Part shown: positions 1 through 39,719 of the stretch, piece by piece | Position numbering within the stretch: the stretch's first letter is position 1 | Layout of the letters: the number at the start of each line of letters is the position of its first letter | NCBI GenBank assembly: GCA_021399345.1 | Contig: JAAFKI010000127.1 | Location: 1 to 39,719, forward strand | Origin: Candidatus Heimdallarchaeota archaeon | GTDB lineage: Archaea; Asgardarchaeota; Heimdallarchaeia; Heimdallarchaeales; Heimdallarchaeaceae | Length of the DNA stretch: 39,719 nucleotides | Direction: 5' to 3' | The notes under the pieces: generated by a model | The model's database searches: none | Seen by the model: the letters and a program-made list of their open reading frames with translations, nothing else | Told to the model about the DNA's origin: nothing | Translations under genes and position numbers: made by a program

Positions 1-138
1 ACACGAAGATCATCACCCAATTGATGCTTGTCTACAATCCTTCATTCTTTAAATAAAACCAGCTTATTTAAACCCCAAAAAATCCCAAAAAATGTACAAA
101 TAGGTACTTATAAGAAGAAAGAAAAAGGAAATATTTTT

Positions 139-945
139 CTACTCCACTTTTGCCCCGCAATTTTCGCAGAATTTGTCATCGCCACTTATCGTTCCTCCAC
201 AATGTGAACAAAATGCTTTTGCAGGTTGAGCAGCTTGAGGAACATATGCTTGAGTTGGTTGTGTCTGTGTTTGCTGAGTCTGAGGTGGTTGATATGTAGA
301 ATATTGTTGATATGTTTGACCATATTGAGGTACAGCAGGTGAATGTCTAGGTTGAGCAGTTATTTGTTTGATATCATTTGACTTAACAAATAATACAATT
401 GCTATGATTGCTAACAAAGCAATGTCGACATAGGTACCGACCATTAAAACTATATCATCAACTGGCGCATAGGTTACCCAGTAGATTGTTAGAAAAACCA
501 AATCTATCCATCCAAAGATAATATAGATTGGATTACCTATTTTTTTACCAACTTTTGTGAATCCAACGTGTGCCAAAGTGAAAGCTATTCCTCTAAGGAT
601 TGATGCAGCAAAGATCATGATTACTCCCATAAAGGTATAGAACATCAAATACCAACCAAACCACATTCCTAGGAAGAGAAGAAGATCTAAAATGAGCGAA
701 ATGATTAGAACTACCATAGCTCCATTAAGACTGCTTCTGGCTTTGTGGTATGTTTCACCGGTTTTGTAGAGTAAATAAGCAAAAACTATAAATCCTAAAT
801 AATAAAAAACCATCCAAGTCCAAACTAGTCCTGCACTAGAAACTAGTTCAGATATCAGGTCCAAAAGAGTAGATATAATTAGAACTCCAGCTGTAACTTT
901 GAAGACTGTTGAGATAGATTCAGACGTATTTGTTATATTTGACAT
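139..945 (-). CDS. Multi-pass membrane protein with Q/P/T/Y-rich linker and C-terminal zinc ribbon
   Basis: About 6 hydrophobic segments, low-complexity tail (PQYGQTYQQYSTYQPPQTQQTQTQ), C-terminal FCSHCG...FCENCG. Confidence 0.85.
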   Translation of the reverse strand: MSNITNTSESISTVFKVTAGVLIISTLLDLISELVSSAGLVWTWMVFYYLGFIVFAYLLYKTGETYHKARSSLNGAMVVLIISLILDLLLFLGMWFGWYLMFYTFMGVIMIFAASILRGIAFTLAHVGFTKVGKKIGNPIYIIFGWIDLVFLTIYWVTYAPVDDIVLMVGTYVDIALLAIIAIVLFVKSNDIKQITAQPRHSPAVPQYGQTYQQYSTYQPPQTQQTQTQPTQAYVPQAAQPAKAFCSHCGGTISGDDKFCENCGAKVE

Positions 946-1107
946 AAGAAAACCCCAATTATTGATATCTCAATTACATATTTAAAACTGTTTTGTAGAA
1001 CAGTGCACTGAAAACATATTTAATGAAGTTGATTTATCTTTTTTTTTCCATCTATCCAAAAGGATGATTTTAAATAATCGTTTAAGCTATAGAACCTTGA
1101 TAGAAAA

Positions 1108-1491
1108 ATGAGTTCATTATTTTGCCAATTTTGTGGCGCTAAAAATGTTTCCTCTAATAGGTTTTGTGAAAATTGTGGTCAGCAAATTGGTACCTCTGAA
1201 GGTCCTCCTCAGAATCAGCCTTATCAACCAGCACAGTCTCAATCTGGACCTTATCAGCCTGTGCAACCTCAATCTGGATCGTATCAAGCATACCAACCTC
1301 AACAACAAGGCCAACAAGGTTCAAGTATGTCAGGAAGTTATGATGCAGTACCAGGAACTCAATATGCTTATCCCCCCCAAAAACGCGGAGGAATGTCTCC
1401 AGCTGTCAAAGCACTACTAATTATTTTCTTCCTAGTATTGCCTGCTATTTTCTTTGCAATATTCTTTGGAGTTTTTTGGTGGTGGTGGTAA
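1108..1491 (+). CDS. Zinc-ribbon protein with Q/P-rich repeats and C-terminal TM anchor
   Basis: N-terminal FCQFCG...FCENCG, PYQPxQxQSG repeats, hydrophobic C-terminus ending WWWW. Confidence 0.85.
   Translation: MSSLFCQFCGAKNVSSNRFCENCGQQIGTSEGPPQNQPYQPAQSQSGPYQPVQPQSGSYQAYQPQQQGQQGSSMSGSYDAVPGTQYAYPPQKRGGMSPAVKALLIIFFLVLPAIFFAIFFGVFWWWW
1219..1308 (+). repeat. Three imperfect 30-bp in-frame tandem repeats (10-aa unit PYQPAQSQSG / PYQPVQPQSG / SYQAYQPQQQ)
   Basis: ccttatcaaccagcacagtctcaatctgga followed by ccttatcagcctgtgcaacctcaatctgga and a more diverged third copy. Confidence 0.8.
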
Positions 1492-1680
1492 AACACCACT
1501 TCATTTGTGCTATAAGATTTATGTCGCAATTTTAATCATTTTATACTACTTACCTTTTCCAAACGATTTAAAAGAAAAAAATGCCTAATGTATACTTGTA
1601 GTTATTTGGGGTTAATATCTACGTATTATTAATAAATAAAAGGCAGACAGAGTGCAGTTATTTACATGGTGTGTTAGTGA

Positions 1681-2691
1681 TTGCATGTAATCTCAGTAAG
1701 TGGAGTGACAGAAGTGAAGATCCTTATCACAACAAAAAATGGGGAGTTACTGTATCAGTACGATTCCCTACCAGATAGTGTAATTCATGATAATGCTTTA
1801 GTCACAGGACTAATCAGTGCTATTATCGCTCTATCTTCCGAAGTTGTCTGCTCTTTCCCTCGAGAAATAGAATATGAGGGTAAAATACTCTATTTTTATT
1901 ACGAGAACGATCTTGTCGCTTCAATCTTAGCTGACATTGAATCCCCATTCAATGGCAACATCTTACCCCTTCTAGTTGCTGAGTTTAAGAGTGTTCAAAT
2001 CAAACACAATTTCCATGCTTTTGAAGCTTTACGGTATGAAAATGAAATAGGTGAAAAAATCAAATCTTGTTTAGCTGAATATCTATCTAACATCCAACGT
2101 AATATGATTACTATTTTCGAAAAAACTGATTTAACTGATTACGATTCTCTAATTAAACTGAAGAACGTTGCAAAGGATGGCGCTTTAGAAGGAAACATGG
2201 ATTTCCTCTCATTTGAAGTAATTGGACGACTATTACCTGAAGGATTAGATAAAATCCTATATGGTTTAGTCATAGGCATTCCTGTGGTTGTGGCAGGAAA
2301 TAGGAATGTTGTTGAAACAATGATTCAGTCGCTACGTTTTCTGTCACCAACTAAACTACTCAAAGTTAAGTTATGGTCACACAATTATGAAAAAGCCTTC
2401 GATATCATAGGTACAAACGACTTCAAAGGTTTGATCCCCTCCCACAATCTGATTATTGCTAATCTAGATGATGGAATAGTTTACGGTGGTCTTTCCTCTC
2501 AATATTTCCAAGACATAGCAACTCAACTTCCAGGGCTCGATGCCATGGAGGCGTATAGTCTAGTACGTTCAGAATTAGATTGGATATTTAAAGCATTAGA
2601 GGCTCTGTCAATTAGAGCTCATTCCAAGGATTCTTTACCTTTAGAAAAACAGATGATCTTACTCAAGCTTCTAGAGAAGTTACATGGTTGA
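1681..2691 (+). CDS. Longin + DENN/folliculin-like domain protein (true start may be a downstream GTG)
   Basis: N-terminal longin-like pattern (ILITTKNGELLY...LVTGLISAIIALSSEV); C-terminal ILYGLVIGIPVVVAG...LRFLSP...FDIIG...IANLDDG resembles the DENN/folliculin core. Confidence 0.6.
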   Translation: MHVISVSGVTEVKILITTKNGELLYQYDSLPDSVIHDNALVTGLISAIIALSSEVVCSFPREIEYEGKILYFYYENDLVASILADIESPFNGNILPLLVAEFKSVQIKHNFHAFEALRYENEIGEKIKSCLAEYLSNIQRNMITIFEKTDLTDYDSLIKLKNVAKDGALEGNMDFLSFEVIGRLLPEGLDKILYGLVIGIPVVVAGNRNVVETMIQSLRFLSPTKLLKVKLWSHNYEKAFDIIGTNDFKGLIPSHNLIIANLDDGIVYGGLSSQYFQDIATQLPGLDAMEAYSLVRSELDWIFKALEALSIRAHSKDSLPLEKQMILLKLLEKLHG

Positions 2692-2738
2692 ACCTTAGTT
2701 CAGCCTTTTTTTCCTTTATTCGAAATCTAAATACTAAC

Positions 2739-2792
2739 TGATTTGTTGACTTATCATCTACAAAATGATTTGTTGACTTATCATCTACAAAA
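2739..2792 (+). repeat. Exact 27-bp tandem duplication, each unit containing an imperfect inverted repeat
   Basis: tgatttgttgacttatcatctacaaaa at 2739-2765 and 2766-2792; partial third copy atttgttgaattatc at 2811-2825. Confidence 0.95.
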
Positions 2793-2828
2793 ACTTATAA
2801 CCACCTAAACATTTGTTGAATTATCTCA

Positions 2829-3152
2829 ATGAGTTCCTCAAAAAAACAGTCTGAAAAATCCTGGACTGATTTGATTAGGTTTAAAAAGCAATCCCTAGTG
2901 GGAAAGATTATTTTGATAAGCATTGTTCTTCTGTTAGGATCTATTCTCATCTTTGTTTCTCTGATTAGCTTCATGGGTAAGTGGAACGAATTAGGGAAAT
3001 ACTCTCTCTGGATTCTTTTTGGTTGGCTCTTCTTCATCATTTTAACTTATATTAGTGTCAAATTGATATCCTTAATAATGCATAAAGAGAAAATGGAAAT
3101 ACAAGAATTGCAGAAAACCCGATCTATGGAATCCTCAGAAAACAATAGCTGA
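2829..3152 (+). CDS. Small two-TM membrane protein
   Basis: Two hydrophobic helices; TATA-like cttataa about 30 bp upstream; first of three closely spaced genes. Confidence 0.75.
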   Translation: MSSSKKQSEKSWTDLIRFKKQSLVGKIILISIVLLLGSILIFVSLISFMGKWNELGKYSLWILFGWLFFIILTYISVKLISLIMHKEKMEIQELQKTRSMESSENNS

Positions 3153-3157
3153 TTATT

Positions 3158-3439
3158 ATGCTTAAACTAAAACCCCAACATCACCCTTTACTCGTCCCCA
3201 CACTCAGTTTTTTGCTTCTAGTATTGGTTATCGTGATACTTGTTCTAGCAGCTTATACAAACAATATTGCCTTCTGGATTGTAGCTGTTCTTTTTGATTT
3301 AGGTATTTCATTTCTAGGTGCAAAAACAATTATTAAATTACGAAAGCCAAAGCTGATTTCTAAGCCATTAGGTGACCAATTAAAGTTTGGAAAAAGACTA
3401 GCGGGTGAAGAAGAACCAGAGGTAGTTAAAACTGAGTAA
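3158..3439 (+). CDS. Small two-TM membrane protein
   Basis: Two hydrophobic helices, charged tail; 5 bp after previous stop. Confidence 0.75.
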   Translation: MLKLKPQHHPLLVPTLSFLLLVLVIVILVLAAYTNNIAFWIVAVLFDLGISFLGAKTIIKLRKPKLISKPLGDQLKFGKRLAGEEEPEVVKTE

Positions 3440-3677
3440 TAAAGAAGCTAAAAGAGATGTTTTAATCCTTTCATCATATGCAACATTGGGAACCATAATT
3501 ATTACCATATCTCTAACTTTCGCTTTTCTAGCAATTGAAAGGGCTTATGGAGATTGGCCTACTTTTGTTTGGGGAATAATAGCTTTTCTCTTTGCTTGTA
3601 CATTTGCAGCGTTTTACATCATAGGTTCTCGAATACTTGACAAAAGAAGAGGAAATCAAAATAGTAGTCTTCCTTAA
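3432..3677 (+). CDS. Small membrane protein; probable CTG start at 3432 (ORF track gives TTG at 3486)
   Basis: Frame is open back to a TAG at 3423; CTG-AGT-AAT at 3432 is preceded by GAGGT and overlaps the previous stop; the extension lengthens the first hydrophobic helix. Confidence 0.6.
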   Translation: MSNKEAKRDVLILSSYATLGTIIITISLTFAFLAIERAYGDWPTFVWGIIAFLFACTFAAFYIIGSRILDKRRGNQNSSLP

Positions 3678-3748
3678 TCTTAGGTTGTAGAATTAGAAAA
3701 AAACCTTGTTTTGAGTTTAGAAGCGGTATTTAAGCAGTCTGACACATC

Positions 3749-3756
3749 TTTAAATA
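3749..3756 (+). promoter_or_regulatory. Archaeal TATA box (probably leaderless transcript of 3779..4024)
   Basis: tttaaata ending about 23 bp before the ATG at 3779. Confidence 0.55.
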
Positions 3757-3778
3757 ATTATAGCTCAAATAGTGTATA

Positions 3779-4024
3779 ATGGTTACTCCCGACAAAATTC
3801 GAAACAACAGAGTTTTTGAGAAGTCTATCCCTTTAATTCACAAGTGCTTAAAGGATAGAGTAAGCATAACTCTTTTACTTTCTACATTGAAACTCATGGA
3901 AAGAGGATATATTAAGGGAGAAGAAGATTTAGATTCTTTTATGGAAAAAAGAAAAGAACTCAACCCCAAATATACTGAGGATGCTGAGAAGGTAAAAGAA
4001 TTAATCCTTGAATCTTACTTCTGA
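3779..4024 (+). CDS. Small soluble hypothetical protein
   Basis: 81-aa helical-looking ORF with its own TATA; overlaps the 3' end of the convergent gene by 10 bp. Confidence 0.7.
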   Translation: MVTPDKIRNNRVFEKSIPLIHKCLKDRVSITLLLSTLKLMERGYIKGEEDLDSFMEKRKELNPKYTEDAEKVKELILESYF

Positions 4025-5394
4025 AATTTTTTCATTCTGTCTATTAACACTTTAGCTGCGAAAGCTGCTTCTTTTGGAGACATAAAAATAGGTGCATTTT
4101 CTTCTGCTGCAATTTTCTTTACTGATTCCATTAGCTTCCCGCTCATGAAAATTGGTAAGATGGGTTTCTTTCTACCTGTGTCGTTCCAAGCACGAATTAC
4201 ACCTTTAAAGTGTTCATCAGGTTGCATTTCTAAGAATGTGGGAATTACTACACATGGGATAACTATGTCAATATTAGGATCTTCAAACATAGTTTTAGCT
4301 ACTTGATAGAATTCTTCTCCTCTCGCACCAGCTATCATATCTAAAGGATTAACTTTCTTTACAAGAGGTATGACAAAAGGATTAATCTTTTCTTTGAATT
4401 CAGCACTAAATTCAGCTAATTCCAGACCGAATTCTTCTAAGTTATCACTGAAGAGAACTGCACTTCCACCACTATTAGTAAACAACCCTACACGATTACC
4501 AGTTGGAAGAGGAGAATAGGAAAATGCTTTGATAGCCGTTACATAATCGTTCATACTTTCACATAGAGTAGCTCCAGCTTGTTTTATTGCTGCTTTAAGG
4601 GAACTATAATCTGTTGCTATAGAACCAGTATGACTTGAAGCAGCCTTAGCTCCTGCTGAAGTTCTCCCGCCTTTCAGAATAATTGTTGGTTTGACTTGAG
4701 TTATTTCTTTAAGAGTCTCATAAAATTTCCTTCCATCCACAACATTTTCCAAATAGATACAAACAACTTGAGTTGCTTTATCATCTTTGAAGTATTGGAT
4801 TAAATCTGTCAAATTGATATCAGTCATGTTCCCGAGATTAGCAAATTTTGAGAAACCTATTCCTTGCCATTCCATCTCATAAAGACACGCAGCGCCAAAA
4901 CTTCCTGATTGAGTGGCCATACTAACTTTGCCTTGAGTGGGTGTTATTACAAATGAAGCATTCATGCCGATGTCGACATTCATGATCCCAACACAATTGG
5001 GCCCGATAATCCTAATACCTGCAGAAGTTGCTTTCTTCGCCATTTCTTCTTGAATTTTTTTTCCTTCCTCATCGATTTCTCCAAAACCAGCTGAGACAAT
5101 TACGATTCTTTTGACTTTCTTCTCAATGCATTGATTAACGACTATAGGAACAGCTTTTGAAGGAACAAGAATTATTGCTAAATCGATGTCTTTTGGAACA
5201 TCTAGAACTGAAGAATAGCTCTGTAAGCCTAATATCTCATCTGATTTAGGATTGATAGGGAATAATTCACTCTTCAAACCTTCATTATTAACAAGATTAA
5301 CAGTAACAGCATTACCAAATTTCTTTGGATCAGCTGTAGCTCCAACAATTGCAATGGTTTCAGGATAAAAGAAGTGTTGTACCATCGTTTTCAA
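4015..5394 (-). CDS. acdA: ADP-forming acetate/acyl-CoA synthetase, alpha subunit
   Basis: CoA-binding IAIVGAT, IIGPNCVG, QSGSFG, phospho-His motif SHTGSIA, TNSGG, NPLDM. Confidence 0.9.
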   Translation of the reverse strand: MKTMVQHFFYPETIAIVGATADPKKFGNAVTVNLVNNEGLKSELFPINPKSDEILGLQSYSSVLDVPKDIDLAIILVPSKAVPIVVNQCIEKKVKRIVIVSAGFGEIDEEGKKIQEEMAKKATSAGIRIIGPNCVGIMNVDIGMNASFVITPTQGKVSMATQSGSFGAACLYEMEWQGIGFSKFANLGNMTDINLTDLIQYFKDDKATQVVCIYLENVVDGRKFYETLKEITQVKPTIILKGGRTSAGAKAASSHTGSIATDYSSLKAAIKQAGATLCESMNDYVTAIKAFSYSPLPTGNRVGLFTNSGGSAVLFSDNLEEFGLELAEFSAEFKEKINPFVIPLVKKVNPLDMIAGARGEEFYQVAKTMFEDPNIDIVIPCVVIPTFLEMQPDEHFKGVIRAWNDTGRKKPILPIFMSGKLMESVKKIAAEENAPIFMSPKEAAFAAKVLIDRMKKFQK

Positions 5395-5437
5395 GAAGAG
5401 AATTAATTAGTCGATTTTTAATTTTTCCCTTTTGACT

Positions 5438-6385
5438 TCAAATAAAACCTTTTCTCATTACGTACTCAGAAGGATCGATTTTGAGGATTTTAGTAATAAT
5501 ACTTTCTAGAATACCAAAATCAGACATGTCTTGAACTTGCTCACTAATAAGGTCCAATAATCTCCTAGCTTCCTCTTGACTATCCGTATCATGGATGATT
5601 AAAGAATAAATATAATCGTTCTCTGTTTTAATGATATATTTGTAATCACCAGATTGCAGATATTGTAGAACTCCTGTTTTACCAAAAATACGCTGGCTGA
5701 AACTCTCAATTGCAGACAAAAAGCCAGCTAATAATGATGGGTCTTCTTCTAAATCCATCTTATCGATTTCCAAAATAGGAAAACCTTCTATGTCTGCTAG
5801 CATGAACATATGGGGATCAATACTCCTTTTAGCAACAACTTTAGCTGCATTATTTACGAGCCATTGAAGAGCATCTTCCATATTTTCTCCGGTTTTCATG
5901 GATGTTTTGAAAAACTGATAGGAAGCATTTTCTTTTTCAGCAAGTTTGAAGAGTTCAAGATGATTGATGATCGTTTCGAGATCAACACTTTCTTCTAAAT
6001 CTGACTTATTACATAGGAAAAGAATAGTAAATTCATCAGCAGAATCTTTGAGATTGATACTTTTCCAGAACTCTTCCTTGGCTAAATCAAATTGGTCAGG
6101 GTCAGCTGAATCGATGATGAAAATCACCCCATATGCCAACCTTGTATACGTTTCCCAAATTGTCTGTCTGTAGCTAACATGCCCTCCCAGATCAAAAAGA
6201 TCAAATCGAGCATCTCCTATCCTTACTGTCTCAAATTGCATTCCAAGAGTTGGTTTAGTTTCTAAAAACTCTCCAGTTTTGATACGTCTGACTAAAGAAG
6301 TCTTGCCTGCTTGAGGTAAACCTATCACAACTAAAGGAATGCCTCTCTTATCAAAAGACAATATTTCTGAACTTCTAGTCTGCAT
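5438..6385 (-). CDS. Arf-like small GTPase fused to C-terminal longin/roadblock-like domain
   Basis: G1 GLPQAGKT, G2 KPTLG, G3 DLGGH, G4 NKSD, G5 TSMK; C-terminal LADIEGFPI...LLAGFLSAIESFSQRIFG. Confidence 0.9.
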   Translation of the reverse strand: MQTRSSEILSFDKRGIPLVVIGLPQAGKTSLVRRIKTGEFLETKPTLGMQFETVRIGDARFDLFDLGGHVSYRQTIWETYTRLAYGVIFIIDSADPDQFDLAKEEFWKSINLKDSADEFTILFLCNKSDLEESVDLETIINHLELFKLAEKENASYQFFKTSMKTGENMEDALQWLVNNAAKVVAKRSIDPHMFMLADIEGFPILEIDKMDLEEDPSLLAGFLSAIESFSQRIFGKTGVLQYLQSGDYKYIIKTENDYIYSLIIHDTDSQEEARRLLDLISEQVQDMSDFGILESIITKILKIDPSEYVMRKGFI

Positions 6386-6700
6386 CTACAATCTCCCAAT
6401 TACCTTATATGTCCATGAGTTTTCACAGATAAGTGAAATTATCAGAGGCTTTTTTAATACTTTCTATAGTATTTTTAAATAGACAAAGTGAAGAAAGAAG
6501 ATAATGATTGTAATTTTATTTCAATGAACAATGTTTAGGTAAGATAATGATTGGGGGGTGTTTAGAAAAAATACACCTTACATAGCAATATTCTAAATAT
6601 ATCTATATTGAAATCTAAAACAATTTTGTCGGTTTCTACATGATTTGAGGAAAGAGATATATATGACATTTCATTATAGTAAGTTGTACTCACGGAACGG

Positions 6701-9457
6701 GTGTGTATTTATATGAACAGACGAAAATCAATGAAAACAACATTCATTATTCTACTTTTGACATTTTCAATGATTGTGGGATCTAATCAAGCTGCACAAG
6801 CTCTAAATTACAATCAAGATCCCTCTGATCAAGAAGTGCAACAAGTAGTAACTGAACCGGCACAAAATGAAGTGGGATTGGAACAAACGGAAGATACAAT
6901 CGAAATATGGATTGTACAAGATTTTGTGATAACGGTGTATGACTTAGCATTTATAGAATGTCATGTGTTAAGTCTTTATGGAATTGAAATTGACGTAGAT
7001 ATTGAACTATGGATTCAATATGATAATGGTAGTGTTTACCTCATTTATCAAGAATCAAGAGTATTATTTCCTTATTTAGAATACGTCTTTAATGTAACTC
7101 ATTCATTCACATCAATAGGTGTACACTTAGTTAATCTAAAAGTGATGGATTTAGTACATCAACAAGAAGTTACAACTGTGTGCTACTGGGAAGTTATTGA
7201 TGGCTATTTTGAAATATATATTTATCAAGACTACGAAGCACAAGTCGGAATAGAAATTAAAATGGAGATATACATCTACAATGGGTATGCCATTGCGAAA
7301 GAATTGTATATTGAAGTATTAATTGATGGCGGCTTAGGTCCAGTACAAATATATGAAGAAACCACGTGGGTGGCTGCTTATGATGTGCTGATAATAGTAG
7401 TCTATTGGACCTTTGTAGTGGCAGGTATTTATGATGTGATTGTAGAAGTTATGGATATTTTAGAACAAAAAGAATGGTATGCTTATTGCTACTGGGAAGT
7501 ATTTGATGGGTTCATTGATATTGTAATTGAGCAAAACTATGAAGCTTGGATTGGCGTTGAAGAAAGAATACAGATCTGGGTTTACAACTACTATGCTATC
7601 GATATTGAGGCCGATGTCTCTGTTTGGATTACGAACGGAACACATACTTTCGAGATATATTTCAACGTTCTTGTGACAATAAATGCTGGGACGTATTTTA
7701 TGGACGAAATCTTTTATACATTCATCTATGAAGGATTTTGGGAACTCTATGTAGAAGTTTATGTAATTGAGTTCGATATTACATGGAGAGAATATTGTCT
7801 AGAAGGATGGTGGATCTATGGAGGATTCATAGATGTTTGGATCTACCAACAATACGAAGTTTTCGTTTCTGAAGAAGCAATTATGTATTGTTGGGTCATG
7901 AGCAATTATGCTGTTGATCGAGATATAGCTATTGAAGTGTGGATAACTAATGCAACGCATAGCATCCTGATATATGGAGAGACTACGGATATCGCTCCTG
8001 GAGAAGTGTATAACTTTACGGTATACTGGGTGTTCCTTTATGCAGATTATTGGGATGTAAAAATAGTTGTTATCGATTTATTCTCAGGTATATTTTATGT
8101 AGATTATTGCTATTGGTACGTCTATTGGGGATATTTTGAACTCTATATTTACCAAGAATACTATGGATTACTAGATCAAGAACTATGGATGATGTTTGAG
8201 ATATACAATTTCTATGCAGTAGAGAAGACTGTAGGTGTTGAAATACTCATTTTCGATGGAGTAGACTATGTTCAACTATACTATGAAATTGTACTGATAG
8301 ATGCACTTGGATTCTATTTCTTTGAACTTTGGTACGTATTTGCAATGGTAGGTTACTATGATGTGATACTAATCGTAACGGAGGTAGATACTGGAATAGT
8401 TTGGATAGAATATTGTTGGTGGTGGATCTATGCTGAATATCTTGACATCTGGATTGTCCAAGATATGGAAGCTTCAGTTGGCGAAGAAGTCCTTATGGAA
8501 TTCTGGATAGTAAACTACTACTCAATTGAAATGGATTTAACAGTTGAAGTATGGATAAGTGGTGATACGGATCCAATTATTTCTGATACGGTGATAATCC
8601 CAGCTAATGGTATCTACACATTCACATTGCCTTATACATTCCTCTACGAAGGATTTTACACTGTAACCTTGATTGTAATAGATAATGCAACAGGTGCCCA
8701 ATGGGTAGAGTACTGTCGATGGAGCATCTATGAAGGATTCATTGAAGTCTGGATAATTCAGGACTATGATGCTGTTGTAGGCCAAGAAGTATGGATGCAA
8801 TTCTATGCACAGAGCTACTATAGTTATGATGTACCAATTTACGTAGAAGTAAGAATAGATACGGGTTACGGAATTGTTATACTGTTTACAGATTCCTTGG
8901 TTTTACTATCTTATCAATTACTCATGTGGAACCTGAGTTATATATTCATGAATCCAGGAATATTCCATATCTACTTTGTAGTAATTGAATTACAAACAGG
9001 AAATGTTTGGATAGCTGAATGCCGTTGGTATATCCATGATGATGGTTGGCTAGACATATGGATTGAACAGGGTTATTATGGAGAAACAGGGGTAAACTAC
9101 CTTATGCAATTTGGAGTAAGTAATCTCTATTCAATAGACAAAGATCTTATTCTCGTAGTAAAAATAGTACAAGGAAGTGACTCGTGGATAGCCCATAATG
9201 AATCGAAATTGGTACTGTCGATGACAACGTACAGTTTCGATGTCAATTGGATGTTTGTAAACGACGGTTGGTATGATGTTTACTTCATAGTTACTGATGT
9301 CGTAACAGGAATCGTTCAAACATTGGATTGTTGGTGGAAGATTGAGGATGCAGTCATTATACCTGAATTCAGTGCTATAACTCTGATACCAATTCTAGGA
9401 GCTCTTTCTGCAGCAGTCTATCTAGCACTTAGAAGGAAAAGGAAACTAACTCACTAA
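6701..9457 (+). CDS. Cell-surface protein with 8 tandem ~102-aa Ig-like repeats and PEF-CTERM-type sorting tail (start probably ATG 6713 or 6731)
   Basis: Signal peptide, 8 beta-rich repeats, C-terminal IPEF + TM helix + RRKRK. Confidence 0.85.
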   Translation: MCIYMNRRKSMKTTFIILLLTFSMIVGSNQAAQALNYNQDPSDQEVQQVVTEPAQNEVGLEQTEDTIEIWIVQDFVITVYDLAFIECHVLSLYGIEIDVDIELWIQYDNGSVYLIYQESRVLFPYLEYVFNVTHSFTSIGVHLVNLKVMDLVHQQEVTTVCYWEVIDGYFEIYIYQDYEAQVGIEIKMEIYIYNGYAIAKELYIEVLIDGGLGPVQIYEETTWVAAYDVLIIVVYWTFVVAGIYDVIVEVMDILEQKEWYAYCYWEVFDGFIDIVIEQNYEAWIGVEERIQIWVYNYYAIDIEADVSVWITNGTHTFEIYFNVLVTINAGTYFMDEIFYTFIYEGFWELYVEVYVIEFDITWREYCLEGWWIYGGFIDVWIYQQYEVFVSEEAIMYCWVMSNYAVDRDIAIEVWITNATHSILIYGETTDIAPGEVYNFTVYWVFLYADYWDVKIVVIDLFSGIFYVDYCYWYVYWGYFELYIYQEYYGLLDQELWMMFEIYNFYAVEKTVGVEILIFDGVDYVQLYYEIVLIDALGFYFFELWYVFAMVGYYDVILIVTEVDTGIVWIEYCWWWIYAEYLDIWIVQDMEASVGEEVLMEFWIVNYYSIEMDLTVEVWISGDTDPIISDTVIIPANGIYTFTLPYTFLYEGFYTVTLIVIDNATGAQWVEYCRWSIYEGFIEVWIIQDYDAVVGQEVWMQFYAQSYYSYDVPIYVEVRIDTGYGIVILFTDSLVLLSYQLLMWNLSYIFMNPGIFHIYFVVIELQTGNVWIAECRWYIHDDGWLDIWIEQGYYGETGVNYLMQFGVSNLYSIDKDLILVVKIVQGSDSWIAHNESKLVLSMTTYSFDVNWMFVNDGWYDVYFIVTDVVTGIVQTLDCWWKIEDAVIIPEFSAITLIPILGALSAAVYLALRRKRKLTH

Positions 9458-9459
9458 TC

Positions 9460-9481
9460 TCTTTTCTTTTTTTCTTTTTTT
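9460..9481 (+). terminator. Oligo-T archaeal terminator
   Basis: T-rich tract immediately after the stop codon at 9457. Confidence 0.55.
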
Positions 9482-9569
9482 AATTTCTTATACCATAACT
9501 TCTAATACCATTGCAATAGATTTTTAAAATTCATTTTTCGTTTGGTTTTATATTATAAGGTGAACTAAA

Positions 9570-10526
9570 ATGAAAAAATATTTTGTAACAGGTTCATACG
9601 GACAAATAGGGATGGATCTTATTCCAGCTATGCTAGAACGTTATGGAAAGGAAAACGTTATTGCTACAGGAAGAAAGAAAATCAATCCTACATTCAAAGA
9701 ATTAGATGTAATCTATCACAGACTAGATGTGAGAGATCACTTTGGTCTAAGAAACTTATTGGTTGAGTATGATATTGATATTATTTTGCATAATGCTTCA
9801 GTTTTATCAGCAACTGGTGAGAAAAATCCCCAGCTAGCACATGAAATAAACTTTGAAGGATTTTATAATGTGCTAGAAGCAACACGTGAATTAAATCTAG
9901 AACAGCTGTTTGCACCATCTTCAATAGCTGCTTTCGGTCCAACTACTCCATTAATTGATACACCAAACACTACAATAATGGAACCAACTAGTATCTATGG
10001 TATTTCTAAAGTTTATACAGAGCTTATGGGTAATTATTATAACCAGAAATATGGTTTGAATTTCAGAAGTTTAAGATATCCTGGAGTTCTTTCTCCTGAA
10101 GAACCTGGTGGTGGAACTACAGATTACGCAATTTGGATCTTTTTTGAAGCACTCAAGAATAAGAAGTATGAATGTTTCTTAGGAGCAGATGTTAGACTTC
10201 CAATGATGATGATGTCAGATTGCCTTAAATCTACTTTTGACCTTATCGAAGCTCCTGAAGAAAAATTAAAACATCGCACTTTCAATGTAACTGGTATGAG
10301 TTTCACTCCAGAAGAACTATCAAATGCTATTAAAGAATATATTACTGATTTTGAGATTACTTACAAACCTGATTTCCGAGATGGAATTGCTCGCTCTTGG
10401 CCACAAAGCCTTGATGACAGTGTTGCTCGTGAAGAATGGGATTGGAACCCTGAATTTCCATTTGATAAAATGGTTATAGCAATGCTTGATGGTGTAAGTG
10501 AAAAACTAGGAATTTCCTACAAGTAG
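9570..10526 (+). CDS. tdh: SDR-type L-threonine 3-dehydrogenase (NAD-dependent epimerase/dehydratase family)
   Basis: GSYGQIG, LSATGE, SSIAAFG, YGISK, PGGGTTDYA, SWPQSLDD; GGTGA RBS. Confidence 0.85.
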   Translation: MKKYFVTGSYGQIGMDLIPAMLERYGKENVIATGRKKINPTFKELDVIYHRLDVRDHFGLRNLLVEYDIDIILHNASVLSATGEKNPQLAHEINFEGFYNVLEATRELNLEQLFAPSSIAAFGPTTPLIDTPNTTIMEPTSIYGISKVYTELMGNYYNQKYGLNFRSLRYPGVLSPEEPGGGTTDYAIWIFFEALKNKKYECFLGADVRLPMMMMSDCLKSTFDLIEAPEEKLKHRTFNVTGMSFTPEELSNAIKEYITDFEITYKPDFRDGIARSWPQSLDDSVAREEWDWNPEFPFDKMVIAMLDGVSEKLGISYK

Positions 10527-10604
10527 TTTTCTTTTATTCTCCTTCTTTTGACTTATTATTCTATTATATAGAAAAAAAGAAAGTGAATGATTTCACTTTA
10601 ATAT

Positions 10605-11012
10605 TTATTCAGATTTTCTTGCTTTAAGTTCCAGAATCAAGGCCACTATAAACCCTGCTCCTATTAGAATATATGATACGGTGTTTAACCAGTTCCAAGC
10701 ATGTATTCCTGGAATTCCAAATTGGACATATAGCATGATTATTACACCAGACCACGCCCAAACTAACATAGTGATCAGAGGTATTTTTACTGTTGACCAT
10801 TTAGCTTTGAAGAATGAAAGAAAATTCATGATACCGAAGGAGATTAAAGATCCTCCAAAGATCAATGGTAGCGCTGTATCATTAAATGGCCATTGTTGAA
10901 TGCCTACAAAGAACCAATCCCATAAGAAAAAGAATGCTATGGAAAAAGTTAAAGCTGTAAAACCTGCAACAAGAAACCAAATTTTTGTGAATTTATGTAT
11001 TTCTTCTGTCAT
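10605..11012 (-). CDS. Four-TM membrane protein
   Basis: Four hydrophobic helices; GGTGA RBS upstream on the minus strand. Confidence 0.75.
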   Translation of the reverse strand: MTEEIHKFTKIWFLVAGFTALTFSIAFFFLWDWFFVGIQQWPFNDTALPLIFGGSLISFGIMNFLSFFKAKWSTVKIPLITMLVWAWSGVIIMLYVQFGIPGIHAWNWLNTVSYILIGAGFIVALILELKARKSE

Positions 11013-11211
11013 ATTTTCACCTAATGATTCTTTTAAGAATCACATAAGATTAGAGAGACAGTTTAAAAATATTCTCTAAAACCTGAATATTTGTGAATTT
11101 TCTTTCTTATCTTTCCCTTGCAATTATTTATATCAGCAATGAGTTTGTATTTCTTCTAGAATTGTTTTTTTTGAGAGTTAAATTTAAAATTCTCTTCAGA
11201 CTTTTTATGAT

Positions 11212-12078
11212 ATGATTAGCATTTTAAAAGGCTTTTTTAAGCTGATTCGTGTGGAATTATGTTTATTTGCAACCATTGGACTCTTTGTTTCTGGCATTTT
11301 AGCTGAAGATTTAACAGGTTTTCAGTGGGAATTTCTAATTGCATTTTTAATCATCTTCTTTTCTGCAGCAGGTTCGCTTGCAATCAATGATTATTTCGAC
11401 TTTGAAATTGATAGAGAAAACCAGAGGAAAGATCGTCCAATAGTATTAGGTTTAATATCTAGAAAAACAGCACTATATACTGGGATATTATTCTTAGTTA
11501 CAGTTGTTATTTTATCAATCTTTTTGAATCTTCCAGCAATGATCTTAGCTCTTACATGTATCTCAATAATCTATTTGTACAGTCTTGGTCTGAAAAGAAT
11601 ATTTCTATTTAAGAATCTTCTAATTGCGGGTAGTTATTCAGCAACAATCTTGTTTGGTTCACTAATATCTGATTCATTTCTTGAACCTATTACAATTTAT
11701 TTCGCTATCATGGGATTCATCATAGGATTAGGCTCAGAAATCATGTTTGATATTGCTGATATTGAAGGGGATAAAGTACGACGTGTAATAACGATTCCTA
11801 ACAAATTTGGAACTAAGAAAGCAGCTATACTATCAATTTTCACCTATTTTGTCATTATTGTATTAGACCCACTGCCATTTTATGTTTTTATTGACTCGAG
11901 ATTCTATTTTGATTATGTTTTTCTTGCACTAATATGCATCCCTATACTTGGGTATATTATTTTGTCAATATCACTGTTTAGAAATCAAACAAAAGAAAAT
12001 ACTGTAAAACTTAGGAAACTTATATTCTTGGTAATGCAAATTGGCACTATAGCGTATCTTCTAGGAGCTTTAGTTTAA
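11212..12078 (+). CDS. UbiA-family prenyltransferase (DGGGP synthase-like)
   Basis: NDYFDFEIDRENQRKDRPI and DIADIEGD Asp-rich motifs, multiple TM helices. Confidence 0.85.
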   Translation: MISILKGFFKLIRVELCLFATIGLFVSGILAEDLTGFQWEFLIAFLIIFFSAAGSLAINDYFDFEIDRENQRKDRPIVLGLISRKTALYTGILFLVTVVILSIFLNLPAMILALTCISIIYLYSLGLKRIFLFKNLLIAGSYSATILFGSLISDSFLEPITIYFAIMGFIIGLGSEIMFDIADIEGDKVRRVITIPNKFGTKKAAILSIFTYFVIIVLDPLPFYVFIDSRFYFDYVFLALICIPILGYIILSISLFRNQTKENTVKLRKLIFLVMQIGTIAYLLGALV

Positions 12079-12166
12079 CTAAAAGACTATCTAAGAAATT
12101 AAGATTTTTCTTAATTTTCTTAGTAATTCATTTTTACTAAGTATTTATACGAATTTGCTAAATTAT

Positions 12167-12256
12167 GTTTAGCGTTAAACGCTGAACAAATCAAGACATG
12201 GCTTAAAAAGTTAGAATTAACCTCTTTGGGAAGATTTTGCTTTTCTGTTTTGATTT
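12167..12256 (+). promoter_or_regulatory. Putative structured 5' leader of the 12284 gene
   Basis: Hairpin gtttagcgt-taa-acgctgaac (12167-12187) and long-range stem aaatcaagaca (12188-12198)/tgttttgattt (12246-12256), downstream of TATA-like tttatac near 12144. Confidence 0.4.
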
Positions 12257-12283
12257 AACTAAACTAACTAAATTGGTGAAAAT

Positions 12284-12892
12284 ATGACAGTCTCTCAAGC
12301 AAGATTTAGACTCCCTCGGAGTCCATTTATCGGTTTTCGACTCAATCCCAAATACAGAAGCTGGTGGATAAGTATACTCATGACTATCCTAATAGCTGTT
12401 CCAATGTCACTAGTTATGGCATTAATTGTATATGGGCCTGCAGATCTAGCAAAACACTTTGCATTAAATCTCGTAGCAGCTGGACCAGTAGCTTTCTTTG
12501 CAGCTCACTTTGGTTTCAATGGCATTAAGATTAAAAATGTACCACTTCTACCCGGTATAGGACCTTTTGCAGAAAAAGTAATGAAATATGATTTCGGGTT
12601 AGCGATGAGAACACAACCCATGAAAAAACTACTCTCTAGTGGAAAATTCTGGGGATTCGGATTAATTGTAGATGCACTTCTATGTATTGAAATTGCAATA
12701 CTTGTATCTTTTATCAAAGTTCCCTGGTTAGCTATGCACTTCGCCCCAGGGTGGGGAAAAGCATGGTTGGTTGCTTTTGGTCAATCTTATGCACTAGCAT
12801 TTGGTATAGCACTTGCAGGAATTATAGTGACCATCTGGTTACTTAAAATCTGGATGTGGAAACCAACTGGACCACCTCCAGCTCAAGAATAA
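12284..12892 (+). CDS. Membrane protein, possibly DUF2798-like
   Basis: Two similar halves (ILMTILIAVPMSLVMAL...; WGKAWLVAFGQSYALAF); GGTGA RBS. Confidence 0.6.
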   Translation: MTVSQARFRLPRSPFIGFRLNPKYRSWWISILMTILIAVPMSLVMALIVYGPADLAKHFALNLVAAGPVAFFAAHFGFNGIKIKNVPLLPGIGPFAEKVMKYDFGLAMRTQPMKKLLSSGKFWGFGLIVDALLCIEIAILVSFIKVPWLAMHFAPGWGKAWLVAFGQSYALAFGIALAGIIVTIWLLKIWMWKPTGPPPAQE

Positions 12893-12907
12893 AGCTCTTT
12901 GTGAGCT

Positions 12908-14944
12908 TCAATTCTTCTTTTTCTTTAAGTAACATGTAACAGCAATGACACAAACTATTGTTGAGATACTGATGATTCTAGAAATCTCTGGAATTTGTAT
13001 CATTAGAGGATAAGGATCTATTGCATTCCCTAGACCACCAATTTCATATGGGCCTAAACCGCTATAATCTGACCAGAAATTGCCTTCTGTTGTTATTTCA
13101 TCATACCATTGATTATTAGGTGAATCATCATATGCTTGTATATTTCCTTGGTTGTTGTTTATGAAATTATTATGATGGATAGTAAAGAAGTTACAATAAT
13201 CCAGGTCTACTCCAGAATCTAAGTTATTTGTGAAAGTATTATAAGATATCAAACTGTCTTCAGAATGATGTCCTTGTATTCCCATATTTGTCTCTTGAAT
13301 CCAATTTTCTGAAACTGAACAATTATCTGAATAAGATATGTAAACTCCATATGATAAGTAAATACCTTCACCTACAGATTTGAAACCAGTTCTACCAATA
13401 ATCGTACTGGTTTTAATCTTATTAAAATTAGAGTAATCAAACATTACTGATCCAACTAATTCGTTGAAATTACAATTCACTATATTAGTGGAGTTTGTTT
13501 TAGTTAGATAAATTCCTAGCTTTGAGTTGGAAAACTCAGAATCAGAAATTGAGATGTTTAAACACTCAACCAATCTTATACATACATAAACCTTGCTTAT
13601 TTCCTGTGAACTTACAATTATATTATTGCAACGTACAAAAATAAGTTGTCCATATTCTGGAGCATTCAAAGATAAATAAGAAACATTGAAGAAGAAGCCT
13701 AGTTCTTTTCCATTTACAATATTATCATTTATTGATAATCCAACAGGGGCATCAAAATATAGATTTCCAATGATGAAACTACTATTTTCAAAAATATTTC
13801 TTTCTAAGTTGAAATAATCATTTTTTGAAATATAAGATATTGCTCCCATATACGTATCTGAGATGTTGTTGGAAGTGATAGAGCAAAAAGATGTTTCATC
13901 AACATAAATTCCAATATAACAATTTTCAAAAATATTATCTTTCAGAACGATATTATATCCATTTTGTATTTGACAACCCCTTTTCTCGTTGTACAAAAAG
14001 TTATTATTTTCAACTGTCATGTTTGAACATTCAGATAGAGATAAACCCATATTCACTTCTATAAAATTTTGGTTTTTAATAGTTATATTTTCAGAAAGGT
14101 AAATAAATATTTGACTATAGTCTGGGGTATCGATTTGAGTGTTTGAAATATTAAGTAAAAACAATATTGGTTTGTTATTAACAATATTATCTTCTACTAT
14201 AATGTTCTCAAAACCTATATCGTAACGAATTTTCTGTAATTCAAAACTACAACCTGAGCAATTATTACCTGCAACATATGTTGAGGGATGGATATCATCT
14301 ATAAGGATTCCAGGATAATATCCATAAGTTTCTTTTTCACACTTATTATCTCTTATATCTGCTGCATAGCACCCATAAACACGAATTCCTCTGAAACGAA
14401 AACCTAATACTTGATTGTTTTTAATTATAGTCTCCTGATTACGAGAAGAAAAAATCCCATTATCGCAATTTGTAAATAAGTTATTGGTTATGTTAGCTAA
14501 GTGACAATAAGAAGCAAATATACCTGAATTTGAATCGGTGAAATTATTTCCTGATATTTCTACATCTGAGCTAGACATATCATCTAAAGAAATTGCGTAT
14601 CCTATTTGATCAAAATTACAATTTAATATTGAAATACTATATGTTATATTTTCAACAAAAATCCCATACATAGAACCAATTATTTCGAGGTTCTGAAAGA
14701 TGAAAGGATTGTTTTTTGAACCATCACCAGGTAATCCCAAACTCAACAATTCTTCATTAGAGTGAATGATAATAGAATCATGTGGGGTGTATGTTTCTGA
14801 ATATCCAACCATCTCATTACTTCTATTTTCTAGTTGGACAATAATTAACTCATTTTCATAATTCAGAATTGGAATCATTAAAACGAATATGGTTAAAAAA
14901 AGTAATAGTCCCTTTATCTTCATCTTTTTTACACTAAATAACAA
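12908..14944 (-). CDS. Secreted NosD/parallel beta-helix protein with C-terminal membrane anchor
   Basis: PGDGSKNNPFI, many N-x-I-x-x-N repeats, GNFWSDY...DPYPL, C-terminal IPEI + TM + KKKK. Confidence 0.85.
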   Translation of the reverse strand: MLFSVKKMKIKGLLLFLTIFVLMIPILNYENELIIVQLENRSNEMVGYSETYTPHDSIIIHSNEELLSLGLPGDGSKNNPFIFQNLEIIGSMYGIFVENITYSISILNCNFDQIGYAISLDDMSSSDVEISGNNFTDSNSGIFASYCHLANITNNLFTNCDNGIFSSRNQETIIKNNQVLGFRFRGIRVYGCYAADIRDNKCEKETYGYYPGILIDDIHPSTYVAGNNCSGCSFELQKIRYDIGFENIIVEDNIVNNKPILFLLNISNTQIDTPDYSQIFIYLSENITIKNQNFIEVNMGLSLSECSNMTVENNNFLYNEKRGCQIQNGYNIVLKDNIFENCYIGIYVDETSFCSITSNNISDTYMGAISYISKNDYFNLERNIFENSSFIIGNLYFDAPVGLSINDNIVNGKELGFFFNVSYLSLNAPEYGQLIFVRCNNIIVSSQEISKVYVCIRLVECLNISISDSEFSNSKLGIYLTKTNSTNIVNCNFNELVGSVMFDYSNFNKIKTSTIIGRTGFKSVGEGIYLSYGVYISYSDNCSVSENWIQETNMGIQGHHSEDSLISYNTFTNNLDSGVDLDYCNFFTIHHNNFINNNQGNIQAYDDSPNNQWYDEITTEGNFWSDYSGLGPYEIGGLGNAIDPYPLMIQIPEISRIISISTIVCVIAVTCYLKKKKN

Positions 14945-15028
14945 TTTATAGTAAGAGAATATTTAAACAATCTGTTCTATTTTTGTCGAATATCACTTGT
15001 TCTAGAATTCAGAATTGTTTCTCTTTCT

Positions 15029-16840
15029 TTGCAAGATTTACCTTTGATAAAAATTTATAATAGAGTAATTTATTCTTCGTTCATTGATAAGCGAGCTGGA
15101 ATGAATTTAATGGTTTCCCATGATTTAGAAGAAGTTAAAGCTAATATCGTTAAGCAATATGAGGAAATGACTCCCAAATCTAAAGAACTATTTGAGGAGT
15201 CGAGAAAATGGTTACCTGGAGGTGGAACAAGAAACATTACTTACTTCTATCCTTACCCATTTTATGTTACAAAAGGAGAAGGGACCTATCTAGAAGATGT
15301 TGATGGAAATAGATACATTGATGTCCAGAACAACATGACTGTACTTCTTCATGGACATGCTCATCCAAAAATAACTGAAACTTTACAGAAACAAGCAAAA
15401 TTAGGCACCGCTCATAACGCTCCAACTTCAGGTCAATATGAATTAGCTAAAATTCTATGTGAACGTGTTCCATCAATTGAAGAAATTCGATTTTGTAATT
15501 CTGGAACTGAAGCAACTATGTTTGCAATGAGAGCAGCTAGAGTTTATACCGGTAAAGACGGAATCATACTAATGGATGGCTGTTATCATGGTTCACATGA
15601 TTATGTTAGTGTAAACTTTGATTCAGCTCTATTAAATGAAGGAATGCCAGAACCTGGTGTAGAAAAAGGTATTCCAAAGTCTGTTTTGAAGGACATTTAT
15701 GTTGTCCCAGTTAATGATTTAGAAGCAGCAGAAAAAATTATGAAAAAACATCATAAGAAAATAGCTGCTCTAATAATTGAACCTGTTCTGGGTTATGCAG
15801 GAGGAGTTTTAGCAGATTCTGAATATCTTAGAGGTTTGAGGGAATTAACAAAGAAGTATAATATTCTATTGATTTTCGATGAAGTAATCACTTTCAGATT
15901 ATCTACTGGTGGAATGCAAAAAGTTTATGGCATAACTCCTGACCTTACAGCTCTTGGAAAAGCCATAGGTGGAGGATTACCTGTAGGTGCTTTTGGAGGT
16001 AAAAGGGAGATTATAGAACAATTCAATCCTACAAAAAAGAACTTTGTCATGCATTCTGGGACCTTCAGTGGGAATGCTCTTACTATGGCGGCAGGTAAAA
16101 CAGCTTTAGAAATGTATGATGAAAAGGAAGTAGAAAGAATAGGTAAACTCGGTGATAGACTTAGAAAAGGTCTTCGTGAGATAATGGATGGACTTGGAGT
16201 AGACTGCTATATCGGTGGTTATCAATCAATCACTTACATCCAGTTTCCAGATGTAGTTGCTCAAAACAAAAGAGAAATTTCTTTCAATACTATACCTTAT
16301 CTAGAGCTATCTAATTATCTAAGGATTGCAATGCCATTAAATGGTTTATATGGGATATCAAGAGGAGTTATTGGTTTTATGCTTTCAACAGCAATGGATG
16401 AGAAAATCATTGACGAAGTTTTGGTTAGATTTAAGAAGACAATGGAAATGGTTCTACCTATTTATGAGGATTTGAAACCTTACAAAGGATTTGCTGGAAT
16501 AATCTACTCAATGCTTAAAGATTTGAATACAAATGAAGAATTTGCACAAAATTACTCTGAGGATGAATATTCTATCTTACTAGTAGCAAAAGATGATCCC
16601 TTTGCAGTTAGGGTAGTTATCAAGGAAGGGAAACTGAACTTTACTCCAATAGAGTATACCAAGAGTGATTTGAAGAAACTTGCAAAGGGAACAGATGGTG
16701 TTTTAATCACTACAAGATCAACTTTTCTGGGTTTAGGTGTAGGAAAAGTGAAACCATTAAAAGCAATCCTAACAGGAAAATTGAAAATCAAAGGTATGAA
16801 ATATATTAAGAAATTCACACAATATTTCTCTTTACTATAG
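15029..16840 (+). CDS. Class III PLP aminotransferase (GSA-aminomutase-like) fused to C-terminal SCP2-like lipid-binding domain (start probably ATG 15101 or 15110)
   Basis: DVDGNRYID, NSGTEAT, YHGSHD, FDEVIT, LGKAIGGGLP, SGTFSGN; C-terminal GKVKPLKAILTGKLKIKG. Confidence 0.85.
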   Translation: MQDLPLIKIYNRVIYSSFIDKRAGMNLMVSHDLEEVKANIVKQYEEMTPKSKELFEESRKWLPGGGTRNITYFYPYPFYVTKGEGTYLEDVDGNRYIDVQNNMTVLLHGHAHPKITETLQKQAKLGTAHNAPTSGQYELAKILCERVPSIEEIRFCNSGTEATMFAMRAARVYTGKDGIILMDGCYHGSHDYVSVNFDSALLNEGMPEPGVEKGIPKSVLKDIYVVPVNDLEAAEKIMKKHHKKIAALIIEPVLGYAGGVLADSEYLRGLRELTKKYNILLIFDEVITFRLSTGGMQKVYGITPDLTALGKAIGGGLPVGAFGGKREIIEQFNPTKKNFVMHSGTFSGNALTMAAGKTALEMYDEKEVERIGKLGDRLRKGLREIMDGLGVDCYIGGYQSITYIQFPDVVAQNKREISFNTIPYLELSNYLRIAMPLNGLYGISRGVIGFMLSTAMDEKIIDEVLVRFKKTMEMVLPIYEDLKPYKGFAGIIYSMLKDLNTNEEFAQNYSEDEYSILLVAKDDPFAVRVVIKEGKLNFTPIEYTKSDLKKLAKGTDGVLITTRSTFLGLGVGKVKPLKAILTGKLKIKGMKYIKKFTQYFSLL

Positions 16841-16990
16841 GAGAATAAACCTTTATTTTTCCTTCTTCCTTATTTCTATTTTCTAATTAATTTTGAATTC
16901 TAATTTACATCATTCCGTAAAATTATGTGTCTCTGTAAACAAATTTTTTGGTATTGTTTAGAAAAAAAAAGTTAAGTAAAAAGAAAAATC

Positions 16991-17884
16991 TTAGAGTGAA
17001 GCTCCACAACTTTGGCAGAATTTCCCATCTTCCATTGCTTTTGCACCACATTTTGAGCAAAACTGAGCTTTAACCTGAGCTGGTTCTACTTGTTCAGCTG
17101 TGGGTTTTGATTCACTGTAACTTTCAACAGGAGCTGCTTGAGCTGTCATTCCTTGACTACTTTGTGGTTCGACCATTCTTATGTCTCTACTAAGATCTCG
17201 AAAACCTAGTAACATTAGTATAAATCCAACTAAACTTCCTATCGAACCATAAGTACTGAACATTGAAGATATAGAGGATACAACATTCACTGCTAAACCA
17301 ATAAAAAGATACATTGAAGGTTTTCCACGGAATCTTCCTGTACTTTTGTATTCACCAAATAATTGGTATATTAGAAATGCTGCAGCAGCAAGAGAAACAT
17401 TTCCTGCAATTGATATAACGGTTCCGGCAACTCCTGGTGTAAACATTCCTGCAATAATAGCTATGATATATCCATAAAATCCATAACTTATGTATTTAGT
17501 AGTCTCTAGTGTTCTTTCAGCTTGATGTAACTTGCTGAATGCTGTTCCCAAACGGTAGTATTGAACATAGCTCATAAATAGAATTACAATCAGTGCAACA
17601 AGTGCTATTCCCAGAAAAACAAATGCAACTATCCCTGATGATAATATCCCACTAGCAATGATGGCTTCACCAGTTTCATAGATATTGTTTGGATTAAAAT
17701 CTTCTATTGAAAATCCTAAGGGGATTAAAACTATAAAAAGTGTAATTGCAAGAATAACGACTAATGCAATCCCTATAATTGTAGCCAAAATTATATATCT
17801 ATACAGTTTATCTGCACTTTCAGAAATCTTACTTTTTGCATATTCAAAAGTCTGAGTATTATAATCTTGATTCATCGTAATCAC
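16991..17884 (-). CDS. Multi-pass membrane protein with C-terminal zinc ribbon
   Basis: About 6 TM helices; FCSKCG...FCQSCG. Confidence 0.85.
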   Translation of the reverse strand: MITMNQDYNTQTFEYAKSKISESADKLYRYIILATIIGIALVVILAITLFIVLIPLGFSIEDFNPNNIYETGEAIIASGILSSGIVAFVFLGIALVALIVILFMSYVQYYRLGTAFSKLHQAERTLETTKYISYGFYGYIIAIIAGMFTPGVAGTVISIAGNVSLAAAAFLIYQLFGEYKSTGRFRGKPSMYLFIGLAVNVVSSISSMFSTYGSIGSLVGFILMLLGFRDLSRDIRMVEPQSSQGMTAQAAPVESYSESKPTAEQVEPAQVKAQFCSKCGAKAMEDGKFCQSCGASL

Positions 17885-18056
17885 TGAATCTGCATTTTAG
17901 ATGCTTATAAAATGTACCTTTAACCAATTTAGTGATAAATTAGATATAATATCTCACGAATTTCAATACTAATGTTTTTTACGTCATTCTGCAAAATTTC
18001 AATCTTGGTAAACAACCCTTTTAAATATCCATGGATTTTTTCATTGGATTGAGATT

Positions 18057-20837
18057 ATGCGTGAAGGATTGACTTTTGATGATGTACTTTTAGTACCAAA
18101 ACACTCCTCTGTTACATCTAGAAAAGATGTTGAAACCTCTACTTATCTTTCTCGAAATATAAAATTAAATGTACCCATTGTAAGTTCTAACATGGATACA
18201 GTAACAGAAAGTAAGATGGCTATAGTTATGGCCCAGATGGGAGCTATTGGAATCATTCATCGTTTTATGTCTGTTGAGGATCATGTTTCTGAAGTAACTA
18301 AGGTTAAACGTTCAGAAATGATTAGAATAGATCACCCTTATCGTTTAAAACCTGAAAACACTTTAGACGATGCTAGAGCTATGATGGAAGACAAAGGGAT
18401 TTCTGGAATTCTGGTCACAGATCCCTCTGATAAACTAGTAGGTATTCTTACAACTCGAGATATTATGTTTGAAGAAGATGGGGTAACTAAAATCTCTGAT
18501 TTAATGTCAACTGATCTGGTTACTGCTGCTCCTGATATAACAATTGAATCAGCTAAGGATTATCTTCAAAAGAGTAGAATAGAAAAATTACCTCTAATAG
18601 ATGAAAAAGGGTTTCTAAAAGGTTTAATCACTTCTAAAGATATTATAAAAAGTAAAGTCTTGCCTGATTCTTCTAAAGATTCTAAAGGACGATTACTAGT
18701 TGCAGCTGCTATAGGTGTTCGTGGAGATTATCTGCAACGAGCTGAAAAACTTGTCAATGCTGATGCTGATGCTCTAGTTATTGATATAGCTCATGGGCAT
18801 TCAGATTTGGCTATTAATACTGTCAAAGCTATACGAAAGAATTTTAGTGATATAGAGATTATTGCGGGTAATGTGGCTACTAGTGAGGGAACAAAAGCTC
18901 TCATTGAAGCTGGTTGTGATGCAGTTAAAGTAGGTGTGGGACCTGGAAGTATTTGTCTCGAGGGTGACACTCTAATTACTATGTCAGATTATTCAGTTAA
19001 GAGAATCAAAGATGTAGTACCAGGAGACATAGTAGTTACTCATAGAAATAACAAGCGTTCAGTTACAAAGAAATATACCCGGAAATTTAGTGGGGAAATT
19101 TACCATATTAACATCAAAGGTTCTCCTGGAAATATAAAAATCACCTCAGAGCATCCAATTTTAGCAATTTCCTTCGATTCTGATGAAGAGAAGATAAAGA
19201 AGTTCGGTTCTAAATATTATTTTGATAAAAAGAAACATAATCTAGGCTTAGAATGGCTTGAAGCTTCATCACTTAAACGTGGAGATTTGGTTGTTGTTCC
19301 TAGGACTATAGCAAGAAAAACAAAGAAACTTCAATTTGACTTGACCGATTATGTTAACTGTTTGTTTGATAATAGAAAAGTGTGGTCAAACAAAGTAGGA
19401 TTCAACCCAAACAAAGAATCTTTTATAGATTTAGCTATCCGTTTTTCAACAACAAAAAGAATTATAGGCAATATAGTTAAAGGTGGTAAGTCTCAAGATA
19501 TGATTTTAAACCAAGAAGTTAATGAATATCTTGATTCAGTTGATTATCAGAGAACAATAGATCCACTAATTATCAATCGTTATATAGAATTAAATGAAGA
19601 TTTAATGAGATTATTTGGATATTTTATTGCTGAAGGTTATGTTATTGGAGCAAAAAACAACAGACAACTAGTTTTTGGTTTTTCAAAAGATGAAACTGAT
19701 TATCATAATGATGTAAAAACTTTAGTTAAGAAAACCTTTGGATATGCTAATACAAAAGTTAGATATCATAAAACTAAAAATTCAGCAGAAGTTAGAGTTT
19801 ATTCTCATTATATTGCCTCTTTCTTTGAAAGAATCTTTCCTTTAGGTTCAAAAAACAAGAAATTTCCAAGTTTTATTTTTGAACAAGAAAATTATCTTTT
19901 GATTGATTTAATTAAAGGAGCCTTTTATGGAGATGGAAGCATTAGTGAAAAAAGAAAAGCAACATACAAAACTGTATCTGCATCTCTTGCTTTTCAAATG
20001 TCTGAGATTCTTATTCGCTTAGGATTTCTACCAACTATTTCAAAAGAGAAGAAAAGAGAAGAGAAATGGTCAGATATTTACAAAATCATTATTTCAGGTT
20101 CCCAATATGATAGATTTATGGATACATTTTATCCAAGTGAGGAGTATCTGAAAGTGACCAAATCTGCTCAGCAAATTTGGGCTGATGAGTCATATATCTA
20201 TCTGAAAGTTCATTCTGTTGAAAAAGAAAACAAGGAAACATTCGTCTATAATCTGGAAGTAGATGAAGACAATTCGTATTTGACTAACAGAATAGCAGTT
20301 CATAATTGCATTACAAGAATAGTTACTGGTAGCGGTGTTCCTCAATTAACAGCCATTATGGATTGTGCTAAAGCTGCTAAAGACTTTGATGTTCCTATCA
20401 TCGCTGACGGCGGTGTACGCAACTCAGGAGATTTGACTAAGGCTATTGCAGCAGGAGCTTCAACTGTCATGATTGGTGGTCTTTTCGCTGGAACAGAAGA
20501 GAGTCCTGGAACTACCATTTTGAGATCTGGAAGAAGCTATAAAGTCGTTCGAGGAATGGCAAGTTTGGGCGCTACTTTAGGAAGAGAAGCTAGAGAGAAA
20601 AAAGGTTCTTTCGATGAGCTAGATATGGGGAGTGTAGTTCCTGAAGGAGTAGAAGCTGTTGTACCTTATCGTGGATCAGCAGCAGATGTTCTTGAACAAC
20701 TTGTTGGAGGACTCAGAAGTGGTATCTCTTATTGTGGTGCAACTAACCTCAAAGCGATGCAAGCTAATGCTGAGTTTATCAAAATAACAACTGCTGGACG
20801 TGCAGAGTCAGCTTCACATGATGTTGAGCGTATATAA
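18057..20837 (+). CDS. guaB: IMP dehydrogenase with CBS pair, interrupted by an intein
   Basis: [31 protein letters not shown]|CITR, ADGG, RGMAS, VPEGVE; exteins total 475 aa. Confidence 0.97.
18954..20306 (+). mobile_element. Intein (451 aa) with LAGLIDADG homing endonuclease
   Basis: Starts CLEGDT, block B ITSEHPIL, endonuclease motifs LFGYFIAEG and IKGAFYGDG, ends VYNLEV...AVHN followed by extein Cys. Confidence 0.95.
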
Positions 20838-20877
20838 ATCGCGTAATTACTCAATAATGGACAACAGAAGTTAAATA

Positions 20878-22419
20878 ATGAGTAATCACCACTTATTTCG
20901 TCAGATGTCTGAGTATAGAACAATAGCTATTCTTGTTTTTAGAATCTTTAGAGGTAGATATCATTTTTATCTCGTTAGAAGAGGTAAAAATATGCCTGCT
21001 TTTCCTAATACATGGACGCCTATTGGTTCTGTAATCACAGCTCAAGATTTTAAGATTGCTGAGGAACTAGAAAAGAAGCATGGTGATATTTCTGATAATC
21101 TACCAGACAAAGTAACAGCTTTACGACTTCTCTTAGAAAGGGATTTGATTCAAGATACAGAATTGCTAAGTTCTGTACCTTTATTGACAGATGTTCGACA
21201 AAAAATCTTGAAAATGGATCCTGCTTATTTAATGACCTTCTTCAGTTCAATGATTCCTTGGGGAAGGCATAAAGTAAATGTTAACGAAGACATCTTAGAT
21301 AGCTATTCCTACCTTTACATTGTTCCAACATCTTCAATCTTCGAAAAAGGAAAACTATCCCAATATTCAGAATATACACGTTCGAAAGATATAGTTTTGG
21401 AGGATAGAAACTGGTGGTTCAAATCAAGCAAAATTGTAAGAAAATATAACCAGATTAAAAGTCTTTTTGATCCAATTGTTGTGACTTTCATTACAAAATT
21501 CCACGATGAAAAGAAAAAACTTGTAGATGTTGCTAGGGAGTTGGATAAAGAATCCACAGAAGCAAGATTTTTCAAAATGAGTATACTCCCTAAAATATTG
21601 AAGTTTGAGACTCCAGCTCCTACAAGAACCCCCTTCAATCTCTGCAATATTTATGTTGTTGGTAACGAACGACAATATATTATTGATCCTGGTTCAACAA
21701 CATCCAAAGCTATTAAAATTCTTGAAAAATATGTTGAAGAGAATATAGACAAAATTGAAGGAGTTCTATTAACAAATCACCTTGTAGACCATTGTAATCA
21801 AGCTCTTCGTTTTAAAGAGGAATTTGATATCCCCTTATTCGCTTCTGAAGAAACTGCAGAAGAATTGTCTGAAGAGGGTTTAATTTTTAATTCCTATCTT
21901 AAGGAAGGTATGAAAATCTATTTGGGATCATATGAACCACTAGGTTTGAAGAAATGGGAGCTAACTGTTGTGGGAATACCAGGATATACAAAAGGTCAAT
22001 TGGGATATTATGACCCCCGAGGAATATTGTTTTCAGGAAGTCTTCTTCATAAAGGTATTATTAGTACAATTGGAAAATATGATGAAGCATATTCAGATTT
22101 CCTAAGCAGTTTGAAGAAAGTATCAAAACTAAATCTAAAATATGCTCTTTCTGGTCATCGTGATATTATCATAGATGTGAAAGGAGCTATTAATTTCAAT
22201 CTTAAGAATCTTAAGAAATACGAAGGATTCATTCTACGCTTGATACATGAAGGAAAATCAACTTTGGATGAGTTTATTAATGCAGTTTTTGAAAACTCTG
22301 ATTTTGAATGGAGAGATAGTGCAGTTAATCTTGTTCTTCTTCTTCTATCAAAAATGACTGATGAAAATAAAATTCAAAAACGTGGTGAAGACTACTTTTG
22401 TATAAATGGTACTAAATAG
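20878..22419 (+). CDS. Nudix-like + metallo-beta-lactamase-fold fusion, degenerate motifs (start may be ATG near 20905)
   Basis: N-terminal LVRRGKNMPAFPNTWTPIG...ALRLLLE; MBL IIDPG, LTNHLVDH, PGYT, FSGS, SGH; C-terminal wHTH-like segment. Confidence 0.7.
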   Translation: MSNHHLFRQMSEYRTIAILVFRIFRGRYHFYLVRRGKNMPAFPNTWTPIGSVITAQDFKIAEELEKKHGDISDNLPDKVTALRLLLERDLIQDTELLSSVPLLTDVRQKILKMDPAYLMTFFSSMIPWGRHKVNVNEDILDSYSYLYIVPTSSIFEKGKLSQYSEYTRSKDIVLEDRNWWFKSSKIVRKYNQIKSLFDPIVVTFITKFHDEKKKLVDVARELDKESTEARFFKMSILPKILKFETPAPTRTPFNLCNIYVVGNERQYIIDPGSTTSKAIKILEKYVEENIDKIEGVLLTNHLVDHCNQALRFKEEFDIPLFASEETAEELSEEGLIFNSYLKEGMKIYLGSYEPLGLKKWELTVVGIPGYTKGQLGYYDPRGILFSGSLLHKGIISTIGKYDEAYSDFLSSLKKVSKLNLKYALSGHRDIIIDVKGAINFNLKNLKKYEGFILRLIHEGKSTLDEFINAVFENSDFEWRDSAVNLVLLLLSKMTDENKIQKRGEDYFCINGTK

Positions 22420-22464
22420 TCATTCTTTCACCAAAACTTATATTTATTCTAAATTTCCATTTGC

Positions 22465-23916
22465 ATGATGAGCCTTCAAGTAGTTGTTGAAATCTGCAAT
22501 CCTAATGAATGTCAGCATGAATGTGTGTCAGTTTGTCCTCAAAATAAAAAAGGAAAAATTGCAATCAAAGTTGAAAAAACAGTAGCTGAAATGAACAAAA
22601 GTAATTGTATAAATTGTTTACAATGTGTCTATGCTTGTCCTTTTGATGCCATAGAAGTTGTTCTGAAAAACAAGAATAAAATTACTAAGGAAACACTCCA
22701 GTCTAAAGATAAAGAAAGACAAAGAAAAAAAGACAAGAAAGTGTTTGAGATAAATGAAGATGTTTATGAGCCTTTCAACGAAAAATATACCATTTTCAGT
22801 CGTAGAATGTGGGATGAGGAGTATGAAGGATTCAAGAAGCCTATTTTTGGAAAAGCAAAAGAACGAATTGAAATTGGTTTAGATGGCTACTCTGAAATTG
22901 AATTAGCTGCAGTCGATGCTGCTTGGTCAATTGAAAATCTTGTAGGTATGCATGAATTTCAGAAGGAAAGACCAAAGACATTGGATGAAGAAAACAAAAA
23001 GAAACTTGAAGAACAGAAGGATAAAACCAAAGTTAAACAGGTCAATTATGACGTTCAAGAACCACAGCAATACAAAGTTGAAGATCCCGAAGAGATGTCC
23101 AAATGGTTGAAGAAAGTTTCCAAATTCTATGGAGCAAATCTGATAGGTGTAGCAAAGTTTGATCCGAAGTGGATTTACACTCACGATAGAATGGATAGAG
23201 CATATGTAATTCCTGAAAAAATAAAAAATGTCATAGTCATAGTAGTTGAAATGGATCTAGATGCAATTAATACATCTCCAAAGATGCCTGGTGGAATAGC
23301 TACAGGACTTGGGTATTCTAAAATAGCTTTTGTAAGAACACTAGTATCAAGCTTCATCAAGAATTTAGGTTATGAAGCAATCCCTGCTGGAAATGCTCTA
23401 GGTCTGTCTGTTCCATTAGCTGTTGAAGCAGGACTTGGAGGATACGGTCGTCATGGTTTGTTAATAACAAAGGAATATGGACCTAGAGTGAGAGTTGCAA
23501 AAATACTAACAGATATGCCTCTAGTAGCTGACAAACCTAGTTATCGTTTTGCTAAGTCAGTTGAACGTTTCTGTGAAACATGTATGACCTGTGCTGAGAA
23601 ATGCCCAAGTGCATCAATTTCCTTTGATAAAAAAACATCCTATAAAACACATAGTATAAGCAATAATCCTGGAGTGAAGAAATGGTATGTCAATGTAGAC
23701 ACTTGTTATATGTTTTGGATAGAAAATGGTGGAGATTGCAGTGTGTGTATATCTGATTGTGAGTATAACCATAAACCAAGCTGGCCTCATAAAGTAGCTA
23801 ATTGGATAGTTATGAATATGCCTATATTCAATCCTATATGGCCTTATGTTGGGAGATTGTTAGGTTATGGTGGTAATAAGTCTGCTAAGAAATTCTGGAA
23901 GAAAATTAAGGTTTAA
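22465..23916 (+). CDS. Reductive dehalogenase (RdhA)-family cobalamin/Fe-S protein with N-terminal RLI-type ferredoxin domain
   Basis: LGYEAIP, SVPLAVEAGLGGYGRHGLLIT..YGPRVR..KILTDMPL, FCETCMTCAEKCP, GVKKW, CSVCISDC; N-terminal CX4CX3CX3CP and CX2CX2CX3CP. Confidence 0.85.
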   Translation: MMSLQVVVEICNPNECQHECVSVCPQNKKGKIAIKVEKTVAEMNKSNCINCLQCVYACPFDAIEVVLKNKNKITKETLQSKDKERQRKKDKKVFEINEDVYEPFNEKYTIFSRRMWDEEYEGFKKPIFGKAKERIEIGLDGYSEIELAAVDAAWSIENLVGMHEFQKERPKTLDEENKKKLEEQKDKTKVKQVNYDVQEPQQYKVEDPEEMSKWLKKVSKFYGANLIGVAKFDPKWIYTHDRMDRAYVIPEKIKNVIVIVVEMDLDAINTSPKMPGGIATGLGYSKIAFVRTLVSSFIKNLGYEAIPAGNALGLSVPLAVEAGLGGYGRHGLLITKEYGPRVRVAKILTDMPLVADKPSYRFAKSVERFCETCMTCAEKCPSASISFDKKTSYKTHSISNNPGVKKWYVNVDTCYMFWIENGGDCSVCISDCEYNHKPSWPHKVANWIVMNMPIFNPIWPYVGRLLGYGGNKSAKKFWKKIKV

Positions 23917-23948
23917 AGAATTACCTTAGTTTTATTTTATCTCTCTAG

Positions 23949-25058
23949 TTAGATTTTTTCCATCAACGCAGTTTCGATTGTCATTCCTGGACCAAAAGAC
24001 GTTGCAAATAAGAGACCTTTTTTCTCTTCGTCTTTCAAAATACGTTCCAGCACAAACATTATTGTAGCTGAGCTCATATTTCCATACTCTCTCATAATAT
24101 GATATGAAGCATCAAGATCCTCAGGAGTTAAATCTAAGGCTAGTTCAGCTTTGGTCAGAATAGCTTTTCCACCCGGATGAATGGCCCATATTTTTATGTC
24201 ATCTTTTATTTTGTTTGATTTCTTTAAGAGATCTTCCAAAATACTTACTAGGTTATGTTGAACCACTTTAGGTACATTTAAGGTCAGTTTCATACCAAAT
24301 CCAGTATCACCTATATTCCAAGCCATATCTTCTTCTGTGCCTGGTACAATGTCTGTAGCAAAATCACGTAAAACAAATTTACTTCCTTCGCAGTCATTTT
24401 CATCACTAGAAACTAGAGCAGCTGAAATGCCATCAGCAAAAATAGCATTGGCAATAACTTGGTCCAATTCGAATGATTGTTGTAAATGAATTGAACATAA
24501 TTCAACATTAACAATCAAGACTCTTGCTTTAGAATCAGAAAGACAAATATTCTTAGCTAACTTCAAGGCATTGATAGCTGCTTGACATCCCATAAAACCG
24601 AGGATATATCTATCTATTTTCGGGTTCAATTCGAAGTCTTTAACAATGTAATAGTCAAGTCCTGGAGCATCAAAGCCAGTACAAGAAACTGTTATAACAT
24701 GAGAGATTTTACTCTTATCAAATCTAGGATTTGAATTAAATAATTTTTCAACTGCTAGCTTTCCCAACCTAAGTGATTCCTTTGCAAATAGGTCATTTCT
24801 TTGCTTAGTTGTGGGTTCAGGTCTGAGAGTTTTATTTTTTGGATAGAAAGTAAATTCGCTAGGATCTTTTCCATAATCATCAATAACTGTATGTCGTTTT
24901 ATGATACCAGTTCCTTTGTAGACTTTGTTAAGAAAAACTTTTTTGTAGGTTGTATCTGCGACTATCTTTTTCATATATTTTAAGGCAAATTTCTGTGTGT
25001 AGAATTTCTCAGGAACTACTGTAGCTATTGAATGGAGATAGACATTATTTTCTTTCAA
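23949..25058 (-). CDS. Type III polyketide synthase (chalcone/stilbene synthase family)
   Basis: VSCTG, GFMGCQAA (catalytic Cys), ELCSIH, AIFADG, WAIHPGG (His), YGNMSS (Asn), FGPG. Confidence 0.93.
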   Translation of the reverse strand: MKENNVYLHSIATVVPEKFYTQKFALKYMKKIVADTTYKKVFLNKVYKGTGIIKRHTVIDDYGKDPSEFTFYPKNKTLRPEPTTKQRNDLFAKESLRLGKLAVEKLFNSNPRFDKSKISHVITVSCTGFDAPGLDYYIVKDFELNPKIDRYILGFMGCQAAINALKLAKNICLSDSKARVLIVNVELCSIHLQQSFELDQVIANAIFADGISAALVSSDENDCEGSKFVLRDFATDIVPGTEEDMAWNIGDTGFGMKLTLNVPKVVQHNLVSILEDLLKKSNKIKDDIKIWAIHPGGKAILTKAELALDLTPEDLDASYHIMREYGNMSSATIMFVLERILKDEEKKGLLFATSFGPGMTIETALMEKI

Positions 25059-25176
25059 AAGAATTCTTCCTTTCGCATTTTCTCAGGTTTATTAAAACTT
25101 GATTGAGTTCAACATAATTCTTCTAGTACTGCATTTATACTTTCTTATCCGGTTTGGATTAAGAGTTTCTGCATTA

Positions 25177-26040
25177 TTATCCAAAGAAATCTGCTAGTTT
25201 CTGTTGACCTTTGAATGTAGTTTTTTTAGGCTCAATAGGAATAAGATTTTTTTCTGCAAGTATTTCCTTGAATTTTCTTGCTGCTGGGGGGGCGAATCCC
25301 GAGAAATGGTTGTTAATGAAAACATATCCAGTACTTTTGTTTGTGTTTTTAGAATACGCATCAGCCAGTTGGTCTACAGTTTTTTCCATGTAATCTGTTC
25401 TATCTTTTAGCTCTTTACCAAGTCCTATTGTCTGTTTATGAGAACCTATTATTCTTAGATAGAAATAATCTTTCTTTACTTCCTCAAAGAGATTAAATTT
25501 GATATAGGGCAGATATGAACTGACAATACCTATATCTTTCTCATTAAGAAGATCGTATGTATCTTCATTATACCAGCTGTTATGTCGAAATTCTATCACT
25601 AGTTGATAATCTGAGTGTGGGAAGAATGATATAAAATCAAAAATCTGATCTCTTGTTGAAGCATTTTTTTCAAAACTAGGTTTTAGTTGCATAACAAGAG
25701 GTCCAAGTTTCTTTTTCAAAGGATTCATGATGAGTAGAAACGATTTGAGATTCTGCTCAACAACTGATAGATTATCAGCTTGGCAAATCGATTTGGGGAT
25801 TTTTGCAGTTAAAACAAAATCGTCAGGTAAAGATTTGTTCCATCTAGCTGTTGTTTCTAATTTGGGAAAAGCATAGAAGGTAGAATTAACCTCACAAGTT
25901 GTAAATTGAGTAGAATAAAACTCTAAGAGAGCATATTTGTCTATCTTCGCAGGATAAAAACCTCCAAGATTGGATTTCCAGTCTTCATAGTTAAAACCGG
26001 TACATCCTACATGTATTTTTATATCCTGCATTTTACTCAA
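25177..26040 (-). CDS. DUF72 (YecE-like) protein
   Basis: VGCTGFNYEDW, FYP, EVNSTFY, LGPLVMQ, IEFRHNSW, YLRIIG, FINNH. Confidence 0.9.
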   Translation of the reverse strand: MSKMQDIKIHVGCTGFNYEDWKSNLGGFYPAKIDKYALLEFYSTQFTTCEVNSTFYAFPKLETTARWNKSLPDDFVLTAKIPKSICQADNLSVVEQNLKSFLLIMNPLKKKLGPLVMQLKPSFEKNASTRDQIFDFISFFPHSDYQLVIEFRHNSWYNEDTYDLLNEKDIGIVSSYLPYIKFNLFEEVKKDYFYLRIIGSHKQTIGLGKELKDRTDYMEKTVDQLADAYSKNTNKSTGYVFINNHFSGFAPPAARKFKEILAEKNLIPIEPKKTTFKGQQKLADFFG

Positions 26041-26156
26041 CTTTTCAAGATTTTTTAACTATAAAAGATAGATATTTATAACTTCTAAAGTTTTTCCAAA
26101 ATCTATTGCGGATAGAACTATTAGAATCTATTTAAAAGATGTTTCTAATGTAGAAA

Positions 26157-26245
26157 TGCCGATAGGCACCCCTTGCCCTAGAGGATGCATGAGTGTCAGT
26201 GCCGAGTAAAAAAACTGACACTCGAATTTCCTCTCTTGGCTTAGG
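26157..26245 (+). ncRNA. Putative structured non-coding RNA or leader of unknown class
   Basis: GC-rich island in an AT-rich spacer; hairpin tgcc-gata-ggca; nested stems gagtgtcagt/actgacactc, agagga/tcctct, ccttgcc/ggcttagg; TATA-like tttaaaa at 26131-26137. Confidence 0.55.
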
Positions 26246-26346
26246 ATTAGCTTTGTATTATTGAGTTAAAGTATTCCATAGGTGTTTTCTGTTCTTTCAA
26301 GTTTTATATGCAGAAGACTTATATTTTTTAAAAAAAGAACTTAATT

Positions 26347-28590
26347 ATGTTTACTATCAAATCAGCACAAGAAAACAGAAAACCAATTTTTCTAGTTACA
26401 ATGATTTTTTGTATATTCATTTTATCTTCCTCTGTAAATTTGAATGAAGTAGTTGGAGAATTGAGCATAACTGATCTTCGAATTCCATTGGTTTTTAAAA
26501 CACACTCCGGAGGAGTAAGACCTGATATAGGTTATTACATTGCTGAACAGTTAAGTGAAATTAATATTGGTTTAGAAGTAATAATAGAAGAATGGATTGT
26601 TTTTGAAAATACAATCCTTGTGACAAATGATTTTGATTTAGCTTATGTTACAATAAGTGGAGGTGGGGCGTCTCCAGACATGAGAGATGTTTATACGAAA
26701 GATGGGAGACTTAATATTTTTGGATTAAACAAAAATATTCCTTATGGAAATATGTCTGAAGAAATGCAAAACTATGGTGTAACGATAGTTGACCCAAATG
26801 CAAGACAACAGCTGTATTATGATTGGGAACAAATGTTTATGGATAAAATAGTACCTATGCTTCCTTTCTTTTCTCAAAGAAACTATGTTGGTTTGTGGGC
26901 AAACACCCAGGGATATGATGCTAGATGGGGATTATCTGATTCACTACCCTATATGAGCTATATTGGGTTACATCAAGGTCAACAAAGCTTAGATGAACTC
27001 AACATTGCTAGTCATAAATGGTTAGAGCTAAATCCTTTGTACTCCAATGAGTTAGTATGGGATCTTTCATCAGAACCAATTGTTCAATATAGCCCAGATT
27101 ATGCCCCTCTAAAATCAGGTCTTGTATATGACTGGGAACAAATTGATGAATCTCATTATCAGTTCTGGATGCATGATGATTTGTACTGGAATCCATCTTA
27201 TGATACAAGAGATAGAACTGCTAGTTCTGGTCCTTTAAGTTCAGTTTCTACTGGAAATTTGTTAACAGGATTGAAGTATGGGGAATATAGTAATGGTATT
27301 AATCAACAAGTTACCGCTAAAGATGCTGTTTTCACGTATCTTGCTTGGGCTAATGGATATGTGAGTGTTGATACAGGATATCATTCTTGGATCTCAAATA
27401 TTTATGTTGATCCTGTTAATGATTTATCGTTTCACATACATATAGATGGAAATCCAAACACTCCTGAAATTGAAAGTTATGCTGATTTTTGGACTAAATT
27501 GCCTTGGGATATTTTACCTGAATTCTATCTAAATTCAACTAGCTCAACAGTTTCTTACACTTCAGGTGGAGTAAGATGTAAGGGTCTATATTCAGGAATC
27601 TATCTAACTCCAGAATGGTCAGCATATAGTGAAAGTGCTTTTGGTTGTGGTAAGTATATGCTTGATTATTCAACTTCTGAAGTTACTGTATTACGTAGAA
27701 GCCCTTACTGGTTTGGAAAAGGAGCGATTGATGGGATGACAGGGGAAGTTCCATTTGTTGATACCATCAATATTGCTCATATACCTACAGGAGAAAGAAT
27801 TGGTGAATTTAAGCTAGGGTCTTTGGATATTGTTGATTTAACTGCTGAACCAACTACAAGAAAACAACTACAAGCTGACCCAAAATTCTCTGTTCAATCC
27901 TTTCTAGCAGACAGTATGAGTTTTCTAGCTTTTAATCTAAATAGACCTTTCATTGGTGGTGTTAATAACTTTCAATACTTGAATGAGCCTGGTAAAGAAG
28001 AGTATACAAAAGGCATTGGTATAAGAAAAGCTATCTGTTATGCTATTGATAGAGATGAAATTAATGCAGTTCTTTTTGATGGTGAGAACATGATAAGTCA
28101 CTGTCCAATTTATCCTAGTAGTGCATACTATTATTACCATGATATAATTAAATATAATCATGATTTAGATGCATCTAGAGAATGGCTACATGCATGTAAT
28201 ATTCAAATACCAAAATTAAAACTCACAGTAGAAAACCATGATAAAGTTGGTGAGAAGATCATTTTTCAAGCAGATTATGATACAGGTGTAACTGTTACAA
28301 GTTCAGAACTTTATTATTCTGTTAATGGATTCGTCAAACCTAAAATTACAATGCTTGAGGAGAAAGATAATTACTTTACTAGTAATATAGGTTCATCCTA
28401 TCAAGAAGAAACCTTGGTTGAGTTTTATATTCAAGCGACAAATGGTCTTGGAGACAAATTTGTAACAGCATTAATTACGTTCAGTGTAGGAACGAAGAAT
28501 AAAGCACTAGCCAGTTTTCCATTAGTCTCATTAGTAGTACTCTTAGTTATTCCGGTAATTTTCAGAGTCAGAAAAAAGAAAATGAATTAG
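26347..28590 (+). CDS. Family 5 (OppA/DppA-like) solute-binding protein, apparently circularly permuted, C-terminal TM anchor
   Basis: VTAKDAVFTY, FGCGKY, LAFNLNRP, IRKAICYAIDR; signal peptide; C-terminal TM + RKKK. Confidence 0.8.
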   Translation: MFTIKSAQENRKPIFLVTMIFCIFILSSSVNLNEVVGELSITDLRIPLVFKTHSGGVRPDIGYYIAEQLSEINIGLEVIIEEWIVFENTILVTNDFDLAYVTISGGGASPDMRDVYTKDGRLNIFGLNKNIPYGNMSEEMQNYGVTIVDPNARQQLYYDWEQMFMDKIVPMLPFFSQRNYVGLWANTQGYDARWGLSDSLPYMSYIGLHQGQQSLDELNIASHKWLELNPLYSNELVWDLSSEPIVQYSPDYAPLKSGLVYDWEQIDESHYQFWMHDDLYWNPSYDTRDRTASSGPLSSVSTGNLLTGLKYGEYSNGINQQVTAKDAVFTYLAWANGYVSVDTGYHSWISNIYVDPVNDLSFHIHIDGNPNTPEIESYADFWTKLPWDILPEFYLNSTSSTVSYTSGGVRCKGLYSGIYLTPEWSAYSESAFGCGKYMLDYSTSEVTVLRRSPYWFGKGAIDGMTGEVPFVDTINIAHIPTGERIGEFKLGSLDIVDLTAEPTTRKQLQADPKFSVQSFLADSMSFLAFNLNRPFIGGVNNFQYLNEPGKEEYTKGIGIRKAICYAIDRDEINAVLFDGENMISHCPIYPSSAYYYYHDIIKYNHDLDASREWLHACNIQIPKLKLTVENHDKVGEKIIFQADYDTGVTVTSSELYYSVNGFVKPKITMLEEKDNYFTSNIGSSYQEETLVEFYIQATNGLGDKFVTALITFSVGTKNKALASFPLVSLVVLLVIPVIFRVRKKKMN

Positions 28591-28692
28591 TTTGACACTA
28601 ATTCTTCCTTTTTTTTCGAGAATAATTAGGAAGAGACTTCACAATATTTTTAACACAAACTTTTAGAATTACATGTTAATTTCTTTTTATCC

Positions 28693-30072
28693 ATGACTGA
28701 TTCTGATTCTTCTATAGATTTACTAGAACCTTTACCATTAGGTGATTCTATAGATGACACAGATCATGAAATTGAAAGAGCTGAGGAAATAGCTCTTTAC
28801 TCTCGTTCTATCGCTACTAATGTGTCCAATGGTCTTGTAAGTCCTTTTGTCTCTTTTATTTCGTTAAATTTAGGTGCATCAGCTGGAATCTTGGGTTGGA
28901 TTCAAGCAATAGCTAACCTTCTAAGACAATTTTTGGACCCTTTTTTTGGACGCCTTTCAGATATGGTTAGAAGAAGAATTCCTTTCATAGTTATTTCAAC
29001 TATCACTTGGATTATTCCTTATGCTTTTCTTTATTGGGTTAAGGCCCCTGAATTTGTTATTCTCATTGTAGCAATTGTTAACATCCTGTTAAGTTTAGGT
29101 AACCCAGCTTGGAATGCTTTACAGAATGAACTTTTTCCAAGAGAGGTTAGAGGTAAACTTACTGGTCGCGTTTTCTGGTTTGGATCATTTGGCAGTATGG
29201 TTGCTACTCTTTTTACAGGAGTAATACTTACTTTTGCTTTTGGAGAAAACATCGAATATCAGAAGTATATTCTTATCCCTGTTGGTCTAGGCGTTTTGAT
29301 TTCTATTATAGCAGTACTTCCTTTCAGAAAGATAGAAGAGCCATTAAGAAGGGAAGGAGTGCAATTTGAAAAAACTGATGGAAATTTGAAAGATGGAATC
29401 AAAGAAATTTTTAGGAATAAACCTTTCAGAAAATTTATGCTCCTATATTCAATCTTTGGACTTTTTTGGACTTTTTCTTGGCCATTATTTAGTCTTAAAC
29501 AGATTAATATTTTGAATGCAACAGCTGTTGAAGTTGCTTTGCTAGAGATAATTTTCGCTGTGACTTCCATTCTGTTTATTTTATTGGGAGCTAAAATAGC
29601 TGATAAGTTTGGAAGAACAAAGCTCATCATCCTTAATCGTATGATTTTGTTTCTCTTCCCTCTTGGGTATATTTTTGCTACTAAAATCTGGCATCTTTAT
29701 TTGGTACACTTCTTTATTGCAAGTATTTTCAATCTAAGTTTTGCTGGAGTGAATGCTTACATATTAGACATGATACCTAGAAAAAATGGTGGGTTATATT
29801 TTGGTGTTCTGGGTTTGGTTACAGGAGTATTTTACTTCATAGGAACTCTATTAGGAGGATATATGGTCCAAGTTCTAGAAAATTGGTATTCGCAAGAAGT
29901 TTCTCTTACCATAGCTCTTGCCTTTGTTACTGTTATGAGATTCATATTAGGTTTCATATTCCTTTCATTGAAGGAAGTGAAGCTATTTCCTTCATCCTAT
30001 AGAGAATTACCACATTATGCTTTATCGAGTTTTGCAAATCTAGTGAGAAAGCCATTTAGAGGAAAGAAATAA
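28693..30072 (+). CDS. MFS transporter
   Basis: About 12 TM helices, GRLSDMVRRR and GAKIADKFGR motif A copies. Confidence 0.92.
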   Translation: MTDSDSSIDLLEPLPLGDSIDDTDHEIERAEEIALYSRSIATNVSNGLVSPFVSFISLNLGASAGILGWIQAIANLLRQFLDPFFGRLSDMVRRRIPFIVISTITWIIPYAFLYWVKAPEFVILIVAIVNILLSLGNPAWNALQNELFPREVRGKLTGRVFWFGSFGSMVATLFTGVILTFAFGENIEYQKYILIPVGLGVLISIIAVLPFRKIEEPLRREGVQFEKTDGNLKDGIKEIFRNKPFRKFMLLYSIFGLFWTFSWPLFSLKQINILNATAVEVALLEIIFAVTSILFILLGAKIADKFGRTKLIILNRMILFLFPLGYIFATKIWHLYLVHFFIASIFNLSFAGVNAYILDMIPRKNGGLYFGVLGLVTGVFYFIGTLLGGYMVQVLENWYSQEVSLTIALAFVTVMRFILGFIFLSLKEVKLFPSSYRELPHYALSSFANLVRKPFRGKK

Positions 30073-30089
30073 TTATTTTTAAATTTCAG

Positions 30090-31550
30090 ATAGAGGTTGC
30101 GTGTTCCTTCAGTTCAATTTATGATGAGTTTTTGTCATGCGGGCATAGTAACCAAACATGGTTGAGCATATTTTTTAGACGATGTGGGTTTCATTCCTTG
30201 TGGGTCTACACACACTCTATGTGGATACATCACGTATCCTCCTACCCCGTTCACTTTACGTTGAGGTAAAGCTTTCGGATCGCTTTTGACCAGAATATTA
30301 TACGCAGCATTGACATCTGCATTGATCTTGTGTCCTTGAGAAGAGGTGAACAATCCTCTGGAGGAGCGTTTGCCAGCATATGCCGTCCGTTTTTGAGGAG
30401 ATTCATTATCTAAGAAACTGCTTTTGGATGTATATTCTTCAGGAATAAGATCGACATGTATCCCTTGTTCCTCACCTTTGTATCTCAATTGATTGATAAT
30501 CTGCATGAAAGGTATTGTGACAAACATTTGCGTGACTTTTTTTCCTAAATTCACCTGTTGTTTCCACATGGGATTATACCCAATGATTACTTCTTGTAGG
30601 TCTCGTTCCAACCACAAATCAACCAAGTATTTGGTTAGATGGTGGAGAGCATTCTTGAGTTTCTTTCTAAATTTTTCCCGAAGATGATGATATGCTTGAC
30701 CATAGATTAGTTTTTGCTGTTGCTTCAATTGCTTTCTCTGCTGCTGGACATATTGTTCTCTTAACTTTGTCTGGATTTTCAAATAATACTGAATGATACT
30801 TTTGATTCCTTTTCCGTGATCCTTGATAACAATTGGTTGATTGCCAAGGTTATCAACAAAGGTCACGAGGTTAATACTCCCTAAATCGATCGCCCCTTTT
30901 CTGATAAGTTTCTTTCTCTGTTTTGGAAGAAGTTTCTCATAGACTAGCTCGAGTGTGTATCCTACTCTTCTTGGGATGATTCTCACTTCTTTAAGTCGAG
31001 TGCTAGCTGTCAAGCGAGTTTTGTAGTAAAAGCCTACTTTTTTAGGAAGGATTAACCATCCTTTCCTTATCTTGGCTTGTTGGTTGGAGAATATCGCTAC
31101 CACCTCCCCGTCTTTGGCTTTGTATCTTGGTGAGTTGGGTTCAGCAAAGAACCTTTGTGGGTTCTTTTCCCACTCTTTTTTTGCTTGAAAATACCCTTTC
31201 CAGTTCCTACAAAGAAGTTTGAGAGTGTGTTGTGCTGTATGAGCAGGAAGGTTTCGATAACATTCTTCTTCCTTGAGTAAAGTGTTCAAGTCATAATATT
31301 GAAGTAGTCTTTCTTTGTTGTTCAACGTTTGTTTTACCAGAAAGTTTGCTCGATTATAGAGATTTTTGACTTGATGACAGAGCTTGCTCAGTGTTGGGTA
31401 AAAAGGAAGTTCTATACATTCCACTCTTAGCACTTTTGTCATCATTTTTCTCCTTGGACTTTGCTATAAAAACTCCTGTAATATCTTACTTTCAGTTAAC
31501 TCTTGACCTGATTCACAATACGTTTAATGTGACTACAACTACATGGCAAA
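30090..31550 (-). mobile_element. IS1341-like tnpB-only element; ends approximate
   Basis: tnpB without tnpA between the MFS gene and lat; appears more GC-rich than its flanks; hairpin ggatac-N5-gtatcc near the 3' end; exact termini not identified. Confidence 0.6.
30135..31445 (-). CDS. tnpB: TnpB RNA-guided endonuclease (IS200/IS605 superfamily)
   Basis: KNLYNRANF, GAIDLG (RuvC-I), IIGY and EEYTSK (rearranged RuvC-II), NADVNAAYNI (RuvC-III). Confidence 0.92.
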   Translation of the reverse strand: MMTKVLRVECIELPFYPTLSKLCHQVKNLYNRANFLVKQTLNNKERLLQYYDLNTLLKEEECYRNLPAHTAQHTLKLLCRNWKGYFQAKKEWEKNPQRFFAEPNSPRYKAKDGEVVAIFSNQQAKIRKGWLILPKKVGFYYKTRLTASTRLKEVRIIPRRVGYTLELVYEKLLPKQRKKLIRKGAIDLGSINLVTFVDNLGNQPIVIKDHGKGIKSIIQYYLKIQTKLREQYVQQQRKQLKQQQKLIYGQAYHHLREKFRKKLKNALHHLTKYLVDLWLERDLQEVIIGYNPMWKQQVNLGKKVTQMFVTIPFMQIINQLRYKGEEQGIHVDLIPEEYTSKSSFLDNESPQKRTAYAGKRSSRGLFTSSQGHKINADVNAAYNILVKSDPKALPQRKVNGVGGYVMYPHRVCVDPQGMKPTSSKKYAQPCLVTMPA

Positions 31551-31600
31551 TACCTTTTATAATAAACGAACTTCTTTGCTCATGAAGGTGGATATTTAAA

Positions 31601-32896
31601 ATGGATGCTATAGAAAAAATAGGAAAACACATGCTTGTTGATGGTTATCCTTTGGTACTTGATTTGAAGAAAAGTCATGGATGCAGATTAGTTGATAAAA
31701 AGAATGATAAAACCTTTCTTGATTTCTTTTCATTCTTTGCCTCATCACCCGTTGGAATGAATCATCCAGCAATGATGGAAAAGGATTTTCTAAACCAATT
31801 AGCAGAAGTTGCAGTAAATAAACCCAGTTGTTCAGATATCTATACTGATGAAATGGGTGATTTTGTGGAAACTTTTAGCAGAGTAGGAATTCCAAACGAT
31901 ATGCCAAATCTTTTCCTAATCTCAGGTGGCGCTTTGGCTGTAGAGAATGGACTTAAGACTGCTTTTGATTGGAAAGTGAGAAAGAACTTTTCTAAAGGTT
32001 TTGAAGATGAAGTAGGAAGTCAAGTAATCCACTTTGAGCAATCTTTCCATGGGAGAACAGGATATACTTTAAGCTTAACAAATACTTTTGATCCCAAGAA
32101 AACAAAATACTTCCCCAAATTCCCATGGCCTAGGGTATCTAATCCTAAAGTAACTTTTCCAATTGAAGATAATTTTGAACAAATTGTTATAGCTGAAGAG
32201 AAAAGCTGTCAGGAAATACATGATGCTATCGAAAAATATGGTGATGATATTGCTTGTATTTTAATTGAGCCCATACAAGCTGAAGGTGGAGATAATCATT
32301 TCCGTCCACAATTCTTCCAAAAGCTTAGAAAAATGGCAGATAACCATGACATTTTGTTAATCTATGATGAAATCCAAACTGGCGTTGGAATGACAGGTAA
32401 ATTCTGGGCTTATGAACACTTTGGAGATGCAAAACCAGATATCCTCTGTTTTGGTAAAAAAATGCAAGTGTGTGGAATATTAGCATCTGATAAAATCAAA
32501 GATGTTGAAAATAATGTCTTTGAGGAAAGCAGTAGAATTAACTCTACATGGGGTGGAAATCTAACTGATATCTTCAGAGTAACCAAATATCTCGAAATCA
32601 TCGAAAAGGAGAATCTTGTTGATAATGCTGCTAAAATGGGTGAGTATATGTTAAAGCAAGTAAAAGAACTACAAGCTGACTTTCCAGAGAAAATCTCCAA
32701 TTCTAGAGGAAGAGGATTGTTCACTGCATTTGATCTAGAATCAGCTGAAATGAGTGACCAGATCAGAAAAGATTCTTATGCTAAAGAACTTCTTATACTT
32801 GGTTGTGGAGAAAAAACTATCCGTTTCAGACCTTATCTCAATGTAACTCCAGAAGAAATTGATGAGTGTATGAGCATTCTGAGAGAAGTCATTTAA
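31601..32896 (+). CDS. lat: L-lysine 6-aminotransferase
   Basis: HMLVDG, FLDFFSFFAS, NKPSCSDIYT, GGALAVENGLKTAFDWK, FHGRTGY, DEIQTG, FGKKMQVCG, SRINSTWGG. Confidence 0.92.
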   Translation: MDAIEKIGKHMLVDGYPLVLDLKKSHGCRLVDKKNDKTFLDFFSFFASSPVGMNHPAMMEKDFLNQLAEVAVNKPSCSDIYTDEMGDFVETFSRVGIPNDMPNLFLISGGALAVENGLKTAFDWKVRKNFSKGFEDEVGSQVIHFEQSFHGRTGYTLSLTNTFDPKKTKYFPKFPWPRVSNPKVTFPIEDNFEQIVIAEEKSCQEIHDAIEKYGDDIACILIEPIQAEGGDNHFRPQFFQKLRKMADNHDILLIYDEIQTGVGMTGKFWAYEHFGDAKPDILCFGKKMQVCGILASDKIKDVENNVFEESSRINSTWGGNLTDIFRVTKYLEIIEKENLVDNAAKMGEYMLKQVKELQADFPEKISNSRGRGLFTAFDLESAEMSDQIRKDSYAKELLILGCGEKTIRFRPYLNVTPEEIDECMSILREVI

Positions 32897-33008
32897 AGCC
32901 TTTAATTTTCTCTTCCTTTTCTTTCTATTTCTGCAGTTTTTTGGTTCTTTTGGGCACTAATACTAAAACTTATATGTTCAAATCCAAAAAATAGGGCAAG
33001 GTGAAAAT

Positions 33009-33920
33009 ATGCCTCTGGTTGAATGTGTACCTAATTTCAGCGAAGGAAAAAATCAAGAGATTATTGACCAAATCGTTGATGCCATCCAAAAGGGTGGAGA
33101 AATCATTATGTTAGATAGCAGGATGGATCCTGATCATAATAGAGCAGTTATATCATTTATTGGTGAACCCGAAGAGTGTGTTAATGCTGCTTTTGAAGGA
33201 TGCAAGAAGGCTACTGAATTAATAGATATGAATGAACATGAAGGAGAACACAATAGGTTTGGTTCTACAGATGTTATCCCCCTCATTCCAGTCTCTGATA
33301 TAACTCTAGACGAATGTGCAGAACTAGCTCTTAAACTAGGAAAAAGAATAGCTAAAGAACTAAAAATACCCATTTATTTCTATGGAGCAGCTGCAAAAGT
33401 TCCTGCTAGAGAAGTACTTCAGAGTTATAGAACAAAAACATTCCAATATGAACAACTGAAAAAAGAAATAGCTACAAATGAGGACTACTTCCCAGATGTT
33501 GGAGCTAAAAAAACACATCCTAAAGCTGGTGCAACAAATATTGGGGCTAGAAACTTCTTAGTTGCATATAATGTCTATCTAGATACTGATGACATGGAAG
33601 TTGCTAAGAAAATAGCTAGAAATATTCGTCATTCTGGTGGAGGATTAAGGTATATTCAAGCTGGAGCAATGAATATTGAAGAACGTGGAGTTGTTCAAGT
33701 CAGTATGAATATAACCAATTTCAAAGGAACCCCATTACATAGGGTGTTAGAAATGGTGAAGACTGAAGCAAAAAGATTCGGTGTTAATGTTACTGAATCG
33801 GAAGTTTATGGAATGCTTCCTCTTGATGCTCTCCTAGATGCAGCAGAATTCTACTTACAATTGAATAGTTTTGATAGAGATCAAATAATCGAAAAAAGAG
33901 TTTTTTCAAAAGGTGAATAA
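33009..33920 (+). CDS. ftcD: Glutamate formimidoyltransferase
   Basis: LVECVPNFSEG, DPDHNR, IGARNFLVAYNV, VQVSMN; TATA near 32969 and AGGTGA RBS. Confidence 0.93.
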   Translation: MPLVECVPNFSEGKNQEIIDQIVDAIQKGGEIIMLDSRMDPDHNRAVISFIGEPEECVNAAFEGCKKATELIDMNEHEGEHNRFGSTDVIPLIPVSDITLDECAELALKLGKRIAKELKIPIYFYGAAAKVPAREVLQSYRTKTFQYEQLKKEIATNEDYFPDVGAKKTHPKAGATNIGARNFLVAYNVYLDTDDMEVAKKIARNIRHSGGGLRYIQAGAMNIEERGVVQVSMNITNFKGTPLHRVLEMVKTEAKRFGVNVTESEVYGMLPLDALLDAAEFYLQLNSFDRDQIIEKRVFSKGE

Positions 33921-34560
33921 AATGGGTGAAATGCTAATAGACAAAGTAGTAACAAAATTTTTAGACGAATTAGCTAGTGATGCTCCTGCACCTGGTGGTG
34001 GTGCAGCAGCTTGTATTGCTGGAGCTATGGGTGCAGCATTAGGTAGTATGGTTGCTAGACTTACAATAGGTAAGGATGACTACAAGGATGTTGAAGAGTT
34101 CTTCAAAGAAAAATTGAATAGAACCGAAGAGCTTCGCATTAAGCTTACTGAGTTAACAGATAAAGATGCTAACGCTTTTAGTGGTGTAATCAAAGCATTC
34201 GGAATGCCTAAAGATACAGAAGAAGAGAAAGCTGCTCGTTCTGCAACAATCTTAGCAGAGTACAAGACAGCTGCTGAGGTACCTTTAGACACTTGTATAG
34301 CTTGCAAAGAAGTAATAGATCTTCATATTGAGATGGGAACTAAAGGGAATAAGCAAGCCCTTTCAGATATTGCAGTAGGCGCTCTTTGTGCTCTAACTGG
34401 TCTCAAGTCAGCTATGCACAATGTGGAAATCAATCTCGGTTGGATAAAAAACAAAGATGCTGAATACGCAGAAAAAATGTATGCACAACTTGAAGACCTA
34501 GTTGAAGGTGTTGAAGAAAAGGTACACAAATTAGATGAAGAAATAAAAGCTACATTCTAA
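33913..34560 (+). CDS. Formiminotetrahydrofolate cyclodeaminase (FTCD_C family; start probably ATG 33922)
   Basis: FLDELASDAPAPGGG, MVARLTIGK, AAEVPL, GN..ALSD, NVEINL. Confidence 0.92.
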   Translation: MNKMGEMLIDKVVTKFLDELASDAPAPGGGAAACIAGAMGAALGSMVARLTIGKDDYKDVEEFFKEKLNRTEELRIKLTELTDKDANAFSGVIKAFGMPKDTEEEKAARSATILAEYKTAAEVPLDTCIACKEVIDLHIEMGTKGNKQALSDIAVGALCALTGLKSAMHNVEINLGWIKNKDAEYAEKMYAQLEDLVEGVEEKVHKLDEEIKATF

Positions 34561-34573
34561 ACTTTTTTTTCTA

Positions 34574-35086
34574 TCAATAATCAAATGGAATATCGTGTAT
34601 TTCTATACCTGTTTTCCATCTTTTACATTCTTTTTCTTTTAAACTCATAAATAGTTCAATATGTCCAATTATGTTGAAACCCATTTCATTGAATATTTTC
34701 ATAGCATGTTTGTTTCTCGCTACTGGTCTTATGGATAGATATTTTATTCCCTTCTCACTTGAATTATTAATTATGAATCGTAGTAATTTCTTCCCTATAC
34801 CTCTTTTTCGATAAGCTGTGCTTATTATGATGGGTTCCACTTCTGCTTCCTTTCCTTTAATAATTAGACCAACCAGCCCTACTATCTCATTATCCAATAC
34901 TGCTACCCAAATATTTTCTTCCCCATATTTTTCTAAATGTTCGTCGAATGCTTGACCAGGATTATTTCCTCCAATAGAAGAATCCTCATAAATTTCTTGA
35001 TGATATTCAGTTAGTTCAATCCACATTTTCTGACAAAGAGCATTATCAGATTCCTTGTAATTTCGAATTTTTACATCCTCTAACAT
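34574..35086 (-). CDS. GNAT-family acetyltransferase
   Basis: YRKRGIGKKL acetyl-CoA motif, NKHAMKIFNEMGF. Confidence 0.88.
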   Translation of the reverse strand: MLEDVKIRNYKESDNALCQKMWIELTEYHQEIYEDSSIGGNNPGQAFDEHLEKYGEENIWVAVLDNEIVGLVGLIIKGKEAEVEPIIISTAYRKRGIGKKLLRFIINNSSEKGIKYLSIRPVARNKHAMKIFNEMGFNIIGHIELFMSLKEKECKRWKTGIEIHDIPFDY

Positions 35087-35201
35087 TTCCTTTCAAAAGA
35101 GATATTTCTGCTATGTAATTAAAATTTGCGTCGAAAAGGATATTACTACTATTTGTTTAAGAGTCACCGAAAGATTTATTAGGTGTCAATATGTTGATAT
35201 A

Positions 35202-36590
35202 TTGATATATCTTTACTGTGCTGAGTTGCTATGTATGAAAATCAAAACTAAATCTCTGATAATTATTCTGATTGTAATCTGTTCAATAATTGGTGCATTA
35301 TATGGTATAATAATATTTACGATGAACCTTCGTGGTGGATTCCCAAGAACAAAAATTCTAATTGATGAAGATAAAGATTTAGCCAGATATCCTGGTAATG
35401 GAACTCTTGAGAATCCATATATAATTGAAGGTTTGAGTTTCGATACAACCAGATCTAATGGGCTAGTTATTAAAGATGTAACTTCATGCTTTGAAATTCG
35501 TAATTGTGATATTTCTGCAAATTGGATAGCTATCTCTATTCATAACATTAACAGTACTTATTGTGGGATTTATAATTCAACTTTCTCTGCATATGAATTA
35601 GGTATTTATGCTAGAGAAATCAATTCTATTGTTGTTGAAAATAGTCATATCACAGCCTCAACTGTAGGATTTAGCATAGAAGGAGCCACTAATATGTCTA
35701 TTAGTAATAATACTATTTTTGGGGGAGCACATGGACTTGACATTGATTTTGTACTTGAAGGTTCAGTAATGAACAATACCTTAAGTGGATGCTATGGTAT
35801 TATTATCTCTTATCCGACATATAATACACTAAATATTTATCAAAATACTTTTCTCTACAGCAGCTTTTTTGTTGGGTCATATGCCAGCAATTTATATTAT
35901 CAAAAGAAACTCAATTTTAGCTTCAATTCTTTTGTTGAACAACATCCAACCGAATACTTTCATAGAGGGATAATTTTTGTTGAGTATATGGATTATAATG
36001 CTTTTCAAAATTCATCTTTTATCAATAACACGATTAATGGAAAAGAGCTAATTTTTCTAACGCATAAAAATAATTTATCTATTTCTAATATAGAATTAGG
36101 ACAACTTACTCTGATCAGATGTACAAATGTTACAGTAAATAATATAAGTTTGCAGAATTCTAATCAAATAAGTATAGTGAATTGCACAGATATCGCAATT
36201 ATCAATAGTTCTTTCTCTTTCTGTTCAAAATTACTATCCCTAGATTGTTATAAAATTCAAATCAATAATTCTAGATTTACAAACTGTTTTAGGGCAATTA
36301 ATATTATAAGTGGAGTAGATTTCGACATTTCCTATTGTCTATTTCAAAATAATTCTGATTCAGCAATTATATTCGATAAAGTTTTCAATTCCACTGTACA
36401 TCACAATTCTTTCATGGATAGTTCTTCAGCAATTGATCGAAACGGTAACAATAATCTCTGGTTCGATGATAGTTTAAATGAAGGGAACTTTTGGATAGAT
36501 TTTACAGGCTATTCTGTATATGAAATTCCAGGTTCAACAGGATCGGTTGATTCTTATCCGCTATCTGAACCACCAATATCCCATCAATAA
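35202..36590 (+). CDS. NosD/parallel beta-helix protein with N-terminal TM (start probably ATG 35235)
   Basis: PGNGTLENPYIIE, beta-helix repeats, HHNSF, GNFW...DSYPL. Confidence 0.85.
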   Translation: MIYLYCAELLCMKIKTKSLIIILIVICSIIGALYGIIIFTMNLRGGFPRTKILIDEDKDLARYPGNGTLENPYIIEGLSFDTTRSNGLVIKDVTSCFEIRNCDISANWIAISIHNINSTYCGIYNSTFSAYELGIYAREINSIVVENSHITASTVGFSIEGATNMSISNNTIFGGAHGLDIDFVLEGSVMNNTLSGCYGIIISYPTYNTLNIYQNTFLYSSFFVGSYASNLYYQKKLNFSFNSFVEQHPTEYFHRGIIFVEYMDYNAFQNSSFINNTINGKELIFLTHKNNLSISNIELGQLTLIRCTNVTVNNISLQNSNQISIVNCTDIAIINSSFSFCSKLLSLDCYKIQINNSRFTNCFRAINIISGVDFDISYCLFQNNSDSAIIFDKVFNSTVHHNSFMDSSSAIDRNGNNNLWFDDSLNEGNFWIDFTGYSVYEIPGSTGSVDSYPLSEPPISHQ

Positions 36591-36614
36591 AATTGGCGCT
36601 AGATTTATAGGTAT

Positions 36615-37901
36615 TTGTGCCTTATTGTTTATGTTAGTAGTATGACAAATATCTCTAGAAAACTTCTTAGTATAATTGTTCTGTCTATACTATTGATTGG
36701 TGTATTAACAACAATCTCATACTTTCTAATTACATATGAAAAAGAGGATTCTGGAGATAGTAGTATAATTATAAAATCTGATGCAGATCTCATTAGTTAC
36801 GGTTTTCCAGGAAATGGAACACTTGAAAATCCCTATATTATAGAGAACTTAAACATCAAACAAGGGAATATAGAAATTGGAGATACTACTAAATATTTAG
36901 TTGTTAGAAATTGCTTTGTAAGCGCTCCTGAGTGTATTGGGTTTGATTGCGATCCCTCATCAATTGAACTTCACGAGAATGCTGATGGCACAGTTGCTAT
37001 AATTAATAATACAATTACAAGTCCAGCGGTAGGTATACATATTTTTGCTGTAGATTCCGTTGTCATAAAAGGAAACGTCTTCATTGAATGTTATAAGGGT
37101 ATTTACATATCCTCTGGTAATAATCTAACTGTTCAATCCAACTCTTTTCTAAGATGTAATACTGGAATGAACACTGGATTATCTTATATCTCAAAAATGA
37201 GTGATAATTCATTTATAGATTGCAAACGTGGTATATGGGTTTGTTCTTATAATTCACTTTATGTAAATAATTCACTTTGGAACTGCAGAATTACATGTGC
37301 TTCCCCTCTTGTGATATTAGAACAGAATAATACTTTTGAAAATAATACGATAAATGGTTTGAAATTTGGTTGCTTCCTGAATGAAGTAAATTTATTGTTA
37401 GATGTTGCACAATATGGGCAAATTTACGTAGTCAATTGTTCTTTTGTGAATATTACTAATCAGTATACAGATAGCTCGTACTTACATATATATTTATACA
37501 GATGTTCAAATATAAGCATCTTTAACTGCACATTTTCTGGATCTGATACTGGAATAACTTGCGACTTTGTTTCTAATATAACCCTAACAAGATGTCTTTT
37601 CATAAACTGTTCTTCACCATTGTATATCTATGGAAGCTATAATATGGAGTTAAGTTATAACCAATTCACTAATTCTAGCAATAAAGGAATATACTTGAAA
37701 TTTAGTGATTGTTTAATTCATCATAATAGTTTTATTTCAAATAATCTTCATGCAGAAGATAATGGGGACACTAACATTTGGTATGATATTATCCTACTAG
37801 AAGGTAATTATTGGGATTCCTGGAACGGAGTAGGTTCGTATAATATCCCTGGCGATGCAATGTCAAATGATCCTTATCCTTTATCTGAACCACCTGTATA
37901 A
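36615..37901 (+). CDS. NosD/parallel beta-helix protein, tandem paralog (start probably ATG 36642)
   Basis: PGNGTLENPYIIE, HHNSF, GNYW...DPYPLSEPP. Confidence 0.85.
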   Translation: MCLIVYVSSMTNISRKLLSIIVLSILLIGVLTTISYFLITYEKEDSGDSSIIIKSDADLISYGFPGNGTLENPYIIENLNIKQGNIEIGDTTKYLVVRNCFVSAPECIGFDCDPSSIELHENADGTVAIINNTITSPAVGIHIFAVDSVVIKGNVFIECYKGIYISSGNNLTVQSNSFLRCNTGMNTGLSYISKMSDNSFIDCKRGIWVCSYNSLYVNNSLWNCRITCASPLVILEQNNTFENNTINGLKFGCFLNEVNLLLDVAQYGQIYVVNCSFVNITNQYTDSSYLHIYLYRCSNISIFNCTFSGSDTGITCDFVSNITLTRCLFINCSSPLYIYGSYNMELSYNQFTNSSNKGIYLKFSDCLIHHNSFISNNLHAEDNGDTNIWYDIILLEGNYWDSWNGVGSYNIPGDAMSNDPYPLSEPPV

Positions 37902-37940
37902 CTAAATCTTTTATATCCAAAAGTCAAATATGTTTTTGAA

Positions 37941-38501
37941 ATGACTGGCCAGATACCTGATTCTTTTCTTTATGAAGGTGAGGTTTATTCCCTTATTGGT
38001 ATCGAAGAAGAAGAACCTTTTTCTCCTTTAGATTATGATATCATGCCTGAAATGGCTTCTACAGCTTGTTGGAGAGGATTTGTCTTATATTACAAATTAG
38101 ATGATAATTATCTGACTCTTCAGGATATGCAGCTTAATACCCAAGAAGCTAAGAAAATTAATGGAGTTAAACCTATGAAAACTAAAGATATGTTCAAATT
38201 TCACTACCAAGACTTGAACCTTAAACTCGATTATACTGGTAAGTTGTTGATTGCTCGTGACTTCATTGATGAGATGTATGTACATATGGGTTTTCAGAGA
38301 CCTATTGCCTTTCGCAAAGTAGTCGAATTGGATTTCAATAATGGTGAGCTTCTTTCAGTGAATGATTTGTCAGAACAAATGGAAAATAGACGGAATAAGT
38401 CTCCTGCTGATGGTGCTAGACCTAAAACTATGAAAGACAAAGATGTGAAAAATTGGATAAAGGATACTTTTTCTCGTAAACAGAACAAAGAAGAAAAATG
38501 A
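37941..38501 (+). CDS. Hypothetical protein with STACWRG motif
   Basis: Clean ORF, TATA about 25 bp upstream; MTGQIPD...STACWRGF...YVHMGF. Confidence 0.75.
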   Translation: MTGQIPDSFLYEGEVYSLIGIEEEEPFSPLDYDIMPEMASTACWRGFVLYYKLDDNYLTLQDMQLNTQEAKKINGVKPMKTKDMFKFHYQDLNLKLDYTGKLLIARDFIDEMYVHMGFQRPIAFRKVVELDFNNGELLSVNDLSEQMENRRNKSPADGARPKTMKDKDVKNWIKDTFSRKQNKEEK

Positions 38502-38546
38502 GGTTTACAGCTGTTTCGATGATTTAAAATACGCTCTTCTATTTGG

Positions 38547-39098
38547 TTGATTATCATGGATGTTTCAGCTAATTTAGGAAAGAATTTGGAATCTATAGAT
38601 TTATCTTTAGAATCTCCTATGAATTTCAGATTAGCTGCAGTTTTGGTACCAATTTATGTAAAGGATCAGAAAATACTTTTAACTAAAAGAACAGAAAACT
38701 TGTCACATCATCAAGGGCAAATATCTTTCCCTGGAGGAAGATTTGATGAATCAGATGGAAATCTAGTAGAGACTGCTCTCAGAGAAACTGAAGAAGAAGT
38801 TGGAATAAAGAGAGAATCTATTCATGTTTTAGGTAGCCTTAATCCACTACTATCTACAAGTATGCATTATGTTTATCCTTTAGTTGCCTTCATCAATGAA
38901 GATGTAGAATTAAAAATTAATCCTGAAGAAGTGCAAGAAACTTTCTTTGCAGATATTAAACAATTATTACTTCCCGAAAATAATCTTTCTGGAATGTTCA
39001 ATAATCAAGAATATATGTACTATAGTGTTGGAAACTATAAAATTTGGGGATTAACTCATCTTATACTTACTGATTTACTTACTAGATTGAAGAAATAG
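38547..39098 (+). CDS. CoA pyrophosphatase (Nudix, NudL/PCD1-like)
   Basis: AAVLVP, LLTKR...HQGQISFPGG, ALRETEEEVG, IWGLT. Confidence 0.92.
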   Translation: MIIMDVSANLGKNLESIDLSLESPMNFRLAAVLVPIYVKDQKILLTKRTENLSHHQGQISFPGGRFDESDGNLVETALRETEEEVGIKRESIHVLGSLNPLLSTSMHYVYPLVAFINEDVELKINPEEVQETFFADIKQLLLPENNLSGMFNNQEYMYYSVGNYKIWGLTHLILTDLLTRLKK

Positions 39099-39100
39099 TA

Positions 39101-39571
39101 TCATTTTTTATCTTGCTTTTCCATTTCATCTATTATTTCATCAGCAATGGTTTTTGCTAGTTCATCAGCCAGCTCTTCATCAAGTATTTCTTCGCCTTCT
39201 GCTTCTTCTTCCTCTGATTCAGGCATAATTAATACAGGAATACGTTGATCTTTAAGATAATATTCAAAGGCTTCTGGCTGTGCCATAGCATCCATCATAC
39301 TACCTACCAACTCATTATAAGCTTCTTCTAGATTTATTATTGCATCTTGCATCTCTTGCCAGGGATAATACTCACTCTTGTTTGTATAAAAATGATCAAC
39401 CATTTCTTCAGGATCGAAAAACTGTTTTTCTACTTTGTATCTTAAATTAGAGAGATGGGCAATGTTTGAGCGGTATTTGTCTAGCATTTGACCACATTTT
39501 TGCAAGTATTGCTTGAAAGAAATCTCTTCCATATATTCTAGAATGAATCCTAACATATAACTTATTCGCAA
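39101..39571 (-). CDS. Hypothetical protein with acidic C-terminus
   Basis: Helical ORF with E/D-rich tail; start uncertain. Confidence 0.65.
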   Translation of the reverse strand: MRISYMLGFILEYMEEISFKQYLQKCGQMLDKYRSNIAHLSNLRYKVEKQFFDPEEMVDHFYTNKSEYYPWQEMQDAIINLEEAYNELVGSMMDAMAQPEAFEYYLKDQRIPVLIMPESEEEEAEGEEILDEELADELAKTIADEIIDEMEKQDKK

Positions 39572-39719
39572 AATAGCTCATTTTGATACCTTAAAGATAG
39601 CAAATAAGTAAATTTCTTAAAGGGATAAGATTATCGAATTTTATGTTTGAACAGCTGCAGCTACCTGTTGAGTTATCGAAATTAATGGTGTCTATCACTC
39701 CTTTACTAGGAATAAGTGG

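Follow-up and report, generated by a model that had tools for sequence, protein, structure and literature searches.

Co-conserved glutamine and cysteine in the CARDB/FnIII-like repeats of an Asgard archaeal surface protein: a candidate intradomain thioester clamp

The window, a stretch of 39,719 nucleotides (contig JAAFKI010000127.1, positions 1 to 39,719) from Candidatus Heimdallarchaeota archaeon, carries on its forward strand a gene for a repetitive surface protein (6713-9457, with the stop codon TAA at 9455-9457). The mechanically called open reading frame (6701-9457, forward strand) begins with a GTG at 6701 and translates into 918 amino acids, whose numbering we follow here. The true start is most likely the ATG at 6713, giving 914 amino acids, because the orthologues begin with MNRRK at the equivalent methionine. 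The gene product opens with a signal peptide (6713-6802, residues 5-34), of which the orthologues keep the basic N-terminus, the hydrophobic core and the AQA motif; cleavage probably occurs after GSNQAAQA and before LNY. There follow an acidic N-terminal linker without a head domain (6803-6886, residues 35-62; modelled with low confidence), eight tandem repeats, and a C-terminal sorting and anchor tail (9353-9454), all on the forward strand. Residues 1-63 have a pLDDT below 50 in the full-length AlphaFold2 model.

The tail has the tripartite, archaeosortase-type order of a short motif (IIPEF), a hydrophobic helix (residues 892-915) and a basic cluster (RRKRK). By these motifs it represents a PEF variant of a tail that in most family members is of the PGF-CTERM type and reads (S/T)PGFE...RRKR; one relative, P0014, scores 18.7 bits against Pfam PGF-CTERM, just under the cut-off of 18.8. 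A PEF-type tail occurs in only one other ORF of the genome, and one exosortase/archaeosortase-family gene lies elsewhere in it (PF09721, 46 bits, G000:C53:38581-39279). Judged from its sequence, the protein is secreted and stays anchored by its C-terminus, forming a stalk on the cell surface of this Heimdallarchaeal (Asgard) archaeon. Orthologous loci share genes for an Arf-like GTPase, a CoA ligase and an NAD-epimerase, a synteny drawn from close relatives only. We considered and rejected a dedicated modifying enzyme nearby, none of these neighbours suggesting cross-linking. Likewise rejected, as evidence of transcription, were a 251-nt contig of RNA-seq library X20 that matches 7437-7628 exactly but is chimeric and comes from a library that may hold DNA, and two runs labelled 'metatranscriptomic WGS' that are probably DNA.

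Translation confirmed what had been proposed in a sequence-only reading of this DNA, namely eight tandem repeats of about 102 amino acids, each with a glutamine in its first strand and a cysteine in its last. Repeat 1 (6887-7195, residues 63-165) contains Gln73 (CAA, 6917-6919) and Cys161 (TGC, 7181-7183); repeat 2 (7196-7501, residues 166-267), Gln176 (7226-7228) and Cys263 (7487-7489); repeat 3 (7502-7816, residues 268-372), Gln278 (7532-7534) and Cys366 (7796-7798); and repeat 4 (7817-8122, residues 373-474), Gln383 (7847-7849) and Cys470 (8108-8110). The corresponding residues are Gln485 (8153-8155) and Cys572 (8414-8416) in repeat 5 (8123-8428, residues 475-576), Gln587 (8459-8461) and Cys672 (8714-8716) in repeat 6 (8429-8728, residues 577-676), Gln687 (8759-8761) and Cys774 (9020-9022) in repeat 7 (8729-9037, residues 677-779), and Gln790 (9068-9070) and Cys877 (9329-9331) in repeat 8 (9038-9352, residues 780-884). 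In repeat 3, the sequence YCLEGW includes a two-residue insertion just past Cys366.

The eight repeats are 100-105 residues long and share 20-38% pairwise identity. Their glutamines close the motifs IWIVQ, IYIYQ, IVIEQ, VWIYQ, LYIYQ, IWIVQ, VWIIQ and IWIEQ, in order from repeat 1 to repeat 8. Within each repeat the Gln always precedes the Cys, by 85-88 residues, while the gap from the Cys of one repeat to the Gln of the next, across the domain junction, is 15-17 residues. As the earlier reading had stated, six of the eight repeats hold a single cysteine, the exceptions being repeat 1 with Cys87 and repeat 4 with Cys397; an intradomain disulfide was therefore rejected as the reason for the Cys. 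The two extra cysteines occupy position 25, in strand B, whose coupling partner lies in strand F and is not the Cys of strand G.

To what extent are the two residues conserved together? Among 99 repeat copies from 13 orthologues (overall identity 57-93%), Gln and Cys are the sole invariant columns, and every full-length orthologue keeps all eight of each. The wider family is Asgard-only, judged by its named members, and no paralogues were found in the window's own genome. Its proteins share an order of signal peptide, optional N-terminal head, array of Gln/Cys domains, Ser/Thr/acidic linker and PGF-CTERM-type anchor; because of this architecture, we regard the domain as a stalk module. Across 133-188 non-orthologous domains of this family, the most conserved positions are again the Gln (94%) and the Cys (90%), matched only by one turn Gly, and 104 of 133 domains contain exactly one Cys.

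The exceptions within the family are informative. Among 188 domains, 150 have both residues, 13 only the Gln, 4 only the Cys, and 21 neither; the gap-free set gives 240, 11, 3 and 9, respectively (Fisher p = 2e-9, uncorrected for phylogeny and with few independent events behind it). On these alignments, joint loss of Gln and Cys is far commoner than chance. Thus the co-conservation in homologues to which the sequence-only reading had looked is indeed there: the two residues are kept together and lost together. Where the Gln persists on its own (11-13 domains), the Cys has given way to Ser, Asn, Asp or Tyr, with Ser accounting for 4-5 domains; Ser and Gln are a known ester-forming pair (PMC12679949). 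In domains that retain only the Cys, the Gln is replaced by His, Met or Glu.

A seven-strand FnIII/Ig-type sandwich emerged alike from AlphaFold2 modelling, from VIA structural matches and from the strand pairings given by mean-field direct-coupling analysis (DCA). Repeat 4 folded alone reached a pLDDT of 93.7 with seven strands, in which Gln11 is the final residue of strand A and Cys98 lies in strand G. In the full-length model each A strand ends at its Gln or one residue earlier, and a short A' strand then follows in seven of the eight repeats; the outer faces of the domains are unusually aromatic. In DCA, Gln-Cys is the top-ranking pair, scoring 3.4-3.6 where the runner-up reaches 2.2-2.7. 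The strand pairings B-E, C-F, F-G and C-C' also emerge among the top pairs, so the method reads real contacts. The couplings recover the FnIII/CARDB topology, in which a predicted parallel A/A'-G register sets the Gln level with the Cys. The strand placement proposed for the two residues in the earlier reading therefore held up, the predicted fold having the Gln end the first strand and the Cys stand in the last, with coevolution setting both at one level. The Gln is moreover in phase with inward-pointing Ile/Leu at -2, -4 and -6, and the Cys with Trp at +2 and Val at +4; the Trp at Cys+2 couples in DCA to a core residue of strand B. From this periodicity and coevolution, we infer a contact of the Gln and Cys side chains in the core, at the A-G edge.

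Among the matches listed, the best structural likeness is to CARDB of Pyrococcus furiosus PF1109 (PDB 3IDU/2KL6) and to the FnIII-like domains of Vibrio cholerae RbmA (4BE5/4KKQ). VIA gave Z-scores of 13.5 to 3IDU and 13.6 to RbmA, at an rmsd of 1.7-1.8 A over 98-100 residues, and Foldseek gave query-normalised TM-scores of up to 0.85 against CARDB/RbmA structures. Significant sequence-profile matches in the PDB are likewise confined to this group (E = 2e-4 and 2e-3), the family profile reaching E = 2e-4 against PF1109 CARDB chains. On the window protein itself, Pfam CARDB (PF07705) and PKD (PF00801) fell below the cut-off, only PKD registering at all (13.8 bits against 23.5), and NCBIfam profiles gave no match; whole proteins of relatives do better, with 38.7 bits to PKD for P0014 and 41.5 bits to Pfam CARDB for P0049. 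By these profile scores, the window protein belongs to a distant, unannotated subfamily of the CARDB/PKD-like E-set beta-sandwich.

The fold matches listed are generic FnIII/CARDB/MG/transglutaminase-type sandwiches, and no TED, CnaB or Cpe0147-type chain appears among the matches listed from Foldseek (PDB), VIA-wide or ESM Atlas searches. Matches to complement MG domains we reject as coincidence of fold, because the C3 thioester sits in a different domain. On the models and the matches listed, the predicted fold is CARDB/FnIII-like, not of the TED, CnaB or Cpe0147 type. In PF1109 CARDB, which by sequence is the nearest relative with a solved structure, Gly stands where the family has its Gln, and therefore the fold does not need the Gln. 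The Gln/Cys pair is, on this comparison, a specific feature of the Asgard subfamily.

We tentatively propose, at somewhat below an even chance, that the pair forms an autocatalytic intradomain thioester clamp, one per repeat, joining first and last strands. The stalk would consist of eight tandem CARDB/FnIII-like seven-strand beta-sandwiches connected by linkers of about four residues, in each of which the Gln at the end of strand A (the A/A' kink) and the Cys in mid-strand G would be in contact at the A-G edge, both turned towards the core. Once the domain has folded, the Cys thiol would attack the side-chain amide of the Gln and release ammonia, in a water-poor aromatic pocket with Ile at Gln-2 and Trp or Phe at Cys+2. 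The product would be an S-(gamma-glutamyl)cysteine thioester stapling the first strand to the last. Since only about 15-17 residues lie between one Cys and the next Gln, eight staples would run along the stalk as an almost unbroken covalent spine, protecting it against unfolding, shear and proteases in an anoxic habitat, in which disulfides are unreliable. It is from sequence covariation and the predicted models that we infer both the covalent bond and its function as a clamp.

The surroundings of the pair bear on this chemistry. No catalytic helper was found, there being no other conserved polar residue near the pair, no His and no fixed acid. An acid at Gln+1 was tried as a helper and rejected as not linked to the pair because it is similarly frequent in domains with the pair (68%) and without it (61%). 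Ester and isopeptide domains require helper residues, a point that counts against a thioester clamp, as does the occurrence at the Cys site of Asn, Asp and Tyr, which cannot cross-link. The engineered Cpe0147 mutant T450C, yielding no more than about 3% thioester (PMC12679949), tells against the clamp as well. Each residue seems to keep some value alone, because the Gln persists with Asn, Asp or Tyr and the Cys where His, Met or Glu takes the place of the Gln. Amines and sulfide readily break thioesters. One published opinion considers a stabilising role for them unlikely (PMC10619420).

A non-covalent pair is nearly as likely as the thioester clamp. Here the buried Gln at the A/A' kink would hydrogen-bond the B/G backbone and the Cys thiol and so hold the strand switch, the Cys would be a small polar packing partner, and no bond would form. 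Co-loss and strong DCA coupling are to be expected of any buried polar pair. The lack of a conserved catalytic helper speaks for such a pair too, as do the replacements: at the Cys site they are mostly small hydrogen-bonding residues with the Gln kept (Ser 5, Asn 5, Asp 1), and Gln-to-His occurs with the Cys kept. Furthermore, in the crystal structure of engineered T450C Cpe0147, the Cys stands beside the Gln without reaction (PMC12679949). Against this, a beta-sandwich family seldom has a buried Gln and a free extracellular Cys as its most conserved residues, and here they outrank the hydrophobic core, with no exception in 99 copies of repeats that are 20-38% identical. A merely hydrogen-bonded pair should also drift more freely to Ser/Thr/Asn pairs, and the Gly of PF1109 CARDB argues that such a Gln is dispensable to the fold.

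Two further readings carry far less weight. That Cys and Gln serve separate or inter-domain roles, with the Cys of one repeat pairing with the Gln of the next or the Cys acting as another modification or metal site, in which case the pairing within a domain would be illusory, we hold to be improbable. The short distance of 15-17 residues across the junction would suit it, and some domains do retain one of the two residues alone. However, the Gln of repeat 1 and the Cys of repeat 8, which have no partner across a junction, are kept in all orthologues; fragment proteins with one scored domain carry both residues; the further A/A'-G couplings are all intradomain, at offsets of 86-90; and there is no conserved His/Cys ligand set. 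Very improbable is the multivalent 'harpoon' that the sequence-only reading had offered beside the clamp, in which the thioester of each domain would be attacked by amines or hydroxyls of a partner surface, giving covalent adhesion as in bacterial TEDs. The residue pair is that of TEDs, the protein sits on the cell surface, and its aromatic outer faces could bind glycans. Nevertheless, nothing supports this version, since Gln and Cys both face the core: periodicity and couplings place both residues at the A-G edge and not in a cleft, the domain is a plain CARDB/FnIII sandwich without a ligand pocket and without a TED among the structural matches listed, and other family members carry Gln/Cys domains as stalk modules beneath separate heads.

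Should the thioester clamp be real, it would be the fourth autocatalytic cross-link chemistry of stalks, after isopeptide, ester and disulfide, and the first case of an Ig-like fold clamped mechanically by a thioester. In the self-cross-linking stalks known so far, the bonds are isopeptides and esters, with thioesters confined to separate warhead domains. The clamp would operate in Asgard surface proteins of anoxic sediments, where disulfides cannot serve, and would mean that these archaea, of all prokaryotes the most closely related to eukaryotes, strengthen their surface proteins by covalent bonds and do not rely on disulfides for it. It would also provide protein engineering of the Tag/Catcher style with a small (about 100 residues), Lys-free, redox-independent module. 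Should no bond form, the repeats would still represent a CARDB-like stalk domain that is specific to Asgard archaea, has not been described before and bears a sharply defined signature; they would then serve as a useful negative control in the sequence-based prediction of cross-links.

Among known systems, the thioester domains (TEDs) of TIE proteins (SfbI, Cpa, SaTIE) and the TED of A2M/C3 (CGEQ) use the same Cys and Gln, which form a thioester spontaneously in an aromatic, water-poor environment. TEDs, however, are larger and partly or wholly helical, whereas the window domain is an all-beta sandwich of 102 residues; they carry their reactive warhead at the protein's tip, in contrast to eight copies in the stalk; and in their sequence the Cys comes before the Gln, within TQxxPhiW or CGEQ motifs, the reverse of the order in our repeats. 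A regular-expression search of the window protein for C(G/x)EQ and for [YF]C... plus TQxxPhiW gave no match, nor did Pfam TED and A2M TED at E <= 1. The isopeptide domains with Lys-Asn/Asp bonds (CnaA/CnaB, DUF11/'CLIPPER') offer a parallel in their autocatalytic intradomain cross-link within the hydrophobic core of stalk repeats, and DUF11/'CLIPPER' domains, like the repeats of the window protein, are predicted in archaeal surface proteins with archaeosortase-type C-terminal signals. Their Lys/Asn/Glu triad is absent here: no repeat has a Lys in strand A, and repeats 3, 6 and 7 have none at all. The bond would also differ, being a thioester and no amide. The sequence-only reading knew of no such archaeal system, a statement that is in part outdated, since archaeal A2M homologues (TED proteins) with CxEQ have been reported (PMC8416519) and isopeptide-bonded DUF11 stalk domains are predicted in archaeal surface proteins (PMC12617251); the part that stands is that a thioester in an Ig-like stalk domain is unreported, the literature yielding no natural case.

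In bacterial Ig-like stalks, cross-links from first to last strand are the rule (PMC10619420, PMC12617251). Cpe0147 of Clostridium perfringens (PDB 4NI6) and the Mobiluncus mulieris adhesin are likewise built of tandem Ig-like domains in surface stalks, where each domain has one nucleophile/Gln pair that ties its first strand to its last through an ester, so that successive links would make a covalent spine. These proteins have no sequence match to the window protein, which is archaeal. The nucleophile of Cpe0147 is Thr or Ser, that of the Asgard repeats would be Cys; in repeats 2-8 the first 12 residues, a stretch that covers strand A, include neither Thr nor Ser. The polarity is reversed as well, the Asgard repeats having the Gln in the first strand and the nucleophile in the last, and the HxDxxDxxQ motif of Cpe0147, with its His base and buried acid, is absent from the window repeats, which have no conserved His. 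The two chemistries nevertheless meet in engineered Cpe0147, the one case we found of a thioester inside an Ig-like stalk domain: with the substitution T450C, about 3% Cys-Gln thioester was detected by mass spectrometry between the first and last strands (PMC12679949).

The conservation of Gln and Cys in the eight repeats of the surface protein is real and far beyond chance. Every Gln motif and every Cys motif lies exactly where the sequence-only reading had placed it, and the repeats are as divergent as it had claimed, with pairwise identities of 20-38%. All 16 residues were retained in 12 of 12 orthologues (57-93% identity), and when 99 individual repeats were aligned, Gln and Cys were the sole invariant columns. 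Six repeats do contain a single Cys; a second one is limited to repeats 1 (Cys87, nucleotides 6959-6961) and 4 (Cys397, 7889-7891). Both extra residues map to position 25 of the domain, a core site of strand B where the consensus is Phe, and both are kept in orthologues. The direct-coupling partner of this position is in strand F and is not the G-strand Cys.

Of 133 non-orthologous full domains of the wider family (Q/C domains), 94% had the Gln and 90% the Cys, a conservation matched only by a turn Gly (95%), and exactly one Cys was present in 104. Under a broader profile, 150 of 188 domains had both residues, 13 had Gln only, 4 Cys only, and 21 neither. The Cys site of the Gln-only domains held Ser (5), Asn (5), Asp, Tyr or a gap; the Gln site of the Cys-only domains held His (2), Met or Glu. 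The corresponding counts in a gap-free set that included orthologues were 240, 11, 3 and 9 (Fisher's p = 2e-9, which overstates the case, as phylogeny is ignored and independent events are few). Judged from these alignments, Gln and Cys show a clear tendency toward joint loss, and the co-conservation in homologues that the sequence-only reading had asked for was borne out.

When repeat 4 was folded with the 99-repeat alignment, the model (pLDDT 93.7) had seven strands (A 5-11, B 20-29, C 35-44, C' 49-59, E 64-72, F 78-87, G 93-101), with Gln11 closing strand A and Cys98 within strand G. The full-length model (pLDDT 75.9) showed the same layout eightfold: each strand A ends at Gln or one residue earlier, and is followed by a three-residue A' strand in all repeats but one, where a two-residue bridge takes its place. 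Both predicted models agree with the proposed placement of Gln at the end of the first strand and Cys in the last. The best structural matches were generic sandwiches, namely RbmA FnIII (Z 13.6), the CARDB domain of the Pyrococcus furiosus protein PF1109 (Z 13.5) and the macroglobulin-type (MG) domains of complement/A2M. The family profile also matched the PF1109 CARDB sequence (E = 2e-4); since Gly occupies the Gln position there, Gln is not needed by the fold.

Along its strand, Gln shares the phase of the conserved inward-pointing Ile/Leu at -2, -4 and -6; the phase of Cys is that of the Trp/Phe two residues on (+2) and the Val/Ile at +4. Mean-field direct-coupling analysis of 263-292 domains (Meff ~190-210) ranked Gln-Cys first by a wide margin, followed by antiparallel B-E, C-F, F-G and C-C' ladders, i.e. 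FnIII/Ig topology. The gap-free analysis placed eight A/A'-G pairs in the top 30, all with offsets of 86-90, which indicates a parallel A/A'-G register with Gln level with Cys. Gln was coupled as well to core residues of strands F and G. Given the strand periodicity and the couplings, the two side chains are very probably in direct contact; separate or inter-domain roles for Gln and Cys are improbable.

In bacterial TEDs and in A2M/C3, thioesters arise spontaneously from this pair of residues, Cys and Gln. A Cys-Gln thioester clamp is the favoured reading by a narrow margin, if short of an even chance. Bacterial Ig-like stalk domains are reinforced by first-to-last-strand isopeptide and ester links (PMC10619420, PMC12617251), and the chemistry allows a thioester there: one is made by the Cpe0147 mutant T450C, at only ~3% yield, and the crystal structure of this mutant has the thiol beside Gln, unreacted (PMC12679949). 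Because just 15-17 residues separate the Cys of one repeat from the Gln of the next, eight such staples would leave almost no extensible chain and would form a covalent spine as in Cpe0147. Contigs of a marine-sediment metagenome, 90-99% identical, span the whole gene, which is consistent with anoxic surroundings in which disulfides cannot be relied upon.

Thioesters are labile. This lability and the published opinion that a protein-stabilising role for them is unlikely (PMC10619420) disfavour a covalent bond, as does the failure to find any His or fixed acid accompanying the pair in family domains or repeat sequences. So does the retention of Gln beside Asn, Asp or Tyr, and of Cys beside His, Met or Glu. 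A non-covalent, buried polar staple between the two residues is almost as probable as the thioester clamp; a reactive harpoon, the other use that the sequence-only reading had envisaged, is very improbable. Of the thioester reading, the co-conservation and the strand placement stand, and the bond itself is putative.

Searching 1.84 billion representatives with the repeat profile returned 1002 matches; ~45-60 proteins matched the whole domain, and the remainder matched a generic PKD-like F-strand motif (G-Y-V-V-D) alone. Source-named members are all Asgard (labels Heimdall-, Hod-, Odin- and Thorarchaeota). At E <= 1e-12, matches occurred in 19 of 201 genomes sampled from the phylum. Two genera of a single class account for all of them: in the window's own genus, 10 of 16 relatives and the window genome itself, where the surface-protein gene is the only one with a Q/C domain; in the second genus, 8 of 10. 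Literature searches found no description of the family or of a Cys-Gln cross-link of this kind. By its named members, this previously undescribed family is Asgard-specific.

Nearly all full-length members have a signal peptide and a PGF-CTERM-type tail ((S/T)PGFE, hydrophobic stretch, RRKR), the latter usually preceded by a Ser/Thr/acidic linker, and many carry an N-terminal head of 130-200 aa ahead of the array. On the basis of this architecture, we infer that the Q/C domain serves archaeosortase-type surface proteins as a stalk module. The head of the members P0017, P0018, P0021, P0022, P0031 and P0032 (residues ~1-200) contains the motif LGDDYFEDFE and gives weak Pfam Reelin_subrepeat-B matches. 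The window protein has no head ('all stalk'), and its tail is a PEF variant. Its genome has one exosortase-family gene (G000:C53:38581-39279), and the sole other ORF with a PEF, hydrophobic and basic tail (G000:C19, minus strand, 627 aa) ends ...VVPEFQQLSILLIFL...KRKKFR. Together, the two hint that the PEF-CTERM sorting set is very small.

The host genome, a MAG of 3.27 Mb (completeness 88.6%), is Heimdallarchaeal (Asgard), as judged from the window's G+C of ~33%, the Arf-family GTPase beside the surface-protein gene and named homologues of this gene, which carry the label Heimdallarchaeaceae. The mechanical ORF (6701-9457, plus strand, 918 aa) opens at GTG 6701 (VCIY...). All orthologues start at the Met matching ATG 6713 (MNRRK...), so Cys2 of this ORF is probably outside the real protein. 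On the plus strand follow a signal peptide (...SNQAAQA/LNY), an acidic linker of 28 residues, the central array of eight repeats of 100-105 aa each, and a C-terminal tail of IIPEF, a hydrophobic helix and RRKRK. The mature protein (6803-9352) has an aromaticity of 0.21, 24% Ile + Val, 132 D+E versus 17 K+R, a pI of ~4.05 and a GRAVY of +0.38; the 918-aa ORF contains 95 Tyr, 44 Trp and 47 Phe, and the protein has 8 N-x-S/T sequons. Lys is very scarce, and outward strand positions of the repeats are also Tyr, Trp or acidic. Such an extreme composition suggests that the protein associates laterally with itself or binds glycans or minerals.

An Arf-family small GTPase gene (5438-6385, minus strand; 315 aa with a C-terminal extension) divergently adjoins the surface-protein gene. 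Two orthologous loci, L011 and one on a JGI contig, preserve the synteny of this GTPase gene with a CoA ligase and a downstream NAD-epimerase. An IMP dehydrogenase gene (18057-20837, plus strand) is split by an intein that includes a homing-endonuclease domain of the LAGLIDADG type (Pfam Intein_splicing + LAGLIDADG_3); its L011 orthologue (482 aa) has no intein. The 678-aa NosD/right-handed beta-helix protein encoded nearby at 12908-14944 (minus strand) may likewise be secreted or located at the cell surface. One 251-nt contig from the sediment RNA-seq library X20 matches 7437-7660, part of repeats 2/3, exactly; it is joined to its own opposite strand and is too weak for calling the surface-protein gene transcribed.

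By fold and weak sequence similarity, the Q/C domain is a divergent CARDB/PKD-like sandwich. Identity with TED was rejected, as the domain has no Pfam match, is all-beta, lacks CGEQ and TQxxPhiW, and has the reverse residue order. Its working mode is closest to the Cpe0147-type ester and CnaB/DUF11 isopeptide domains, but it belongs to neither: unlike the former, the repeats lack HxDxxDxxQ and have a Thr within the first 12 residues in repeat 1 alone; unlike the latter, they have no strand-A Lys, and three are entirely devoid of Lys. As A2M-type thioester proteins have already been reported (PMC8416519) and isopeptide stalks predicted (PMC12617251) in archaea, what is new is a thioester-type pair within an Ig-like stalk repeat rather than archaeal covalent surface chemistry as such.

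Follow-up and report, generated by a model that had tools for sequence, protein, structure and literature searches.

A type III polyketide synthase of probable bacterial origin in Heimdall-group Asgard archaea

Introduction

Phenolic-lipid operons that contain a type III polyketide synthase (PKS) have been described from several bacteria, namely Srs (SrsA-SrsB-SrsC) of Streptomyces griseus, Bps (BpsA-BpsB) of Bacillus subtilis, CepA-CepB of 'Entotheonella', DquA-DquB of Sporomusaceae and the planctomycetal alkylresorcinol clusters. In the Ars system of Azotobacter vinelandii, the type I fatty acid synthase (FAS) ArsA/ArsD feeds the type III PKSs ArsB and ArsC. For PKS18 of Mycobacterium tuberculosis, a long-chain alkylpyrone synthase, Thr144, Cys205 and Ala209 were identified as residues of the tunnel for the long acyl chain, while the site of Leu266, which is Trp281 in ArsB and Gly284 in ArsC, is the main determinant of resorcinol versus pyrone formation (PMC7064976). 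As a predictor the tryptophan at this site is imperfect, since DquA carries it and makes only pyrones (PMC9827899). From Asgard archaea a single Thorarchaeota homologue of type III PKSs was mentioned in 2024 (PMC11093982), and copies from the Asgard group, Hodarchaeota and Thorarchaeota are named "type III polyketide synthase" at NCBI. Surveys of biosynthetic gene clusters list PKSs in Asgardarchaeota without giving detail. A literature search for Asgard or archaeal type III PKSs returned such passing mentions only, and neither a characterised enzyme nor a dedicated analysis of context, origin or partner loss was found in it.

Here we describe a type III PKS gene encoded in a window that comprises a whole contig of 39.7 kb from a 3.27-Mb metagenome-assembled genome (MAG) of 199 contigs, with 88.6% completeness and 2.8% contamination. 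Our overall explanation, to which we assign a probability of about 0.6, is that the gene encodes a native and functional Asgard PKS, which would have been derived from a Spirochaetota-like source without its methyltransferase and would produce alkylresorcinols or alkylpyrones.

The gene and its protein

An intact type III PKS had been predicted from the sequence of the window (hereafter the original prediction), and the open reading frame is indeed whole at exactly these coordinates (Table 1), running uninterrupted through 369 codons from a TTG. Upstream of this start only eight more codons are open before a TGA is reached, and none of them is ATG, GTG or TTG. A purine-rich stretch (aaggaag) lies immediately before the start, and TATA-like elements are located about 70 nt (gtataaatgc) and about 30 nt (ttttaataaa) upstream of the TTG, in an intergenic region that probably provides the gene with its own promoter.

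The protein scores 102.7 bits against the Pfam family Chal_sti_synt_C and 86.4 bits against Chal_sti_synt_N (cut-off 27), and a sequence search of the PDB agrees, in that all top matches are type III PKSs (E about 1e-44). The FabH-type Pfam domains ACP_syn_III and ACP_syn_III_C reach 26.7 and 35.7 bits, and the best of the NCBIfam FabH (KAS III) models reaches 42.7 bits at a cut-off of 249. A grouping with FabH or HMG-CoA synthase, against which the original prediction was to be held, is ruled out by these family scores, those of the NCBIfam FabH models being far below the cut-offs. The best NCBIfam match is the 3,5-dihydroxyphenylacetyl-CoA synthase DpgA, although its score of 147.6 bits does not reach the equivalog cut-off of 425. 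That the enzyme belongs to the type III PKSs, and thus to the chalcone/stilbene synthase superfamily, is hardly in doubt.

The complete Cys-His-Asn triad, the gatekeeper phenylalanine and the FGPG loop, all of which had been read from the sequence in the original prediction, align with those of solved enzymes: Cys158 corresponds to Cys175 of PKS18, and His294 and Asn327 to the triad of 7FFC. These residues are invariant in 142 relatives (60 of 60 in the Asgard clade and 82 of 82 of the Spirochaete type), and a further 225 bacterial relatives keep the same triad, gatekeeper and loop residues at a rate above 97%, with the triad present in at least 224 of them. A second gatekeeper, Phe265 of chalcone synthase (CHS), appears to correspond to Met256. 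Likewise, T197 and G256 of CHS presumably correspond to His191 and Trp247, all of these CHS-numbered assignments serving as leads only. An AlphaFold2 model built from a 20-sequence alignment has a pLDDT of 91.7 and a pTM of 0.93, and its top Foldseek matches are Ectocarpus PKS1, M. marinum PKS and M. tuberculosis PKS18, the PDB entries 4b0n, 7cb3 and 1ted being matched with TM scores of about 0.9. Among the best 50 matches listed, all are type III PKSs (TM 0.85-0.91), indicating the αβαβα fold of the thiolases.

Table 1. Features of the PKS gene, its protein and its surroundings (positions in the window, or residues of the protein)
Feature	Position	Strand	Description	Basis
Type III polyketide synthase	23949..25058	-	369 aa	Pfam/NCBIfam/PDB matches, AF2 model
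Catalytic triad	Cys158/His294/Asn327		motifs GFMGC, IHPGG, GNMSS	alignment to solved enzymes
Gatekeeper Phe	Phe207		motif AIFADG	alignment to solved enzymes
FGPG loop	F355-G-P-G358			alignment to solved enzymes
Tunnel residue	Thr127		PKS18 Thr144	gap-free alignment
Tunnel residue	Cys188		PKS18 Cys205	column confirmed by 1TEE C205F mutant
Tunnel residue	Leu192		PKS18 Ala209	gap-free alignment
Cyclisation-determinant site	Trp247		PKS18 Leu266	alignment to PKS18
Upstream intergenic region	25059..25176	-	118 bp; probable own promoter of the PKS gene	read from sequence
DUF72 (YecE-like TIM barrel)	25177..26040	-	co-oriented, upstream of PKS	Pfam DUF72, 166.8 bits
Reductive-dehalogenase-family Fe-S protein (RDH-like)	22465..23916	+	convergent with PKS, 32-bp gap	TIGR02486, 209 bits
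TnpB gene	30135-31445		5 kb from PKS, not adjacent	

Host, locus and distribution

The Asgard host that the original prediction had proposed is borne out by a Heimdall-type Arf-like GTPase encoded on the PKS contig, which shares 95% identity with a protein of 'Candidatus Heimdallarchaeota' and whose best named relatives also include Heimdallarchaeaceae and Ca. Heimdallarchaeum aukensis. Orthologues of this GTPase and the PKS orthologues P0006 and P0007 are located on contigs of matching recorded size (143,306 and 125,360 bp). Six assemblies of the genus, with contigs of up to 143 kb, have a common gene order in which genes for an aminotransferase, FTCD-N and FTCD-C are followed at some distance by DUF72 and the PKS in one orientation and then by the RDH-like, MBL and IMPDH genes in the other. 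The GC content is about 0.34 at the PKS gene and remains flat across the flanks. Because of the conserved synteny, the GTPase on the same contig and the uniform GC content, the contig is genuinely that of a Heimdall-group Asgard archaeon and neither bacterial nor chimeric, as the original prediction had allowed it might be.

Within the genus, DUF72 adjoins the PKS gene in six genomes. In four congeners that gave no match to the PKS (G018, G026, G023 and G037), DUF72 and the RDH-like gene abut at 16-21 bp and the segment from 23917 to 25176 (1.26 kb) is wholly missing, the flanking genes of G018 and G026 being 90-95% identical to those of the window. The RDH-like gene, which closes the IMPDH-MBL-RDH run, thereby bounds the presence/absence site on its other side. 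Since the gene is missing from these four genomes with its neighbours abutting, the PKS is a dispensable single-gene accessory at one fixed site in the genus. In the genomes that retain it, the gene shows strong purifying selection and a divergence in step with that of the genus, as pairwise comparisons with the window copy, spanning dS values of 0.18 to about 1.9 among congeners, give dN/dS values of 0.08-0.11. Its patchy presence in the genus is more likely due to repeated loss.

The sole co-oriented neighbour is DUF72 on the upstream side and the downstream gene is convergent, in agreement with the prediction that no co-oriented tailoring methyltransferase or oxidoreductase gene lies next to the PKS. 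[quoted passage not shown] Likewise, a tailoring role of the RDH-like and MBL proteins is not supported, as their genes are convergent with the PKS, run together with IMPDH and persist without the PKS. The absence of an obvious mobile context, another part of the original prediction, holds for the immediate surroundings, but a TnpB gene is present 5 kb away. It is unlikely to have been the vehicle of the PKS, given this distance and its absence from the locus in four congeners (L149-L152) and from the presence/absence junction.

Among 400 Asgard genomes searched, 22 (about 5%) have a match to the PKS: that of the window, 10 of the 24 others of its genus, one further genus of its family, nine genomes from another family (f31), the public homologues of which carry the label Thorarchaeota, and a third family with one fragmentary match. 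The two main PKS-carrying Asgard lineages are f1 and f31. Type III PKSs, rarely described in archaea according to the original prediction, are not unique to this genome and had already been annotated elsewhere. In a separate scan of the Spirochaetota, from which the labelled copies of that phylum were obtained, 13 of the 401 sampled genomes had a match, the best with 58-60% identity and hence as close to the window PKS as is the other Asgard lineage. A search across genome contigs gave, among the matches listed, mostly bacterial loci of about 40% identity and few from Asgard archaea or Spirochaetes.

Bacterial relatives and the missing methyltransferase

Trees were calculated with FastTree (355 sequences), with IQ-TREE in a quick run (105 sequences) and with IQ-TREE in a careful run under LG+C20 PMSF (62 sequences); they comprise neither eukaryotic sequences nor the named characterised enzymes (SrsA, BpsA, ArsB/C, CHS), and their root is assumed, with other bacterial phyla as the outgroup. 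The Asgard-labelled PKSs form one clade in all three trees, with supports of 96, 94 and 100/99, the last of which applies to the clade including three unlabelled short contigs. This clade is the tip of a ladder whose labelled members all are Spirochaetota or lie on contigs with bacterial marker genes, such as Mfd beside P0078 and an SPOR-domain protein, together with a cytochrome bd oxidase, beside P0058. The bacterial-labelled PKSs were paraphyletic in 200 of 200 bootstrap trees, and forcing them into one clade cost 23.4 log-likelihood units, with a marginal AU p value of 0.043 for a group that was defined post hoc. Which phylum the donor belonged to is judged from the labels of MAGs and from a set of sequences that includes many unlabelled ones of metagenomic origin. 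In line with the acquisition from bacteria that had been proposed originally, the Asgard clade is thus nested in Spirochaetota-type sequences, and the simplest reading would be a single transfer from a Spirochaete-like donor to Asgard archaea, followed by patchy inheritance. We consider it highly probable that the PKS is a native Asgard gene of bacterial origin.

On the bacterial sister contigs the surroundings of the gene look Srs-like, with PKS, methyltransferases and FAD monooxygenase, and the stop codon of the PKS overlaps the start of a gene for a class-I SAM methyltransferase (Methyltransf_11/25). By tblastn, 10 of the 13 Spirochaetota loci (L123-L135), as well as L044, L045, L137 and L154, were found to have a homologue of this methyltransferase immediately after the PKS, and among the matches listed most of the bacterial loci of about 40% identity, from Bacteroidota, Balneolota, Deinococcota, Actinomycetota and Verrucomicrobiota, have a methyltransferase downstream. 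By contrast, the same search found none beside the Asgard copies (loci L002-L043 and the window) and nothing credible elsewhere in the present genome, which is 88.6% complete. P0043, the closest outgroup in which the methyltransferase is retained, splits off just outside the clade with 100/99 support. Since the bacterial relatives almost always carry the methyltransferase, the absence of the tailoring gene in Asgard archaea is, as judged from these gene neighbourhoods, a derived state.

Substrates and predicted product

The best sequence match of the N-terminal 262 residues is PKS18 (1TED; E 8e-24, about 27% identity), and the alignment of residues 111-213 with PKS18 is free of gaps. The enzyme thus has both the PKS18-type tunnel residues, for which a small or hydrophobic one is expected at PKS18 position 209, and the tryptophan at the position of ArsB Trp281, but not the downstream O-methyltransferase that is the pattern of the Srs, Bps, Cep and Dqu operons. 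Owing to its location at the site of PKS18 Leu266 and ArsB Trp281, Trp247 would point to alkylresorcinols. Position 192, on the other hand, is Ile, Leu or Met in Asgard archaea and mostly Phe or Tyr in the bacterial relatives, so that the preference for starters may have shifted between the two. Taken together, long-chain alkylresorcinols or alkylpyrones, i.e. phenolic lipids, are the predicted products, at somewhat better than even odds, which accords with the archaeal polyketide or phenolic-lipid synthesis inferred in the original prediction.

With regard to the supply of substrates, a different contig of the genome (C147) encodes an AccC-type biotin carboxylase, a biotin carboxyl carrier protein (BCCP), a carboxyltransferase of 525 aa and BirA. 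A check of the genome for acetyl-CoA carboxylase had been suggested originally, and with these genes its outcome is positive, although the carboxyltransferase is closest to the MmdA/PccB type, so that acetyl-CoA is a putative substrate. Since all four components are encoded, a supply of malonyl-CoA from this carboxylase is plausible. The carboxylase genes flank a gene for an FAS-like megasynthase of 3357 aa with the domains ER-KS-AT-KS-ACP-KR-DH-PPTase, and the genome further encodes two AMP-binding ligases and one acyl-CoA dehydrogenase. The megasynthase could feed the PKS in this genome. An obligate link between the two is nevertheless not supported, as the megasynthase is near-universal in the family regardless of the PKS (26 of 30 genomes, PKS present or not) and was found in none of the 89 genomes of the group that holds f31 with its Thor-like carriers; because this lineage has the PKS, the megasynthase is no general requirement for it. 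A carboxyltransferase is present in five of the five f31 carriers of the PKS. In g78, an f31 genus with five genomes, a co-oriented 2-oxoacid:ferredoxin oxidoreductase of four subunits comes after the PKS and is a possible source of acyl-CoA starters.

In the proposed course of events, the PKS gene would have passed from a Spirochaetota-like bacterium with a two-gene PKS-methyltransferase operon to the ancestor from which the Asgard clade descends. Of the two genes, Asgard archaea were found to have the synthase only, which would have been kept in the genus at the site between DUF72 and the RDH-like gene and cleanly lost in some species. Judging from type III PKSs of solved structure, the enzyme, presumably a homodimer with thiolase fold, would take up an acyl starter on Cys158, most likely from a fatty acyl-CoA of medium or long chain length or in the form of an acyl chain supplied by the FAS-like megasynthase. 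Two or three malonyl-CoA units, putatively provided by the biotin-dependent acyl-CoA carboxylase of the genome, would then be added by decarboxylative condensation with the help of His294 and Asn327, and ring closure of the chain would give a 5-alkylresorcinol, accompanied or replaced by alkylpyrones. Since the partner methyltransferase is missing, the product would probably remain unmethylated. The analysis itself establishes the enzyme class and its intact active site, the host, the position in the trees, the missing partner, the presence/absence pattern, the selection and the carboxylase genes, while the starter, the number of extensions, the mode of cyclisation and the physiological role of the PKS are all inferred.

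Alternative explanations

The rival account of the product is that the PKS is a short-chain or aromatic synthase, using acetyl-, branched-chain, arylacetyl- or malonyl-CoA as starters to form small pyrones or phloroglucinol-like or dihydroxyphenylacetate-like compounds. It would fit with DpgA as the best NCBIfam match, although at a score far under the cut-off, and with the oxidoreductase next to the f31 PKS, an enzyme that makes short, branched or aryl acyl-CoAs, although this adjacency is restricted to one group of closely related genomes. The f31 lineage also has no FAS-like megasynthase, and pools of long-chain acyl-CoAs are not a known feature of archaea. On the other side, the PKS18-type tunnel residues, position 192 aside, and Trp247 are invariant here and across the bacterial clade, the bacterial operon context is Srs/Bps-like, and the closest solved structures include users of long acyl chains, which leaves a short or aryl starter rather unlikely. 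Even lower are the chances we give to an elaborate variant of the long-chain explanation, in which the orphan PKS would cooperate, as in the Ars system, with a self-activating FAS-like megasynthase and a dedicated acyl-CoA carboxylase and deliver unmethylated long-chain alkylresorcinols into the cell envelope. If this were true, the prokaryotes most closely related to eukaryotes would possess phenolic lipids of bacterial style as a membrane trait that varies from strain to strain.

With respect to the origin of the gene, two further alternatives have to be weighed against transfer from a Spirochaete-like donor. That the PKS is a bacterial or chimeric fragment, misbinned into an Asgard MAG, might be suspected because the MAG consists of 199 contigs with an estimated contamination of 2.8%, and because the nearest relatives outside the Asgard archaea are bacterial, with 50-60% identity. 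However, the Heimdallarchaeota best matches of the GTPase on the contig, the repetition of the gene order in six independent assemblies of the genus, the retention of identical flanks in PKS-negative congeners, the uniform GC content and the separate clade of the Asgard copies have already largely refuted this explanation and reduce it to a nearly negligible one. Conversely, type III PKSs could have arisen in Asgard archaea and then spread to bacteria and eukaryotes, since Asgard archaea were suggested as the point of their emergence on the basis of a tree rooted on the Thorarchaeota homologue (PMC11093982), and since the Asgard copies make up a single clade that is found in f1 and f31, with the fragmentary match in the third family. 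With other bacterial phyla as the outgroup, though, the Asgard clade is late and shallow and lies inside successive bacterial branches that keep the PKS-methyltransferase operon; the gene is found in only 22 of the 400 Asgard genomes, and its identity to plant enzymes is about 25-31% compared to 50-60% for Spirochaetota. An Asgard cradle is therefore very improbable, a weighing in which the absence of eukaryotes from the trees, the assumed root and the AU p value of 0.043 have to be borne in mind. A single Spirochaete-like origin, read with the same reservations about eukaryotes and root, thus runs against the published suggestion.

Significance

Taken alone, the PKS is an expected kind of enzyme that is already labelled in databases and occurs in about 5% of 400 Asgard genomes. 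What is informative about it is its traceable bacterial origin, the loss of its operon partner and its presence/absence variation among close relatives. In comparative terms the case is more clear-cut than the majority of horizontal-transfer claims, comprising a single acquisition, a partner that did not stay, prolonged vertical inheritance under selection and clean losses on more than one occasion. As no characterised archaeal type III PKS was found in the literature searched, the enzyme would be an easy way to obtain a first archaeal polyketide, being encoded by a single gene of 1.1 kb that requires no partner and is suited to heterologous expression. Furthermore, the megasynthase and the malonyl-CoA supply in the same genome raise the testable question of whether some Heimdall archaea make phenolic lipids.

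Comparison with known systems

The Asgard PKSs that are already public, namely NPD88980.1 ('Asgard group archaeon'), MFX0108833.1 ('Candidatus Hodarchaeota'), the Thorarchaeota entries and the homologue of PMC11093982, fall into the same clade as the enzyme described here, with 59-83% identity. With the PKSs of the Srs, Bps, Cep, Dqu and planctomycetal systems the Asgard enzyme shares the family and the active-site set, and with ArsB and CepA the tryptophan at the resorcinol-determinant site. The Spirochaetota-type relatives (50-60% identity) follow the operon logic of Srs and Bps, with a PKS, a methyltransferase and sometimes an FAD monooxygenase, their methyltransferase being of the class-I SAM type in contrast to the ICMT type of BpsB and DquB. 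The Asgard PKS differs from all these operons in that it stands alone, with a methyltransferase or monooxygenase neither adjacent nor detected in the genome, and in that its host is an archaeon, whereas the phenolic-lipid operons are bacterial. PKS18 has a similar structure (TM about 0.9 to the model), and its Thr144 and Cys205 are conserved, while the replacement of its Leu266 and Ala209 by Trp247 and Leu192 predicts a tunnel of different shape and an aldol (resorcinol) rather than a lactone cyclisation. As in the Ars system, an FAS-like megasynthase with carboxylase genes of its own and a type III PKS with the ArsB-type tryptophan are encoded in one genome; unlike there, the two are unclustered on different contigs, the Thor-like lineage does without the megasynthase, and the Asgard system is known from its genes.

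Gene neighbourhoods of the type III polyketide synthase

The IMPDH-MBL-RDH gene run that converges on the type III polyketide synthase (PKS) gene is kept throughout the genus, with the PKS present or absent, and its reductive-dehalogenase-family (RDH) protein carries an additional ferredoxin-like domain at the N-terminus. The intein of the IMP dehydrogenase, which includes a LAGLIDADG homing endonuclease, is absent from the ~480-aa orthologues of G032, G019, G022 and G023, while the orthologues of the congeners G026 and G037 are, like that of the window, full-length. On the other side, the stretch between DUF72 and the aminotransferase gene is a variable region adjoining the PKS site: it holds a family-5 solute-binding protein (747 aa) and a TnpB gene, both missing at this position from several congeners, and an MFS transporter common to the window, G018, G026 and G022.

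Features around PKS genes and related loci
Feature	Location	Remarks
IMP dehydrogenase gene with intein	window 18057-20837	926 aa
RDH-family protein	window 22465-23916	last gene of the IMPDH-MBL-RDH run
Variable stretch	window 26347-31445	between DUF72 and the aminotransferase gene
2-oxoacid:ferredoxin oxidoreductase subunit genes	L036:9456-12494	same strand as PKS; equivalent stretches in L037, L038, L040, L041 (second Asgard lineage)
Megasynthase and carboxylase cluster	L029:2930-18211	contig C147 of the window's genome (G000), outside the window
Srs-like gene group	L137:1967-5815	bacterial sister contig; also L154

Possible links to acyl-CoA metabolism and known systems

Downstream of the PKS in the second Asgard lineage lie co-oriented genes for a 2-oxoacid:ferredoxin oxidoreductase with gamma, delta, alpha and beta subunits. 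This enzyme could supply acyl-CoA starters; alternatively, the adjacency could be chance synteny shared by close relatives. The FAS-like megasynthase encoded elsewhere in the window's genome (3357 aa; ER-KS-AT-KS-ACP-KR-DH-PPTase) is flanked by biotin carboxylase and BCCP genes on one side and by carboxyltransferase and BirA genes on the other. It occurs in 71 of 400 Asgard genomes, being near-universal in the window's family, and in none of the Thor-like group among these 400.

In both bacterial sister contigs, a FAD monooxygenase and a UbiE-type methyltransferase are divergent from the PKS, the stop of which is overlapped by the start of a second methyltransferase. With these enzymes alongside the PKS, their gene content looks similar to that of the Srs system.
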